DNA of 64,000 nucleotides, from NCBI GenBank assembly GCA_040767085.1, contig JAXGPF010000013.1:129093-193092 (forward strand), read 5' to 3'. The notes under the pieces were generated by a model. The model did not search any database. It was not told the DNA's origin and was given only the letters and a program-made list of their open reading frames with translations. Shown here piece after piece: positions 1-64,000 of the stretch (positions are counted from its first letter, which is position 1; the number at the start of each line of letters is the position of its first letter). Made by a program: the position numbers and the translations under genes. The stretch is from Kiritimatiellia bacterium (GTDB lineage Bacteria; Verrucomicrobiota; Kiritimatiellia; JAAZAB01).

Positions 1-640
1 TTGCCTTCCGTATGGGCGTGCCCGACGAAGTGCCGCGGGTCAGGATGGTGTAAGGTTCGCCGCCGATCATGGCCGGGACCGCCCCGGAGAGTTGCGCGGT
101 AAGATTTGACAGCGTGTCCTGGTACACCTGATGGATCAGGTTGGAGATGATAGGTTTGGCTATGGCGGCGTTGCGTGCCGGCGGAACGGAATCCGCCGGG
201 CCCGCTGGCCATACCAGCGGCGTGTTGATTTGAACGATTGCCAGGCCCATCCCCATGAGCTCCGCCTTTTGCGCGGGGGAAGGCGTCACGATCAGCCGGC
301 GGCCGTCGTCATACAAGGCGGCGATTTGCTTCCGACCCCGCGCCAGCGCGCCAGGCAGGCGCTCGATGGCCAGCGAGAGCGCGGCAATATCCGGGTTGTG
401 CGCCAGCACGGTGAAAGGCCATCCGGCCTGCTCCAGTTCGGCCGCGGTCGCCACGGCCAGAACATACTCACGTCCGCCGGCGTCGGACAAATGGGCATGG
501 ACCGGCAGTCCCAGCCGGTCCACCCGATCCATCGCCTCCACGCGCGCCAGCACGGCGTCCGGCCGCTGGCCCATAGCCGGGTAAACCGTCAGGATCATGG
601 AAAGGCAAGCCAACAGCGGACCTAATCGGGCGGTTTTCAT
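1..640 (-). CDS. Exported protein, N-terminal part only (runs off window); possibly M28-family aminopeptidase
   Basis: Own translation from ATG at 640: MKTARLGPLLACLSMILTVYPAMG (signal-like), open to the window edge; ISNLIHQV..TLSNLTAQLSG..IGGEPYTILTRGTSSG resembles the lead-in to M28 peptidase domains. Confidence 0.5.
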   Translation of the reverse strand, partial: MKTARLGPLLACLSMILTVYPAMGQRPDAVLARVEAMDRVDRLGLPVHAHLSDAGGREYVLAVATAAELEQAGWPFTVLAHNPDIAALSLAIERLPGALARGRKQIAALYDDGRRLIVTPSPAQKAELMGMGLAIVQINTPLVWPAGPADSVPPARNAAIAKPIISNLIHQVYQDTLSNLTAQLSGAVPAMIGGEPYTILTRGTSSGTPIRKA

Positions 641-682
641 TTTTTCGATTCCTGTGTTTGGTCTGGTAATGGCAAATTCGCG

Positions 683-2623
683 TCAGACGAACCCGATGCG
701 CTGGCAGTTAAGTTTTTCCTCGGGGATTTCGCGGATGAACCGCGAGGGCATGAAGAAATTCATGCCGCCGTCAAAAGACCGGCGGGTTTCGGGAGCGCAC
801 AGGGTCAGGTCGTCCTTCGCGCGGGTGACGGCGACGTAGAACAGGCGGCGCTCTTCCTCCTCGCCGTCGGCATCCTCCATGGAGCGCATGGAGGGAAACA
901 TGCCGTCGGCCGCCCAGATGATGAACACCGTTTGCCATTCCAGGCCCTTAGCCTGGTGCACGGTGCTCAGGCGCAGGCAATCGCGGTCCCGGCCGGCGGC
1001 GACGTCGTTTTCCGCGTCCACGTTGGTCACCAGCGCCACCTCGTTCAGAAAATCGGCGGTGGATTCGAAGTCGGCGGTGAAGAGAATCATCTCGCGGATA
1101 TCGTCCAGGCGCCGCCGGGCATCCTCGTAGGTGTCCAGGGCGTATTTCTCGTAAAATGCCTTGACGAATAGTCCGATCGCTTCGCCCGGGTCGTCGGCGA
1201 GTGCTTCGTCGAAATATTTTTCCAGCACCGGCTGCACTGCCCGCCAGGGCGGGCGGGCGCCTTCCGGCAGCAGGTTGAGCAGCGCCGCGCGGGCGGCGGG
1301 ATCCTTGACCTCGCAGCGGTCGCCGAGTTTATGCCACAAGCGTTCGGCGGTCTTCGGCCCCACGCCGGGGAACATGCCCAGCAGGCGTTTGAAGGCCAGG
1401 ATGTCGCTGGGATTGTGCAGGACGCGCAGGAAGGCGCAGGCATCCTTGATATGGGCTTGTTCGAAGAACCGCACGCCGGAGGTGACGATATAGGGGATAT
1501 GTTCCCGCGCCAGCACCATTTGCAGTTCCATGGCGTGGTGGTGGGCGCGGTAAAGGATGGCCATGTCGCGCCAGGCGCCGCCGGCCTGGCGGCGCCGGCG
1601 CAACTGGTCCACGACATAGCGGGCCTGGTGGTCGCCGTCGCGCAGCAGGGCCAGCACCGGCTTGCGGTGCGCCGGCCGGGTAGGGCGGAGCACCTTGCTG
1701 AATTGCTTGGGATTGCCGGCAATGCAGCAGTTGGCCACTTCCAGGATTTCCGGAACGCTGCGGTAGTTGGTTTCCAGCTTGAACATTTTGGCGTCGGGAT
1801 AGCGGTCGGGGAAGGACATGATATTGCGGTAATCCGCGCCGCGCCAGGCATAGATGCTCTGGAAATCGTCGCCCACCACCAGCAGGTTGCGATGCTGGGC
1901 GGCCAGCAGGTCCACCAATTCGGCCTGGACGGAATTGGTATCCTGGTATTCATCCACCATGGTGTACAGGAAGTGCTCGCGGTAATGCGCCAGCGCCGCC
2001 GGCTGCTCGTGGAAGAGTCGCAGGCTGTTGAGGAGCAGGTCGTCGAAATCCATCAGGTTTTGTTTGGTTTTTTTGTCTTGGTATCTGCGGTAAACCTTCA
2101 GCACGTCGGTTTCGTCCACCGGGTGGTTTTCAAAGCGCTCCCGGATCAGCTCCTCGATGACCAGGCGCCGGTTGGCGGCGGCGCTGAACAATGCCAGCAG
2201 GACTTCCGGCTTGGGGAATTCGCGGCTTTTCAACTTCAAATCGGCCAGGCATTCGCGCATGAGGGTGCGGCTGTCATCGGCGTCCAGGATGGTGAAATCG
2301 GCGGTGTAGCCGATGAGGTGGGCGGTGCGGCGCAGAATGCGGTTGGCCATGTGGTGGAAAGTGCCGCCCCACATCCCGCCCACGCCCTGGCTGACCAGGG
2401 CCTCGGCCCGCGCGAGCATTTCCTTGGCCGCGCGGTTGGTGAAAGTCAGCAGCAGCAGGCGGCGCGGGTCCGCGCCCCGGCTGAGCAGGTAGGCCACCCG
2501 GTAAACCAGGGTGCGGGTTTTGCCGGTGCCGGCGGCGGCCAGGATAAACAGGGGGCCATCCGGGGCGGTCACCGCGGCCAATTGTTCCGGGTTCAATTCG
2601 CGTTCGAAGTCAATTTGCGCCAT
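683..2623 (-). CDS. ATP-dependent DNA helicase, UvrD/PcrA/Rep family
   Basis: LNPEQ Q-motif, AAAGTGKT Walker A, LTFTNRAA, VDEYQD, VGDDFQSIY, STVHQAKGLEW, EERRLFYVAVTRAK. Confidence 0.95.
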   Translation of the reverse strand: MAQIDFERELNPEQLAAVTAPDGPLFILAAAGTGKTRTLVYRVAYLLSRGADPRRLLLLTFTNRAAKEMLARAEALVSQGVGGMWGGTFHHMANRILRRTAHLIGYTADFTILDADDSRTLMRECLADLKLKSREFPKPEVLLALFSAAANRRLVIEELIRERFENHPVDETDVLKVYRRYQDKKTKQNLMDFDDLLLNSLRLFHEQPAALAHYREHFLYTMVDEYQDTNSVQAELVDLLAAQHRNLLVVGDDFQSIYAWRGADYRNIMSFPDRYPDAKMFKLETNYRSVPEILEVANCCIAGNPKQFSKVLRPTRPAHRKPVLALLRDGDHQARYVVDQLRRRRQAGGAWRDMAILYRAHHHAMELQMVLAREHIPYIVTSGVRFFEQAHIKDACAFLRVLHNPSDILAFKRLLGMFPGVGPKTAERLWHKLGDRCEVKDPAARAALLNLLPEGARPPWRAVQPVLEKYFDEALADDPGEAIGLFVKAFYEKYALDTYEDARRRLDDIREMILFTADFESTADFLNEVALVTNVDAENDVAAGRDRDCLRLSTVHQAKGLEWQTVFIIWAADGMFPSMRSMEDADGEEEERRLFYVAVTRAKDDLTLCAPETRRSFDGGMNFFMPSRFIREIPEEKLNCQRIGFV

Positions 2624-3467
2624 GGTCCCCCGCCACCGCCACCATGGCCAATTGCATGCGATCCGCCGCCTGGATCACTTTCTCGCGCTCCAGCAAAATT
2701 GTGCGGCCAGCTTCCACGGCCAGCGCGCCGGCGCCGGCTTTCTTGAGGATGGCCATGGTTTTCAGACCCACCACCGGGATATCGAAGCGCATGTCATGCC
2801 CTTGCTTGGCGACTTTCACCGCTACCAGGCCCAGGCCGCCCAGTTTGCCGGCTCGCAGCAAGGCGGCATCCGTGCCCTCAAACGCTTCGACGGCGAGGAT
2901 GACGCCTTCCTTGACGGCCACCGTCTGGCCGATTTCCAGGCTGCTGATGGTTTTGGCCACGCGCAGACCCAGTTCAATATCGCTTTGTTCGCGCGCGGTC
3001 GGCGCGCGCGCGCTCAATTGGCCGGGCGCCGGCATGGCCTGCTCCATGAACAGCCAGGCCGGCAGCAAGGTCACCCCCGCGGTTTGCAACTCGGCGCTGA
3101 CGGCGCCGAAAATAGTATGGGCATTGCGCGCCCGCAAGCCGGCCAGGATTTGCAGGGCCCGGCGGTCCGGGCGCAGGCGGAAAAGGCTGGTAGGGGTGAT
3201 CTGGCCGGCCATCACCGCCTGGCGGATGCCGGCGCGGCGGAGCAATGTCAGCATGGCCTCCAGTTGGCCGAAATTCAGCCAGTGGACTTCATCCGCCAGT
3301 TTGGCGATGGACGGATCGGTTTCTTTCTTGAAGGCCACGGCCACCAGGCGTTGGACTCCCTGGCGCCGGGCGGATTCCGCCAGCAGCAGCGGGTAGGCGC
3401 CGCGCCCGGCGATCAGGCCTAGCTGGTCGGGCAGGGCAATGCTGGGATTGAGTTTGCTGGCGGGCAT
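2610..3467 (-). CDS. lpxI: UDP-2,3-diacylglucosamine diphosphatase LpxI (DUF1009)
   Basis: LGLIAGRGAYP, EIGQTVAV, AVEAFEGTD, DMRFDIPVVG, LAVEAG motifs. Confidence 0.9.
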   Translation of the reverse strand: MPASKLNPSIALPDQLGLIAGRGAYPLLLAESARRQGVQRLVAVAFKKETDPSIAKLADEVHWLNFGQLEAMLTLLRRAGIRQAVMAGQITPTSLFRLRPDRRALQILAGLRARNAHTIFGAVSAELQTAGVTLLPAWLFMEQAMPAPGQLSARAPTAREQSDIELGLRVAKTISSLEIGQTVAVKEGVILAVEAFEGTDAALLRAGKLGGLGLVAVKVAKQGHDMRFDIPVVGLKTMAILKKAGAGALAVEAGRTILLEREKVIQAADRMQLAMVAVAGDHGAN

Positions 3468-3512
3468 GGCATGGCGCAGAGCGTGAATCCTGGTTGGGGT
3501 TAGTGAGGCCTC

Positions 3513-3540
3513 ATCATACCATGCCAGGACTCCATGTCAA
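3513..3540 (-). promoter_or_regulatory. Sigma70-type promoter for lpxI-helicase
   Basis: Minus strand TTGACA-N16-TATGAT, 46 nt upstream of the lpxI start. Confidence 0.6.
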
Positions 3541-3638
3541 TCCGCGGTTCTGCCGTGCGCCGGGAAAAGGATGAAGCAAAAGGTCATTTTAAAACCGGCG
3601 GAAGAAGAATCGTTTCAAACCGGCGTTGACAGTCTTCG

Positions 3639-3664
3639 GTAGGGCGGGCAGTCCCTTGCCCGCC
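3639..3664 (+). repeat. GTAG-type REP-like palindrome
   Basis: GTAGGGCGGGCAGTCCCTTGCCCGCC; related copies at 10143-10160 (reverse) and 59874-59899. Confidence 0.65.
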
Positions 3665-3686
3665 TTGATTATCACGGCGCGGCGCG

Positions 3687-4070
3687 CTAGGCGCGGTCAT
3701 CCGGCTGGCGGATCGGATTCTTCTCTTTACCGTGGCTGTATTTGATGATTTTGATCTTTTCCAGCGTGATCAATCCTCCGGATTGGGCCTCTTCAAAAAG
3801 GGCATCCAGCACGGGCAGGAAGCGGTTAATTTTTTCCTCCTCGTCGGAAATTTCGACAACAATGGGGAGGTCCGTCGAAAGATCAAGAATTTTGGCTGTT
3901 CGGATGCGGCTGTTACGGCCGAACCCCATCACACCTCTCCAGGCGGTTGCCCCCGCCAGCCCGAATTTTCGCGCTTCCTTGACGATCACTTCGTAGAGAG
4001 AGGTGTGATTGACCTTGTCGGACTCGCCCAGAAAAATGCGCAAAAGTTTCGCATCTTCTTTCAACTCCAT
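3687..4070 (-). CDS. DUF190 family protein (PII-like, CrcB-associated)
   Basis: LLRIFLGESD, GLAGATAWRGVMGFG, LSTDLPIVVEI, GGLITLE; overlaps the crcB stop. Confidence 0.9.
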   Translation of the reverse strand: MELKEDAKLLRIFLGESDKVNHTSLYEVIVKEARKFGLAGATAWRGVMGFGRNSRIRTAKILDLSTDLPIVVEISDEEEKINRFLPVLDALFEEAQSGGLITLEKIKIIKYSHGKEKNPIRQPDDRA

Positions 4071-4471
4071 AATCCACCTCCGGTTTTAACGAGGATTCGC
4101 ACAGCCATGTCTCCGGCGATAAAAGCCAGCATGGAGAGCAGGAAAGTCCCGGCGGCGTAGATTGTTGCATACAGATATTCGCTGGCGCGCACCATTTCCG
4201 CGGTTTCATAGATCATGGATGACATGGTGGTGAATCCCCCGCAGAACCCGGTGGCAAGGGCCAGGCGGATTTCCGGGGGCAGGGTGGCGCCGCGGGCCGA
4301 AAGTCCGGTGAGCATGCCGATCAACAGGCAGCCGAGGACGTTGGCTGCCAGGGTGCCGCAGGGCCAAGACAGCGCGAAGCGCTGCGTGGCGACACTCAAC
4401 CCGTACCGGGCCGCCGATCCGGCAAAACCGCCCAAACCCACCAGCAGGGTCATGCCCCATGGATTTGTCAT
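4061..4471 (-). CDS. crcB: Fluoride efflux channel CrcB/FluC
   Basis: GGFAGSAARY, GTLAANVLGC, TGFCGGFTTMSS; start placed at MTNPW after GGAGA. Confidence 0.9.
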   Translation of the reverse strand: MTNPWGMTLLVGLGGFAGSAARYGLSVATQRFALSWPCGTLAANVLGCLLIGMLTGLSARGATLPPEIRLALATGFCGGFTTMSSMIYETAEMVRASEYLYATIYAAGTFLLSMLAFIAGDMAVRILVKTGGGLWS

Positions 4472-4524
4472 TGATTCTCCCGGCACCCGGCCGGCGCCGG
4501 CCCGCTTGCAGCAATATGCCCGAT

Positions 4525-4564
4525 TCCATGGCGGCATGATGGGTCAACAGCATGCCGCCATGGA
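4525..4564. repeat. Perfect 14-bp inverted repeat just downstream of glnA (hairpin without U-tract)
   Basis: TCCATGGCGGCATG-12 nt-CATGCCGCCATGGA. Confidence 0.6.
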
Positions 4565-4569
4565 GCGGC

Positions 4570-5994
4570 TCAGATGTCGTAGTACAGGGCGAATTCCCAG
4601 GGGTGGGGCCGCAAATCCAGCGCCATCACCTCGTTTTTCATCTTGTAGTTGATCCAGGTATCCACCACGTCCGGGGTGAAGACGTCGCCTTTCAACAGGT
4701 AATCCTGATCGGCGGCCAGCGCCTTCAACGCCTCCCGCAGCGAGCCGGGCGTCTGCGGCACCTGGGCGGCTTCCTCTGGCGGCAAATCGTAAATATCCTT
4801 GTCCAGCGGCTCGCCGGGATGAATCTTGTTCAGGATGCCGTCCAGCGCCGCCATCAGGATTGCCGACATCGCCAGGTAGGGGTTGCAGCTTGGATCGGGA
4901 CACCGGAATTCGACGCGCTTGGCCTTGTCCGACGGCGAATACATCGGCAGGCGCACGGCCGCGCTGCGGTTGCGCCGCGAATAAGCCAGGTTGACCGGCG
5001 CCTCATAGCCCGGCACCAGCCGTTTGTAACTGTTGGTGGTCGGGCTGACGAACGCCAGGAGCGACGGCGCATGCTTGAGAATGCCGCCGATGGCGAACAT
5101 CGCCATTTCCGACATGCCCGCGTAGCCGTCGCCGGCGAACAGGTTCCGATCGTTCTTCCAGAGCGACATGTGCACATGCATGCCGCTGCCATTGTCGTTA
5201 AAGAGCGGCTTGGGCATGAAAGTCGCCGTTTTGTTGTGGGCCAGCGCGACGTTCTTGATTACATATTTGTATTTCAAAAGGTTGTCGGCGATGTTCACCA
5301 GGGAATTGTAGCGCATGTCAATTTCGCATTGCCCGCCGGTGGCGACTTCGTGGTGCTGGGCTTCAATCGGCACGCCGATGCGTTCCAGGGTCAGCATCAT
5401 CTCGCTGCGGATGTCCTGGAGGGTGTCGCTCGGGGGGACGGGAAAATAGCCTTCCTTGTAGCGCGTCTTGTAGCCCAGGTTGGGATTTTCCACGCGGCCG
5501 CTGTTCCATTGACCTTCCACGGAATCCAGGTAGTAATAGCCTTCATGGGCATTCTGGTCGAAGCGGACATCGTCAAAAATGAAAAATTCCGCCTCCGGGC
5601 CGAAGTAACCCGTGTCGGCGAGGCCGGTCCGGCGCAGGTAGGCTTCCGCCTTGCGGGCGATATTGCGCGGGTCCCGGGTGTAATCTTCGCCGGTGATGGG
5701 ATCGCAGATATTACAGATCATCACCAGGGTTTTGGCTTTGAAAAACGGGTCAATGAATGCCGTCTCGGATTGCGGTTTCACCAGCATGTCGGACTCGTTG
5801 ATTGCCTGCCAGCCGCGGATGCTGGACCCGTCAAAGCCCAGCCCCCGTTCGAAAGTATCCTCGTCCACCGCCGCCGCCGGCACGGAAAAATGCTGCCAAA
5901 GTCCCGGAAAATCCATGAACCGGAAATCCACCACTTCAATCTGCTCGCGTTTAATCAAACTGACTACATCCGCGGGGTGCTTAATACCGTCCAT
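4570..5994 (-). CDS. glnA: Type I glutamine synthetase
   Basis: [66 protein letters not shown] before ATG at 5994. Confidence 0.97.
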
Positions 5995-6098
5995 TGTGGC
6001 TCCTGTATAATTTGTTGATACCTGATTCCGATAAACCCCGGTCATGCAGCAATCTTGCATGCCTGACCAGAACGAACTCAAAACCAATTTCTTGTTTT

Positions 6099-6115
6099 AG
6101 CATTTATCGTGCCAA
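6099..6115 (-). promoter_or_regulatory. Sigma54 (-24/-12) promoter of glnA
   Basis: Minus strand TTGGCACGATAAATGCT = GG-N10-GC, about 105 nt upstream of the start. Confidence 0.8.
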
Positions 6116-6474
6116 GGTTGCTGAAATAATTCGAATTTATTTCAGAAGTCAGGTTTTGAAAGCAATATTCAGTAAGCACATCAGATGCCGAACGCCGTTC
6201 GGCTACTACAGCAGATTCACTACGGAGACGCGGAGGCGCAGGGCAATCCGGTCTCGCCTGTGCTCCTCTGATCTCTGTGGTTAAATCCTTATCCGGCCGC
6301 CGGTTTCTGGCGAGGAGCAAAAAGTTAAAAAATTAAGGTTTTATGAACAACGGACACGGAACGCTTCTTAAAATACAAATATGTAATATCAAATCATCAA
6401 TAGTACAAAAATGTAGTTGATGTTACGGAAGATGTCGAAAATGTGCGGAAATGAAAAAATGGGCGAATCGATTC

Positions 6475-7692
6475 CTAGCGGGTCAGGCGGGCAAAGCCCC
6501 GCTTGCCGACCTGCAAGATGCAGCCCGTGGCAACTTCCACGTCGGCCCGGGGGTCGGTTATTTTCTGGTCGCCCAGGCGGACGGCGCCCTGCTGGACCAG
6601 GCGCCGGGCGGCGGCGTTGCTTTCCGCCAGGCCGGCGGCTACGATGAGGGCGGCCACCCAGATGCGATTATCCTTGAATTGGTCGGCTGGCAGGACCACT
6701 TCGGGCATATCCTTGGGCAGTTGATGTTCGGCGAAAACCCTTTTGAATTCCACTGCGGCGGCCGCGGCCGCCTCCGCGCCGTGGAACTTGCCGGTCACGG
6801 CCTGCGCCAATTCGTCCTTGAGATCGCGGGGATGCAGTTTTCCCGCGGCCAGGGCCTGTTGTCGGCTGACAGTTTCAGAGGCCGGCCGGCACAGGACCAG
6901 TTCGAAGTACCGCCACATCAACTCGTCGGGGATGGACATCAATTTGCCGTACATGGCGTCGGGCGGTTCCGTCACCCCGACGTAGTTGCCGAGGCTTTTG
7001 CTCATTTTACGGTTGCCGTCCAAGCCTTCCAGCAGCGGCAGGGTCAGCACGGACTGCTGTTCCTTGCCGAAAGCCTTTTGCAGGTCGCGGCCGACCAGCA
7101 GGTTAAACAACTGGTCGGTGCCGCCGATTTCGACATCGGCGTCAACCATCACCGAATCGTATCCCTGCACCAGGGGGTAGAGCAGTTCCACCAGCGACAC
7201 CGGGAAATTCGCCTGCATCCTTTTTTGAAAATCCTCCCGCGCCAGCATGCGGGCAACGGTAATTTTAGCGGTCAGACGCAGGATATCTTCGAATTTCAGG
7301 GGCGCGCACCATTCGGAATTAAAACGGACTTCCGTGCGCCGCGGATCGAGGATTTTAAAAACCTGTTCCTGGTAACTGCGGGCATTGTCCTGGACTTGTG
7401 CGCGCGTCAGGGGCGGACGGGTATCGGAGCGTCCGGAAGGATCGCCGATCATGCCGGTGAAATCGCCGATGATGAAGACCACCAGGTGCCCCAGGTCCTG
7501 GAATTCGCGGAGTTTGTTCAGCCCCACCACGTGCCCCAGGTGGATATCCGGCGCGGAGGGGTCGGCCCCGTATTTGACGCGCAATGGCCGGTTAGCGGCG
7601 CGGGCCTGTTCCAGTTTGCGGCGCAACTCGTCGCGGGAGACCAGGTCTACAGCCCGGTCCGTGATGATGTCCAGTTGTTGATCGATTTCCAT
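6475..7692 (-). CDS. tyrS: Tyrosine--tRNA ligase
   Basis: GADPSAPDIHLGH (HIGH), GDFTGMIGDPSG, YPLVQGYD, GGTDQ, KMSKS, C-terminal S4-like domain. Confidence 0.97.
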   Translation of the reverse strand: MEIDQQLDIITDRAVDLVSRDELRRKLEQARAANRPLRVKYGADPSAPDIHLGHVVGLNKLREFQDLGHLVVFIIGDFTGMIGDPSGRSDTRPPLTRAQVQDNARSYQEQVFKILDPRRTEVRFNSEWCAPLKFEDILRLTAKITVARMLAREDFQKRMQANFPVSLVELLYPLVQGYDSVMVDADVEIGGTDQLFNLLVGRDLQKAFGKEQQSVLTLPLLEGLDGNRKMSKSLGNYVGVTEPPDAMYGKLMSIPDELMWRYFELVLCRPASETVSRQQALAAGKLHPRDLKDELAQAVTGKFHGAEAAAAAAVEFKRVFAEHQLPKDMPEVVLPADQFKDNRIWVAALIVAAGLAESNAAARRLVQQGAVRLGDQKITDPRADVEVATGCILQVGKRGFARLTR

Positions 7693-7718
7693 GGCGTGGC
7701 GCGCAGGATCAAGACTGT

Positions 7719-8015
7719 CACCTTAATCCGTGACGGGATTTTATGTTGTTAAGACAATGTCTGAATAAACAACAATTTATGAAGTTTTACAATATCACCA
7801 AAGATGTGCGGCGTTGTTTGACTGAAAAGACCGCCCTGCGGGTGAGGCCATTGTGCCGCATCTGCTTTGTTGCGAAGGATCCCGCTTTGCGGGATAAACT
7901 TGCGGCTTGTCCCGCTATAGCGGGATATGTTTATACAGCTTCATCCTTCGCGCCGCGCATCCTTGTCCCGCTTCCAGCGGGATGCGGCATACTGGCCTCA
8001 TCACGGATTCAGGTG
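7719..8015. mobile_element. MITE-like element with 15-bp terminal inverted repeats and an internal branched hairpin
   Basis: CACCTTAATCCGTGA (7719-7733) vs TCACGGATTCAGGTG (8001-8015), 14/15 complementary; nested stems 7843-8000. Confidence 0.6.
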
Positions 8016-8111
8016 TTATCCAGCGCACAGAATGGCCGGCCGCCAGGCCGCGCTTGCCTGCCGGCAATGGGCCGCCGGGATGGCGGTCCATTGCCATGCC
8101 GGGCAGCGGTA

Positions 8112-9929
<1,818 letters not shown>

Positions 9930-10080
9930 GTTTGATTGCTTTGCTTGGTTTGCGGGCTTGGTTGATAATGAGTTAAGCTCCAGGCGGAAACAGCCCAATA
10001 ATTTCCGGCTAAACTGGAAAACCTGCCATTTTCCGCTGCAAATAGCAAGCTAAAAAATGTTTATGCGAATTTTAACGGGT

Positions 10081-10226
10081 GGGCTGCGTCATTTTCAGAA
10101 CAGACGGATCGGTACGGAGACCTCGCCCTACCATCGGATCAAAGGACTGGCCGCCCTACCGGTTCACAAGCATTTGTCGTGGGTAGGGCGAGACCTCCGG
10201 GCGAGCCGCCGAAAATGACGCAGTCC
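10081..10226. repeat. REPIN/MITE-like element: 13-bp terminal inverted repeats enclosing three GTAGGGCG REP-like arms
   Basis: CTGCGTCATTTTC (10084-10096) / GAAAATGACGCAG (10211-10223); internal CGCCCTACC twice and GGTAGGGCG once. Confidence 0.65.
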
Positions 10227-10264
10227 TGATTTTAACTGCTGGTCCCGGCCGGCGGCGGGCGGGT

Positions 10265-10633
10265 TTATGCCTCGCGTCGCGGCGGCAGGGGCTTCTTGAC
10301 GCCTGCTTCGTCCAGGCGCACGAAGGTGATGGCGGTGCTGAAAATATGGCGTTCGGGCCGGTCGCCCGCCGCGACTTCAAACACATCCACGCTGTAGGAA
10401 GTCGAGGTGGTGCCGGTGCGGACATGGGCGGAGCGGAACCGCAGGATGCCGCCGTTCTCGACGCGTTGCCGGAAGACAATCCGGTCCATGGCGATGGTCA
10501 CCAGGACGCACCCGGGGAAATCCAGCGAAGCGGCGATCCAGGCGAATTCATCCACCCACTTCAAGAGCGCCCCTCCGAAAAGGAATCCCTGGTGGTTCAA
10601 GTGTTCCGGCCGCACGATGACGTAATTGTCCAT
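10265..10633 (-). CDS. Acyl-CoA thioesterase (hotdog fold)
   Basis: VRPEHLNHQGFLFGGALLKWVDE, VRTGTTS, ITFVRLDE. Confidence 0.9.
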   Translation of the reverse strand: MDNYVIVRPEHLNHQGFLFGGALLKWVDEFAWIAASLDFPGCVLVTIAMDRIVFRQRVENGGILRFRSAHVRTGTTSTSYSVDVFEVAAGDRPERHIFSTAITFVRLDEAGVKKPLPPRREA

Positions 10634-10775
10634 AGCTTGTATTATAAAGCGCGCGGGCGCGGTTAAGCAAGCAATACTTGAAGTCCAGCCGATTAATTAT
10701 CTTGACTCGCCCCGCATGCCGGATATCGTTTTGGGCTGTGTGTCTGTGTGTTCTTTCTTTTGGAAGGAGTAAGTC

Positions 10776-12059
10776 ATGCCGTGGTTTGTCGTCGAAAAGG
10801 AATCGGTATCCAAGGCTGAAATGCTGGATCTGGCGGAGCGGGCGGCGGCGGAGGCGTTGCGCCGGATCTGCCCCAACCCGAAACGCGTTTTGCTGCTTCC
10901 GCCGGACATTACCCGCGCGCATTGCGGCGCCGGCTGGATTACCAACCGGTTTTACCACATTTTCGCCCAAATGGCGGAAGTGCACCTGATTCCGACGCTG
11001 GGGCAGCATGTGCCGCATACCCCGGAACAGAATGCCTGGATGTTCGGCGATATCCCTGAAGAACGCATCCACGCCCACGACTGGCGTTCCGGGTCGAAAG
11101 TCATCGGCGAAGTCCCGGCCGGGTTCGTGAAGGATGTTTCCCGGGGCAAGGCCGATTGGCCGATCCCGGTCTCGCTGAACCGGATGCTTTTGGAGGGCAA
11201 GTGGGACTTGATCGTCAATATCGGGCATATCGTTCCGCACGAGGTGCTGGGATTCGCCAACCACAATAAAAACTACTTTATCGGCCTGGGCGGCAAGGAC
11301 ATGATCTGCGCCTCGCATATCATGGCGGCATGCTGCGGCATTGAAAACAACCTGGGCCGGATCACCACCCCCTTGCGCGCCTGTTACAACAAGGCCGAGG
11401 CGGATTATCTCGGCCATTTACCCGACCTGTTCTTCCAGGTGGTCATGGCCTACAATCAAGAGGGGCGTTTGAACCACACCGGCGTGTATGTCGGCGACGA
11501 CGTGGAAACCTATTTGCGCGGCGCGCAGGCATCGCGGCAACAGAACATAACCGTGACGCCGCCGCTGCAAAAGGTGGTGGCCGTGATGCAGGGCGACGAG
11601 TTCCACAGCACCTGGGTGGCCAACAAGGCGATTTACCGCACCCGCATGGCCATGGCCGATGGCGGGGAACTGCTCATCATCGCGCCGGGCTTGCAACGGT
11701 TCGGCGAGCAGCCGGATGTGGACGCCCTGATCCGCCGATACGGCTACCGCGGCACGCCGCGCATCATGCAGTTATGGAAAACCGAACCCGTGCTGCAGGA
11801 CCTGACCCATGGCACCGCCCACCTCATTCACGGTTCGTCCGAGGGCCGGTTCAAAATCACCTACGCGCCGGGACACCTGACCGCCGATGAAATCCATGGC
11901 GTGGGGTATGAATACGCCGACCTGGCCGCTATGCAGGCGCGGTATCATCCGGACCGGATGAAATACGGATTCAACACCATGCCGGACGGCGAGACGGTGT
12001 ATTACATTGCCACGCCGTCGGCGGGATTGTGGAGCACGCGCGAACGCCTGGGCGCCTGA
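10776..12059 (+). CDS. Lactate racemase (LarA/DUF2088) family nickel-pincer epimerase
   Basis: PPDITR, TLGQH, PHEVLGFANHNK (His and Lys 10 apart, as in LarA H174/K184), ANKAIY..MAMADGG; AAGGAG RBS. Confidence 0.8.
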   Translation: MPWFVVEKESVSKAEMLDLAERAAAEALRRICPNPKRVLLLPPDITRAHCGAGWITNRFYHIFAQMAEVHLIPTLGQHVPHTPEQNAWMFGDIPEERIHAHDWRSGSKVIGEVPAGFVKDVSRGKADWPIPVSLNRMLLEGKWDLIVNIGHIVPHEVLGFANHNKNYFIGLGGKDMICASHIMAACCGIENNLGRITTPLRACYNKAEADYLGHLPDLFFQVVMAYNQEGRLNHTGVYVGDDVETYLRGAQASRQQNITVTPPLQKVVAVMQGDEFHSTWVANKAIYRTRMAMADGGELLIIAPGLQRFGEQPDVDALIRRYGYRGTPRIMQLWKTEPVLQDLTHGTAHLIHGSSEGRFKITYAPGHLTADEIHGVGYEYADLAAMQARYHPDRMKYGFNTMPDGETVYYIATPSAGLWSTRERLGA

Positions 12060-12078
12060 AGGCAGCGCTGATTTAATA

Positions 12079-13008
12079 ATGATTACAAGCGCCAAAAAGC
12101 GCTGGTCCGGATGCCTGGCCATGATGCTGGCCCTGGCCATGTTGGCCGCCTGCCGGCCGGCCTCGCCGCCGCGCTCCCGCGCGGCGCCGGCGCAGGCGCC
12201 GCGGCGCATCGTCTCGCTCTCGCCTGCCATCACGGAAATATTGTTCGCCATCGGCTGCGGCGAGTGGGTGGTTGGCGTCACCTCGTTTTGCAAATATCCG
12301 CCGGCGGCCGCGGCGCTGCCGAAAGTCGGCGGGTTTTACGATACCAATTACGAATTGGTGATGTCGCTCCGGCCGGACCTGGTGCTGCACACCATCGAGC
12401 ATGAAGCGGCGGCGCAAAACCTGCAGGCGCTGGGGCTGGAGTGCCAGGCGTTGTCGCTCTTGTCATTGCCGGATATCATGGCGTCCATCCGCCGGGCGGG
12501 CGAACTGTGCCATGCCGCGGCACCGGCGGCAGCGCTGGCGGATGACGTTCAGGCGCGGATGGATGCCGTTCGCGCCCGGATTCCCCCCGGCGCGCCGGCG
12601 CCGGCAGTCCTGGTTTGCATTGGCCGCAACATGGGGACAGGCGGGCTGTCGGATGTGTACCTGGCCGGGCCGGGCACGATTTACGGCGAAATGCTGCAAT
12701 TGCTCGGGGCGCGCAATGTCTATCAAGGCCGCCTGGCTTACGCCCAGGTCGGGCGGGAGGGCATTTTGCGGATGAACCCGGACGTGATTATTGATCTGGC
12801 CCCGGATTTGAACATTACCAATGCCGCTGCCCGCGCGCAATTCCAAGCCGATTGGAACAAGCTGACCTCCGTGCCGGCCGTCAAGCAGCGCCGGGTATAT
12901 GTGCTGGGTGGCGATTATGTCTGCATCCCGGGGCCGCGTATTGCCCGGACCCTGGCGGACCTGGCGGCGGCCATCTATCCCGGCGGTGCGCCGGAGGAGG
13001 CGCCATGA
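12079..13008 (+). CDS. ABC transporter substrate-binding lipoprotein, BtuF/helical-backbone type
   Basis: Lipobox LAAC, RIVSLSPAITEILFAIG..VVGVTSFCKYP, LRPDLV, NPDVII, PGPRI. Confidence 0.88.
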   Translation: MITSAKKRWSGCLAMMLALAMLAACRPASPPRSRAAPAQAPRRIVSLSPAITEILFAIGCGEWVVGVTSFCKYPPAAAALPKVGGFYDTNYELVMSLRPDLVLHTIEHEAAAQNLQALGLECQALSLLSLPDIMASIRRAGELCHAAAPAAALADDVQARMDAVRARIPPGAPAPAVLVCIGRNMGTGGLSDVYLAGPGTIYGEMLQLLGARNVYQGRLAYAQVGREGILRMNPDVIIDLAPDLNITNAAARAQFQADWNKLTSVPAVKQRRVYVLGGDYVCIPGPRIARTLADLAAAIYPGGAPEEAP

Positions 13009-13790
13009 CCGCGCCCCTGGTGCAAATACGCGGCTTGGGCCTGCGGCTTGACGGCAAAGATATCCTCCAGGCGCTTGACCTCGAGGTCTGGCCGGGCGAA
13101 TTCCTGGCGCTGGTTGGCCCGAATGGCGCCGGCAAAACCAGCCTGATCAAGTGCCTGGCCGGCCTGCATCGCGCCTGGAGCGGCGAGATCATGCTGTCCG
13201 GCCGGAATTTGCGCCGGTACAGCCGCCGCGCGCTGGCTTGCCGGATCAGTTGCGTTTCCCAGGCGGAAGAGGCAGACATCCCATTCACCTGCCTGGAATT
13301 CGTTCTGATGTCGCGCTACCCGCATTTGTCGCCGTTCACCACCTTGCGCGCGGCCGACCGTGAATTGGCCGCGCAAGCCCTGGCATTGACCGGCATGCAG
13401 CATCTGCGCGACCGCCGGCTGGACACGCTCAGCGGCGGCGAACGCCGGATGGCGATGATTGCCGCCGCGCTGGCGCAAGGCGCGGAGCTGATGCTGCTGG
13501 ACGAGCCCACGGCCTTTCTGGACTACCAACATCAGCGCCAGGTATTGCAACTGCTGGGCGATTTGAACCGCCGGCGCGGTTTGACGGTGATTGCCGCGCT
13601 GCATGACATCAATGCCGCCTGCCGCTGGAGCGCGCGGGTGGCCGCCTTGCGGGGCGGTCGGCTGGTGTCCTGTACGCCGCCGGCCGATTTGCTCCAGCCG
13701 GAAGCGTTGCGCGCGGTTTACGATGCTCCGTTCAGTTTTGCCCGGCTGCCGGACGGCCGGCCGCTGGCCGTAGTGGAGGATGTTTCGTGA
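13005..13790 (+). CDS. ABC transporter ATP-binding protein, BtuD/FecE type
   Basis: GPNGAGKT, LSGGE, LLDEPT, LHDIN; ATGA overlap with the upstream stop. Confidence 0.92.
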   Translation: MTAPLVQIRGLGLRLDGKDILQALDLEVWPGEFLALVGPNGAGKTSLIKCLAGLHRAWSGEIMLSGRNLRRYSRRALACRISCVSQAEEADIPFTCLEFVLMSRYPHLSPFTTLRAADRELAAQALALTGMQHLRDRRLDTLSGGERRMAMIAAALAQGAELMLLDEPTAFLDYQHQRQVLQLLGDLNRRRGLTVIAALHDINAACRWSARVAALRGGRLVSCTPPADLLQPEALRAVYDAPFSFARLPDGRPLAVVEDVS

Positions 13791-14785
13791 AACCAATGTC
13801 CCGCCTGTGGATTCTGATCTTGCTGGGGCTGATGGCGGCGGGTGTCATCTGCGCGGCGCCCATGCTGGGCATGGATTTCATACCGCTGCATACCTTGCTG
13901 ACCGCGCCGGAAAGCCTGGCGGCGTCGGTGCTCCGCGATATCCGCCTGTCGCGCGTTTTGACCGCCTTCTGCGTCGGCAGCGCGCTGGCATTGAGCGGGG
14001 CGGCGTTTCAAAGCATGTTCCGCAATCCGCTGGCCACGCCGTTCACCCTGGGGGTGGCTTCCGGCGCGGCGTTCGGCAGCGCCATGTATATCCGGCTCGG
14101 GTCAAAAATTCTACCGGCCGGCGTGAATGGCGTCGCCCTGGCCGCCTTCGCCGGCAGCCTGCTGGCCATCGGGTTGGTTTACGGCCTGACCCGGCTGCGG
14201 CGCGGGTTTTCCACGGCCACGTTGCTGCTGGCGGGTGTGGCGGTGAGTTTTTTCTTTTCCAGTCTGATAATTTTCGTCCAATACATCAGCGGCCTGGGCC
14301 ATTCCTTCCGGATCATGCGGTGGATGATGGGGTCGGTGGAGACCGCCGGCTTTGCGCCGGTATTGGGATTATTACCGTTTATCCTGCCGGGCGCGGCCAT
14401 CATCTTCCTGCTCTGCCGGGAATTGAATCTGCTGGCGCTGGGCGACGACTTGGCTGCCAGCCGCGGGGTGGATGTGAACCGCGTGAAGCAATTGGTTTTT
14501 TTCGCCGCCTCGCTCATGGTCGGCGGAGTGGTGGCGGTATGCGGTCCGATCGGGTTTGTCGGGATGATGGCGCCGCATGCCTGCCGGATGCTGCTGGGGC
14601 ATGACCACCGGTTTCTGTTGCCGGGGGCCTTGCTGGCCGGCGGCATCTTCCTGGTGATTTGCGATACATTGGCGCGCACCATGGTGGCGCCGCTGGAAAT
14701 CCCCGTGGGTGTGATCACCGCGCTGCTGGGCGGGCCGTTTTTCCTGTGGATCATGCTGACCCGGTCCGACCGCGCGGGCAGGTAG
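13787..14785 (+). CDS. ABC transporter permease, BtuC/FecCD family
   Basis: IRLSRV, FRNPLATPFTLGVASGA, LGDDLAASRGV, GPIGFVG, EIPVGVITALLGGPFF. Confidence 0.92.
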   Translation: MKPMSRLWILILLGLMAAGVICAAPMLGMDFIPLHTLLTAPESLAASVLRDIRLSRVLTAFCVGSALALSGAAFQSMFRNPLATPFTLGVASGAAFGSAMYIRLGSKILPAGVNGVALAAFAGSLLAIGLVYGLTRLRRGFSTATLLLAGVAVSFFFSSLIIFVQYISGLGHSFRIMRWMMGSVETAGFAPVLGLLPFILPGAAIIFLLCRELNLLALGDDLAASRGVDVNRVKQLVFFAASLMVGGVVAVCGPIGFVGMMAPHACRMLLGHDHRFLLPGALLAGGIFLVICDTLARTMVAPLEIPVGVITALLGGPFFLWIMLTRSDRAGR

Positions 14786-14854
14786 GGGGTTGCGGCAGGC
14801 GCCCGCGCTTCCGGGCGCCTGCCTTTGGACAACGGTTATTCGAGGTCCAGCCGG

Positions 14855-16468
14855 TTATTTGAGGTCCAGCCCAAGCAGCGCCTGTCCCGGCGCCGGGTTC
14901 AACACCAGCCGTTCCCCCGCTGGCTCCTCGGCGTCTGTTAATTCCATGACCATGCTGGCGCCGCCATCGCCGGCCTGCGCGAGCAGCAGGTTGCCCGCCA
15001 GGCTGCGAACAATCCAGCCGGGGATGGCATCGGCAACCACGGTGTAGCCGGCCAGATGCCCGGCGCCGTCTAATTGCGCGATCGCGGCCGCGCCGCCGTC
15101 GCCGGCCTGCGCCAGCAGCCGGTTGCCGTCCAGGTCCCGCGCAATCCAGCCCGGCACCGCATCGGCTACCATGATAAAATCACCCAGCGCATAGCCGGGG
15201 CCGAATGCCTGGATGCCCACCATGCCGCCGTCGCCGGCCTGCGCCAGGATCCGGTTGCCGTCCAGCGCGCGGGCGATCCAGCCCGGCACGGCATTGGCCA
15301 GCATGACGATGTTGGCGGGTTGGCTGTTGGCATCCAGTTCGACGATGGCGACCGCGCCGCCGTCGCCGGCCTGCGCCAGCAGCCGGTTGCCGTCAATGCC
15401 GCGGACAACCCAGCCGGGCGCGCTGTCCGTCACCGCGGCCAGGCGCAGGGTCTGGCCTTGATCGTTCAGTCCGATGAGCGTCAGGGCGCCGCCCGGGCCG
15501 GCCTGGGCGATCAGGCGCAGTGTGCGCGCGGCGTTGATGGCAAAGACGCCCTCCGACGTGCTGGCGTAAATTGCGCCGTCACGCAGGCGCACGGTGTCCA
15601 GGCGCTCATCCGCGCGGGCCACTACCTCGTAGCCGATGCAAAGGCCGTTCAACACCAGCAGCCGGTGCAATTCGCTGGGAGCGGCAAAGGAAGTGGCGGC
15701 GGACAGGATGTGTCCATCGGGATCGGCCTGGATGCCGGTGCAGCCGTCGCCGGCCGCCAGCAGTGTCCAGCGATGGCCGTCGGGCTGCAAGGGCGCGCCC
15801 GAGGGATCGGCCAGGGCGGCGGCGACTTCCGCGGCGCTCCAGCGATACAGCGTGGGTCCGGCGGTGTTATACCCCTCCGTGTAGAAAAGATTGCCATCTG
15901 CGTCGAAAGCCAGCGGGCCGCTGGCATTGCCGATGATGCCGAGGTTGACTGGCGGGTTGTTGACCAGGTCGCCGTTAGCGTCCAGCGCGCTCTGGTAAAT
16001 CGCGGCATCGGTGCCGCCCGCGGCCCAGAAGTCGCTGCCATCGCGCGTTTCCAGGCCCCAGAGGTCGGCGGCAATGCCCAGGTTGGTTGGCGCTTCGGCG
16101 CCCGCCGGGTTATACCGGAAATAATTGTAATTCCAGTTGTCGTAATTGCCGCCGTCGTTGAAGTAGATCATCCCGCCGATGGCGGTGACCCGCGAGCCGG
16201 AAAAGGAGTTGGTGTCCTGATACAATATTTCCGCCGCGGCGCCGTCATAACGGTAAACGGCAAATCCCAGGTCCCAGAAAGGGTGGCGGGTGGAGTAAAA
16301 CAGGTTGCTGGCGGCGTCCCAGTCGAAAGATACCAGGGCGGCATCGGGGTGGGGATTGGCGTAATAGGATTCAGCTTGATAGCCAATCCCGGGGATGAAT
16401 GCTGCGCAAACCATGCCGGCCTGCGCGGCCAGCCCAATACTGACGAACCACTTGATCGCTTGCTTCAT
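14855..16468 (-). CDS. Exported hypothetical protein; propeller-like N-terminus and five 44-aa C-terminal repeats
   Basis: Signal peptide MKQAIKWFVSIGLAAQAGMVCA; GPLAFDADGNLFY; repeated LLAQAGDGG...PGWI.R.LDGN. Confidence 0.75.
   Translation of the reverse strand: MKQAIKWFVSIGLAAQAGMVCAAFIPGIGYQAESYYANPHPDAALVSFDWDAASNLFYSTRHPFWDLGFAVYRYDGAAAEILYQDTNSFSGSRVTAIGGMIYFNDGGNYDNWNYNYFRYNPAGAEAPTNLGIAADLWGLETRDGSDFWAAGGTDAAIYQSALDANGDLVNNPPVNLGIIGNASGPLAFDADGNLFYTEGYNTAGPTLYRWSAAEVAAALADPSGAPLQPDGHRWTLLAAGDGCTGIQADPDGHILSAATSFAAPSELHRLLVLNGLCIGYEVVARADERLDTVRLRDGAIYASTSEGVFAINAARTLRLIAQAGPGGALTLIGLNDQGQTLRLAAVTDSAPGWVVRGIDGNRLLAQAGDGGAVAIVELDANSQPANIVMLANAVPGWIARALDGNRILAQAGDGGMVGIQAFGPGYALGDFIMVADAVPGWIARDLDGNRLLAQAGDGGAAAIAQLDGAGHLAGYTVVADAIPGWIVRSLAGNLLLAQAGDGGASMVMELTDAEEPAGERLVLNPAPGQALLGLDLK
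14860..15520 (-). repeat. Intragenic tandem repeat, 5 x 132 nt
   Basis: GCCGGCCTG(C/G)GC anchor at 14969, 15101, 15233, 15365 and 15497. Confidence 0.85.
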
Positions 16469-16592
16469 GTTTTACGGATTCCCTGTGTGTTTTACGGATT
16501 GTGCGGCAATCAATTTAATAGGCGTTGGCTGCGGTTTGTGTCTGGTCCTGCGTTCCCTCCTTCTTGGACTTAACTATGGTCTGTCCGGTGAA

Positions 16593-18833
16593 TCAATCCG
16601 CGGTTATCCGGTCCAACCAGATGGACGCCGCGGCGTCCAGGTCGAAGCCGGCCTTGGCGTCGCCGCGGTCGGCGGCGTTCATTTCCTCGGGATGATGAAT
16701 CAGATCGCCATCGGCATCCGCCAGCCAGCGGTTGCCGGTGGATTGAATGCGCACAAAGCGAATCCAATCCAGACCCAGTTCCCCGATATCGAAAGAATCG
16801 CCGCCCGAGACGGCGGGGTCCGTGGGGTCCGGGTCCAGGCCGTTGCTCATGACGGGATTAACGCCGGCGAAACCGGTGTGATAGCAATAAGGATGGCGGA
16901 GGTTGAGTTGGCCGGTGGCCGGATCGTACCGCGGCGAAAAATCGGCGGGGAATTGATGCCAGGCCAGGCCATCCTGGCTGACCGACACCAGGGCCGGCTC
17001 CATGAACCGGGTGGTCGGATCGAGCGCGCCGGCCGCGCCGTTGACATAGAACACGTTTTCAAAAATGGTGAAATCGGCGCCCGGCCCATTCCACACGGTA
17101 TTGTCGGCGAATTCCAGCGTGATGACTCCGCCATACGGAGCGGCGGCGCCGCCGTCATCGTTGCTGGCGGCGCCCAGCGAGACGATATCCGCCGAGCCGT
17201 GCGCCAATCCCGCGCCGCGGGGCGCGCCCAGGACGATGCCCGGGAGTTCGGCGGCCCGGAAGGCATTGGGGTGGAGCAATCGCGCGTCCGCCACGCGGTC
17301 GGCGAATGGTTCGGCGTCCGGCGGCAGGCGGACTTGCAGGATCGGCGGCGGCGCCCCGGTGACTGCCAGGCCGGATTCTTCGAGGAAAGCAGTGTAATAA
17401 TAGACGCCCGCGGCGAGATTCTCGTCCAGGCATTCTGTTCCGGCGCCGTAATAGATGGCAACGCCGTCCGTTGGCTGCAGCGGGGGCGCGCCGGCGCTTC
17501 TGACAATCCGGGCTGCGGCGTTAATGCTGTTTTCCGGCAAGTCCCAGGTCAGCGCCACGCGGGTGCGGCTCAAAAAAGCTGTCAGATTGGATATTCTGCC
17601 CGGCGTGGCCGGCAGTACCTGCAGGATGAATTGCACGGCGTCGGACTGACCCGCGGCGTCTTGCACGCTGACAGCAATTTCGTAGGCGCCGACGGCGGAG
17701 GGTTCGCCCGCGAAAGCGCCATCCGGTGAGAACCAGAGTCCGGGCGGCGGCGCTCCGGCAATGCTCCAGGTGTAGGGTTCAAGGCCGCCCGCTGCCTGGA
17801 AGGCATACGCGAACGATTGGCCTTGGCGGATGGGCGCGGCCGGGACTTCCAGGATATCGGGGGCGGCGCGGACGCGCAGAGTAAATTCCCGGGCAACGCT
17901 TTGCTGGGCATCGTGCAGCCAGACCATGACCGGCATATCGGCAGGCGGGGCGTTGCTGTCAATTTCCCCGAAAATTTCGCCGGTAATTTGGTTCAGGATG
18001 AAGGCGCCCCAGGTTGACAAATCGCCCTCGGCGCTCCAGGTGTACGGCGGGATGCCGCCCGCCGCTTCAAGTTGGCAGCAATAATATCCGCCCGGCGCGG
18101 CCGCCGGCAGGATAGGCGTCAGAATCTCGAGCGGATTCTCCGGCGCAATGGTCAGGACGTATTCCGCCATGTCGCCGGCGCCGCGGCTGTCGGCTACCGC
18201 CAGGCGGAAAACCGCCGATGCCGGAGTGTCGGCGATCCCGGTCAGGCGGCCGCTGATATCCAGCGCCAATCCCGGCGGCAGCGTGCCGGCGGCGATTTGC
18301 CACTGGTACGGCGGTTGGCCGCTGGCAGCCGCGAATTGAACGGAGTAGGGCTCGTTCACCCGGCCCGGCGGCAGGGCGCCGGTGGTAATGTACACAAGAT
18401 TGGTGCCGCCGCCGACGGTTGGAATCCATTTGCCGCCACGGCGGATGGCGCCGAACCGTTCACGGATGGCGGCTTCCTTGGCCGGCTCCTCCAACGGGAG
18501 TCCGCCGGCCTCCGCCTGAAGTTGCATTGCCGGGGCATTGGAAACTTCCGGCGGAAATGCGCCGCCATCGGGATTTTTGGCCGCAGGTGCGGCCGGCACA
18601 GCCGCGGCCTGGTCCGGCGCGCTGGAAAGAGTTTGGGCGGCGGTGCGCTCCAGGGTGGATATTTCATCCGGCAAGCCGCCGGCGCCCGCCGATGCATCCG
18701 CTGGCAAAACCGGGCCGGCGCCGGCGCCCTGGCTGAAGTTGCCCGAGAGCAGGCAGGCGCAACCCATCAGGCCGGCAATGCCGGCCATGCCGGCCAGGTA
18801 AAATTTGATTGTCCGCTTTGCCGCGGCGCGCAT
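16593..18833 (-). CDS. Surface protein with putative Ig (He_PIG-like) repeats and a C-terminal cell-surface domain
   Basis: Hydrophobic N-terminus with LMGC; Ala/Pro linker; three repeats of GxxPYxW..G.LPPGL; C-terminal VSLG..GGVITLEF..NGPGADFTIFEN..VSVSQDG..GGDSFD; start moved to 18833 because the upstream part is riboswitch leader. Confidence 0.8.
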   Translation of the reverse strand: MRAAAKRTIKFYLAGMAGIAGLMGCACLLSGNFSQGAGAGPVLPADASAGAGGLPDEISTLERTAAQTLSSAPDQAAAVPAAPAAKNPDGGAFPPEVSNAPAMQLQAEAGGLPLEEPAKEAAIRERFGAIRRGGKWIPTVGGGTNLVYITTGALPPGRVNEPYSVQFAAASGQPPYQWQIAAGTLPPGLALDISGRLTGIADTPASAVFRLAVADSRGAGDMAEYVLTIAPENPLEILTPILPAAAPGGYYCCQLEAAGGIPPYTWSAEGDLSTWGAFILNQITGEIFGEIDSNAPPADMPVMVWLHDAQQSVAREFTLRVRAAPDILEVPAAPIRQGQSFAYAFQAAGGLEPYTWSIAGAPPPGLWFSPDGAFAGEPSAVGAYEIAVSVQDAAGQSDAVQFILQVLPATPGRISNLTAFLSRTRVALTWDLPENSINAAARIVRSAGAPPLQPTDGVAIYYGAGTECLDENLAAGVYYYTAFLEESGLAVTGAPPPILQVRLPPDAEPFADRVADARLLHPNAFRAAELPGIVLGAPRGAGLAHGSADIVSLGAASNDDGGAAAPYGGVITLEFADNTVWNGPGADFTIFENVFYVNGAAGALDPTTRFMEPALVSVSQDGLAWHQFPADFSPRYDPATGQLNLRHPYCYHTGFAGVNPVMSNGLDPDPTDPAVSGGDSFDIGELGLDWIRFVRIQSTGNRWLADADGDLIHHPEEMNAADRGDAKAGFDLDAAASIWLDRITAD

Positions 18834-18870
18834 AAAAAAACCTCCAGGCTCCCGTGAAAGAGTCTGAAGG
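18834..18870 (-). terminator. Riboswitch expression platform: hairpin plus U7, with the GGAGG SD inside the stem
   Basis: Minus strand CCTTCAGACTC-tttcacgg-GAGCCTGGAGG-TTTTTTT-ATG. Confidence 0.75.
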
Positions 18871-18952
18871 CATTGAGAACACTGCGCGCCTGTCATTCTC
18901 CTTTCATGCGAAGGAGCCGCGGCGGCGCCAAGCGCCGCCCAATAACAGCGTG

Positions 18953-19180
18953 TTAAACAACGTCTCCTGACTTCCGGCTTCCAGCCTAATCCTTCGCCTT
19001 CCCCCGCCATTCAAAGCGGGGTGGCCAATGAAGTTTCGCCGCGTCATCCCGAGCGCCAAGGGCGGATCGGGATAAGCGGTCACGTTCCTCGCGCGCGCAG
19101 GCGCAGCGGGATTGCGTGATAGCCGGTCACAGTGGCGCGACCGTATCCGATTTGCACGGATTTCCGTTTGTTTCCCACGA
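18953..19180 (-). ncRNA. Cobalamin (B12) riboswitch
   Basis: Minus strand AAACGGAAATCCGTGCAAATCGGATACGGTCGCGCCACTGTGA ... GCCAC ... GGGAAGG ... AGCCGGAAGTCAGGAGAC follows the conserved block order of the cobalamin aptamer, including the B12 box. Confidence 0.9.
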
Positions 19181-19300
19181 AAAATTCTGCCAAAGAACAA
19201 TGTGAATTAATACGGGAGGGATATAAAACCAAGCCGGCGGATTTGTCAAGCAAAATTAACAGCAAAAAATAACAGCAGAAATAACAGCATGGCGTTGCGC

Positions 19301-19329
19301 TTGACACGGCCGTCCGGCTAAATTATTGT
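19301..19329 (+). promoter_or_regulatory. Sigma70-type promoter of the regulator (divergent TTGACA on the minus strand at 19244-19249 for the riboswitch transcript)
   Basis: TTGACA-N17-TATTGT, 9 nt before ATG at 19339. Confidence 0.55.
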
Positions 19330-19338
19330 GCATAACTG

Positions 19339-20760
19339 ATGAAAACGCGGATTTCAAGGATATTATCAGGCAAGGAAGCAAGCCTGCTCCGCGCCGGTGC
19401 GGAAAGCATTTTGGAAAGCATTTCCGACGGAGTCTTCACGGTGGACGCTGATTGGCGCATTTCCTCGTTTAACCGCGCCGCGGAAAAGATCACCGGCATC
19501 CGGCGGCGCGAAGCCCTGGGGCGGCCGTGCGCCGAGGTGTTCCGCTCCAATATGTGCGAGGCGGATTGCGCGCTCCGGCAGACCGTCAAGACCGGCAAGC
19601 CGATGGTCAACAAGTCCGCCTTTATCGTCACCGCCGCCGGGCGGCGCATACCCATTTCCGTCTCCACCGCCTTGCTGCGCGATGCCCGCGGTAAAATCAC
19701 CGGCGGTGCGGAAACGTTCCGCGATTTGAGCCTCGTGGAGGAATTGCGCAAGGAATTGGCCGGCCGGTTTCACATGGGCGACCTGGTGAGTTGCAGCCCG
19801 CTCATGCGCCGTATTTTCGAAATCCTGCCCCAGGTGGCGGCCAGCGATGCGACGGTGTTGATCCTGGGCGAAACCGGCACCGGCAAGGAACTTTTAGCCC
19901 GCGCCATTCATGCGGAAAGCCGGCGGCATGCCCGGCCGTTCGTGGCGGTGAACTGCGGCGCCTTGCCCGATACGCTCCTGGAATCGGAACTCTTTGGTTA
20001 CGTCAAGGGCGCCTTTACCGGGGCCGCGGCCGACAAGCCCGGCCGTTTTGCCCTGGCCGAAGGTGGCACGGTGTTCTTGGATGAAATCGGCGACATCAGC
20101 CCGGCGTTGCAGGTCCGGCTGCTGCGCGTGCTGCAGGAAAAAACCTTTGAGCCGCTTGGCGGAATCCAGCCCATTAACGCCAATGTCCGGGTGCTTGCCG
20201 CCACGCATCGCGATCTGCCGGCGCAAATCCGCAAAGGACATTTCCGCGAGGATTTGTTTTACCGGCTGAATGTCATCAGCCTGGATTTGCCGCCCTTGCG
20301 CCGGCGTAAGGAGGATTTGCCGCTGCTGGTGGACCATTTTATCGCGCGGTATAACCGCCGGGACGGCAGAACCGTTGGCGGCGTGATGCCGGAAGTCATG
20401 GCGATTTTAATGGCGCATGATTATCCTGGTAATGTGCGGGAATTGGAAAACATTATCGAGCGCGCTCTGGTGCTGTGCCCGGCCGGCAAAATCGAACCGC
20501 GGCATTTGCCGCCGGAACTCGTTGCGTGGAGCGCGGCCGCCGGGGCCGCGCCGACCGCGGGCGCCGCCATGGCTGTGCAGAAACATGCCGTCGAGGCGCA
20601 GGCCATCCGCGCGGCGCTGGAGCGCAACCATTACAATCGCCTGGCAGCCGCTCGCGAACTGGGCGTGCATAAAACCACCTTGTTCCGTAAAATCCGGCAA
20701 TTAGGATTGGACTTGCCTCGAACGGATGGCCGCGCGCGCCGGCGCCGCCCCGACAATTAA
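19339..20760 (+). CDS. PAS-domain sigma54-dependent activator, OrpR-like
   Basis: PAS with C-X8-C-X3-C (CAEVFRSNMCEADC), GETGTGKE, ESELFG..GAFTGA, FLDEIGD, FREDLFYRL, Fis-type HTH. Confidence 0.92.
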   Translation: MKTRISRILSGKEASLLRAGAESILESISDGVFTVDADWRISSFNRAAEKITGIRRREALGRPCAEVFRSNMCEADCALRQTVKTGKPMVNKSAFIVTAAGRRIPISVSTALLRDARGKITGGAETFRDLSLVEELRKELAGRFHMGDLVSCSPLMRRIFEILPQVAASDATVLILGETGTGKELLARAIHAESRRHARPFVAVNCGALPDTLLESELFGYVKGAFTGAAADKPGRFALAEGGTVFLDEIGDISPALQVRLLRVLQEKTFEPLGGIQPINANVRVLAATHRDLPAQIRKGHFREDLFYRLNVISLDLPPLRRRKEDLPLLVDHFIARYNRRDGRTVGGVMPEVMAILMAHDYPGNVRELENIIERALVLCPAGKIEPRHLPPELVAWSAAAGAAPTAGAAMAVQKHAVEAQAIRAALERNHYNRLAAARELGVHKTTLFRKIRQLGLDLPRTDGRARRRRPDN

Positions 20761-21022
20761 TGCTACGGAAATCCTCCCCCGGGAAAAATCTACCCCCAAA
20801 CGGTTCATTTCCGGGCGTGATCATTACCCCGTCCGCCTTCTGCTGGCAGGGGGCATTTGGCGCCGGTCATATTATTCTTTTGCGGTTCATCTCACTAATA
20901 AATCCAGCTTGCCTGAAACACCTTACGCGTTAGCGGCAATGGACCTCTAAGCCGGATGCGTTATTGCCATGCCGGTGGCAGCGTGCGGTGCAATCCGCGG
21001 TTCAAGGTACTGGCGTAAAAGT

Positions 21023-21071
21023 TGCGATAATGCTGCTGTTAGTGCTTGTATAAGTGCAATAAAGCTACTGT
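21023..21071 (+). promoter_or_regulatory. Candidate tandem upstream activator sites
   Basis: TGCGATAATGCTGCTGT (21023) and TGCAATAAAGCTACTGT (21055), 32 bp apart, about 100-135 bp upstream of the sigma54 promoter. Confidence 0.5.
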
Positions 21072-21155
21072 AAACGCGGTCAACATTTTTGCAAAACAAT
21101 GCTTATGTCATTGATGGAGAATATTTAAAGTAAATATTTGGTTTAAATTCGTTGT

Positions 21156-21172
21156 TTGGCACGATTTCTGCA
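21156..21172 (+). promoter_or_regulatory. Sigma54 (-24/-12) promoter
   Basis: TTGGCACGATTTCTGCA (GG-N10-GC) directly upstream of the cluster. Confidence 0.88.
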
Positions 21173-21184
21173 TTATAAAGGAAC

Positions 21185-21583
21185 GTGCAACTTGGATTGA
21201 CAATTTGGAATGGGCGGATTTCGCCGGTGCTGGATGTGGCGCGCCGGTTGTTGCTGGTGGAGGTGGAAGATGGGCGGGTGTCGGACCGGCGGGAGGAATT
21301 GCTGCCCGGTGTTTCTCCGCCGGCTCAAGTTGAGCGGCTGGCGGCGCTGGCGCCGCAGGTTTTGATTTGCGGCGCCATCTCGCAGGCAATGGTGGCTTTG
21401 CTGGCAGGCTTGCCGATGCAGGTGCTGCCGTTTGTGGCCGGTGAAACGGAGACAGTGCTTCAGGCTTGGCTGGACGGGTCGCTGGCAAGCCCGGGGCTGG
21501 CCATGCCCGGGTGTTGCGGCCGGCGCCGGCGCGGGTTTGGATGCGGCCCGGCGCGGGGCCGTGGCGGAAGGAGATGTTTTTAA
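21185..21583 (+). CDS. NifB/NifX-family (FeMo-cofactor-binding fold) protein with a Gly/Arg/Cys tail
   Basis: WNGRISPVLDVA, VLICGAIS, VLPFVAG, MPGCCGRRRRG; AAAGGA RBS and GTG start. Confidence 0.8.
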   Translation: MQLGLTIWNGRISPVLDVARRLLLVEVEDGRVSDRREELLPGVSPPAQVERLAALAPQVLICGAISQAMVALLAGLPMQVLPFVAGETETVLQAWLDGSLASPGLAMPGCCGRRRRGFGCGPARGRGGRRCF

Positions 21584-21641
21584 CCGGTGGCTCAGTGACG
21601 GCGGCAATATGGTTCGTATTGGTTGATTGGCACACATAATA

Positions 21642-21894
21642 CCTGAATTTTGCACGAATATTGGTATTGAAATTATTTTAAGCAATCATAATGCGTGCAA
21701 ATTAAAATTGCACCGTTATTTATTATCAACCATATGGTTACACAAGCATAGTGTCCGGAAACACCAATATTCGCCTGCAGCCGGCCGCGCGATTTTGGCG
21801 CAGGGCTTTGTTGCTCGGGGTTTTGCGGTATATTTATACAGCGGCACCCCTCGCGCCGCGCCCTGCGCCAAACTTGCGCGGTGCAAAATTCAGG
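21642..21894. mobile_element. MITE, CCTGAATTTTGCAC family, carrying a structured insert
   Basis: Perfect 14-bp TIR CCTGAATTTTGCAC / GTGCAAAATTCAGG, TA on both sides; related copies at 39264, 41786 and 60887. Confidence 0.75.
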
Positions 21895-21915
21895 TAATAG
21901 AAAGAAGGCTTTGAA

Positions 21916-22278
21916 ATGAAAATCGCAATACCAGCGGCGGGTAATGATGTTAATTCCAACCTGGATCCCCGGTTCGGGCGCGCCAAGTATTTTTTGGTGG
22001 CCGATACGGAGTCGGACGCGGTGGAGGCGCACGACAATACGCAGAATTTGAATGCAGCGCAGGGGGCGGGTATCCAGGCTGCGCAAAATGTGTCAAATCT
22101 GGGCGTGGCGGCGGTGATTTCCGGCAATGTCGGGCCCAAGGCTTTTCAGGTGTTGAACGCCGCCGGCATCAAGGTTTACCTGTGCGAGCGCGCCACGGTC
22201 GCGGAGGCGATCCGGCGGTTCAAGGCTGGGGAATTGAAGGAAGTTGACGCCGCCAATGTCGCGGGGCACTGGATGTGA
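21916..22278 (+). CDS. NifB/NifX family protein (orange protein/MTH1175-like)
   Basis: MKIAIP, DPRFGRAKYF, GAGIQAAQ, GNVGPKAF..L.AAGIKVY, GHW end. Confidence 0.9.
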   Translation: MKIAIPAAGNDVNSNLDPRFGRAKYFLVADTESDAVEAHDNTQNLNAAQGAGIQAAQNVSNLGVAAVISGNVGPKAFQVLNAAGIKVYLCERATVAEAIRRFKAGELKEVDAANVAGHWM

Positions 22279-22337
22279 GCGGATTGGAAGCACAGCGCGT
22301 AAGTGAAGGATAATAAAATCAGCGAAAGGAGGCAGTT

Positions 22338-22739
22338 ATGCCTGCAGGAGATGGAACTGGACCGATGGGAATGGGCCCTATGACCGGACGCGCGGCTGGC
22401 TATTGCGCCGGCTACGGCATGCCCGGGTACATGAATCCCGTGCCGGGACGCGGTTTCGGCGCGGGGTATGGCCGCGGCGGCGGATTCTGGGGCCGCGGCG
22501 GAGGCCGCGGTTGCCGCAACCGCTATTACGCCACCGGGTTAACCGGATGGCAGCGCGCAGGATATGGAGCACCCGTGTGGGGCGGAGTTCCGACCGCGCC
22601 GGTTGCGCCGTATGGCGTTGCGCCCACCCGCGAGCAGCAGCTTGACGCCATGAAAGGCCAGGCGTCGTATTTCGAGGATGCCTTGAAGGATCTTCGGAAA
22701 CGCATGGAAGAACTGGAAGCGGAAAAGTCAGACAAGTAA
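22338..22739 (+). CDS. DUF5320 family Gly/Arg-rich protein
   Basis: MPAGDGTGPMGMGPMTGRAAGYC, GRG repeats, C-terminal coiled coil. Confidence 0.88.
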   Translation: MPAGDGTGPMGMGPMTGRAAGYCAGYGMPGYMNPVPGRGFGAGYGRGGGFWGRGGGRGCRNRYYATGLTGWQRAGYGAPVWGGVPTAPVAPYGVAPTREQQLDAMKGQASYFEDALKDLRKRMEELEAEKSDK

Positions 22740-22745
22740 AATCAT

Positions 22746-22778
22746 GCCGCACGCCATGTCTGGAACATGGCGTGCGGC
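22746..22778. repeat. Intergenic 13-bp perfect hairpin
   Basis: GCCGCACGCCATG-tctggaa-CATGGCGTGCGGC. Confidence 0.55.
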
Positions 22779-22798
22779 CCGCTGAATGTGAGGTGTTT

Positions 22799-23032
22799 AT
22801 GCCCAGGGGAGATGGAACTGGACCAATGGGTGGCGGCCCCGGCACCGGCCGGGGCAGTGGTATGGGCGGCGGCATGGGCGCGGGCCGCGGGCGCATGGGC
22901 GGTTTTGGACTCGGCGCCGGCGGGAATTGCGTTTGCCCGAAGTGCGGCAAAACGGCGCCCCATGAGCGCGGCGCGCCCTGCTCGCAGATGCAGTGTCCGG
23001 CCTGTGGGACGGCGATGACTCGTGCGCAATGA
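22799..23032 (+). CDS. Small DUF5320-like protein with a Cys-rich metal-binding tail
   Basis: MPRGDGTGP..., CVCPKCG...PC...CPACG; GAGGTG RBS. Confidence 0.82.
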   Translation: MPRGDGTGPMGGGPGTGRGSGMGGGMGAGRGRMGGFGLGAGGNCVCPKCGKTAPHERGAPCSQMQCPACGTAMTRAQ

Positions 23033-23092
23033 CGCGATCTACAAACCAGGCTTTGCCCACAGCCCAATGCATGCTATCATCCATTCCACCGT

Positions 23093-23285
23093 TGTGGCTT
23101 GAATTCGGTTCGAAAAGAACGGCGGCGATCTTGCCCCATCTGCCGTCTGCTGACGGGCGTCCCTACGGGCGGGCTTCCCGGAAGATGGGCAACCGCAAGG
23201 TTAGCCCCGCTCCCGGAGCGCCCGCATCTGGGGCAAGCTTGCCTTGTCTTTTAGAATCCCTGCGGGCGCCCGAATTCAAACCACA
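23093..23285. mobile_element. MITE-like element with 16-bp TIRs and an internal branched hairpin
   Basis: TGTGGCTTGAATTCGG / CCGAATTCAAACCACA (15/16); inner CTTGCCCCA / TGGGGCAAG; AACC-GCAA-GGTT tetraloop. Confidence 0.65.
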
Positions 23286-23355
23286 CATGCCCCCATGCTT
23301 CGCGCAGCGCTACGCATAAAAATTGTCTTTAAATTTCAACCTAAAGAAATCCATC

Positions 23356-25182
23356 ATGATTTTAGCGATTGCCAGCGGCAAGGGCGGGACCGGCAAGACA
23401 ACCTTTGCCGTTAATCTGGCCTATGCGCTTGCCCAAAGGGGAGAACGGGTCAGACTTTTGGATTGCGATGTCGAGGAACCGAACGACCACTTGTTTGTCC
23501 GGCCAAAATTCACCGCCCGGAATCCGGTCATGGCGCTGAAACCGGTCTGGGATTCATCCAAATGCGATGCCTGCGGCAAATGCGCCGCCGCCTGCAATTA
23601 TAACGCGATTGCGGTGGTTAAAAACAAGGTTTTGATATTCAACGAACTGTGCCATTCCTGCGGCGCGTGCTCGTTTGTCTGTCCGTGTGACGCCTTGTCG
23701 GAACGGGACGCTGAAATTGGGGAAGTGGAAGCGGCGTTGGATCATCACCCGTTTGGGTTCGCGCATGGAAAGTTGAACATCGGCGAGGCGCTGGCGCCCA
23801 ATGTCGTCCGCGCGGTTAAAAAACATATTGATCCGCAGGCGATCAACATCCTCGATGCCGCGCCGGGCACGGCATGCCCGGTGGTGGCGGCCGTCGGCGG
23901 CGCCGATTGTGTATTGCTGGTGACCGAACCTACGCCGTTCGGTTTGAACGATTTGAAACTCGCCGTGGGCTTGACTTTGAAAATGGGGGTGCCGACAGGC
24001 ATTCTGGTAAATCGTTCGGACGGCAAGGATGCCATTATTGCCGACTATGCCCGGCGCGTCGGATTGCCGATCGCAGGGCGCATTCCATTCAAACGGGAAT
24101 ACGCCGAAGCCTATTCCGGCGGCGGGATCCTGGTGGAAACGTTCCCGGAATTGCGCGCCAACCTGCTGCAGATTTTCGATCGCCTGGCGACCGCCACCCC
24201 CCCGGCGCCGGCGGAAGAGCCGTTTGCCGTCTCCCCTGGCATTCCGCCGCCGTTAGCTGCGGGCAATGCGGATGATTACCGGGAGATCACCGTCATCAGC
24301 GGCAAGGGCGGCACGGGGAAAACCACGGTGGTGGCATCCTTGGCCCATCTGGCGCATAACAAGATTATGGCTGATAATGATGTGGATGCCGCCGATTTGC
24401 ATCTGCTGCTGACCCCGGTAGTGCGCGAGCAGCATGATTTTATCGGTAGCGCCAAGGCGGAGATCATCTCCGACAAGTGCATCGGCTGCGGTAAATGCGC
24501 GCAAGTTTGCCATTTCGACGCGATCCATTTTGACGGCTCCGCCAATGACATTGTCGGTTTGACATACCGGATTGACCCCCTGGCCTGCGAAGGTTGCGGG
24601 CTGTGTCCCATGGTTTGCCCGGTTGAGGCGATCCGCAAAACGCCGAATGTCACCGGTCAATGGTATATCTCCAGCACGGATTTCGGCCCGATGGTCCACG
24701 CCCGCCTGGGCATGGCCGAGGAAAATTCCGGGCGGCTGGTGGCGCAGGTGCGCCGGCGCGCCGCGGAACTGGCCGGCAAATTGAAGCAGAGTTTGATCCT
24801 GGGCGATGGCCCTCCGGGCACGGGCTGCCCGGTGATCGCCTCGGTCTCCGGCGCCGACCTGGTGTTAATCGTTACCGAGCCGACAGTCTCCGGCGTCCAT
24901 GACATGGAGCGGGTGCTCCAACTGACGCGGCATTTCCAGGTGCCGGCAGCGGTGGTGATCAACAAGGCGGACTTGAACGCGGAACAGGCCGGCCGCATCG
25001 AAAAAATTGCGCGGGAGCATAATGCGCGGGTGATTGGCCGCATACCATTCGACCGCGCGGTCAACGACGCCTTGATGGCGGGTAAAACCGTCATTGCCCA
25101 TGGCTCCAGCCCGGCCGCTGACGCCTTGCGCGCTGTCTGGCATGCATTGGAGGCGGAACTGGCGCAGTTGCGCGGCGGTTGA
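23356..25182 (+). CDS. Tandem-fused MinD-superfamily P-loop ATPase, each half with an inserted ferredoxin domain
   Basis: Two SGKGGTGKTT motifs, DCDVEEPN and DNDVDAAD, four CxxCxxCxxxC motifs, two PGT.CPV and VTEPT motifs. Confidence 0.9.
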   Translation: MILAIASGKGGTGKTTFAVNLAYALAQRGERVRLLDCDVEEPNDHLFVRPKFTARNPVMALKPVWDSSKCDACGKCAAACNYNAIAVVKNKVLIFNELCHSCGACSFVCPCDALSERDAEIGEVEAALDHHPFGFAHGKLNIGEALAPNVVRAVKKHIDPQAINILDAAPGTACPVVAAVGGADCVLLVTEPTPFGLNDLKLAVGLTLKMGVPTGILVNRSDGKDAIIADYARRVGLPIAGRIPFKREYAEAYSGGGILVETFPELRANLLQIFDRLATATPPAPAEEPFAVSPGIPPPLAAGNADDYREITVISGKGGTGKTTVVASLAHLAHNKIMADNDVDAADLHLLLTPVVREQHDFIGSAKAEIISDKCIGCGKCAQVCHFDAIHFDGSANDIVGLTYRIDPLACEGCGLCPMVCPVEAIRKTPNVTGQWYISSTDFGPMVHARLGMAEENSGRLVAQVRRRAAELAGKLKQSLILGDGPPGTGCPVIASVSGADLVLIVTEPTVSGVHDMERVLQLTRHFQVPAAVVINKADLNAEQAGRIEKIAREHNARVIGRIPFDRAVNDALMAGKTVIAHGSSPAADALRAVWHALEAELAQLRGG

Positions 25183-25264
25183 AACGCGGCGTTGAGGTCC
25201 GGGCGCATGCCTGGTGCCGCGCACATGGCGGCCGGCCGGCTTGGAAGACGGAGATTGGCAATAT

Positions 25265-25615
25265 ATGACTCAAAACATGGATCAGGACGACTCGTATTTC
25301 GGGCGGATGAACGACCCGGTGGCTTCGGCGTCGCTCACGGGGCCGTGCGGCGACACAATGGAATTTTACCTGGCGATCCGCAACGACCTTATCGCAGACG
25401 TTAAATACTACACGCAGGGATGCGGCAACACCCGGAATTGCGGCCGCGCCGTCGCCCGCCGGGCGCAGGGACGCAAAATCACCGACGCCCTTTCAATCAG
25501 CGCCGGGGAAATCATCCGTTCCGGGGAATGCGAGCCGGCGGCCGGACGGCATTGCGCCATTCTGGCGGTCAGCGCCTTGTATCGGGCAATCGCTGATTAC
25601 TTGCTGGCGCCGTAA
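25265..25615 (+). CDS. IscU/NifU-N-like Fe-S scaffold protein
   Basis: GPCGDTMEFYL, GCGNT, HCAILA; GGAG RBS. Confidence 0.85.
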   Translation: MTQNMDQDDSYFGRMNDPVASASLTGPCGDTMEFYLAIRNDLIADVKYYTQGCGNTRNCGRAVARRAQGRKITDALSISAGEIIRSGECEPAAGRHCAILAVSALYRAIADYLLAP

Positions 25616-25652
25616 CTTTTATCGTCAAACCGCGGATTAACAGGAGCGAAAA

Positions 25653-26996
25653 ATGCGTAAAACGGATGTTTTGATTGTTGGCGGCAGCGCGGCCGGCGCC
25701 ACGGCGGCCGTCACCGCCCGGCGGCATTACCCGGACAAGGAAGTCTTGTTGGTCCGCAAGGAGGAAAAAGTGCTGATTCCCTGCGGAATTCCCTATATTT
25801 TCGGCACTTTGGGCGATCCGTCAAAGAACATCATTCCCGACGCCATGCTGACCAGGGATGGCGTCAAGATTGCGATTGAAACGGTTGAAAAACTTGATGC
25901 CGTCAAGTTGGTGGTAACTACGGACAAGGGCGAGATTGGCTGTGAACGGTTGGTTTGGGCCGCCGGATCCATGCCTGGGAGCTTGCCGGTGCCGGGGTTC
26001 GATCTGGATGGCGCATTTCCCATCTTGAAGGATGTTGACCATCTTGCCGCATTGCAAAAAAGATTACAGTCAGCCGCCAATGTGGTGGTGATTGGTTGCG
26101 GTTTCATCGGGATTGAGTTTGCCGATGAAATCAACAAACTGGGCGGCAAGAAAATCACCGTGCTGGAGATTGCCCCTTATTGCCTGAGCCTCGCGTACGA
26201 CGAGGAGTTTTGCGCGGAAATGCAGGCGTTGATAAAATCCCGGGGCATTGATGTGCGCACCAATGCCAAAGTTGCCGCGATCCAAGGCGCGGAGCGGGTT
26301 GAATCGGTGAAATTGACCAGCGGCGAAGTTATTCCGGCGGATGTGGTGATTTTTGGCGTGGGGGCGGTGCCGAATGTTGAAATGGCCAGGACCGCCGGCC
26401 TGAAGCTTGGTCCGACCGGCGCCATTGCCGTTGATCGCGCCATGCGCGCCTCGCATAAAAATGTGTTCGCCTGCGGCGATTGCGCGGAAAAGATATCTTT
26501 TTTCAGCGGGCGTCCCAGCCCCTTGCGCTTGGCGTCTATTGCCACTTTGGAAGCGCGCATTGCCGGCGCCAATCTGTTCAGCACCCGGCGCGAACACGAC
26601 GGGACGGTGGGGGTTTGGTCAACCGCCATCGGCGATTTGGCCATGGGCACGGCTGGATTTACAGAAGGGGCGGCGCAGCAAAATGGCTACGATTGCGTAT
26701 CCGTGGAGGTGGAAGGTCCCAACCGGCATCCGGGCGGCATGCCAGGCGCCGCGCCCACTAAATTGAAACTGGTTTTTGAAAGGCATACCGGAACTTTGCT
26801 GGGCGGTCAGGTGCGGGGCAATGCTTCCGCCGGGGAGATCATCAATATCATCGCCGCCTGCATCCAGAAACGCATGCTGGCCGAGGACATCGCCACCTTC
26901 CAGATGGGCACACATCCTGCATTGACGGCCTCGCCCATCGCCTATCATCTTGTCAATGCGGCTGAAATGGCCATCGCCCGTATGCGCCGGTGCTAG
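25653..26996 (+). CDS. FAD-dependent pyridine nucleotide-disulfide oxidoreductase (CoA-disulfide reductase/NADH oxidase-like)
   Basis: VGGSAAG, active-site PCGIPY, VIGCGFIGIE, FACGDC. Confidence 0.88.
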   Translation: MRKTDVLIVGGSAAGATAAVTARRHYPDKEVLLVRKEEKVLIPCGIPYIFGTLGDPSKNIIPDAMLTRDGVKIAIETVEKLDAVKLVVTTDKGEIGCERLVWAAGSMPGSLPVPGFDLDGAFPILKDVDHLAALQKRLQSAANVVVIGCGFIGIEFADEINKLGGKKITVLEIAPYCLSLAYDEEFCAEMQALIKSRGIDVRTNAKVAAIQGAERVESVKLTSGEVIPADVVIFGVGAVPNVEMARTAGLKLGPTGAIAVDRAMRASHKNVFACGDCAEKISFFSGRPSPLRLASIATLEARIAGANLFSTRREHDGTVGVWSTAIGDLAMGTAGFTEGAAQQNGYDCVSVEVEGPNRHPGGMPGAAPTKLKLVFERHTGTLLGGQVRGNASAGEIINIIAACIQKRMLAEDIATFQMGTHPALTASPIAYHLVNAAEMAIARMRRC

Positions 26997-27005
26997 GAGG
27001 CAAAC

Positions 27006-27365
27006 ATGTTGCGGCAAATGCTAAAAAGCAAAATCCATCGCGCGGTTATCACCGACGTCGCACTCAATTACGAGGGCAGCATCGCCTGCGATCCGGACTT
27101 GTTACGCGCTGCCGATATTCTGCCCCGGGAAAAAGTGCTGGTGGTTAATTTGAACAACGGCGCCCGGTTCGAAACTTACGCCATTGCCGGCGTGGAAAAT
27201 CGGATCGGCCTGCGCGGCGCCGCCGCCCGCCTGGGGCAGCCGGGCGACCTGGTGATCATAATGGCTTTTGGCTTGATGGATGACGCCGAAGCCGCCGCGC
27301 GCCAGCCGGCGGTGGTGCTGGTTGGCGGCGACAACCATCCGATAATACAGCAGAAGAAGGGATGA
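27006..27365 (+). CDS. panD: Aspartate 1-decarboxylase
   Basis: MLKSKIHRA, YEGSI self-cleavage site, NGARFETYAI, GAAARL..PGDLVII. Confidence 0.93.
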   Translation: MLRQMLKSKIHRAVITDVALNYEGSIACDPDLLRAADILPREKVLVVNLNNGARFETYAIAGVENRIGLRGAAARLGQPGDLVIIMAFGLMDDAEAAARQPAVVLVGGDNHPIIQQKKG

Positions 27366-27371
27366 TTCAGC

Positions 27372-27635
27372 ATGCCGACTTATGAATATGAATGTAAAAG
27401 TTGCGGGCATCATTTTGAAAAGTTCCAGGCAATGTCGGCGGCCCAGATTAAAAAATGCCCCGAATGCGGCCAAGCGGTCCGGCGTCTGATCGGCCGCGGC
27501 GCGGGCGTGATTTTCAAGGGCGGCGGTTTCCATGCCACGGATGATGGCGCCGGCGCCGCTTGCCCCCTGGAATCAACCGGACGGACTTGCTGCGGCCGCG
27601 CGTCCCGCTGCGATACGCCGCGGTGCGCGGATTGA
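27372..27635 (+). CDS. FmdB-family zinc ribbon protein
   Basis: MPTYEYECKSCG..FE..CPECG, IFKGGGF. Confidence 0.88.
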   Translation: MPTYEYECKSCGHHFEKFQAMSAAQIKKCPECGQAVRRLIGRGAGVIFKGGGFHATDDGAGAACPLESTGRTCCGRASRCDTPRCAD

Positions 27636-27679
27636 TTGGGCGCTGTGGATTATTTCCGGATTTACTGGAATTGAGAGTG

Positions 27680-28660
27680 ATGTTGATGCATAAGCGATAT
27701 AAATATGTTTTCGGGCCGGTGCCCTCGCGGCGCTTGGGTCGTTCGTTGGGCGTGGACCTGGTGCCCTTCAAGCATTGTTCCTACGATTGCATTTATTGCC
27801 AACTGGGGCGCACCACCCGCAAGACGATCGAGCGCCGGACCTTTGTGCCGCTGCGTTCGATCCTTGCGGAATTGCGCCGCAAGTTGGAGGAATGCCGTCC
27901 GGATTACATCACCCTGTCCGGGTCCGGCGAGCCGACGCTTTACCGGCCGCTGGATCGGTTGATCGGCGGGATCAAGCAACTGACGAAAATTCCCGTGGCG
28001 GTTTTGACCAACGGTTCCCTGCTGTGGCAACCGGCGGTGCGGCGGGAACTGCTTTCAGCCGATTTGGTGGTGCCGTCGCTGGATGCCGGCGATGACGCCG
28101 CTTTCCAGAATGTCAACCGGCCGCATCCGGACATTGCTTTTGACCGGATGGTTGAGGGATTGATCCAGTTCCGGGAGGTTTACCGCGGGACGCTCTGGCT
28201 GGAAGTTTTCATCCTGGGCGGTATGACGGCCATTGATTCCGAGGCGGCCAAGATCGCCAAAATTGCGCGGCGCATCCGGGCTGACCGCATCCAACTCAAT
28301 ACGGTCACGCGCCCGCCGGCGGAAGAATTCGCGTTTCCTGTCCCGCGGGCGCGCATGCTTAATCTGCGCCGGCTGTTCGGCCGGCGCGCGGCGGTGATTG
28401 CTGATTATCGGGCGCCAGCCGGGCCGGTGGCCGGCGCGGGGGATGAAGCAGCCGTTATGACAATGCTGGCGCGCCGTCCCTGCACACTGAAGGATATTGC
28501 TGATGGGTTGAATTTGCATTCAACGCAGGCGGGCAAATTGCTTGAGCATTTACTGACCGATCACAGGGTGGAAGAGCAGCGGGTGGGTTGTAAGGCTTAT
28601 TATCAAATCCGCGCCCGGTCGCGAAGCTCCGGCGGGAATTCGGCCGGTGGCAGGCTTTAA
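27680..28660 (+). CDS. Radical SAM Fe-S protein
   Basis: YVFGPVPSRRLGRSLGVD, CSYDCIYC, SGSGEPTL. Confidence 0.9.
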   Translation: MLMHKRYKYVFGPVPSRRLGRSLGVDLVPFKHCSYDCIYCQLGRTTRKTIERRTFVPLRSILAELRRKLEECRPDYITLSGSGEPTLYRPLDRLIGGIKQLTKIPVAVLTNGSLLWQPAVRRELLSADLVVPSLDAGDDAAFQNVNRPHPDIAFDRMVEGLIQFREVYRGTLWLEVFILGGMTAIDSEAAKIAKIARRIRADRIQLNTVTRPPAEEFAFPVPRARMLNLRRLFGRRAAVIADYRAPAGPVAGAGDEAAVMTMLARRPCTLKDIADGLNLHSTQAGKLLEHLLTDHRVEEQRVGCKAYYQIRARSRSSGGNSAGGRL

Positions 28661-29283
28661 TGTTCAGACATGTTATTTTAGAATTGCGGCGGCATGCTCC
28701 TTACACGGCGCTGGGCACTTTGTCCGGAGTCGTGATCATGGCGCTGCTGGCGTTGTTCCGGGTTCCACAGACGGTTTCCGAGGGGCTGTTCTGGTTCGCG
28801 CATCCCCTGCATGTGCTCTTGAGCGCGTATGTTACCGCCTCAATGTATCGCATGCACGCCCGGGGCGGGATTGTTCCGACATTTATCATCGGTTATGTCG
28901 GATCGGTAGGTATTGCGACTTTGAGCGATTCGATCATTCCGTTTTTTGGCGAATGGATGCTCCAAATGCCCAATCGGGAATGGCATGTGGGTTTCATTGA
29001 GAAATGGTGGCTTGTCAATCCCCTGGCGCTGCTTGGTATTGCCCTTGCGTATCCATGGCCCAAGACCCGGCTGCCGCATGCCGGCCATGTATGGCTCAGC
29101 ACATGGGCGTCCCTGTTTCACATGTCCATGGCAATTCAAATACAGATTGCCCCGATATCCATGTCCATTATCGCCGTTTTTCTGTTCCTGGCGGTTCTGC
29201 TGCCTTGCTGCGCCAGCGACATTATTTTTCCTCTGCTGTTCGTTCACGAATGCTGTCCTGGGCGGCGTAAGGAGAAAAGTTGA
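28660..29283 (+). CDS. Hypothetical multi-pass membrane protein with His/Cys motifs
   Basis: Hydrophobic segments, HAPYT, HPLHV, PHAGHV, PCCASDIIFP; translationally coupled. Confidence 0.75.
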   Translation: MFRHVILELRRHAPYTALGTLSGVVIMALLALFRVPQTVSEGLFWFAHPLHVLLSAYVTASMYRMHARGGIVPTFIIGYVGSVGIATLSDSIIPFFGEWMLQMPNREWHVGFIEKWWLVNPLALLGIALAYPWPKTRLPHAGHVWLSTWASLFHMSMAIQIQIAPISMSIIAVFLFLAVLLPCCASDIIFPLLFVHECCPGRRKEKS

Positions 29284-29352
29284 TTGAAATTGGCGCGCGC
29301 TTCGGGCAGGTTCCGGGTGTTTACGGTAAAATTATTAGTTTGAGCTGTTGCA

Positions 29353-30846
29353 ATGACTGAAAGAGAAAAAAAATGGCAGGAAATCCGTTTGAAACGGATC
29401 AGGGAATGGGAAAACGGACGTAAATACGCCGATTTCGTGGATCATGACTCCATTCTTGCGCTTTTGGAGCGGAAACGGAATCCGGATGTCCGGGAGGCTA
29501 TGGAAATAGTGGAAAAATCGCTGCATAACGCCCATTTTGGAACCTTGCTCAGCGCGGAGGATACGGCGATCTTGGTTAATTCCCGCGATCCGCAGGTCTG
29601 GGAAGCCGTGTTCGATGCGGCCAACCGAATTAAACGCATGGTTTACGGCAATCGGATCGTGCTGTTCGCGCCGCTTTACATTTCCAGCGTTTGCGTCAAT
29701 AATTGCCTTTATTGCGGTTTCCGGGCCGGCAATCCCGATGTGGTCAAGCGCATCCTGTCACCGGAAGAATTGCGCTGTGAATTGCGCGAATTGTTGAAAG
29801 TGGGACATAAACGCCTGATATTGGTTTATGGGGAACATCCCGACAGCGATCATGAATTCATTTGCCGGACGGTGAGGGAGACTTACGCCATAAAACTGGG
29901 ACACGGCGATATTCGGCGCGTTAACATCAATGCGGCGCCGTTGTTCGAGAATGAATACCGGATGGTCAAATCCGAGGGCATCGGCACCTACCAGATATTC
30001 CAGGAGACCTACCATCGTCCGACTTATGAGAACTTACACCCGCGCGGGACGCTTAAGGGCGAATATGATTGGCGGCTTCTGGCGATGCATCGGGCGCAAT
30101 CGGCGGGGATTGATGATGTAGGATTGGGTGTTTTGTTCGGCTTGTATGATTGGCGGTTCGAGTTGTTGGGGCTTTTGGCGCATGCCGCGGCGTTGGAGCG
30201 GGAATTCGGCATCGGCCCGCATACCATTTCATATCCGCGCATGGAGCCGGCGGTCGGCACGCCGTTTGCCACCAATTCTTCCTGGCGGGTCAGCGATGAT
30301 GATTTCCGCAAGATTGTCGCGGTGATCCGCTTGATGTGTCCGTATACCGGGTCCATACTCACCGCCCGCGAGCGGCCGGAACTGCGCCGGGAGGTCATGC
30401 GCTTGGGCGGCGTTTCTCAAATGGACGCCGGATCCCGCATTGGGGTAGGCGGGTATTCGCAAATGGAGCAGGAACACTTGCCTGACCGGCAACAATTCAT
30501 CCTCGGCGATACGCGCAGCCTGGACGATTTCATCCGGGATTTGTGCCAGGACGGCTATCTGCCTTCTTTCTGCACCGCCGGTTACCGGGAAGGACGCACC
30601 GGGGCAAATTTCATGCCGCTGGCCAAGCACGCTACGGTGAAAAAATTTTGCATTGCCAACGGTATTTTGACTTTTCAGGAATATCTGTTGGACTATGCGT
30701 CCGATACCGTGCGGTGGATGGGAACCGAACGCGTTTTGCCGGCATATCTGGCTTGGCTGGATCAGCGCCTGCCGGAAATGGCCGGCAAGGTGCGCGATAA
30801 TTTGCAACGCATGCAGAATGAAGAAAAGCGGGATTTGCGGTTCTAA
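29353..30846 (+). CDS. hydG: [FeFe]-hydrogenase maturase HydG-like radical SAM tyrosine lyase (variant C-terminal motif)
   Basis: YGNRIVLFAPLY, CVNNCLYC, GIGTYQIFQETYH, GIDDVG, GPHTIS, PSFCTAGYR. Confidence 0.88.
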   Translation: MTEREKKWQEIRLKRIREWENGRKYADFVDHDSILALLERKRNPDVREAMEIVEKSLHNAHFGTLLSAEDTAILVNSRDPQVWEAVFDAANRIKRMVYGNRIVLFAPLYISSVCVNNCLYCGFRAGNPDVVKRILSPEELRCELRELLKVGHKRLILVYGEHPDSDHEFICRTVRETYAIKLGHGDIRRVNINAAPLFENEYRMVKSEGIGTYQIFQETYHRPTYENLHPRGTLKGEYDWRLLAMHRAQSAGIDDVGLGVLFGLYDWRFELLGLLAHAAALEREFGIGPHTISYPRMEPAVGTPFATNSSWRVSDDDFRKIVAVIRLMCPYTGSILTARERPELRREVMRLGGVSQMDAGSRIGVGGYSQMEQEHLPDRQQFILGDTRSLDDFIRDLCQDGYLPSFCTAGYREGRTGANFMPLAKHATVKKFCIANGILTFQEYLLDYASDTVRWMGTERVLPAYLAWLDQRLPEMAGKVRDNLQRMQNEEKRDLRF

Positions 30847-30865
30847 AACAAGGGAGGAATCAACA

Positions 30866-31243
30866 ATGGCAGCATTACCTGAAAAAGTGCGGCAGGCGTG
30901 GGCGGACCGGGATGGTCCGGCAATTCTGGCGACGGTTGACGCGGATGGTACGCCCAACATAATTTATGCCAGCGCCGTAGGCATGTTTGGCGATGACCGC
31001 ATTGTGGTGGCCGATAATTATTTCGACAAGACCCGCAAAAACATCCTGCGCGGCAGTAAGGCCGCCCTGCTGTTCATGACCAAACAGCGCAAGGCGTATC
31101 AGGTCAAAGGGGGCCTGGAATATCACCAGTCCGGACCGGTATTTGACAGCATGAAAAAATGGAATTCGCCGAAACATCCCGGGCGTGCCGCCGCGGCGTT
31201 GCAGGCGGAAACGATTTATTCCGGCGCGGACCGGATTGTTTGA
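30866..31243 (+). CDS. Pyridoxamine 5'-phosphate oxidase-like FMN-binding protein
   Basis: LATVDADGTPN, ADNYFDKTRKNI, YQVKG; GGAGG RBS. Confidence 0.85.
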   Translation: MAALPEKVRQAWADRDGPAILATVDADGTPNIIYASAVGMFGDDRIVVADNYFDKTRKNILRGSKAALLFMTKQRKAYQVKGGLEYHQSGPVFDSMKKWNSPKHPGRAAAALQAETIYSGADRIV

Positions 31244-31280
31244 CGCCCAGCCGCGAGCGCTGATGACGGATTGATAATTG

Positions 31281-31925
31281 ATGATCAAGAATCCGATAAT
31301 ACGCTGGGTGCGACGGGAGTATTTGCACGCTTTTCATGCATTGCACCCGGCATCGCGCCGGAAATCTGTCCATTGGCATGAAGCGGAAGGGCCGGAGTTT
31401 CTGCTGCAAATCGGCGTTACCCCGGGAGATGTCCTGCTGGATTTCGGCTGCGGACCGGGCTATTTTTGCCTGCCTGCCGCCCGGGTGGTCGGGGCTGAGG
31501 GTTGTGTTTATGCGGTGGATAAAAATCCGCGGGTATTGCGTCAAGTCCGGCGGCAGGCCGCCGCGTTCAATTTGCCTAACCTGCGTACGGCAGCCAGTTT
31601 ACCTTCGGCGGCGGAACAACTCAACGGCCAGCCTTGCAATTTTATCCTGTTTTACGATATGCTGCACTTCCTGGACGGGCCCGCCCGCCGCGCTTTATAT
31701 GCGGGAGCGCGCGGCATCCTGGGGGGAAAAGGGCGGCTGTCGGTCCATCTCAAGCATGTCAAGGGTGATGAGCCCGGGCGGTTTTTCGCGGAGATGACCG
31801 CCGATGAAGTGGCGCGTGAAATCGAAATGGCGGGGTTTTGCCTGTTCCAGAAAATTCCCGCCAGGATTTGGCATTCACACGCCGCCGTTGAGAGCATGGT
31901 TTGGAATTTTATTAAACGGGAATAA
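31281..31925 (+). CDS. Class I SAM-dependent methyltransferase
   Basis: VLLDFGCGPG, VYAVDKN. Confidence 0.8.
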   Translation: MIKNPIIRWVRREYLHAFHALHPASRRKSVHWHEAEGPEFLLQIGVTPGDVLLDFGCGPGYFCLPAARVVGAEGCVYAVDKNPRVLRQVRRQAAAFNLPNLRTAASLPSAAEQLNGQPCNFILFYDMLHFLDGPARRALYAGARGILGGKGRLSVHLKHVKGDEPGRFFAEMTADEVAREIEMAGFCLFQKIPARIWHSHAAVESMVWNFIKRE

Positions 31926-31932
31926 TTGGGTT

Positions 31933-32292
31933 ATGAACGTTGCAGTCCTCGGCGCCAGCAATAAACCGGAGCGTTACAGCAACATGGCCGTCAAGTTGCT
32001 TCAACAAAATGGGCATGCGGTTTTCCCGGTCAACCCCGCTTTGCCGGATATTGACGGCATCAGGGTTTTTGCCAGACTGGGCGATATTCGGGCGCCCATT
32101 GATACCGTGACGGTATACCTGGGCGCGGAGCGTTCCAATGCGCTGGCGGCGGAGATTCTGACGGCGCGGCCACGGCGGGTGATTTTCAATCCCGGCGCGG
32201 AAAATCCGGAGTTGGCGGCGCAATTGCAGGCGGCGGGGATCGAAGTCGTGCAAGCCTGCACCCTGGTGCTGTTGAAGACCGGCGGTTTTTAA
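31933..32292 (+). CDS. CoA-binding protein (YccU-like)
   Basis: VAVLGASNKPERYS, PVNP, IDTVTVY, FNPGAEN, ACTLV. Confidence 0.88.
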   Translation: MNVAVLGASNKPERYSNMAVKLLQQNGHAVFPVNPALPDIDGIRVFARLGDIRAPIDTVTVYLGAERSNALAAEILTARPRRVIFNPGAENPELAAQLQAAGIEVVQACTLVLLKTGGF

Positions 32293-32297
32293 TTTCC

Positions 32298-33161
32298 ATG
32301 CAAACCACCTTGGCATGTATCCCCTGTTTCGTGCGTCAGATCAACGAGGCCATGGCGCTTTGCGGCGTGGAAGAGGCGCGGGGTGCGGAAATCATGCGCG
32401 GTTTGCTGCGCGAACTGGCGGATAGCGATTGGCAGGTCGCGCCCGTGGCGCTGGCCCAGCGTTTGCACCGCCGGATACGGGAGTTGGTGCAGCGCCCCGA
32501 TCCGTATTTGACCGTGAAGGATCGCATGAACCGACTGGCGTTGGAATTGTTGCCGGAATTGCGCCGCCAGGCGGCGCAACAGCCGGATCCCGCCGAAGCG
32601 GCGGTGCGGGTCGCCATTGCCGGCAACCTGCTCGATTCGGGCGCCAAAACATCGCTGACCGACGCGGAAGTCCGCGCCGCCATGGACCGGGTGTTTCATG
32701 ACCGTCTGCGCGGCAGTGTGCCGGCGTTGCTGCGCGCCGCCGGGCTGGCGCGCCAGATTCTTTTTCTGGCCGATAATGCCGGAGAAATAATTTTTGACCG
32801 CATGCTGATCGAACTGTTGCCGGCGGAGAAAATGTTTGTCGCCGTGCGCGGCCGCCCCATCATCAATGACGCCCTGATGGCGGATGCCGAAACGGCCGGG
32901 TTGCCGGAAATCGTCCCGGTGCTTGACAACGGCTCCGATGTGCCGGGAACAATCCTGTCGGATTGTTCTGAGGAATTTCAGCGGATTTATGCGGACAGCG
33001 ATTTGATCATCGCCAAAGGCCAGGGCAACTACGAGAGCCTCAGCGACACTGATAAGCATATATTTTTCCTGCTGCGGATCAAATGCCCGCTGGTGGGCGG
33101 GCATGTCGGCGCCGATGCGGGCGATATGGTGATTTATGAGCGAAACGCGTTTCGATTTTGA
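32298..33161 (+). CDS. DUF89/ARMT1-like damage-control phosphatase
   Basis: CIPCF, DPY...K...N, AIAGNLLD, DNAGEIIFD, PIINDA, AKGQGNYESL, KC. Confidence 0.9.
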   Translation: MQTTLACIPCFVRQINEAMALCGVEEARGAEIMRGLLRELADSDWQVAPVALAQRLHRRIRELVQRPDPYLTVKDRMNRLALELLPELRRQAAQQPDPAEAAVRVAIAGNLLDSGAKTSLTDAEVRAAMDRVFHDRLRGSVPALLRAAGLARQILFLADNAGEIIFDRMLIELLPAEKMFVAVRGRPIINDALMADAETAGLPEIVPVLDNGSDVPGTILSDCSEEFQRIYADSDLIIAKGQGNYESLSDTDKHIFFLLRIKCPLVGGHVGADAGDMVIYERNAFRF

Positions 33162-33789
33162 CCGGATGGCGGACACTTACGACACCTGGTATGCCACCGC
33201 GGCCGGGCGGCGCCAGGATGCCGCCCAGAAACAGTTGATCGGCCGCCTGCTGCCGGATGCCGGGGCCGGCCGGCAATTGCTGGATGCCGGCTGCGGCACC
33301 GGCCATTGGAGCGTGTTTTTCGGGGAACTGGGGTTTCGTGTGGCTGGCATCGACCTTTCGCGGAAAATGATCGCAGCGGCGCGGGCGCGGCAGGCGGCTA
33401 ATTGCCGGTTCAGCGTGGGGGATGTCATGCGCCTGCCTTACAAGGATGGCCGGTTCAATGTCGCCTGCGCGATTACGGTGATGGAATTCGTACCGGACGT
33501 GCAAAAGGCCTGCGAGGAAGTTTTGCGCTGCCTGAAGCCCGGCGGCTGCATGGTGGTCGGCGCGTTGAACCGCCTGGCGGCGATCAACCGACAGCGCGCC
33601 GCCGCCGGGGCCGAGCCGTTCGCCTCGGCGCACATGTTCACGCTGGCCGAGCTCCAGCAATTCCTGGGGCAATTCGGCAATGTGACCATCGGCATCTCCA
33701 TGGAAAACAACGGCCGGCCGGGCGCGGGCCGGCGCGCCGGAACTTCAGCGGCCGGCGCCCTGATCGCGGCGCGGGTGGATAAATTATGA
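33136..33789 (+). CDS. Class I SAM-dependent methyltransferase
   Basis: LLDAGCGTG, GIDLS, LPYKDGRF, LKPGG. Confidence 0.87.
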   Translation: MSETRFDFDRMADTYDTWYATAAGRRQDAAQKQLIGRLLPDAGAGRQLLDAGCGTGHWSVFFGELGFRVAGIDLSRKMIAAARARQAANCRFSVGDVMRLPYKDGRFNVACAITVMEFVPDVQKACEEVLRCLKPGGCMVVGALNRLAAINRQRAAAGAEPFASAHMFTLAELQQFLGQFGNVTIGISMENNGRPGAGRRAGTSAAGALIAARVDKL

Positions 33790-35633
33790 AAAACAAACAA
33801 TACCGCGTGGCCATTCAACCCCAGGGCAGACATGTGTATGTGCTGCCGGGCACAATCCTTTTGGAAGCCGTCGCCGGCAGCGGCGTGGTGCTGGATACGC
33901 CGTGCGGCGGGGCCGGCACCTGCGGCAAATGCCGCGTGCGGGTGACTGCTGGAACCGCGGCCCCGGCGGGCGCAGATATCAAGACGTTCACCCCCGCGGA
34001 ACTGGCGGACGGCTGGCGGCTGGCCTGCCAGTTGCGCGTGCAGAGCGATTTGACCGTGGATGTTCCGGACTCGTCATTGTTTGCCGATCAGCACCAGATT
34101 CTCGCGACCGCCGCCGGCGGCACCATCGAAGTCGCGCCGGCCATCCGCAAGCGTTACCTGGAATTGGCGGCGCCCTCGCTGGAAGACCCCACGCCGGACC
34201 TGCTGCGGCTGGAAAAATCCGCCGGCGCCTTCAAAACCGACATGCGCGTGCTGCGCCAACTTCCGGCGCGTTTGCGCGGATGCGATTTCAAGGGCACGGC
34301 GGTGCTGGCCGATAATTTGCTGATTGATTTCGAGCCGGGCAACACCGCGGCGCAGGTGTATGGCGCGGCCTTCGACCTGGGGACAACCACGCTGGTCGGC
34401 GCCATGCTGGATTTGAACACCGGGCAGCAGCGCGCGGTGGTCTCGCGCATGAACCCGCAGATCCGGTTCGGCGATGATGTGCTTTCCCGCATCCGGCATG
34501 CCTCCTCCTGCGCCGAGTGCCTGGAAGATGTCCAGAAGGCCGTGACGCATGAGATGTCCACCATTCTGGAAACGCTCTGCCGCGAGGCCGGCGTGGAACG
34601 CCGGCATGTGTATGAAGTGGCCGTCGCCGGCAACACGGCCATGCAGCAGATTTTCTGCGGCATAGATTCCCGCGCCCTGGGCGAGGTGCCATTCGTGGCG
34701 TCGCACGCCCGCGGTCTGCTTTTCCCGGCGCGCGACATCGGGTTTCCCGTTGCGCCGTGCGGGATGGTCTATGTCTTCCCCGTCATCGGCGGCTTTGTCG
34801 GCGGCGACACCACCGCCGGCATCCTGGTGACCCGCATCCTGGAACGCGAAGGGCCGGTGCTGATGGTGGATATCGGCACCAACGGCGAAATCGTCCTGGC
34901 CCATGCGGGCCGGATGTGGTGCGCCTCCACCGCCGCCGGACCCGCCTTTGAAGGCGCGCGCATCGCCTGCGGCATGCGGGCCGCGCGCGGCGCCATTGAA
35001 AAAGTCGTCTTTAATGACGATGTCCAGTTGGGCGTCATCGGCCAGGCGCCGCCCAGCGGCATCTGCGGCAGCGGGCTGATCGACCTGGTCGCCGAGTTGC
35101 TGAATGCGGGCATCATTACCCCGGAAGGCCTGATCTGCGCGCCGGCGGAATTGCCCGCCGGCCTGCCGAAAAACCTGGCCCGGCGCGTGCGCGTCAATGG
35201 CGACGGCGCGGCGGAGTTTCTGCTGGCCGCGCGCGCCCGCGGCCAGGCCGAGGAGCCGGTGGTGCTGACGCAGCGCGATGTGCGCGAGGTGCAACTTGGC
35301 GCGGGCGCTATCCGCGCCGGCGTCGCCATCCTGCTGAAACATGCGGGCATCGAGGCGGAAGCGTTGAAGACGGTGCTGCTGGCGGGCGGATTTGGCAATT
35401 TTATCCGGCGCAACCATGCCCAGCGCATCGGGCTGCTGCCCCAGGGGGTTGCCCATGAAAAAATCGTTTACGTCGGCAACGCCTCGCTCAGCGGCGCACA
35501 GTGGGCGCTTTTGAGCGTCGCCGCCCGCAAACGCGCCGAAACGCTGGCCCGCCAGGCCGAACATGTGGATTTGTCGCGCGACCCGGAATTTCAAATGGTG
35601 TTCGCCGAATCCATGATCTTTCCGGAAACATGA
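33786..35633 (+). CDS. ASKHA-domain reductive activator of corrinoid enzymes (RACE/DUF4445) with N-terminal [2Fe-2S] domain
   Basis: CGGAGTCGKC..RLACQ, DLGTTT, FGDDVLSRI, GGFVGGD, DIGTNGE, AAGPAFEG, GICGSG, LAGGFG. Confidence 0.92.
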   Translation: MKNKQYRVAIQPQGRHVYVLPGTILLEAVAGSGVVLDTPCGGAGTCGKCRVRVTAGTAAPAGADIKTFTPAELADGWRLACQLRVQSDLTVDVPDSSLFADQHQILATAAGGTIEVAPAIRKRYLELAAPSLEDPTPDLLRLEKSAGAFKTDMRVLRQLPARLRGCDFKGTAVLADNLLIDFEPGNTAAQVYGAAFDLGTTTLVGAMLDLNTGQQRAVVSRMNPQIRFGDDVLSRIRHASSCAECLEDVQKAVTHEMSTILETLCREAGVERRHVYEVAVAGNTAMQQIFCGIDSRALGEVPFVASHARGLLFPARDIGFPVAPCGMVYVFPVIGGFVGGDTTAGILVTRILEREGPVLMVDIGTNGEIVLAHAGRMWCASTAAGPAFEGARIACGMRAARGAIEKVVFNDDVQLGVIGQAPPSGICGSGLIDLVAELLNAGIITPEGLICAPAELPAGLPKNLARRVRVNGDGAAEFLLAARARGQAEEPVVLTQRDVREVQLGAGAIRAGVAILLKHAGIEAEALKTVLLAGGFGNFIRRNHAQRIGLLPQGVAHEKIVYVGNASLSGAQWALLSVAARKRAETLARQAEHVDLSRDPEFQMVFAESMIFPET

Positions 35634-36064
35634 CATCCCTGAGCACAACTTCCGCATCGGTTGACGCCGTTAAGGGCGCCACTTTAAAGGAGCGGGCGCA
35701 AATGGTGCTGGCCACCCTGGGGCGCACGCCGGCGGAAATCAACCGGGCGTTCCGGCGGTTGGCGAAACTCCATCACCCGGATGTCCGGGGCGGCGATGCC
35801 GTTAAATTCAAGCTGATCAATGAAGCCTGCGAATTGCTGCTGGCAGGTAAAATTTCAAAAATTCCGTTGCTGGCGAATGCGGCATTGATCCTGAGGATGA
35901 CGGGCCGCCGCGCCGCGCCGTTGCTGGATTACCAGCAGATCTGGGAAGAATATCAACGCTGGCACGATCAGAAATTCCATGACGGCGACTGGTTTTATCC
36001 CGGATCGCCGGATGCCGGACGCCGGGTGCGGAAAACCAGATCAAACAGGAGACCGCGCGCATGA
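35630..36064 (+). CDS. Small J-domain protein
   Basis: EINRAFRRLAKLHHPD..GD...FKLINEA. Confidence 0.75.
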   Translation: MTSLSTTSASVDAVKGATLKERAQMVLATLGRTPAEINRAFRRLAKLHHPDVRGGDAVKFKLINEACELLLAGKISKIPLLANAALILRMTGRRAAPLLDYQQIWEEYQRWHDQKFHDGDWFYPGSPDAGRRVRKTRSNRRPRA

Positions 36065-36417
36065 CCATCCTGATAGTTTTTAACCGCGAACCCTATGACG
36101 GCACGGATGTAACCTGGAATGGTCTGCGGCTGGCCGGGCAATTGCAGCGCAATGGACACGCAGTGCGGATTTTTCTGATGAACGACGCCGTTGACCTCGC
36201 GCGGGACGCCTGCCGCCCAACGGCCGGGTACGACCAGGATTTGTCCGCCATCCTGAAGGAATTGACCGCGCAGGGTGTGCCGGTCAAGGTCTGCGGCACC
36301 TGCATGGCGCGTTGCGGCATTTATAAAAACCAGCCGTATTTTGACGGCGCGGCCAAATCCACCATGGCGGAATTGGCGGCATGGGTGGCGGAGAGCGACA
36401 AGGTGTTGACTTTTTAA
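36061..36417 (+). CDS. DsrE/DsrF-like protein
   Basis: PYDGT..WNGLRLA, IFLMNDAV, CGTCMARCG, SDKVLTF. Confidence 0.88.
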   Translation: MTILIVFNREPYDGTDVTWNGLRLAGQLQRNGHAVRIFLMNDAVDLARDACRPTAGYDQDLSAILKELTAQGVPVKVCGTCMARCGIYKNQPYFDGAAKSTMAELAAWVAESDKVLTF

Positions 36418-36430
36418 TGGAGGAAAATAT

Positions 36431-37120
36431 ATGAGCATCAGACCGGAAGTTTGGCCGTTTCTCGTGGCCGTGTCGCTGTTCTTTGGCGTGGTTGCCATGA
36501 TCCTGGCGCGGCGCGCCAGGAAACGCACCGCTGTCCTGATCGTCTGCGGCATCCTGGAACTCGTCGGCTTGGCGTATTTCTTGTATTTCTTCCGCGATCC
36601 CGAGCGCACACCGCCCGGGCGCAATGATCTCGTGGTCGCGGGCGCCGATGGCCGCATTGCAGCCATCAAGGATGTGGTTGAGGGGGAATACCTGCAAACC
36701 AATTGCGTGCGCATCAGTATTTTCCTCAGTTTGTTTGATGTGCATGTCAACCGCGCGCCCATTGCCGGCCAGTCAACGTTCCTCGGGTATTTTCCCGGGC
36801 GGCATCTGTTCACCTTCCAGGAAAAATCATCGGATGTCAACCAGCATAACAAGATTTTGATCGAGGGGGAAAAGACCCGATGCCTGATCACCCAGATCGT
36901 CGGCCCGGTGTGCCGGCGGGTGGTTTACTGGCCGGATCATGAGCGGGCGGTCGCCTTGCAGCAGGGCGACCGTATCGGCATGATGAAATTCGGTTCGCGC
37001 CTGGATATGTATTTCCCCAAGGATGACGTGGAAGTGGCGGTGGCGCTGGGTGAACAGGTCCGCGCCGGCGAGACCATCATTGCGCGCATCGCCGCCCGCG
37101 GGGAAAAGATTCCCAAATGA
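36431..37120 (+). CDS. psd: Phosphatidylserine decarboxylase family proenzyme, copy 1
   Basis: FFRDPER, ADG, ISIFLSLFDVHVNRAP, GMMKFGSRLD cleavage motif, VRAGET. Confidence 0.88.
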   Translation: MSIRPEVWPFLVAVSLFFGVVAMILARRARKRTAVLIVCGILELVGLAYFLYFFRDPERTPPGRNDLVVAGADGRIAAIKDVVEGEYLQTNCVRISIFLSLFDVHVNRAPIAGQSTFLGYFPGRHLFTFQEKSSDVNQHNKILIEGEKTRCLITQIVGPVCRRVVYWPDHERAVALQQGDRIGMMKFGSRLDMYFPKDDVEVAVALGEQVRAGETIIARIAARGEKIPK

Positions 37121-37953
37121 TCAAGATCACCATCGTGGCCGAAAATACCGCCGCCCGGGCGGGCGTACTGGGCGAGCATGGCTTGAGTTTCTGGATTGAA
37201 ACGCCGGCGGCGCGGTTGCTCTTTGACGCCGGCCCGGCGCTGTCGTTCCGGCATAATGCCGGCGCGCTGGGGATTCCCCTGGGCCGGGCGGATGCGGTGG
37301 TGCTCAGCCACGGCCATGATGATCATACCGGCGGCTTGTCATGGGCGTTGCCCCGGATGCCGGATGCAAAGATATTTCTGCATCCCGACGCCTTGCAGCC
37401 GCGCTTCAGCCTGCGCGGGCAAGCGCATCCCATCGGCATGCCGGCCGATGCCCGCGGCGCTCTCAAGGCGCGTGCAAGCAGCCTGGTTTGGACAGCGCGC
37501 CCCGCGAAAATTGCCGCGGGCATTCATGTCACCGGGGCCATTCCGCGCAAAAGCGAGTTGGAGGATACGGGCGGGCCGTTTTTCCTGGATGCCGGCGGCA
37601 CACAACCTGATCCGATTTCCGACGATCAGGCGCTCTGGCTTGAAACTCCCTCCGGCCTGATCGTGGTGCTGGGATGCGCGCATGCCGGCGTGATCAATAC
37701 CGTTGAATATATCCGGAGTATGGCCCCGGGGCGCCCGGTGCGAGCATTGCTGGGCGGCATGCACCTGGGCGCGGCCTCGCCCGACCGCCTGGATTGGACC
37801 GTCAAGGCATTGCAGAAATTACTGCCGCGGCAATTGTCGCCCATGCACTGTACGGGTTTGCCGGCGGTCGCCGCTTTGTGGCAGGCCCTGCCGGGACGTT
37901 GTCTTGCGGGCGGCGCGGGCGTGTGTTTTGAGTTTAGCGATTCATTGAAATAA
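37117..37953 (+). CDS. MBL-fold metallohydrolase, copy 1
   Basis: GEHGLS, LSHGHDDHTGGL, DDQAL, GCAHAG, GGMHL, HCTG. Confidence 0.9.
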   Translation: MIKITIVAENTAARAGVLGEHGLSFWIETPAARLLFDAGPALSFRHNAGALGIPLGRADAVVLSHGHDDHTGGLSWALPRMPDAKIFLHPDALQPRFSLRGQAHPIGMPADARGALKARASSLVWTARPAKIAAGIHVTGAIPRKSELEDTGGPFFLDAGGTQPDPISDDQALWLETPSGLIVVLGCAHAGVINTVEYIRSMAPGRPVRALLGGMHLGAASPDRLDWTVKALQKLLPRQLSPMHCTGLPAVAALWQALPGRCLAGGAGVCFEFSDSLK

Positions 37954-37965
37954 AAGGATACAATC

Positions 37966-39234
37966 ATGATTGACGGATGTAAGAATAATACGGGCGCCTG
38001 CGCCCAGAAGCAGCGCCCAGCTCCCGGCGCGGACGCCAAAACCCTGGATGAATTTTTGGAGCATGAACAGCTGCGGGAACGCCTGGGCAGGATTCGCCAT
38101 AAAATCATGGTGATGTCCGGCAAAGGCGGGGTTGGCAAGAGCACGGTGGCGGTCAACCTGGCGGTGTCGCTGGGATTGGCCGGCCGCCGGGTCGGCATCC
38201 TGGATGTGGATATTCACGGGCCCAGCATTCCGCAGATGCTGCACCTGGAAGACGCACGGGTGCAGTCGGATGGCGACGGTTTGCAGCCGGTAGCGCATGC
38301 CGGGTTGAAGGTCATGTCCCTCGGGTTTCTCTTGAATAACCGGGATGACGCGGTGATCTGGCGCGGCCCGCTGAAGATGAGCGTCATCAAGCAATTCCTT
38401 AAGGATGTGGCCTGGGGCGACCTGGATTACCTGATCATTGATTCGCCGCCGGGCACGGGCGATGAGCCGCTGTCAGTGGCGCAACTGGCGGCGCCGGTGA
38501 CCGGCGCGGTGATCGTCACCACGCCCCAGAGCGTGGCCACCGCCGATGTGCGCAAGTCCATCAATTTTTGCCGGCAATTGAAAATGCCGGTGCTGGGCGT
38601 GGTGGAAAACATGAGCGGATTCGTCTGCCCGAAATGCGGGGAAGTGTCTTATATTTTCAACTCCGGCGGCGGGGAGAAAATGGCCGAAGCCATGCAAGTC
38701 CCGTTTCTGGGGCGCATTCCCATTGACGCCAACGTCGGCCTGGCGTGCGATGCCGGCGCGCCGTTTGTCTATCATTACAGCCGCACGGAAACGGCCAAGG
38801 CCTTTGAGCGGGTGATTGCGCCGGTCCTGGCGCTGTCCGAAAATGGTTCAAACAAAAACTCGGAAACGCAAATTAACAATGGGGAGCAAGACAACATGAA
38901 AATTGCCATTCCAATGGCTGATGGAAAACTGTGCCTGCATTTCGGTCATTGCGAACAGTTTGCCCTGATTGAAGCCGATCCGCAGTCCAAAAAAATCATC
39001 GGGCGCAAAGACCTGACGCCGCCGCCGCATGAGCCGGGGGTGCTGCCCAAATGGCTGCATGAACAGGGCGCGAACATGATCATCGCCGGCGGGATGGGGC
39101 AACGCGCTCAATCCCTGTTCGCGGAGCATGGCATCAAGGTAGTTGTGGGCGCATCCGGCGATACGCCGGACAAATTGGTCATATCCTATCTTGACGGAAG
39201 CCTTGTTTCCGGAACCAATGTCTGTGACCATTAA
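37966..39234 (+). CDS. Mrp/NBP35 Fe-S carrier ATPase fused to a NifB/NifX domain (MrpORP-like)
   Basis: [38 protein letters not shown]; then [28 protein letters not shown]. Confidence 0.92.
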
Positions 39235-39263
39235 AACAGTGTTTGAAAATCGCGTTGTTTACG

Positions 39264-39291
39264 CCTGAATTTTGCACTGCGCCAGGTTTGG
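39264..39291. mobile_element. Isolated end fragment of the CCTGAATTTTGCAC MITE family
   Basis: CCTGAATTTTGCACTGCGCCAGGTTTGGCG resembles the reverse complement of 21865-21894. Confidence 0.55.
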
Positions 39292-39361
39292 CGTTGCTCG
39301 AAACTTGGTTGTTGAAATTGATCTTATTTGTCATGTCCACAAACAACGGGAAGGAATGTAT

Positions 39362-39751
39362 ATGAAAGCCATCCGCACCGCTGAAGCCCCGGCGGCAATC
39401 GGTCCATACAGCCAGGCAATCGCGGAGGGCGCCTTGCTTTTTACGTCCGGGCAACTGCCCCTTGACCCGGTCACGGGTGAACTACGCAATAGTGATATTG
39501 CCACTGCCGCCCGCCAGGCCCTCCTGAACCTGCAAGCTGTGCTTGTTGCCGGCGGGGCCGGCATCAACACCGTGATCAAGACCCAGGTGTTTTTAAAGGA
39601 TATGCGGGACTTCCAGTCCTTCAACAGTGTCTATGCTGGATTCTTCCATGAACCGTTTCCGGCAAGAAGTTGTATCCAGGTCGCTGCGCTACCCCGGGAC
39701 GCGCTGGTGGAAATTGAAGCGGTTGCGGCGATAAAGAACGCGGCGGAATAA
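39362..39751 (+). CDS. RidA family enamine/imine deaminase
   Basis: APAAIGPYSQA, SGQLP, FPARS..QVAALP, VEIEA. Confidence 0.92.
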   Translation: MKAIRTAEAPAAIGPYSQAIAEGALLFTSGQLPLDPVTGELRNSDIATAARQALLNLQAVLVAGGAGINTVIKTQVFLKDMRDFQSFNSVYAGFFHEPFPARSCIQVAALPRDALVEIEAVAAIKNAAE

Positions 39752-39830
39752 ATGACTTGGATGGCTGCGCATAGCTGGCGCATAATTCCTTGAAATGTCA
39801 GAAGGCATATGATATGTTTTGTTTCACTTT

Positions 39831-40067
39831 ATGAGTGAAACAATACTTGCGTTCTTGAATCAGGATGACCGGGCAACGGTCATCGCCCTGCAAGGTGGTA
39901 GCGGCTTTCAACGTCGAGTCCGGAGCTTGGGTCTGCAAGAGGGTAAGCTGATCCGCGTGGTGGCCAAACATCACTTTGCCGGCCCCTTGGTCGTCGAACT
40001 GAACCGGCGCCATATCACCATCGGGCGCGGCATGGCCCGGAAAATTACCGTTGCGCCGGCGCAATGA
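39831..40067 (+). CDS. feoA: Ferrous iron transport protein A
   Basis: RRVRSLGL..G, GPLVV, IGRGMARKI; directly before feoB. Confidence 0.85.
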   Translation: MSETILAFLNQDDRATVIALQGGSGFQRRVRSLGLQEGKLIRVVAKHHFAGPLVVELNRRHITIGRGMARKITVAPAQ

Positions 40068-41773
40068 AAACCATTCTCCTGATCGGCGACCCCAATGTCG
40101 GCAAGAGCGTCCTCTTTTCCCGGTTGACGGGCGCGGACGTGATTGCTTCAAATTATCCCGGCACGACGGTGGACTACCTGAAGGGGCGGATGAATCTTCA
40201 CGGGGAATCCGTGGAAATTATTGATGCCCCGGGCGTCTATTCGTTGGAAACGACCAACAAGGCGGAGACCGTCGCTGTTTCGCTGCTGGATCAAGCCGAT
40301 CTGATCGTGAATGTCGTTGATGCCACAAGCCTTGAGCGCTGCTTGCTCCTGACGGTGGAACTGCTGGCCAAGCGCAAGCCGGTTGTCGTGGCGCTGAACA
40401 TGTGGGATGAAGCCCAGCACTTGGGCATCCATATTGATGTCCGCGAATTAGAAAATGTTCTGCAAGTGCCCGTCGTGCCCACGGTAGCCATTACTGCCGA
40501 AGGTGTGAAGGAACTGGTCCAAAAACTGGGCGCGGCGAGGATTTCCAAATGTCATCAACCGGAAGGCGACGATCAGGTCTGGACGGAAATCGGGCGTATT
40601 GTCCGCCAGGTGCAGACCGTCACCCCGCGTCATCATAGCATCTGGGACCGGTTGACGGATGCCACGGTGCAATCCTATACCGGCTGGCTGGCGGCAGCGG
40701 TGGTGTTGCTGGCGCTCTTTTGGCTGGTCCGCATCGTCGGCGAGGGCCTCATTCGCTATGGTGTTGAGCCGGTGTTTGAGTTGTATCGCGTGCCGGTGGC
40801 CGCCTTGAGCCGCTGGCTCGGTGCCGGCTGGATGCATGACCTTTTAATTGGAATCTTGATTGACGGGCAAATTGATTATGTCCAGTCCATGGGTATTCTC
40901 ACCACCGGTCTTTTTGTGCCGTTGGGCATGGTGCTGCCCTATATCATCGCGTTTTATCTGGCCCTGGCCGTGCTGGAGGATTCCGGGTATCTGCCGCGGC
41001 TGGCCACGGTGACCGACAACCTGTTTCATAAATTGGGGTTGCATGGCCACGGTATTATTCCTGTCTTGCTGGGCTTAGGCTGCAACGTTCCCGGCGTGTT
41101 GTCCGCGCGCATTCTGGAGACGCGCAAGCAGCGTTTTATTGCTGCCACCCTCGTCAGCGTGACCGTGCCCTGCATGGCGCAAAGCGCCATGATTTTCGGC
41201 GTGCTCGGCCATTATGGTTTGCGCTACATCCTGCTGGTTTATGGAGTGTTGGCGGCCGTGTTCATTCTGGTCGGGCTGGCGCTCAATAAAACAGCGCAAG
41301 GCGAATGTCCGGAACTGTTTTTGGATATTCCGCCGTATCGCTGGCCGAGCCTGTCAGCGGTTGCCAAGAAAACCTGGATGCGGGTCCGTTGGTTTGTGTC
41401 GGAAGCGGTGCCATTCCTTTTCCTGGGAATCCTGGCAATGGGCATCCTGAACGCTTTTGGCGTCATAGGTCATCTCTCCCGTTTTTTAACGCCGTTTATG
41501 CAAGCCTGGTTTGGCCTGCCCGGCGCGGCGGCGCCGGCTTTGTTAAGCGGTTTTTTACGCAAGGATTTAGCCGTGGGGATGCTTGTGCCTTTGGCGCTGA
41601 CTCCCGCCCAACTGACCATCGCCGTGACGGTGCTTACTTTGTACTTCCCCTGTGTGGCCACGTTCGTTGTCCTGCTCAAGGAACTGGGCATCAAAGATAT
41701 GCTGAAAGCCTTAGCCGTCATGATCTTGACGTCGCTGATTGTTGGCGGCTTGCTGCGCATGCTCCTCATTTGA
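40064..41773 (+). CDS. feoB: Ferrous iron transport protein B
   Basis: GDPNVGKS, NYPGTTV, DAPGVYS, NMWD, LEDSGYLPR, GCNVPG, YFPCVAT. Confidence 0.92.
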   Translation: MKTILLIGDPNVGKSVLFSRLTGADVIASNYPGTTVDYLKGRMNLHGESVEIIDAPGVYSLETTNKAETVAVSLLDQADLIVNVVDATSLERCLLLTVELLAKRKPVVVALNMWDEAQHLGIHIDVRELENVLQVPVVPTVAITAEGVKELVQKLGAARISKCHQPEGDDQVWTEIGRIVRQVQTVTPRHHSIWDRLTDATVQSYTGWLAAAVVLLALFWLVRIVGEGLIRYGVEPVFELYRVPVAALSRWLGAGWMHDLLIGILIDGQIDYVQSMGILTTGLFVPLGMVLPYIIAFYLALAVLEDSGYLPRLATVTDNLFHKLGLHGHGIIPVLLGLGCNVPGVLSARILETRKQRFIAATLVSVTVPCMAQSAMIFGVLGHYGLRYILLVYGVLAAVFILVGLALNKTAQGECPELFLDIPPYRWPSLSAVAKKTWMRVRWFVSEAVPFLFLGILAMGILNAFGVIGHLSRFLTPFMQAWFGLPGAAAPALLSGFLRKDLAVGMLVPLALTPAQLTIAVTVLTLYFPCVATFVVLLKELGIKDMLKALAVMILTSLIVGGLLRMLLI

Positions 41774-41785
41774 ACTGTCTTGATC

Positions 41786-41931
41786 CCTGAATATTGCACG
41801 AATATTGGCGTTTTCTGAAACTATGTTCGCGTAATCATATAGGTGACAGCAAGTAACTGTGTAAATTTTAATTTGCACGTTCTATTCTTGCTTTAAATCA
41901 ATATGACGCCAATACTCGTGCAAAATTCAGG
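41786..41931. mobile_element. MITE, CCTGAATTTTGCAC family, 146 bp without the structured insert
   Basis: CCTGAATATTGCACGAATATTGGCGT / ACGCCAATACTCGTGCAAAATTCAGG, 24/26 complementary. Confidence 0.78.
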
Positions 41932-41995
41932 TATGCAATTTCAGGATATAGTGGAACAGGATTAATCGGCGGCGAACCCGCCGGAAAGGACAAAC

Positions 41996-42679
41996 ATGAG
42001 CATCCGACCGGAAGTCTGGCCGTTTATTTTGATTGTTTCGCTGTTCTTCGGAACGCTGGGGCTGATCCTGGCGCGCCGGGGCCGGCGCCGCGCGGCGGTG
42101 TGGCTTGCCGTCGGCATCCTGGAATTCGTCAGCCTGGCGTATTTGTTGTATTTCTTCCGCGACCCGGAACGCCTGTCGCCCGGCCGCGATGATATTGCCG
42201 TTGCCGCTGCCGACGGCGTCATCGCCGCCATTACCAATGTTTACGAGGGGCAATACCTGCAGACCAACTGCGTGCGGATCAGCATTTTCCTCAGCTTGTT
42301 TGATGTGCATGTCAACCGCGCGCCGATTGCCGGCCAGTCCAGTTTCCTGGGGTATTTCCCCGGGCGGCACCTGTTCACCTTCCAGGAGAAGTCATCGGAT
42401 GTCAACCAGCATAATAAAATCCTGATCGAAGGCCGGCATACCCGCTGCCTGATTACCCAGATCGTCGGGCCGGTCTGCCGGCGGGTGGTCTATTGGCCGG
42501 ACCATGACCGGCCCGTGCCGCTCCGGCAGGGCGACCGTTTCGGCATGATGAAATTCGGCTCGCGCCTGGATATGTACTTTCCGGAGGACGCCGTGGAAGT
42601 GGGGGTGGCGCTGGGCGACAAGGTCCGCGCCGGCGAAACGGTGGTGGCGCGCATTGACGCCGGGACGGGCAATCCTTGA
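41996..42679 (+). CDS. psd: Phosphatidylserine decarboxylase family proenzyme, copy 2
   Basis: Same motifs as 36431-37120, with long identical protein stretches. Confidence 0.88.
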   Translation: MSIRPEVWPFILIVSLFFGTLGLILARRGRRRAAVWLAVGILEFVSLAYLLYFFRDPERLSPGRDDIAVAAADGVIAAITNVYEGQYLQTNCVRISIFLSLFDVHVNRAPIAGQSSFLGYFPGRHLFTFQEKSSDVNQHNKILIEGRHTRCLITQIVGPVCRRVVYWPDHDRPVPLRQGDRFGMMKFGSRLDMYFPEDAVEVGVALGDKVRAGETVVARIDAGTGNP

Positions 42680-42700
42680 AAGGGCGGCAGGCAAGCATTC

Positions 42701-43525
42701 ATGATCAAAATCACGGTTATTGCTGAAAATACCGCCGCGCGGGCGGATGTGCTGGGCGAGCATGGGCTGGCTTTCTGGATCGAAACACCCGCGGGGCGGG
42801 TGCTGTTTGACGCCGGCCAGGCGCTTTCGTTCCGGCATAATATCGGCGCTTTGGGCATCCCGCTGGAACAGGCCGATGCCGTGGTTTTGAGCCATGGCCA
42901 TTCGGACCATACCGGCGGCCTGGCCTGGACGCTGGCCGCCGCCGCGTCCGCGCGCGTCTGTCTGCATCCCGCCGCGCTGCTGCCGCGGTTCAGCCGCCAC
43001 GGCGGCCGCCCGCGCGCGATCGGCATGCCGGAAGATGCCCGCGCCGCTTTGCAGAACTGCGGCCGCCGCCTGGAGCAGACGGCGCAGCCGGCCGAGATTC
43101 TCCCCGGCGTGCGCGTAACCGGTTTTGTTCCGCGGAAAAGCGAATTGGAAGATACCGGCGGACCGTTTTTCCTGGATGCCGCCGGCGTTCAGCCCGATCC
43201 GATTGAAGACGACCAGGCCTTGTGGCTGGATACGCCGGACGGCCTGGTCGTGGTGCTGGGCTGCGCCCATGCCGGTGTGATCAATACCCTGGAACATATC
43301 AGGAGCCTGGCCGGGGATCGCCCGCTCCGGGCCTTGCTGGGCGGCCTGCACCTGGGCGCGGCCTCGCCGGCGCGCCTGGCGTGGACCATCGCCGAGTTGC
43401 GGAAATGGCAGCCGCGGCAGCTTCTGCCCATGCATTGCACCGGGCTCCCGGCGTCGGCTGCTTTATGGAACGCCTTCCCGGGGTGCTGCGCCGCCGCGGG
43501 TGCCGGGGCAACGTTTGAGTTCTAA
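42701..43525 (+). CDS. MBL-fold metallohydrolase, copy 2
   Basis: LSHGHSDHTGGL, GCAHAG, HCTG; paralog of 37117-37953. Confidence 0.9.
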   Translation: MIKITVIAENTAARADVLGEHGLAFWIETPAGRVLFDAGQALSFRHNIGALGIPLEQADAVVLSHGHSDHTGGLAWTLAAAASARVCLHPAALLPRFSRHGGRPRAIGMPEDARAALQNCGRRLEQTAQPAEILPGVRVTGFVPRKSELEDTGGPFFLDAAGVQPDPIEDDQALWLDTPDGLVVVLGCAHAGVINTLEHIRSLAGDRPLRALLGGLHLGAASPARLAWTIAELRKWQPRQLLPMHCTGLPASAALWNAFPGCCAAAGAGATFEF

Positions 43526-43612
43526 GGTCGGACCGCCCGGTCCGCCTTGATCCGGCGGATGCGCCGGAAACATTGGCGGCGGCTTACCTGGCCGGAACCC
43601 TGACCACCGGCG

Positions 43613-44461
43613 CTAACGTTTGCGATCATTGAGCCAGTGTGAAAACGCCGAGGGCGAGGCGAAGCCTAATTGATCGGATATTTCCTTCAGACTGAGGCCG
43701 TTGGCGCGCAACGCATTCGCTTTGCGCCGCCGGCATTGGTTGACGTAGGTGTGGACGGTCTGATGGGTTTCCTGTTTGAACAGGCGCAGAAAATGGAATT
43801 TGCTGTAGCCGGCCAGGTGCGCCAGGTGGTCAAGGTTGGCGTTGCGCCCGCCGGTATCCAGAATATGCCGCCGGATGGCGGCGATTTTACGGGCGAGCAA
43901 CATCTGGCGATCCGGTAGTTTTTCCGCGCGCTGTGAGTTGTCGGCTATCAAGCCCGCCAGCAGGGCGGCCACCAGCGCCGTGAGGCGCAGGCGTAATTCC
44001 GCCGCCGGCATATGTTCGGCAGGCAGCGGCAAGGGGCAGGGCAATCCGCACTGTTCCAAGGTGATCATGCTGTTCACGCGGCCACTGTAACTGACACGGT
44101 TATGGCGGCCGGTGAGCGCGCGCGCCAGCACCTTGCCTTGCATGACTCCGATCCAGAGATGTTCAAAATCGCCATGGTCAGGCGGATAGCCGCAGGGGTG
44201 CGGTTGGCGGGGTAAGAATATGAAAATTGTTCCCGGACGGCAACGGAAGACTTTGCCGTCCAGGCCATACCCCCCGCGCCCGCGCAGCACCATCATGATG
44301 TCCAGGCAGGAATGTTCGTGCAGATGGGTGCGCAACCAGTTCTTCAGCGCCGGCGCCGGATTGGCGGTGGGCAGCGTATCGCATCCATGATAAATCAAGC
44401 GCCATGTAGCCGGGGTGGTTAATACCCGGCGGATTGCTGGATATCGCAGGAATTGGCGCAT
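43613..44461 (-). CDS. AraC-family transcriptional regulator
   Basis: Cupin-like HEH..CLDIM..H; LAHLAGYSKFHFLRLFK; LKEISDQLGFASPSAFS; start placed at MRQFLR. Confidence 0.9.
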   Translation of the reverse strand: MRQFLRYPAIRRVLTTPATWRLIYHGCDTLPTANPAPALKNWLRTHLHEHSCLDIMMVLRGRGGYGLDGKVFRCRPGTIFIFLPRQPHPCGYPPDHGDFEHLWIGVMQGKVLARALTGRHNRVSYSGRVNSMITLEQCGLPCPLPLPAEHMPAAELRLRLTALVAALLAGLIADNSQRAEKLPDRQMLLARKIAAIRRHILDTGGRNANLDHLAHLAGYSKFHFLRLFKQETHQTVHTYVNQCRRRKANALRANGLSLKEISDQLGFASPSAFSHWLNDRKR

Positions 44462-44707
44462 GATTAACTCTTCAGAAAATAAATCCTTAAAATTTAATGG
44501 CAGAACCATACTCCAGCGATAATCCCGTGTCAATTTCCGCTTTTCGCCGGCTCCATTCCTGTCAAAAAAACCGCAATTTCTTTCAACTAATCGCAATGAT
44601 GAGCGCTTGCAGAAAAAACCATGGTTTGCCAGGATGATTCCCGGTAGATCGAAGCGGCCGGCGCCAGTTGGCCCGGATCGCGTAAAATGGATTGAAGGAT
44701 GGTTTTT

Positions 44708-46030
44708 ATGCAAAAAAAATCAGGAACAGTTCCGCGGCGGCAATCGAAGCTGACTCAGCACGCATTGGCGCTGGCCGGCGGCGCGCCGGCGGTGCGCGCC
44801 CAAGCCCCGGCCTGGCCGATGGCGGGTGACTTGGAAGTAGCCTGGATGGAAGGCGTGGTGCGCAGCGGCAAGTGGAGTTGGATGGGGCCGCATGAGACGG
44901 CGTTTTGTCAGGAATACAAAAGTTTTATCGGCAGCCGGCATTGCCTGTGCCTGGCCAATGGCACGGTGACCCTGCAATGCGCTTTGCAGGCGGTGGGAGT
45001 CAAACCGGGCGATGAGGTGATTGTGCCGGGTTTGACCTGGGTGGCCACGGCGCAGGCGGCCATGGATATTGGCGCGAATGTGGTGCTGGCGGATATCAAT
45101 CCGGAAACGCTTTGCCTGGATCCGGGCGCATTTGAAAAAGCCGTCACGCCGCGCACCCGCGCGGTGATTCCGGTGCATTTGTATGGCTGCATGTGCGATA
45201 TGGATGCCATCATGGCGATTGCGCGCCGGCATAGCCTGAAGGTGGTGGAGGACGTGGCGCATCAGCATGGCAGCCGCTGGCGGAACCAGGGCGCCGGCGC
45301 CATCGGCGATGCCGGCAGCTTTTCGTTCCAGCAGAGCAAACCGTTGACCTGCGGCGAAGGCGGCGCGGTGACGACCAATGACGATGAAGTCTATCGTATT
45401 GTGCATTGTCTGAAACAGGTCGGGTGGGGGCCGGATAGCAAGCCCGGGAACGAATATGGGCACAACTACCGGATCACCGAAATGCAGGCGGTATTACTGC
45501 GTGGCGGATTGCAGCGTCTGCCGGAACAGACTTGGAAACGCGAGGAGAGCGCGGCGTATTTGGCGGAGAAACTGGCGGCCATGGGCGGGCCGTTGCAGGC
45601 GGTCCCGCGCGATCCGCGCGTCACTCGCCAGGCCTATTATGCCATGACTTTGAAGTTCAATCCGCAACAGGCCGGCGGCCTTTCCAAGGACGATTATATC
45701 AAGGTCCTGGCTGCCGAAGGCTGCGGCGTGGGGAACACCTACTCCGCGGTGTATGCCAATCCGCTGTTGAATCTCTATGCCGCCACCAGCCCCGTGCCGT
45801 ATCGCGATCCGAAAATAACGCAGAATTATCGCGAATTGAAACTCCCCGGCGTGGAACGCGCGGTGCATGCGACGGGGTTGGTGCTGATGCATAGGCATTT
45901 GCTGGGCGATCAGTCCTATCTCGATAATTTGCTCTTGGCCGTGCGCAAGGTGAATGATAGACTTCCCCAAGCCCGTAAAATCATCGCCAAGCAGCAAGCC
46001 GCCGCCGCAGCCGTCCAATCCGGCAGATGA
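44708..46030 (+). CDS. DegT/DnrJ/EryC1/StrS-family PLP aminotransferase
   Basis: ANGT, PGDEVIVP, PVHLYG, VEDVAH, SFSFQQSK (PLP Lys), GEGG, NYRITEMQA. Confidence 0.93.
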   Translation: MQKKSGTVPRRQSKLTQHALALAGGAPAVRAQAPAWPMAGDLEVAWMEGVVRSGKWSWMGPHETAFCQEYKSFIGSRHCLCLANGTVTLQCALQAVGVKPGDEVIVPGLTWVATAQAAMDIGANVVLADINPETLCLDPGAFEKAVTPRTRAVIPVHLYGCMCDMDAIMAIARRHSLKVVEDVAHQHGSRWRNQGAGAIGDAGSFSFQQSKPLTCGEGGAVTTNDDEVYRIVHCLKQVGWGPDSKPGNEYGHNYRITEMQAVLLRGGLQRLPEQTWKREESAAYLAEKLAAMGGPLQAVPRDPRVTRQAYYAMTLKFNPQQAGGLSKDDYIKVLAAEGCGVGNTYSAVYANPLLNLYAATSPVPYRDPKITQNYRELKLPGVERAVHATGLVLMHRHLLGDQSYLDNLLLAVRKVNDRLPQARKIIAKQQAAAAAVQSGR

Positions 46031-46031
46031 G

Positions 46032-46056
46032 GGTTGCGGCGGCGGCCGCCGCAACC
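46032..46056. repeat. GC-rich hairpin directly after the aminotransferase stop
   Basis: GGTTGCGGCGG-cgg-CCGCCGCAACC. Confidence 0.5.
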
Positions 46057-46201
46057 TGAGTTCGGCTATTGCAGCATTTCAATTCAATAAGTTAGCAAAT
46101 TACACACTAAAGTTTAAAGGGTGAAGGGGTACGGTTCTAAAGTTTTATGCCGGAACAAATTTCCCCGGAACCCGGACATTTTTGAAAGAGACTCACTGAA
46201 A

Positions 46202-47548
46202 ATGGCAACCGAAAACGATTCGAAAAATACGGCGATGAACGCCGGATCCGATTTGCGCGTCGGATTTTCATCCATCACGATTACACCTGCCGAACCGGTC
46301 TGGCTGTATGGGTATGCCTCTCCGCAGCGCCAGCAGCCCTATGCCGGCAAAATACACGATCTATATGTCAACGCCATGGCATGCGAAGATGCCGCCGGCG
46401 GCCGGGTGGTCCTCGTCACGCTTGATCTTTGCGTGATGCGCAAGCGCGAGGCGGAACAGGTCATGGCGCGTTTGATGAACCGGACGGGCTTGCCCCCGGA
46501 AAGAATTCTAATCAACCTGTCGCATACCCATTCCGGCCCGATGATCGGCACCGAAGACCCGCAACGGTACCCTTTGCCGCCTGTCATGCAGAGCAGGATT
46601 GCGGAATACACGCACTGGTTGATTGAGCGTGTCGCGGAGTCAGCCGCGAAGGCGCTGGCGGATTTGCGGCCGGCGGAGGTCAGTTGGGGCAGGGGCCGTG
46701 TGAGTTTCGTGCGCAATCGGCGCAAGTATGGCGAAGATGGACGCTACGCGGGTATGGGGGCCAATCCTGACGGTTACAGCGATCCCCGTGTAACAGTTTT
46801 ACGGGTTACGGACCCCGACGGAACGATCCGCGGCATAATTAGCTCCCTGGCATGTCACGCCGTAACGCTCGGTCCTAAAAATCTCATGCTCTGCGGCGAT
46901 TATCCCGCTTTCGCCAAGCATGATCTCGCGGAGCGGCATCCGCACGCCGTACCGCTGTTTGTGCAGGGGTGCGGCGCGGATGCCAATACTTATCCGCGCG
47001 CCACGCCGGATCAAATGGAATGGGCCCGGCGTCACGGCCGCGAACTTGCCGATGAGGTTGACCGCGTTATGGCCGGGCCCCTGGCGCCCGTCAGGGGCCC
47101 GATTGGCGCGGGCAAGGAATGGCTGGATTTGCCTTTGCTCCAACAATCCCGGCAGGAATTGGAGGCGGGCTTAAAAGGGCCGAGTTCGGTGGCGCAAGCA
47201 AATGCCCGCAGAATCATGGAACTGATTAACCGCGGCGAAATCCCGCCGGTCAGCCACCGCGCGATGGTCGGACTTTGGCGATTTGGCAATGATTTGACGC
47301 TCGTGGCCTTGCCGGGCGAGACGGTGTCGGGATACGCTGTCCGGATGGAGGAAATCGTCAATCCGGATCGACTGTGGGTGGCTGGTTACTGCGACGAAGT
47401 ATTCGGCTACCTGCCTAACGCCGACATTGTCCGCGAGGGCGGCTATGAAAATCGCGGCCTGGTCCGCGAGGTCGGGCAATTCGATGCTGCGGTGGAAGAT
47501 GTTGTGGTTGATGGTGTGCGCCGTTTGGCGCTTTCCGTGCATGTCTGA
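46202..47548 (+). CDS. Neutral/alkaline ceramidase-like metalloamidase
   Basis: ITP....LYGY, SHTHSGP, NRR, ACHAVTL, DYP, QGCGAD, LPGE, GYLP, GGYE; start uncertain (46202 or 46235). Confidence 0.8.
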   Translation: MATENDSKNTAMNAGSDLRVGFSSITITPAEPVWLYGYASPQRQQPYAGKIHDLYVNAMACEDAAGGRVVLVTLDLCVMRKREAEQVMARLMNRTGLPPERILINLSHTHSGPMIGTEDPQRYPLPPVMQSRIAEYTHWLIERVAESAAKALADLRPAEVSWGRGRVSFVRNRRKYGEDGRYAGMGANPDGYSDPRVTVLRVTDPDGTIRGIISSLACHAVTLGPKNLMLCGDYPAFAKHDLAERHPHAVPLFVQGCGADANTYPRATPDQMEWARRHGRELADEVDRVMAGPLAPVRGPIGAGKEWLDLPLLQQSRQELEAGLKGPSSVAQANARRIMELINRGEIPPVSHRAMVGLWRFGNDLTLVALPGETVSGYAVRMEEIVNPDRLWVAGYCDEVFGYLPNADIVREGGYENRGLVREVGQFDAAVEDVVVDGVRRLALSVHV

Positions 47549-47617
47549 TGCAATCATCCATGGTAAAAGGATAAAACCATGCGTGCGCCAAGCGAAGCTG
47601 GCGCATACCAAGCCGGC

Positions 47618-47751
47618 GAAGTCTATCGTATTATGCATTGCCTGAAACAGGTCGGGTTGGGGCCGGATAGCAAGCCCGGGAATGAATATGGGCACAACTA
47701 CCGGATAACAGGCGGCGGCCCCTGAACCTGAGTTCGGCTATTGCGGCATTT
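47618..47751 (+). pseudogene. Internally deleted relic of the upstream aminotransferase gene and its 3' flank
   Basis: 47618-47706 matches 45386-45474 at 85/89 nt; 47725-47751 matches 46053-46079. Confidence 0.75.
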
Positions 47752-47753
47752 AA

Positions 47754-49118
47754 ATGAAAATATTAATCAAATTACGGATAAAAGCCGTGATTGCCGGGGT
47801 GGTGCCGGCGTGTTTGGCGTTGGCGGGGCAACCCGCGCAACCGGCCGATGGCTTGCGGTGGTTTCGCGGCCAGTTGCACGCCCATACCTATTGGTCGGAT
47901 GGCCGGGGTTTCCCCGAGCAGGCCGTCGCGGCTTATCAGCAAAGCGGTTTTGATTTCCTGTGCATCAGCGATCATAACCGTTTTGCGGGTGATACGAATA
48001 CCTGGCGCGAGGTGGCCGACAAGGAGGGCGGCTGGCCGCCGAAAGTCTTGCGCGCCATTTACGAAAACTATATCCGCGATTTTGGCCCGGCCGGGGTGGA
48101 TGTTAAAACCAGGCCGGATGGAGCGGTGGCCTTGGTGCGGTTGAAGACCTTCCCGGAACTCCAGGCCCGATTCGAGCAGCCGGGGAAATTCATCCTCTTG
48201 CCCGGCGTGGAGTTGACCCAGAAACTCGGCGATCTTCACGTGCATTTGAATTACATCAATTTGCCGCGGGTGTTGCCTTGTATCCAGGATGCCCAACTGA
48301 TCAAAAAAGTTCACCCGCCGCAAACTGTCGGCGGCTTGCTGACTTTGAACGCGGCCGAAGCGGCCCAGGCGGCCGCCGGGATGCGCCGGCCGTATGTTCT
48401 CATGCTGAATCATCCTTTCTGGCGCTTCCATGATATTGTGCCCGCGCATTTGCTGGAATGCCCGGCCATCCGGTTTTTTGAAATCTGCAATAGTGGCGCG
48501 GATTTCGCGCCTGATCCGGCGGCGGCCGGCGTCACACCGGACAAATTCTGGGATGCGGTCAACGCCTTCCGCTGCGCGGCGGGGCAGGATTTGCTGTACG
48601 GCGTCGGGTCGGATGACGCGCATTATTACGATGCGGCGCGCATCCATGGGAAGAATGGCGTGGGCGATGCCTGGGTGATGGTGCGGGCGGCGGAACTGAC
48701 CCCGGAACATTTGCTCGCGGCCATGCAGGCCGGAGATTTTTACGCCACCTGCGGCGTGCTCTTGGAGGACGTCGCTTTTTCGCCTTCCGACCAAACCCTG
48801 CGGGTGCGGGTCCAAGCGGCGCCGGGCGCACAATACCGGATACACTTCATCACCACCAAACGGGATTTTGACCGGACGGTGTCGCCGCTTGCTGCTCCGG
48901 CCGAGAAAAAACGCCCGGCCCGGACCATCCCGATTTACTCGGATAGCATCGGCTGCGTCGTGAAGACAGTCGCAGGCTTGGAAGCGGAATATCGCCTGGC
49001 GGAGGATGATCTTTATGTCCGCGCGCGGGTGGAGTCAAGTCTGCCCGCCCGCATCACGCCGCCATTTCACCCCCTCGTGCAGACGGCCTGGACGCAGCCG
49101 TACAAGGCGGTGCAATGA
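47754..49118 (+). CDS. Exported PHP-domain metallohydrolase
   Basis: Signal peptide; WFRGQLHAHTYWSDG, ISDHN, GVELT, NHP, EICN, SDDAH. Confidence 0.82.
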   Translation: MKILIKLRIKAVIAGVVPACLALAGQPAQPADGLRWFRGQLHAHTYWSDGRGFPEQAVAAYQQSGFDFLCISDHNRFAGDTNTWREVADKEGGWPPKVLRAIYENYIRDFGPAGVDVKTRPDGAVALVRLKTFPELQARFEQPGKFILLPGVELTQKLGDLHVHLNYINLPRVLPCIQDAQLIKKVHPPQTVGGLLTLNAAEAAQAAAGMRRPYVLMLNHPFWRFHDIVPAHLLECPAIRFFEICNSGADFAPDPAAAGVTPDKFWDAVNAFRCAAGQDLLYGVGSDDAHYYDAARIHGKNGVGDAWVMVRAAELTPEHLLAAMQAGDFYATCGVLLEDVAFSPSDQTLRVRVQAAPGAQYRIHFITTKRDFDRTVSPLAAPAEKKRPARTIPIYSDSIGCVVKTVAGLEAEYRLAEDDLYVRARVESSLPARITPPFHPLVQTAWTQPYKAVQ

Positions 49119-49158
49119 ATTTGTGCATGCTGAATTGCGCGAACCATGGAGAAATAGA

Positions 49159-50469
49159 ATGCAACCGTTAAAAGTTGGTTTCGGACGGCAAGATGTAACC
49201 CCGCAACTGGGCGTGCGCTTGGGCGGGTACGGGGTCAAGGAGCGGCCGGCGGAAGAGATTTTGGACCGGTTGCATGCCACCGCGGTAGTTTTTGAGCAGG
49301 ACGGGCTGCAGGCGGCGTTGATCAACCTGGACTGGATTTGCGTCGAGGAAAACGTGGTGGCGGATATCCGCCGGGAAGTCCAGCGGCGCACCGGCATTCC
49401 GGAGCAGCATATCACTGTGGCGGCCACTCACAGCCATTCCGTGCCGAACACCCTGAATTTCTGGGGCTGGGGCGAGGCGGAACAGGCTTATATTGATGCG
49501 GTGTTGCCCGCCATCGTGGAGTCGGTGGCGCTGGCCCATGCGGCTTTACAGCCGGCGCAGGTGGGGTTTGCCGCGACGGAGTGCCTGGCCGGAGTAAACC
49601 GCCGCGGGACCCTGGAGGATGGCCGGGTTAACTTTACGGGCGATCCGCGCGGATTTTTCGATCCGACGCTGACGGTGGCGCATTTCAAGGATCCTGCGGG
49701 CAAAGATATCGGCATCCTGGCGCATTACGGCGCGCATGGCACGGCCATGGGGTGCAACCGGATGGTATCGCGGGATTGGTGCGGCGTGATGAAGGACCGG
49801 ATTGAATCACAGTTTGACGTGCCGGCGGCGTTTTTCAACGGCGCCATCGGCGATGTCGGCCCGCGCACCAACCGCCGGGTTGGCAACCGCCTGTCGGCCG
49901 GGCAGGGCGACGGCGTGCATGCCGTGCGCGAGGTCGGGTACCGCGCCGCCACCGATGCCATCCGGGCCTTGCTTTCCATCCGGGAATGGCGGAGTGACCT
50001 GCGGCTGCGGGTGCTGGTCGAGGAAATATTTTTGCCTTATGCTCCCCTCAAACCATTGGCGGACGCCCAGCGCGACCTGGAGCAATGGGCGCCGCAAAAG
50101 GACAAGTGGGGCTCCCCGATGTGCGAATACCGCTACAACCAGGCGGTGATTGAAGCGCATGGCCGGTCCCCGCTGCCAGGCCGGAAGTTCAGCCAGACCA
50201 TCACCGCCATCGGACCGCTGGCCGTTGTGCCGATGCCGGGCGAGATGTTTTCCGGCATCAGCCTGCGCATCCGCGACGGCAGTCCGTTCCAGTACACGTT
50301 GTGCTGCAGCGTTACTAACGGATCACTGGCTTACCTGCCAGCGCGCGAAGCGCGCCATCGCGGCGGCTACGAAACCTGGGTCGGACGGGCCTGCGGCGCT
50401 TACCTGCTGGCGGACAATATTGACGATGCGCTGGTGGCGGAAAACCTGAAACTGCTGCGTAAAATTTAA
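49159..50469 (+). CDS. Neutral/alkaline ceramidase-like metalloamidase
   Basis: VTP..G..LGGY, ATHSHS, VNRR, GAHGT, SRDW, GAIGDVGP, PGE, YLP, GGYE; GGAGA RBS. Confidence 0.8.
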   Translation: MQPLKVGFGRQDVTPQLGVRLGGYGVKERPAEEILDRLHATAVVFEQDGLQAALINLDWICVEENVVADIRREVQRRTGIPEQHITVAATHSHSVPNTLNFWGWGEAEQAYIDAVLPAIVESVALAHAALQPAQVGFAATECLAGVNRRGTLEDGRVNFTGDPRGFFDPTLTVAHFKDPAGKDIGILAHYGAHGTAMGCNRMVSRDWCGVMKDRIESQFDVPAAFFNGAIGDVGPRTNRRVGNRLSAGQGDGVHAVREVGYRAATDAIRALLSIREWRSDLRLRVLVEEIFLPYAPLKPLADAQRDLEQWAPQKDKWGSPMCEYRYNQAVIEAHGRSPLPGRKFSQTITAIGPLAVVPMPGEMFSGISLRIRDGSPFQYTLCCSVTNGSLAYLPAREARHRGGYETWVGRACGAYLLADNIDDALVAENLKLLRKI

Positions 50470-50489
50470 AGCGGCATGGCGCATCGCTT

Positions 50490-50645
50490 CCCGGCTTTGC
50501 CCCCTCTGCCCCTTTCCTGATTCACCACGAAGGACACGAAGAGCACGAAGGGAAGGAATTATCCACAAAAGAACACAAGGAACGCGAAAGAACCAGATTC
50601 TGCCCCTCTGTGCCTTTGCTCCTTTGCCCCTCTGATCCTCTGCTA
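50490..50645. repeat. Composite periodic intergenic repeat (CACGAAG with 9-nt period; TGCCCCTY with 8-nt period)
   Basis: TTCACCACGAAGGACACGAAGAGCACGAAG and TGCCCCTCTGCCCCTT runs; related copies near 6215-6285, 57090-57140, 59805-59840 and 59968-59990. Confidence 0.7.
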
Positions 50646-50720
50646 AATTCCTTGCTTTTATTCAGCCAAATGATAATTTTAACAATTGCGTTTGGACATT
50701 AATCAAGGAGCCGGGATAGC

Positions 50721-51629
50721 ATGAAAATTTACATCATGACGGATTGCGAAGGCGTGGCGGGGGTGTTGAATTCCAAGGACTGGGGGCACGCGACCGGAAG
50801 GTATTACGATGTGGCCAAGGAATTGCTAACCCAGGAAGTCAATGCCGCCATCGTCGGATTCGCTGCCGCCGGCGCCAGTGAATTCCTGGTCTGCGACGGA
50901 CACGGCCCCGGGGCCATCAATCCCATGCTCCTGGATGAACGCGCGGAATTATTGCGCGGCCTGGTGAACGGCTATCCGTATGAGTTGGACAAGACTTTTG
51001 ACGCCATCGCCTGGGTAGGCCAGCATGCCATGTCGCGCACGCCGGAGGCGCACCTGGCGCATACCGGCTCCATGCGCAAATTCGAATATACCGTCAATGG
51101 CATCCCCGTTGGCGAATTTGGGCAGTTGGCCATGTGCGCCAGCGAACTGGGCGTGCGCTCGATCTTCGGCTCCGGCGACCGCGCCTTCTGCGCCGAAGCA
51201 CAGGCCCTGGTGCCGGGCATTGAAACGGTGGAAGTCAAGCGCGGCACCAAGTTGGGGCGCGGCGATGAATGCGACGCCGAACAATACGCCGCCCGCAATG
51301 TCGGCGCCATCCACCTGCATCCCGTGCGCGCGCGCGAAAAAATCCGTATCGGCGCGGAACGCGCCCTGCGCCGGTTCCAGCAGGAAAAATTCGGCATCAT
51401 TCCGTTGCAGGCGCCGTTCGAGATGATTAAAAGGTTCCGCGCTATGGGCGATGAACCGTCGGCGTTGATCAAAGGCAGGCATCCGGACAGCGTGATCGCC
51501 CTGTTCCAGAATGTTCCCGTGGATCTGCCCGCCGCCCCGCCGGCGCGCAAACGTCCGGCGCAGCGGGCCGCCGTGCGGCGCAAGCTTGCCGTGAACAAAG
51601 CCGGCAAACGCGCCAAATCCCGGAAATAA
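50721..51629 (+). CDS. M55-family D-aminopeptidase (DppA-like)
   Basis: MKIYIMTDCEGVAG, EVNAAI, DGHG, VGQHA, HLAHT, GD..FC.EA. Confidence 0.9.
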   Translation: MKIYIMTDCEGVAGVLNSKDWGHATGRYYDVAKELLTQEVNAAIVGFAAAGASEFLVCDGHGPGAINPMLLDERAELLRGLVNGYPYELDKTFDAIAWVGQHAMSRTPEAHLAHTGSMRKFEYTVNGIPVGEFGQLAMCASELGVRSIFGSGDRAFCAEAQALVPGIETVEVKRGTKLGRGDECDAEQYAARNVGAIHLHPVRAREKIRIGAERALRRFQQEKFGIIPLQAPFEMIKRFRAMGDEPSALIKGRHPDSVIALFQNVPVDLPAAPPARKRPAQRAAVRRKLAVNKAGKRAKSRK

Positions 51630-51638
51630 AATGGCCGT

Positions 51639-53681
51639 TCATGGCGCCGGGCGCTGCGGCATGTGAAAGATGCGGATGGCGTCAATCACCCACGGCTGAT
51701 TGCTGTGGGGGCGGCGGATTTCCAGGCGCAGACGGTCGGTCTGCGCCGGCGGCCATTGCAGTATCCGCGGTTCGATCCCGTAAACCGGGCGGCCGTTACG
51801 GAAGACGAATTTGCCCCATTCCGGCTCGGCATCCATTAACACGGTTTGCCATTGATTGCTTCGCCAGACGCTGACATCCAGGGTTGCCGGCGTACAATGG
51901 TTGTCGTTGGTTTGTATCAACTCGACGCGGTGGACGGGCAGCGTTTCCGGCCATTGCAGTTCCAGCCGCATCCCCGGCGCCTGCGGCGTCTGCGACGTCC
52001 AGCCTCCGGCCTGCTCCGCCCGCGCCAGGCGCGCCGCCTGCGCAGGATTATGGCTGGCGGTAATGGTCAATTCGCCGGCGGGCGCCGGGATGGACGGCGG
52101 GTCGCGCGGGAGTTCACGGAAATCGTAATAGATTTCAAAATCGCCGCATTGCGCACGCTCGCACCCGACATGCATCAGGCGCAGATGCCGCTCGAAAACC
52201 TCGGGCTTGAGGAACCGGATGCGGCTGGTCAGCGCGTAGGCCGCCCGCGGAGCGGCGTCCACGGTGGCCTTGTATGGTATGGGCCATTCCGGGAAACGCT
52301 CGTTGACCGGCTGGCTGCAGAGGATGGCTTCATCCGTTAAAAAGTTGATGCGGTAGGCGGCGCCGTAGGAAGCTACGCAGTGCTGGAAATTATGGCGGCG
52401 CAGGAAATCCAGCGCCGGCCGTAAATCCGGAAATCCGGCTTCTGCGGTAAAGTTTTCCGCGCGCCATGCGCTGGCCATCACGCCGGCTGACGCGATATTC
52501 AACAGCGCCAGCCCTGCCGTCAGCAGGCCGATGACCGGCCGGAGCCGGCGCGGTCCGGCGGCAAACCAGTGCTGGATAATAAACGGAAAACACCAGACCA
52601 GCGGCAGCAGGTAGCGGAAGCTGCCGGAATCAGCGCGCCGGCTGAAGGCGAAAAGAACCAGCGTCAGCAGCGTTATCCCATAAAACGGCGCGGCCGCTGC
52701 CTCCATGACGGGCGCGTCAGGCCGCCGGGCGCGCCGCCGGCGGATCGCTCCCGCCGTCAACACCGCCAAACCGCCCAGCACCAGCAGAATCCAGACCGCC
52801 AAAAAAATTGTTTCCAGAATGGGCCAGGGATGCAATTCCGCATTGTCGGGGAATGGGACCGGCGCAATGCCCATGGCCGCGGGCAGAGTGTAACGGATGG
52901 CCGGCGACCATACCCGGCGCAATGCCGTCAGGGCGTCCCAGCGGCCGAAGACTGCGCCGTGGTGTCCGGGGTGCAGCCAGAGCCCCAGCAGCCATGGCAG
53001 CAGGCCCGCCAGGACGCCGCCGGCGAAGAGCAGGATCGGCGCCAGCCTGGGTGCGGACGGGCCGGGGCCGGCGCCGCGCCGGGCGGAACAAGGCGCCGGC
53101 GGGCAGAGGCAGAAATACCCCGCCGTCAGCAGCGCCGGAAACATTAACGCGTGCGCGCTGAATCCGGCGCCGGCAATCAAGCCGGCGGCCGGCGCGCACC
53201 ACTTCCAATGCCCGGCATACAGCGCCGCCAGGATGCTGGCGCTGCCGCAAAAAAGGAGCGCGGGGTAGCCCGGCATGGCATACACGGCCTGGTGCAGGAG
53301 CAGGTAGGATGAGGGAAACAGCAGCAGGAGGGCGCCTGGCCAGCAGCCGGGGCCGGGATGCAAACGAAACAGGATGGCCAGCGAGCATCCCAATCCGGCC
53401 AAACCTAGCAGTAAAGCCGGCAGCCGCGCGCCGCGCGGGGTACGCGGCAGGCGGTTAACCAGCGGCGCTTGCAGGTAGGATTCGATGGGGAAGATGTAGG
53501 GCTGGCCCATGAAGAAAAGCTGCATATCGCCGGCGCGGATATGCTTGGCTTGCAGCACGGTCAGGCTTTCATCGGAGGATACCGGCAAATGCCGCGCGCC
53601 GGCGTCGAACCAAACCGCGCGCCAGGCCAGGCCGGCCAGGATCAGCGCGGCGCCAACACTGCCAAGGCCCCATTTGTGCAT
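51639..53681 (-). CDS. Multi-pass membrane protein, GT-C glycosyltransferase-like, with a C-terminal discoidin-like domain
   Basis: SSDE..LQAKHI..G...FFMGQPY early loop, many TM segments, RYLLP; C-terminal WTSQTPQAPGM.L.L, RLRLEI, W.I. Confidence 0.6.
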   Translation of the reverse strand: MHKWGLGSVGAALILAGLAWRAVWFDAGARHLPVSSDESLTVLQAKHIRAGDMQLFFMGQPYIFPIESYLQAPLVNRLPRTPRGARLPALLLGLAGLGCSLAILFRLHPGPGCWPGALLLLFPSSYLLLHQAVYAMPGYPALLFCGSASILAALYAGHWKWCAPAAGLIAGAGFSAHALMFPALLTAGYFCLCPPAPCSARRGAGPGPSAPRLAPILLFAGGVLAGLLPWLLGLWLHPGHHGAVFGRWDALTALRRVWSPAIRYTLPAAMGIAPVPFPDNAELHPWPILETIFLAVWILLVLGGLAVLTAGAIRRRRARRPDAPVMEAAAAPFYGITLLTLVLFAFSRRADSGSFRYLLPLVWCFPFIIQHWFAAGPRRLRPVIGLLTAGLALLNIASAGVMASAWRAENFTAEAGFPDLRPALDFLRRHNFQHCVASYGAAYRINFLTDEAILCSQPVNERFPEWPIPYKATVDAAPRAAYALTSRIRFLKPEVFERHLRLMHVGCERAQCGDFEIYYDFRELPRDPPSIPAPAGELTITASHNPAQAARLARAEQAGGWTSQTPQAPGMRLELQWPETLPVHRVELIQTNDNHCTPATLDVSVWRSNQWQTVLMDAEPEWGKFVFRNGRPVYGIEPRILQWPPAQTDRLRLEIRRPHSNQPWVIDAIRIFHMPQRPAP

Positions 53682-53735
53682 GGTCGTTTCCGTAATTTAC
53701 GCTTCCGGCCAGGCCGGGATGATCATGCCGGCAGA

Positions 53736-54413
53736 TTATACCGGTTTATCATGCATCATGTCTAACAAGTCGCGCGCGGCGCGTTCCGGGTCGGGCGCGG
53801 CGGTGATGGCGGTGACGACGGCGATGATCTGCGCGCCGGCGCGCCGCAGCTCCGGAATATGGGCCGGCTTGATGCCGCCCATGACGGTGAAGGGCAGTGA
53901 GACGGCGGCGGCAATGCGCCGCAAACCGTCCAACCCGAGAAACTCGCCGGTCCATTGCTTGGTCTGGGTGGGGAAGAGCGGGCCGATATTGATGTAGGAC
54001 GCGCCATCCTTTTCCGCCTGCCGGGCTTCGGCGATGGAGTGGGTGGAGGCGCCGATGATCAGGCCGGGCGCCAGGCGCCGCGCGGCGGCGATCGGCAAGT
54101 CATCCTGTCCAAGGTGGACACCATCCGCGCCGACAGCCAGCGCCACATCCAGCCGGTCATTGATGATCAGCAGGGCGCCGGCCTCGGCGGTGATTTTACG
54201 CATTTGCTCCGCCAGGCGTAGGAAGGCGCTGGCGGGAAGTTCCTTTTCCCGGAGTTGGATCAGGCGGATGCCGCCGGCCAGCGCGGTCCGGGCGATTTCC
54301 AGGGTGGTGCGTCCGGCGGAAAGCGTTTGAGAGGTCACCAGGTAAATGCCGGCCTGGCGCAGCCGGCGCAGCCTTTGGGCATGGATACCGCCGGACAAGG
54401 GTGTGGTCTGCAT
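53736..54413 (-). CDS. thiE: Thiamine-phosphate synthase
   Basis: IQLREK, IINDRLDVALAVGADGVHLGQDD, GASTH, GPLFPTQTK, GGI. Confidence 0.95.
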   Translation of the reverse strand: MQTTPLSGGIHAQRLRRLRQAGIYLVTSQTLSAGRTTLEIARTALAGGIRLIQLREKELPASAFLRLAEQMRKITAEAGALLIINDRLDVALAVGADGVHLGQDDLPIAAARRLAPGLIIGASTHSIAEARQAEKDGASYINIGPLFPTQTKQWTGEFLGLDGLRRIAAAVSLPFTVMGGIKPAHIPELRRAGAQIIAVVTAITAAPDPERAARDLLDMMHDKPV

Positions 54414-54437
54414 CAGCGCCTCCCGGAATAATTAAAA

Positions 54438-55625
54438 TCATGGGCCATCAACGCGCAGCTCTCCGCCGTCTGTCGCCGGCTGGGGCATGCAATAAGTGCG
54501 GTCCCAGTTTTTAAACACCGGTTCCAGTCCCTTGCCCTGCAGCATGCGGGTGAACTCGTCAATTTCGCGGTGATCGCTGATCTGGAATTGCGCGCCGTTG
54601 TCCTCATGCGTTTCGCTGGTATTGTAGCCGCCGACGGTGGTGCGGCTGGCGATGCTCATTTTGTTGATGCCGACCCCGGCCATGCCGTCGCGGAATGCCG
54701 GCGCCTCCCGCGTGGAAAGCGTCAAAGACACGTCCGGCAGGCAGATGCGGAAAGCGTAAATCAATTGCGCCAGGAAGCGGTCATGGACGGGGTGGGGAGG
54801 CGTGTAACCGCCCGCTTCCGGCCGCAGCCGTGGGAAGGAGACGGAAAACCCGGCCCGCCAGAACCGGCGCTGCAATTCGCGGATATGCAGGAAGAGGCTG
54901 ATGGCGTCGCGGCGCGGGTCCACCAGCCCCAGCAACGCGCCCAGTCCAACGGTCCGCATGCCCGCGGCCAACGCGGCTTCGGGGGTATTCAAGCGCCGCT
55001 GGTAATCACGTTTCGGCCCCCAGCGGTGAACCTGGAGATAAGTTTCCCGCTCATAGGTTTCCTGGTAAACGGTGATGCCCTGGCAGCCGGCCAGGGCCAA
55101 GGCGCGGTACTCCGCGCGTTCCATCGGGAAGGCTTCCACCGTAACCATGTGAAAATCCGCGGCGGCCATTTCGACCGCGGCGCGCAGGTACTCGAAATCC
55201 GCCCGCGGATCGCGTTCGCCGGTCAGCAGCAGGATTTCATCGAAACCCATCCGACGGATGGCCGTCAATTCCCGGCGGATTTCTTCCGGCGCCATGTGCC
55301 GGCGAGGGTAGCGGCGGTCGGCCGCAAACCCGCAGTAAGCACAGCCGTTGGAGCAATGGTTGGAAATGTAAAGCGGCACATACAGGGAAATGTTTCTGCC
55401 GAAATGCCGCATGGTCAGGCCGCGGGCCCGCTGCGCCAGGGTTTCCAGCCCGGCGCCGGCGGCGGGGGAGATCAGCGCCGCGAATTCGGCCGGGCCGGGC
55501 TGCGCCGCGCACAGGGCGCGCCGGACGGCTGCCGCGTCCGCTTCGGCGGCGATGGGCATGAATTCCGCTGGATTAAGGTCGTCCGCCGTAATCATTGCGG
55601 TGGACGCCGCCGGACAACCTTGCAT
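54438..55625 (-). CDS. thiH: 2-iminoacetate synthase
   Basis: LYVPLYISNHCSNGCAYCGF, LLLTGE, YQETY, GALLGL, SFPRLRP, LSTRE, GGY, QFQISDHR, FKNWD. Confidence 0.92.
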   Translation of the reverse strand: MQGCPAASTAMITADDLNPAEFMPIAAEADAAAVRRALCAAQPGPAEFAALISPAAGAGLETLAQRARGLTMRHFGRNISLYVPLYISNHCSNGCAYCGFAADRRYPRRHMAPEEIRRELTAIRRMGFDEILLLTGERDPRADFEYLRAAVEMAAADFHMVTVEAFPMERAEYRALALAGCQGITVYQETYERETYLQVHRWGPKRDYQRRLNTPEAALAAGMRTVGLGALLGLVDPRRDAISLFLHIRELQRRFWRAGFSVSFPRLRPEAGGYTPPHPVHDRFLAQLIYAFRICLPDVSLTLSTREAPAFRDGMAGVGINKMSIASRTTVGGYNTSETHEDNGAQFQISDHREIDEFTRMLQGKGLEPVFKNWDRTYCMPQPATDGGELRVDGP

Positions 55626-55628
55626 AGC

Positions 55629-56963
55629 TTACCATTCCTTCATCTTCGTGCCCTGCGGGCACGGGAGTCCCCGGACCAGCCGGCTGATCTGCACCGGCTT
55701 GCCGGTCCGTATGCTCTCGTTGGCGCCGATGCCCGTCAGGATGCTCATGGCGCCATCCGCCACACCGGCGGCGCGCAGGTATTTGTCCTTGGGCGGGCGC
55801 GGCGAAAAGACATCCGTCATCAATGGCGAGTCGCCGCCGCCATGGCCGCCCTTGGCGACTTTCACGGGGATATCGCGCGCCGGCTTGAAGTGGGGATACA
55901 GGCGGATTTTGGTGCCGCGCGGGATGGTGGCGCCCTGGACATTGCCGTCGCCGCTGACATAAACGCTTTCGACGCAGTCATGTTCCAGGCGGCCCTTGGT
56001 GCCGTTAAAGGCGATCCGGTAGCCTTCCCATGGCAGGAAGGCATTCAGCGAGTATGACATGAAAGCGCCGGTGTTGTAGCGTACGACGACATTCATCGAG
56101 TCCTCGATGTCAATGCCCTTGCCGAAGACGCATTGGTCGCGGTGGTACCCGTCGTATTTTTCGCAGTCGAGATACAAGTCGCGCATGTTGGGCGAAGCGC
56201 GCATGTCCAGGGCAAACGGGCAGCGCTTGATGTAACGGCATTCCAGGCAGCGTTCCGCGTGTCCCTTGAATCCGTAGCGCTCCGCCATGCCGTTTGCATG
56301 GCCGTAAAAGTTGCGCCCGCCCATGGCGAACACCTCTTCCGGATGCGCGGAGAGCCACCAGTTCACCAGGTCGAAATGGTGGGTGGCCTTGTGCACCAGC
56401 AGCCCGCCGGAATTTTGCTTCTGACGGTGCCAGCGCCGGAAATAGTCCGCGCCATGCCGGGTGTTGAGCATCCACTGGAATTCCACCGACAGCACCCGGC
56501 CGATAACGCCGCGCATCAGCAGGTCCTTGACCTGGGTGCGCGGGGGCGAGTAACGGTAATTGAACGTAACCCGCACATGGCGGCCGGTGCGCTTGGCGGT
56601 GTCGAGGATGCCCTGGCATTTCCGGGCTGTCATGGTCATTGGCTTTTCCGTGATGACGTCGCAGCCCAGTTCCATGGCGCGGACGATATACTTGTCGTGA
56701 AAACAATCGCGGGTGGTGACGATGACCACGTCCGGGCGGTGCGTCCGGACCATTTTGTCGAATTCGCGGTCGGAATAGGTCGGGAGCGCCTGGCCGCCCA
56801 GTTGTCCGGTGATTTCGCGGTTATACAGCGCCATGCGGCCGGGATTGTTATCGCACAAAGCCACCAGTTCGCAATGCTTGCTCCAGTCCTTGTAAATGGC
56901 GTCGCGGAAACAACGGCCCCGCCCGCCCGTGCCCACTTGCGCGTAACGTTTACGGCATTTCAT
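55629..56963 (-). CDS. Gfo/Idh/MocA-family oxidoreductase
   Basis: VGTGGRG, TEKPM, FNYRY, HGADYFRRWHR, HKATHHFD, HGGGD. Confidence 0.9.
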   Translation of the reverse strand: MKCRKRYAQVGTGGRGRCFRDAIYKDWSKHCELVALCDNNPGRMALYNREITGQLGGQALPTYSDREFDKMVRTHRPDVVIVTTRDCFHDKYIVRAMELGCDVITEKPMTMTARKCQGILDTAKRTGRHVRVTFNYRYSPPRTQVKDLLMRGVIGRVLSVEFQWMLNTRHGADYFRRWHRQKQNSGGLLVHKATHHFDLVNWWLSAHPEEVFAMGGRNFYGHANGMAERYGFKGHAERCLECRYIKRCPFALDMRASPNMRDLYLDCEKYDGYHRDQCVFGKGIDIEDSMNVVVRYNTGAFMSYSLNAFLPWEGYRIAFNGTKGRLEHDCVESVYVSGDGNVQGATIPRGTKIRLYPHFKPARDIPVKVAKGGHGGGDSPLMTDVFSPRPPKDKYLRAAGVADGAMSILTGIGANESIRTGKPVQISRLVRGLPCPQGTKMKEW

Positions 56964-57176
56964 AAGCTAAACACTCCCATCCCGCCCGCTTGATTGATAA
57001 ACCAGCCACAAGTATGCCATAGTGATACACCCTCCCGGCCAAGTCAATGCAAAATTGATCCAACACGGGCGGGCGGCGCCGAGTCTGGCTTTGATCCTCT
57101 GCCCCTTTGCCCCTCTGCTGATTCACCAGGAAGGACACTGGCATCCCACAGATAAAATTATCCCGGTTCCGTGGGG

Positions 57177-58691
57177 CTAGCGGTGCAGAAACACTGAAAT
57201 TAATGTGCCGTGACAACAATGTTCATAACATCCCATATCCACTGCCCGGGAACATTTGTCAATCCGCGCAAGTCCGTCTAAATCGCAGGACTCGATCATC
57301 CAGCTGTCATTCACTCCCCGATTGACGCAGGGAGAGCAAGATGCTAAACGATAATTATTATTAGAGAAGTTGACGAAGTTCGGCCAATTGGTGATATTCC
57401 CAGCGCCTGGCAGATCATTCGTCGGCATGCTGCAGGAACCATTCATGACAATTGTTGCCGATTTTTCCTTATACCAATTGGCGGTGTTGTCCGACGGGCT
57501 GGATTGATTGGTAAAAATGATGCAATTGTTGATAATGATGGAAGATTTGCTGCAAGCGGCTACACCGCCGCCATATCCGCCGGATGTGTTGCGGATTATC
57601 GTGCAATTATCAAGCGTTGCCATGGTGCCCGCGGCGTAAAGACCAGCGCCGCTTCCGCCTGATGTGGCGCTGTTTGAAATTATCAAACAATTCCGCACAA
57701 GGTTGGACGGGCCGGTCAGGCCGATTCCACCGCCATATCTGTTACGATTGTCAGTAATAGTGCAGTTTCTGATAATGGCATTTCCTTGTCCGAGTATGCC
57801 CCCGCCATTATCCGCGCTATCGGTATTTATGTTGTAGATGATCGTGCAGCATGCAACCATTGCGTCAGCGCATAAAATGCCGCACCCTTGCCCGGAACCG
57901 CAGCGGTTTGAGCAAATACGGCTGTCAACCAGCATGCCGCCTCCCAGAACATAGATGCCGCCGCCGCCGGCTTTGGAATAATTATCAACCAGATGGCAGT
58001 TCGAGACCACACCGCCCTCGTTGTAAACCCCGCCGCCGGAGTAATTTTTGATGCTGGCATTTCCGATAATATACGAATTGAGCAAGCACGCGCCGGGACT
58101 GAGATATACGCCGCCGCCGCTGCAATTGCATGCATTGCTGATAATGCTGCATTCCGTCACAGTGCCGGCCGCGGACAAATACACGCCGCCGCCGGCGGAT
58201 GATGAGGGCTTGGTTTTACGGTTGTTTACCACGAGACAGTTTGTCAGCATCCCGGAGACCGATCCGATGGCAATCCCGCCGCCGTCACGGATGGTCAGGG
58301 AGTCAATTACGCCTCTTCCGCCGGTAATATCGAAAACCCGCGCTTGGCTCTCGCCGATGATGACGGTGGAAACGCGACCATTCGTTCCGCAGACCGTAAT
58401 GTCATCGGTCAGGATAATCGTATCGGGCTCATGGTATTCACCCGGGGATATTAAAACTACCCTGGGCGGGGGGGCTGCCAGGGCGGCTTCCACTACCTTC
58501 AATATACTGGTGCCGGCCGTGGCTTTGTTGGTGTAGGGATCAGCCGCATAGGGATTATCAGGTGTTACGTAGTGCGTGGCGCCGGACAACATATGAACAA
58601 AAACCGTCAAGCTTATGGCACAGCAGGTAATAATGATTCTTACCCCATCTCGCTTCCTCCTTCCGATCAATGGCAGATGTTTATACTTCAA
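57177..58691 (-). CDS. Exported right-handed beta-helix repeat protein (choice-of-anchor Q-like end)
   Basis: Hydrophobic leader then THYV; repeated GGGVY/NC.I..N units; P.F....NYRL...SPCVNRG...DLDG..RI....VDMGCYE; lower GC than its neighbours. Confidence 0.8.
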   Translation of the reverse strand: MKYKHLPLIGRRKRDGVRIIITCCAISLTVFVHMLSGATHYVTPDNPYAADPYTNKATAGTSILKVVEAALAAPPPRVVLISPGEYHEPDTIILTDDITVCGTNGRVSTVIIGESQARVFDITGGRGVIDSLTIRDGGGIAIGSVSGMLTNCLVVNNRKTKPSSSAGGGVYLSAAGTVTECSIISNACNCSGGGVYLSPGACLLNSYIIGNASIKNYSGGGVYNEGGVVSNCHLVDNYSKAGGGGIYVLGGGMLVDSRICSNRCGSGQGCGILCADAMVACCTIIYNINTDSADNGGGILGQGNAIIRNCTITDNRNRYGGGIGLTGPSNLVRNCLIISNSATSGGSGAGLYAAGTMATLDNCTIIRNTSGGYGGGVAACSKSSIIINNCIIFTNQSSPSDNTANWYKEKSATIVMNGSCSMPTNDLPGAGNITNWPNFVNFSNNNYRLASCSPCVNRGVNDSWMIESCDLDGLARIDKCSRAVDMGCYEHCCHGTLISVFLHR

Positions 58692-59695
58692 TCAAGGATG
58701 TGTCCGCATCCTCTACCTTTGCTGCCCCGTCCGGTTAATCTGCGATTATCATGGTGAATTTCCCGAAGACGTCCATCCCTCAATCGGCTTCAACCGCCGC
58801 TCGCATCGGCTGCGCCCTTGAGCGGCGCGCCTGTCTGGGGCGAATAATTGCCGCGAAATGGCCATATATTGGTATTCATAAGGGTGCGAGGCAGGATGAA
58901 TGAGCCCCGGCCAAGCTTCCAAAGCGTATTCGGATTGATGTTGGAAAACCGCTGTTCAGTCGGAATTGTTATTGTGCGGGATGACGGTTCAGGAAGTAAA
59001 CACGTGTATCGATCAGCAGGGCAATCATCGGATATTGCATGTGCCCGATGATTGTGGTGGCGGGGAATGTCCGTTCAAAGTATGACGGGCAGGCGCAGGA
59101 TATGCTTTGCGTATGCGTGTGCTTTAGATATGTCGTTTGTTGCATCATTGATGACAACCCAACAATTAACCGGGGAAAATTTCATATTAAAAAGAAAATG
59201 TCAATAAAATAATAAAAATATTTTGGAAAATATTTGGAGCCATACCATGCGACTTGCGCAAACGGGTAGTTATCTATAAAAAATGATGCGAAATATCCTG
59301 AAGAAAACCTATCCTATGCGCCAGCGAGAATACGCATGCGATCTTGGCATCGAATCGAAAAAGCCCGTTGTTACGAGGGCAAGCGCCATGGGTAGGAATC
59401 AATGATACGCCCGCTGTCAGAGGCAAACATTTTGTGCGTGCCGCGTTGAAGCCCGGTATTAATTCTATGCGCCTTTGCAAAAGAATAAGCGATATTATTT
59501 AGTAATAATTAATAAGGTGAATTATTAGCCTGACGGGTAGGGGGGGCGAGACATGCACGGGAACGTTTACGATAACGGGAAAAGAAAGGAAACATTCAGT
59601 AAACGGATGGGCGGGATTTATGCGAAGGGGCACAGGAACATTTTAGGGAACGGAAGGGAGCGAAGATGTTAAAGTGTGGGTATGTGATATCCCTG

Positions 59696-59992
59696 GAGGG
59701 CGAATCTGACAAGAGGCGGGCGGCAAAAGGTTTTAAGGTATTTCGCCAGACCCAATTCCATAGAACACCGAACCCTGTTTTTAGCTTCACCTTTGCTCCT
59801 TTTCTGATTCACCACGAAGTACACGAAGAGCACGAAGGGGGATTCCGGGATTTAAACAAAAGGAAACGAAAAGGTAGGGCGGCCAGTCCCTGGCCGCCGT
59901 TTGGAGGGCGAACCTGGGCGGCAAAAGGTTTTAAGGTTTACGGTTTTAGGGTTTTACGCCTGAACACTTTGCCCCTTTGCCCCTCTGCTCTT
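59696..59992. repeat. Mosaic of intergenic repeats (two GGGCGGCAAAAGGTTTTAAGGT copies, a CACGAAG run, a GTAG REP, a TGCCCCTY run)
   Basis: Direct repeat at 59718 and 59916; REP GTAGGGCGGCCAGTCCCTGGCCGCC at 59874. Confidence 0.65.
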
Positions 59993-59999
59993 TAACAAC

Positions 60000-60881
60000 T
60001 CATAAAAACAGCGGTAACGGGCCGGGTGAATCGCGGCGTAATTCTCCGCCGCGGAGCAAGCCGTCCAATTCCGCCAGCAGGCGCGGTTTATCCTTAGGCA
60101 GACGGCCTTCCAGCGGAACGATGTTGGATGTGTGATTGGTGCGCAGGACGGTATGGTCCAATTCCAATCCCGCCACCATCTCCCGCAATTCAGCCACGCA
60201 GTCGTATTCGCTTAACAAACCGAACGTTCCGGCTTGGGCGCGTTGCCACAGGGGCGTACCGGGCACGGGTATGACCCTTAAAAACGACAACAATGCCGGC
60301 TGCATGGCGTTAAGCGCCAGGGCGGATTGGCGGGCGTGCCGCGTGGAATCCGCCGGCCCGCCCAGCCCCAGCAGGACCATGACGGATATGCGCAGGCCGG
60401 CTTGGGCGGCGCGTTGGCCGGCGCGGATCATCAAGGCGGCGGTTTCGCCTTTGTGCATTTGCCTGAGGATATCCTCGTCGCCGCTTTCCAGGCCCAGGTA
60501 GAGGGTGTGTAATTTAAGTGCGCGCAAGGAGGAGAGTTGCGCGTCGGTTTTGGCTTCAATTGCGCTGCCGGTGGCGTAGGTGTTGACCCGCGCCAGCTCC
60601 GGCAGGTGTGCGGCCAGACAGCGCAGGATTGCTGAAAATTCGTCAAAATCGCGGCGTAAGGCGTCGCCATCGGCCAGAAACACCCGGCGGGCATCCGGCC
60701 AGGCGCGGGCTTCGGCGGCGATCATCGCCTCAATTTCCGGCAAAGGCCGGCGCCGGTAGCGCATTCCGCGGTACATCCCGCAGAAGTCGCAGGCGTTGTA
60801 GGGACAGCCTTCATCCACCTGCAGGATCAGGCTATCGGCTTCCGCCGGCGGGCGGAATTGAGGATTGTTAGGGGTGTGCAT
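60000..60881 (-). CDS. Radical SAM protein
   Basis: FRPPAEADSLILQV..GCPYNACDFCGMY, VFLADGD, YLGLESGD, NHTSN; start placed at MHTPNN. Confidence 0.9.
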   Translation of the reverse strand: MHTPNNPQFRPPAEADSLILQVDEGCPYNACDFCGMYRGMRYRRRPLPEIEAMIAAEARAWPDARRVFLADGDALRRDFDEFSAILRCLAAHLPELARVNTYATGSAIEAKTDAQLSSLRALKLHTLYLGLESGDEDILRQMHKGETAALMIRAGQRAAQAGLRISVMVLLGLGGPADSTRHARQSALALNAMQPALLSFLRVIPVPGTPLWQRAQAGTFGLLSEYDCVAELREMVAGLELDHTVLRTNHTSNIVPLEGRLPKDKPRLLAELDGLLRGGELRRDSPGPLPLFL

Positions 60882-60886
60882 TGATC

Positions 60887-61088
60887 CCTGAATCTTACAC
60901 GAATATTTGCGTTGAAACGATTTGAAGCAAATAGAGCGTGCAAATAAAAATATAAAAACGTGCCTCAAGTTATGCATGAAGTCAGCATCGCAGGCAAGCA
61001 AAAACAAGTAATTTATAAAAAGCGATTGAAACTCAGGCGGATTGAAACTCAGGCGGATTGAAATTCAGGCGGATTGAAATTCAGGCAG
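60887..61088. mobile_element. Degenerate CCTGAATTTTGCAC-family MITE with a tandemly amplified right end
   Basis: TTGATCCCTGAATCTTACACGAATATTTGCGTT is nearly identical to 41780-41812; interior similar to 21642-21710; ends in AAATTCAGG-containing repeats. Confidence 0.6.
61025..61088 (+). repeat. 4 x 16-bp tandem repeat
   Basis: ATTGAAA(C/T)TCAGGC(G/A)G at 61025, 61041, 61057 and 61073, no spacers. Confidence 0.9.
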
Positions 61089-61097
61089 GTATTGCAA

Positions 61098-61126
61098 TTG
61101 ACAGCAAATCCCAGGAGGGATACAAT
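61098..61126 (+). promoter_or_regulatory. Near-consensus sigma70 promoter (Pc-like cassette promoter)
   Basis: TTGACA-N17-TACAAT. Confidence 0.8.
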
Positions 61127-61159
61127 TTATAAATTGAATTGGGGCTGGGAATAAAACGA

Positions 61160-61184
61160 AGTATGTTCAAGAACACTGTTCGCA
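61160..61184 (+). other. attI-like recombination site
   Basis: CAAGAACACT-G/TTCGCA: AAC-N3-GTT core without an attC hairpin; GTTCGCATTG is complementary to the downstream attC left end. Confidence 0.55.
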
Positions 61185-61204
61185 TTGGAAAGAAGGAGGT
61201 CAAC

Positions 61205-61585
61205 ATGCCATTCTCGCTCCTGCCTGGCATCCTCTACCTCGTCTTCAACGCGTTTGAGGAAATCCAGGTGCTGTACATGGATCTGACCCTCAAAGCCAGC
61301 CCGCTTGAGCAGGCCCCTCTGTATCTGAAGCTGTGGGTTGATCCACCGCTCTCCGCATTCACGAAGTTGTTCCTCTTCCTGATGCGCCCGATGCGATGGG
61401 CGTTCCTGATCTACCTAGGATTCCAGACAGTGTGGTACTACCATGTCATTCTCCTTGTCGTTTCGATCGGGACTGCCGTAGCCGTTGTCACGGCGACGCA
61501 CCTGATGTGTGGCCTCTGGACGCCTTCTCTCATTGCATGCCTAGTGATACCAATCACGGGTGTCTGGATGTGGATTGCAGCATGA
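61205..61585 (+). CDS. Gene-cassette ORF, small hypothetical membrane protein
   Basis: AAGGAGG RBS, hydrophobic helices, followed immediately by attC. Confidence 0.75.
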   Translation: MPFSLLPGILYLVFNAFEEIQVLYMDLTLKASPLEQAPLYLKLWVDPPLSAFTKLFLFLMRPMRWAFLIYLGFQTVWYYHVILLVVSIGTAVAVVTATHLMCGLWTPSLIACLVIPITGVWMWIAA

Positions 61586-61591
61586 GCAACA

Positions 61592-61670
61592 CAATGCGAC
61601 AACACGTCGGAGCTTACCTCCTGGGGCGCGCGTACGCGCCATCGGAGGAATCTCAACGTGAGCGTTCGGC
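61592..61670 (+). other. attC site (R'' box has lost one A)
   Basis: CAATGCGAC..CACGTCGGAG..CCTCC..GGCGCG-cgta-CGCGCC..GGAGG..CTCAACGTG..GTTCGGC: imperfect hairpin with an extra base on the left arm and a GTT crossover. Confidence 0.75.
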
Positions 61671-61693
61671 GAGTAACAGAAGGACAACAGAAT

Positions 61694-62499
61694 ATGTGCA
61701 ATGGAAACGGAGTGCCGGTAAGTCGGGCCTTCTCCAGCATACTCGGAACACACGCCTGTGCTGCCAAGCTTGGCGGGAGAACTATTTTCCATGCAGTTGA
61801 TAATCTCCGATTCTTCCATTCCTTTTCGCTTTCCTGGTATATCACTGACTACCCAGACCTCGCCCTGCTACAGAACTTGCACAATGCAGTACACAAGCAG
61901 GTCTTTCCACTTGATGCGGCACTAGAGAACGCATACGTAGTGGCTATTCCACTTGAACTCTATCGGTGGTTGGCGTCACGCACGTTCGACGAAATAACCG
62001 TTGTACTGGGCGCATACTACGGTTTGCTCGCGTCTAACGAGCACAACGACAGAGGCATTATTCTGAAGCAGGTGTTGCCCGAGTTCCATGTGCCACTACA
62101 GGACTTCAACAAAAGAGTCGAGGGACTAGCTGACGCAGTCAGGGTCTTTGAGAAAGAGTACGCCCCGCCGGAGTTCTTGCGGCACTACAGCCAGTCAGAA
62201 GGTGAGTGGCAGATAGACCGTCAACCACAATGTGGCGCGCCGTGTATGCCGTACCCCTTGCCGTTTTCCTTCGATGTAAGGGCGTGGGGATTCCATGAAG
62301 GGGATGAGGACTACATAGACGGGTTTTGCGTTCGGGGCGGAAAGCGTGTCCGGTTGACCGGAGACGAAGCTCAGCGGGCGCAGACCGACACACTAGATCG
62401 AGCGGAATCGGATCATGATTCCTTCCAGTACTTGCTCTACGCGCGCCGCGTCAGACGAGTCTGGAAACTGCCGATCTCAACTTCATTGCCTAAGGTCGC
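61694..62499 (+). pseudogene. Second cassette ORF (hypothetical), 3'-truncated by the IS256 element
   Basis: AAGGA RBS after attC; open frame runs into the IS end at 62500 and stops inside the IS; atypical base composition. Confidence 0.65.
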
Positions 62500-63888
62500 G
62501 AGATATTGTCAAGAGTTGTGTATAAAAATTATCAGAGCGCATCCTTTTTACTTGATCAAGCGGCTTGAGCAAGTATGCCATCAATAAATTTAACCCCTTG
62601 AATTACCATTGGCATAAATTCGTGTTTATTTAATCTCCGCCAGTGTTTTTCTGCTTGCTGAACTAATTTGAATACCATGGTCAGGGTGGCGATATGTGAG
62701 CCACAGCCTTTGGTGCGAGTTGTCCGCAGCCGCACGGTGGCAAAAGTGGATTCGATGGGATTGGTGGTTCGGATGTGGACCCAATGCTCCGCCGGAAAAT
62801 CATAAAATGTGAACAAATCCTCCTGATCTTTTTCCAGACATTCACATGCTTTCGGGAATTTGGCTTGGTAGAGATCCAGGAATTCCCTGAATGCTTTTAA
62901 TGCATCATTTTTCGTGGCCGCCATATACATATCGTGAATGGATTGCTTGGCCTTGCTTTGCATGCTTTTTGGCATTTTATCCAGGATATTTGCGGTCTTG
63001 TGTACCCAACAACGTTGCCGGCGCATACGGGGAAACTCCTCGGCGGCGGCCGCCCAGAACCCCAGCGCGCCATCGCCAACCGCCAGGACAGGGTTTTGTT
63101 TGAATCCGCGCTGCTTTAAATCCCTTAACACCTCCAACCACGACAGTTTGCTTTCGCGGAATCCATCATGGACCGCCAACAGTTCTTTGTGGCCATCCGG
63201 CGTAGCGCCGATAATGACCAGCATGCAGGCACGCTCGTCATCCAAGCGAACATTAAAATGAATGCCATCCGCCCAGATATACACGTAATGCTTGTCGCTC
63301 AGGTCGCGCCGCCGCCATTCCTCATATTCTCTTTTCCACGTTTCCTTCAATCGCACAATGTTAGTGGCAGACAATCCGGCAGCCTGCGCCCCCAAGATGC
63401 CTTCCAAGGCTTCGCTGAAATCGCCCGTCGAAATACCCTTCAGGTACAAACATGGAATCAAAGCGTCCACACTGGGCACACGCCGCATGAATGGCGGCAA
63501 AATACTGCTGGTAAATTTATGTCCTGGCCTACGATCACGAACCCGCGGTTGTCGGACTTTAATCCGCCCCATCCCTGTGATCAGCTCCCGTTCCGGCATG
63601 TATCCATTGCGAACCACCGCTCGCCGACCCTGATCATCACGTATATCATGATGATTATCAACAAATTCCTCGACTTCATTGAGGATCATCACTTCCAACA
63701 TCTTCCGCGCCCCTTCGCGCAACACCTCTTCCAAAGCCGATTTTACTTCATTGTTTTCTTGTGTCCTGCCGGCATTGCCTATATATTTATCCATGGAGCG
63801 TATCCTTTCTGTTTCCGGATGTCCCGGTTTTTTCTTCATCAGAAGGATACGCTCTTTTTTTTAAATCCACAACTTTCGGTTATATCTC
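62500..63888 (-). mobile_element. IS256-family insertion sequence, 1389 bp
   Basis: Imperfect TIRs GAGATATTGTCAAGAGTTGTG / reverse complement GAGATATAACCGAAAGTTGTG, plus subterminal AGAGCGYATCCTT at both ends. Confidence 0.88.
62556..63794 (-). CDS. IS256-family transposase
   Basis: VRNGY, PRVRDR, YLKGISTGDF, YIWADG, GDGALGFW, QRCWVHK, RTTNPIES; AAAGGA RBS before MDKY. Confidence 0.95.
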   Translation of the reverse strand: MDKYIGNAGRTQENNEVKSALEEVLREGARKMLEVMILNEVEEFVDNHHDIRDDQGRRAVVRNGYMPERELITGMGRIKVRQPRVRDRRPGHKFTSSILPPFMRRVPSVDALIPCLYLKGISTGDFSEALEGILGAQAAGLSATNIVRLKETWKREYEEWRRRDLSDKHYVYIWADGIHFNVRLDDERACMLVIIGATPDGHKELLAVHDGFRESKLSWLEVLRDLKQRGFKQNPVLAVGDGALGFWAAAAEEFPRMRRQRCWVHKTANILDKMPKSMQSKAKQSIHDMYMAATKNDALKAFREFLDLYQAKFPKACECLEKDQEDLFTFYDFPAEHWVHIRTTNPIESTFATVRLRTTRTKGCGSHIATLTMVFKLVQQAEKHWRRLNKHEFMPMVIQGVKFIDGILAQAA

Positions 63889-63899
63889 GAGTTTTTTTT

Positions 63900-64000
63900 A
63901 TGATGGGTTATCTGGAAGGATTGCTCCGGGCGTTGCGTCCGGCATTCACGCGGAAGGCGACCTTCGCATGGTTTGTGGTGGCGTTTGCCGGCGTGGTAAC
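63900..64000 (+). CDS. N-terminus of a probable second transposase (IS701-like), runs off window
   Basis: MMGYLEGLLRALRPAFTRKATFAWFVVAFAGVV resembles N-termini of DDE transposases; only 33 codons visible. Confidence 0.45.
   Translation, partial: MMGYLEGLLRALRPAFTRKATFAWFVVAFAGVV

Follow-up and report, generated by a model that had tools for sequence, protein, structure and literature searches.

A riboswitch-linked gene pair encoding a BtuH-like lipoprotein and a tandem beta-propeller protein in Kiritimatiellia: a probable cobamide-scavenging operon

We analyzed a 64,000-nucleotide stretch (the window) of a Kiritimatiellia bacterium genome (GenBank assembly GCA_040767085.1, contig JAXGPF010000013.1, positions 129,093 to 193,092 of the forward strand). 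Two genes on the minus strand, here called gene A and gene B, lie downstream of a cobalamin riboswitch and converge on an ABC transporter operon on the plus strand. The features are as follows, numbered from the first letter of the window.

12007..14785, plus strand: BtuF/BtuD/BtuC-like ABC importer, converging with genes A and B (Pfam, NCBIfam)
12007..13008, plus strand: Peripla_BP_2 binding protein (Pfam, E 4e-28)
12852..13790, plus strand: ABC ATPase (Pfam, E 7e-31)
13787..14785, plus strand: FecCD permease (Pfam, E 2e-89)
14855..16468, minus strand: gene B, exported tandem beta-propeller protein, 537 aa (sequence, alignment, model)
14858..15523, minus strand: predicted C-terminal five-bladed propeller of gene B, with repeats of about 44 residues (..PGWIAR.LDGNRLLAQAGDGG..)
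15524..16405, minus strand: predicted N-terminal six-bladed propeller of gene B, residues 22-315, the conserved, riboswitch-linked part (alignment A2, model)
16593..18833, minus strand: gene A, BtuH-like lipoprotein, 746 aa (ORF, Pfam, NCBIfam)
16617..17315, minus strand: distal domain of gene A (residues 507-739), an augmented jelly-roll of BtuH type, putatively corrinoid-binding
17328..18428, minus strand: three He_PIG Ig-like repeats of gene A, then an FN3-like beta-sandwich (Pfam, motifs, model)
18429..18833, minus strand: gene A signal peptide with lipobox, and linker (sequence, composition count)
18834..18943, minus strand: predicted expression platform, a GC-rich hairpin followed by a structure in which GGAGG (the ribosome-binding site) and the AUG are paired
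18944..19204, minus strand: cobalamin riboswitch aptamer RF00174 (Rfam, 39.6 bits; gathering cut-off 31.5)
19220..19249, minus strand: candidate sigma-70-type promoter, TTGACA, 18-nt spacer, TATATC (by eye)

An initial annotation had placed a B12 riboswitch ahead of gene A, and Rfam bears this out with a match over the full model (positions 1-189, E 1.6e-6), in which the GCCACUG box is present and aligned. At the gathering threshold it is the only Rfam match in the whole window, and a whole-genome scan found it to be the single RF00174 match in the 4.08-Mb genome. The aptamer carries a lineage-specific insertion of 92 nt in a peripheral helix. Its score of only 39.6 bits was counted against the operon reading developed below; aptamers at the same place in homologous loci score between 35.7 and 81.7 bits. 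The sequence at 19220..19249, which stops about 15 nt short of the aptamer, might possibly serve as a sigma-70-type promoter; a consensus scan that demands T as the sixth base of the second hexamer missed it. The start assigned to gene A by the ORF tool (19010) falls inside the aptamer, and the ATG at 18833, preceded by GGAGG, is the plausible start. The minimum-free-energy fold of 18815..18965 has a z-score of -2.2, with 8 of 200 shuffled sequences folding equally well, and a scan of the expression platform found no terminator-like site. Riboswitch control of gene A would appear to be translational, judging from the predicted pairing of its ribosome-binding site.

The anchored protein with a stalk, three Ig-like repeats and a distal motif was also recovered as annotated. 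Gene A has a lipobox (LMGC, Cys25) followed by a linker of 110 residues, rich in Ala, Gly and Pro by composition count. He_PIG (PF05345) was matched at E 2.2e-16, with two stretches over threshold, and a PYxW motif occurs in each of the three repeats (residues 175, 263, and 353); the FN3-like sandwich corresponds to strands 23-65 of the structure model. The distal domain contains the motif VSLG..GGVITLEF..NGPGADFTIFEN..SGGDSFD, and Pfam found no DUF4465 match in gene A.

The AF2 model of the distal domain has a pLDDT of 93.3. When it was compared with the PDB by Foldseek, the best two entries, and the sole ones with E <= 0.001 among at least 500 matches, were 8blw_B and 7biz_B. In VIA-align, 7biz_A was matched with Z 13.7 (rmsd 3.5, 164 aligned residues, 20% identity, chain 317-592) and 8blw_B with Z 13.4 (rmsd 3.7, 170 aligned residues, 24% identity, chain 392-660), and the next entries were PAPP-A (Z 9.1) and CBM32 (Z 8.3). 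In PMC8941943 and PMC10404256, the first of these ranges is described as the B12-binding domain of BtuH2 and the second as the H-domain of BtuG1. By sequence, the domain-only profile A3 reached residues 389-498 of 8blw_B (E 2.9e-6), i.e., only the first ~110 residues of the H-domain, with one other PDB match at E 0.64, while profile A4 matched the BtuG1 H-domain at E 8e-6. BtuH2 (7BIZ), which contacts B12 through Gln333, Asn399, Phe401, His476, Tyr510, Trp511, Trp577, and Leu578 (PMC8941943), was not matched in any profile or sequence search, including those with A3 and A4, and this was counted against the BtuH reading. The invariant D-F-x-V-F-E-N..F stretch of the distal-domain family aligns with DFRILGN of BtuG1, and it is our guess that its Asn is the counterpart of BtuH2 Asn399. 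The jelly-roll fold is common to many carbohydrate-binding modules (Z about 8), which was likewise counted against it. Altogether, model and profile indicate a distant relationship between the distal domain and the B12-binding domain of BtuH, so that what the initial annotation drew as a mere analogy with BtuH becomes remote kinship, and gene A does not represent a novel type of protein. By analogy with its relatives, the domain would bind B12.

The likeness extends to architecture and locus. BtuH2 of Bacteroides thetaiotaomicron (BT1956, 7BIZ; Putnam et al. 2022, PMC8941943) is also a lipoprotein, in which Ig-like domains at the N-terminus precede a globular B12-binding domain at the C-terminus, a layout shared by gene A, and its gene likewise belongs to a cobamide uptake locus under B12-riboswitch control. 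Apart from B12 binders, the structures closest to BtuH2 are CBM32 modules such as AlyQ, and this is also the case for the gene A model. Gene A differs in having He_PIG rather than PKD repeats, an additional FN3-like domain and the long Ala/Gly/Pro linker, in belonging to another phylum, and in its partner, a tandem propeller that falls into no known family. In BtuG1 (BtuGH; BT1490, 8BLW chain B), a propeller is fused to a BtuH domain; here a propeller and a BtuH-like domain are encoded side by side by separate genes. BtuJ/DUF4465 (PF14717) jelly-roll proteins have been shown to bind B12 (10.1101/2025.08.21.671476) and are extracytoplasmic augmented jelly-roll binders found beyond Bacteroidota, PVC bacteria included, but gene A belongs to a different family.

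We examined whether relatives of the distal domain are repeatedly found downstream of B12 riboswitches, and this proved to be so. Among 10 fetched loci of close relatives, all 9 with enough DNA have a riboswitch directly upstream. Of distant Verrucomicrobiota relatives, 36 of 54 loci (7/12, 2/2, and 27/40; riboswitches of clan CL00101 counted) have one upstream on the same strand and none on the opposite strand; in the remaining 18, none was present upstream within the DNA examined. The same holds for G369 (L058), the sole full-length relative outside the family. Riboswitches of this clan number only 1-4 per genome in the relatives' genomes. Among the 12 distant loci L043-L054, four (L043, L048, L050, and L052) have a TonB-dependent receptor in the row of genes, and L067 also has one next to its BtuH-like gene; DUF4465 is fused to the BtuH-like domain in two of the 12 (L045 and L054) and is a separate gene in two. 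DUF4465 fusions were found in 8 of 113 scanned representatives.

Gene B follows gene A after a gap of 124 nt, in which scans detected neither a riboswitch nor a terminator-like site. It encodes a signal peptide followed by propeller repeats, in agreement with the exported second protein first annotated. It matches no Pfam or NCBIfam family; Pfam gave no hit even at E <= 10, and no enzyme family of either collection appeared at that level; modeling indicates that it is a tandem beta-propeller without known family, the blade numbers (six plus five) being strand counts in the structure model. In relatives, FG-GAP/VCBS repeats replace the C-terminal propeller. In every one of the 10 close loci, gene B comes directly after gene A, and in the congener L003 it has a riboswitch of its own. 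A distant copy of the N-propeller stands directly behind the riboswitch and is followed by a BtuH-like gene in L066; in L067 the order is riboswitch, N-propeller copy, TonB-dependent receptor and BtuH-like gene. BtuG is a seven-bladed propeller that forms a lid on BtuB. The N-propeller of gene B differs from the propeller of BtuG1 in being six-bladed and of NHL/SGL type and in having another propeller, of five blades, attached to it; BtuG was absent among the 50 Foldseek/VIA-align matches listed for gene B, all of which are generic propellers. The signal-region Cys is kept in 3 of 18 aligned homologs, so that gene B lacks the lipoprotein character of BtuG.

The operon on which both genes converge is BtuFDC-like, as stated in the initial annotation, with NCBIfam equivalog scores of 81.7 bits for BtuF (cut-off 234) and 232 bits for BtuC (cut-off 461). 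No riboswitch was found upstream of it, weaker matches included; its three products are 56/68/75% identical to those of a riboswitch-controlled operon of L003. More than 80% of gut BtuH homologs share a cobamide locus under riboswitch control with btuB (PMC8941943); here btuB was found neither in the gene A operon nor in the window, as already annotated, nor anywhere in the genome, in contrast to the five loci with TonB-dependent receptors named above. Across this genome we found no TonB-dependent receptor barrel or Plug domain, no TonB or TonB_C, neither CbiC nor CobS, and no DUF4465, while three ORFs have a B12-binding domain. Given the lack of receptor, TonB, CbiC and CobS, the genome looks like that of a cobamide auxotroph that seems to lack the customary outer-membrane entry for B12, and the known BtuH pathway, which hands over to BtuBG, would find no receiver in it; this was counted against the operon reading.

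We consider it probable that genes A and B form a cobalamin-repressed, two-gene cobamide-scavenging operon. The scavenging role in the originally proposed "new cobamide-capture system" is thereby supported by fold, remote homology, architecture and riboswitch linkage; its novelty is reduced by the kinship with BtuH. Undescribed in the literature searched are the PVC/Kiritimatiellia lineage, the double-propeller partner and the apparent lack of a TonB-dependent receptor. At low intracellular corrinoid, the riboswitch would free the ribosome-binding site of gene A, and both proteins would be made from one transcript. Gene A would be lipid-anchored, its linker and four beta-sandwich domains keeping the jelly-roll off the membrane, and the jelly-roll would bind cobamides like the homologous domain of BtuH2 and BtuG1. 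Gene B would be secreted, and its N-propeller might be a second corrinoid-handling partner, as binder or adaptor, in the position that the propeller BtuG takes beside BtuH in Bacteroides. Captured cobamide would then be handed to the neighboring BtuF/C/D-like importer. A bolder version seems doubtful: that this is a TonB-free diderm auxotroph genus whose sole B12-responsive genes, A and B, provide a TonB-independent capture route to the ABC importer, with the N-propeller founding a new corrinoid-binding family. If true, the N-propeller would be the functional counterpart of BtuG.

It is unlikely that both proteins are periplasmic, gene A on the inner membrane or the inner leaflet of the outer membrane and gene B soluble, holding or chaperoning cobamide to the BtuF-like protein after TonB-independent entry. 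The plain signal peptide of gene B with its rarely kept Cys (3/18 homologs), the lack of a visible secretion or sorting signal on either protein, and the genome-wide absence of TonB-dependent receptor, Plug and TonB_C fit such a location, but distant members of the domain family have extracellular sorting signals (PEP-CTERM, a T9SS tail, dockerin), BtuH2 is surface-exposed in Bacteroides according to PMC10404256, and a 110-residue linker with four sandwich domains exceeds what the periplasm needs.

Less likely again, gene B could be a corrinoid-remodeling or corrinoid-releasing enzyme, e.g., a hydrolase whose substrate, a bound or conjugated form, is supplied by gene A. Its N-propeller matches only generic six-bladed propellers of NHL/SGL type, many of them enzymes, which was counted against the partner role; calcium-dependent lactonases, PQQ/sugar dehydrogenases and AA12 enzymes lead on a flat plateau (VIA Z 20-24), and its Atlas neighbors are NHL/SGL families. 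However, a plateau of equal Z reflects a shared fold and no more, no catalytic motif was found, and the Pfam/NCBIfam searches returned no enzyme family.

That the distal domain is a CBM32-like adhesin module in a surface glycan-binding system under B12 control by chance is very improbable: CBM32, discoidin and F5/8-C modules do match it at Z 7-8, and Kiritimatiellia are polysaccharide degraders according to published abstracts, but both BtuH entries stand 4-5 Z units over every CBM, the profile finds BtuG1 by sequence and no CBM, and riboswitches, TonB-dependent receptors and DUF4465 are systematically linked to the domain. The sole curated model touching the distal domain is that of the LIC_13355 family lipoprotein (NF033170), which has no functional name; it matches 18 of the 23 A3 members, the best at E 1.7e-13, and every score falls far below cut-off (the domain in the window reaches 42.6 bits where 120 are required).

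The riboswitch and the two genes that it precedes in the window are laid out as follows.

18944..19204, minus strand: cobalamin riboswitch aptamer (RF00174), 39.6 bits in Rfam (cut-off 31.5) with the full model matched
18833..16593, minus strand: gene A, 746 aa, a predicted BtuH-like lipoprotein
Gene A, signal peptide: ends in the lipobox LMGC (Cys25)
Gene A, linker: 110 residues, rich in Ala, Gly and Pro
Gene A, repeats: three He_PIG Ig-like repeats, with a PYxW motif in each
Gene A, FN3-like sandwich: between the He_PIG repeats and the distal domain
Gene A, distal domain: ~235 residues, not covered by any Pfam model
16468..14855, minus strand: gene B, 537 aa with a signal peptide, 124 nt after gene A

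The aptamer, the sole RNA family detected in the 64-kb window at the Rfam gathering threshold, contains a GCCACUG box and carries a 92-nt insertion in a peripheral helix, which lowers its Rfam score. Loci L001, L002, L005 and L008 likewise have long aptamers with low scores (238-278 nt, 36-48 bits), those of other relatives being compact (168-206 nt, 64-82 bits). Nothing relevant was added by a more permissive RNA scan of 9800..21200, and a search of the stretches upstream of the convergent ABC operon and between genes A and B revealed no weaker riboswitches. The ORF tool placed the start of the gene A frame at 19010, within the aptamer; an ATG at 18833, seven bases 3' of a GGAGG, is the plausible start. 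Because both the GGAGG and this AUG are paired when the 150 nt 3' of the aptamer are folded (z -2.2), and no terminator-like site was found in that stretch, we infer that the riboswitch would act by translational control. Thus, the initial annotation described the riboswitch, repeats, distal domain and convergence on the ABC operon correctly, apart from the start codon. A PAS-domain sigma-54 activator gene (19339..20760, plus strand) is divergent from the riboswitch promoter region, and a 619-aa ORF (23323..25182, plus strand) combines CbiA/ParA-type P-loop with 4Fe-4S ferredoxin domains.

The last 293 residues of gene A were modeled by AlphaFold2 from 55 input sequences, yielding a pLDDT of 93.3. 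When this model was compared with the PDB using Foldseek, as the initial annotation had proposed with BtuG, BtuH and BtuJ in mind, the best matches to the gene A domain were 8blw_B and 7biz_B, the only two with E <= 0.001 among at least 500 matches. The former is BtuG1, the last ~250 residues of which form a BtuH domain (PMC10404256), and 7BIZ shows Bacteroides thetaiotaomicron BtuH2, its C-terminal domain occupied by B12 (PMC8941943). The authors of the latter structure report only weak likeness to other known structures, AlyQ included (PMC8941943). Re-scoring of Foldseek's best 982 chains by VIA-align ranked 7biz_A (chain range 317-592; Z 13.7, rmsd 3.5, 164 aligned residues, 20% identity) and 8blw_B (392-660; Z 13.4, rmsd 3.7, 170 aligned, 24% identity) ahead of PAPP-A, the next best match at Z 9.1. 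Altogether, this structural ranking and the published identities of BtuH2 and BtuG1 indicate that gene A matches BtuH2 in predicted fold and in overall layout, with a stalk of He_PIG and FN3 modules here.

At the level of sequence, neither the single gene A domain (phmmer) nor a mixed alignment, A1 (hmmsearch), reached any BtuH entry, and A1 matched thrombospondin repeats instead. A domain-only alignment of 23 sequences, A3, matched BtuG1 residues 389-498 with an E value of 2.9e-6 in a PDB profile search, the one other PDB match standing at E 0.64; a 73-sequence domain alignment matched BtuG1 at E 8e-6. BtuH2 was not reached by any of these four probes, and the putative sequence link of the gene A domain to BtuH is thin.

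We then considered how often relatives of the domain stand behind B12 riboswitches. When species-representative genomes were scanned with the single domain, 10 close loci came up, all from Kiritimatiellia (63-86% identity), and a cobalamin riboswitch was located directly 5' of the gene A homolog in nine, the tenth being cut by a contig end. A genome search with A1 was swamped by Ig-repeat matches and served only as the source of 5 full-length relatives and 12 distant loci; the search was redone with the domain-only alignment. Distant copies were taken from sampled Verrucomicrobiota genomes (26-34% identity in an alignment of the first twelve), and a riboswitch of clan CL00101 was counted when upstream on the gene's own strand. 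It was present in 7 of the first 12 distant loci (L043-L054), in both loci reached via gene B (L066 and L067) and in 27 of 40 further loci, one per genome, picked in score order blind to RNA, i.e., in 36/54 distant loci, none of which had an opposite-strand riboswitch. In the stretch examined, no riboswitch was found at the other 18, nor at L058 (genome G369), the one full-length relative that belongs to a different family of the phylum. Since the six genomes checked contain so few RF00174 matches (1, 4, 2, 2, 1 and 1, with one of the fourth genome's two under the cut-off), chance co-location within ~6 kb is expected at far below 1 locus in 54. Riboswitch association recurs among homologs, at about two thirds of the tested loci. 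Two tandem aptamers precede the gene A homolog in L007 (3818-4419), and the locus of a congener, L003, has one riboswitch before gene A, a second between A and B and a third before the ABC operon (2834-3001 and 7910-8098 among the coordinates).

No Pfam (E <= 10) or NCBIfam match to gene B was detected. Its model (pLDDT 90, pTM 0.88) shows two beta-propellers with, by strand count, six (residues ~24-313) and five (317-536) blades; conservation lies in the N-terminal propeller, and many homologs have FG-GAP/VCBS repeats where gene B has its C-terminal ones. Because VIA-align returned for the N-terminal propeller a flat plateau of NHL/SGL/PQQ-type six-bladed propellers (Z 20-24), the fold says nothing specific. 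Assignment to a known family through Pfam, NCBIfam, ESM Atlas, Foldseek and VIA-align yielded generic six-bladed propellers only, and BtuG was absent among the structural matches listed by the last three. Genomic context is more informative: a gene B homolog follows the gene A homolog in all 10 close loci and has its own riboswitch in L003. Among 151 sampled genomes of the class, eight had the N-terminal propeller, two of them as distant copies: L066, in the order riboswitch, B-like gene, BtuH-like gene and N_methyl gene, and L067, in the order AdoCbl-II riboswitch, B-like single propeller, TonB-dependent receptor and BtuH-like gene. Since the latter order mirrors the propeller/receptor/BtuH sets of Bacteroides, gene B is read by analogy as a putative second cobamide-handling partner in place of BtuG, although it lacks the lipoprotein character of BtuG (Cys conserved in 3/18 homologs). 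Complex prediction for gene B and the distal domain of gene A scored 0.00, a result that gives no verdict and counts neither way. Propeller-like genes before BtuH-like genes in L044 and L046 gave no significant match to the gene B profile (hhalign probabilities of 0.7% and 2.3%), and one in L053 matched the gene B profile marginally (hhalign 55%, E 1.2e-4) over the NLY..VYRWSAAEVAAA..GAPL stretch. The gene B homolog of L010 (6698-9619, plus strand) has two tandem copies of the N-terminal propeller in a 974-aa frame, both at E ~1e-103.

The ABC operon of the window, on the plus strand, encodes a Peripla_BP_2 binding protein, an ABC ATPase and a FecCD permease. These genes fall below the NCBIfam equivalog cut-offs, and no riboswitch was found upstream of them here; their 56, 68 and 75% identity to the riboswitch-controlled operon of L003 supports a probable BtuFCD role. 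Apparently heading the window's ABC operon, and overlapping the BtuF-like gene at its start, is a gene for a LarA-type nickel-pincer enzyme (10776..12059, plus strand; NCBIfam "putative hexonate epimerase", 571 bits versus a cut-off of 500). L001, L002 and L068 share this arrangement (85-93% identity); in L003, a cobalamin riboswitch takes the place of the enzyme gene.

We next examined the whole genome, G000 (4.08 Mb, 28 contigs, 95% complete), using family searches that each found their targets in control genomes. The window's cobalamin riboswitch was the only one, and this sole B12-sensing switch found in G000 would govern genes A and B. Three B12-binding-domain ORFs were present, and the genome search detected no CbiC, CobS or DUF4465; from the B12-binding ORFs and the lack of CbiC and CobS, the organism looks like a cobamide auxotroph. 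The initial annotation saw no TonB-dependent BtuB gene in the window, and this extends to the genome: searches for the TonB-dependent receptor barrel, the Plug domain and the TonB C-terminal domain came back empty in this 95%-complete diderm genome, although a receptor may lie in the unassembled 5%. TonB-dependent receptors were present in all five other genomes tested. Within its family, other members carry 1-2 receptors, to which G350 adds TonB and ExbB. In two of them, G350 and G182, a classical operon of riboswitch, binding protein, receptor, permease and ATPase is found, whereas the ABC operon of the window's genus is without a receptor gene. This genome thereby sharpens the question of how a 1.3-kDa cofactor would cross the outer membrane of an apparently B12-dependent non-producer whose genome yielded neither a TonB-dependent receptor nor TonB in these searches.

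Altogether, we consider it likely that genes A and B constitute a scavenging pair repressed by B12, in which a BtuH-type binder on a stalk and a propeller partner would pass cobamide to the ABC importer. That the pair works in the periplasm and not at the surface is unlikely, though the best-surviving alternative. An enzymatic role for gene B is less probable still. A glycan-binding adhesin is highly improbable: the CBM32 of AlyQ reached Z 8.3, below both BtuH-domain chains. As for the proposed new cobamide-capture system, the RNA and the binding domain are of known kinds; novelty lies in the lineage, in the stalk of He_PIG and FN3 modules, in the tandem-propeller partner and in the apparently TonB-less setting, and, more generally, in the size and B12 linkage of an unannotated domain family. 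No such system was found among the best 12-15 matches of large literature sets on BtuH and PVC, or on Kiritimatiellia and cobalamin or riboswitches.

In the literature, BtuH figures as an accessory of gut Bacteroidota, and a 2026 review reports it "predominantly in Bacteroidota" and in three Firmicutes (PMC13616437). At E <= 0.001, the A3 profile matched 4609 clusters (50% identity), of which 1461 remained at E <= 1e-30, and the domain was present in 74 of 401 sampled Verrucomicrobiota genomes (48/184 genera). Among 113 scanned representatives, the shortest of the best 150 A3 matches, no Pfam model covered the gene A-type distal domain; eight contained DUF4465, and others had T9SS tails, PEP-CTERM, PKD or dockerin. 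The sole curated model touching the domain is the LIC_13355 lipoprotein family, matched by 18/23 A3 members, all far under the cut-off. Short members in the records listed, from methanotrophs, Desulfobacterota, Planctomycetota and Verrucomicrobiota, are named "PEP-CTERM/VPLPA-CTERM sorting domain-containing", "dockerin type I domain-containing" or "hypothetical". Judged by these profile matches, the predicted BtuH-like domain is far more widespread than described for BtuH, which provides a testable function for thousands of unannotated exported proteins and hints at lipoprotein-assisted scavenging of cobamides as a general strategy.

At the first 12 distant loci, a TonB-dependent receptor stood in the same gene row in four, DUF4465 was fused to the domain in two and a separate neighboring gene in two, and a prepilin-type N_methyl/DUF1559 gene lay directly downstream in five, as in L066. 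DUF4465 is BtuJ, and B12 binding was shown for seven proteins, one of them verrucomicrobial (10.1101/2025.08.21.671476). DUF4465 and the BtuH-like domain share one chain in L045 (3803-5398, minus strand), L054 (2618-5188, minus strand) and the representative proteins P0173, P0199, P0210, P0211, P0253, P0254, P0271 and P0272; such fusions would combine two putative B12-binding domains of different families. A pseudopilin-like gene with an N-methylation motif or DUF1559 (SBP_bac_10) follows the BtuH-like gene in L044, L045, L047, L051, L054 and L066; the window operon is without one, and these genes stand inside riboswitch-controlled operons of other Verrucomicrobiota.
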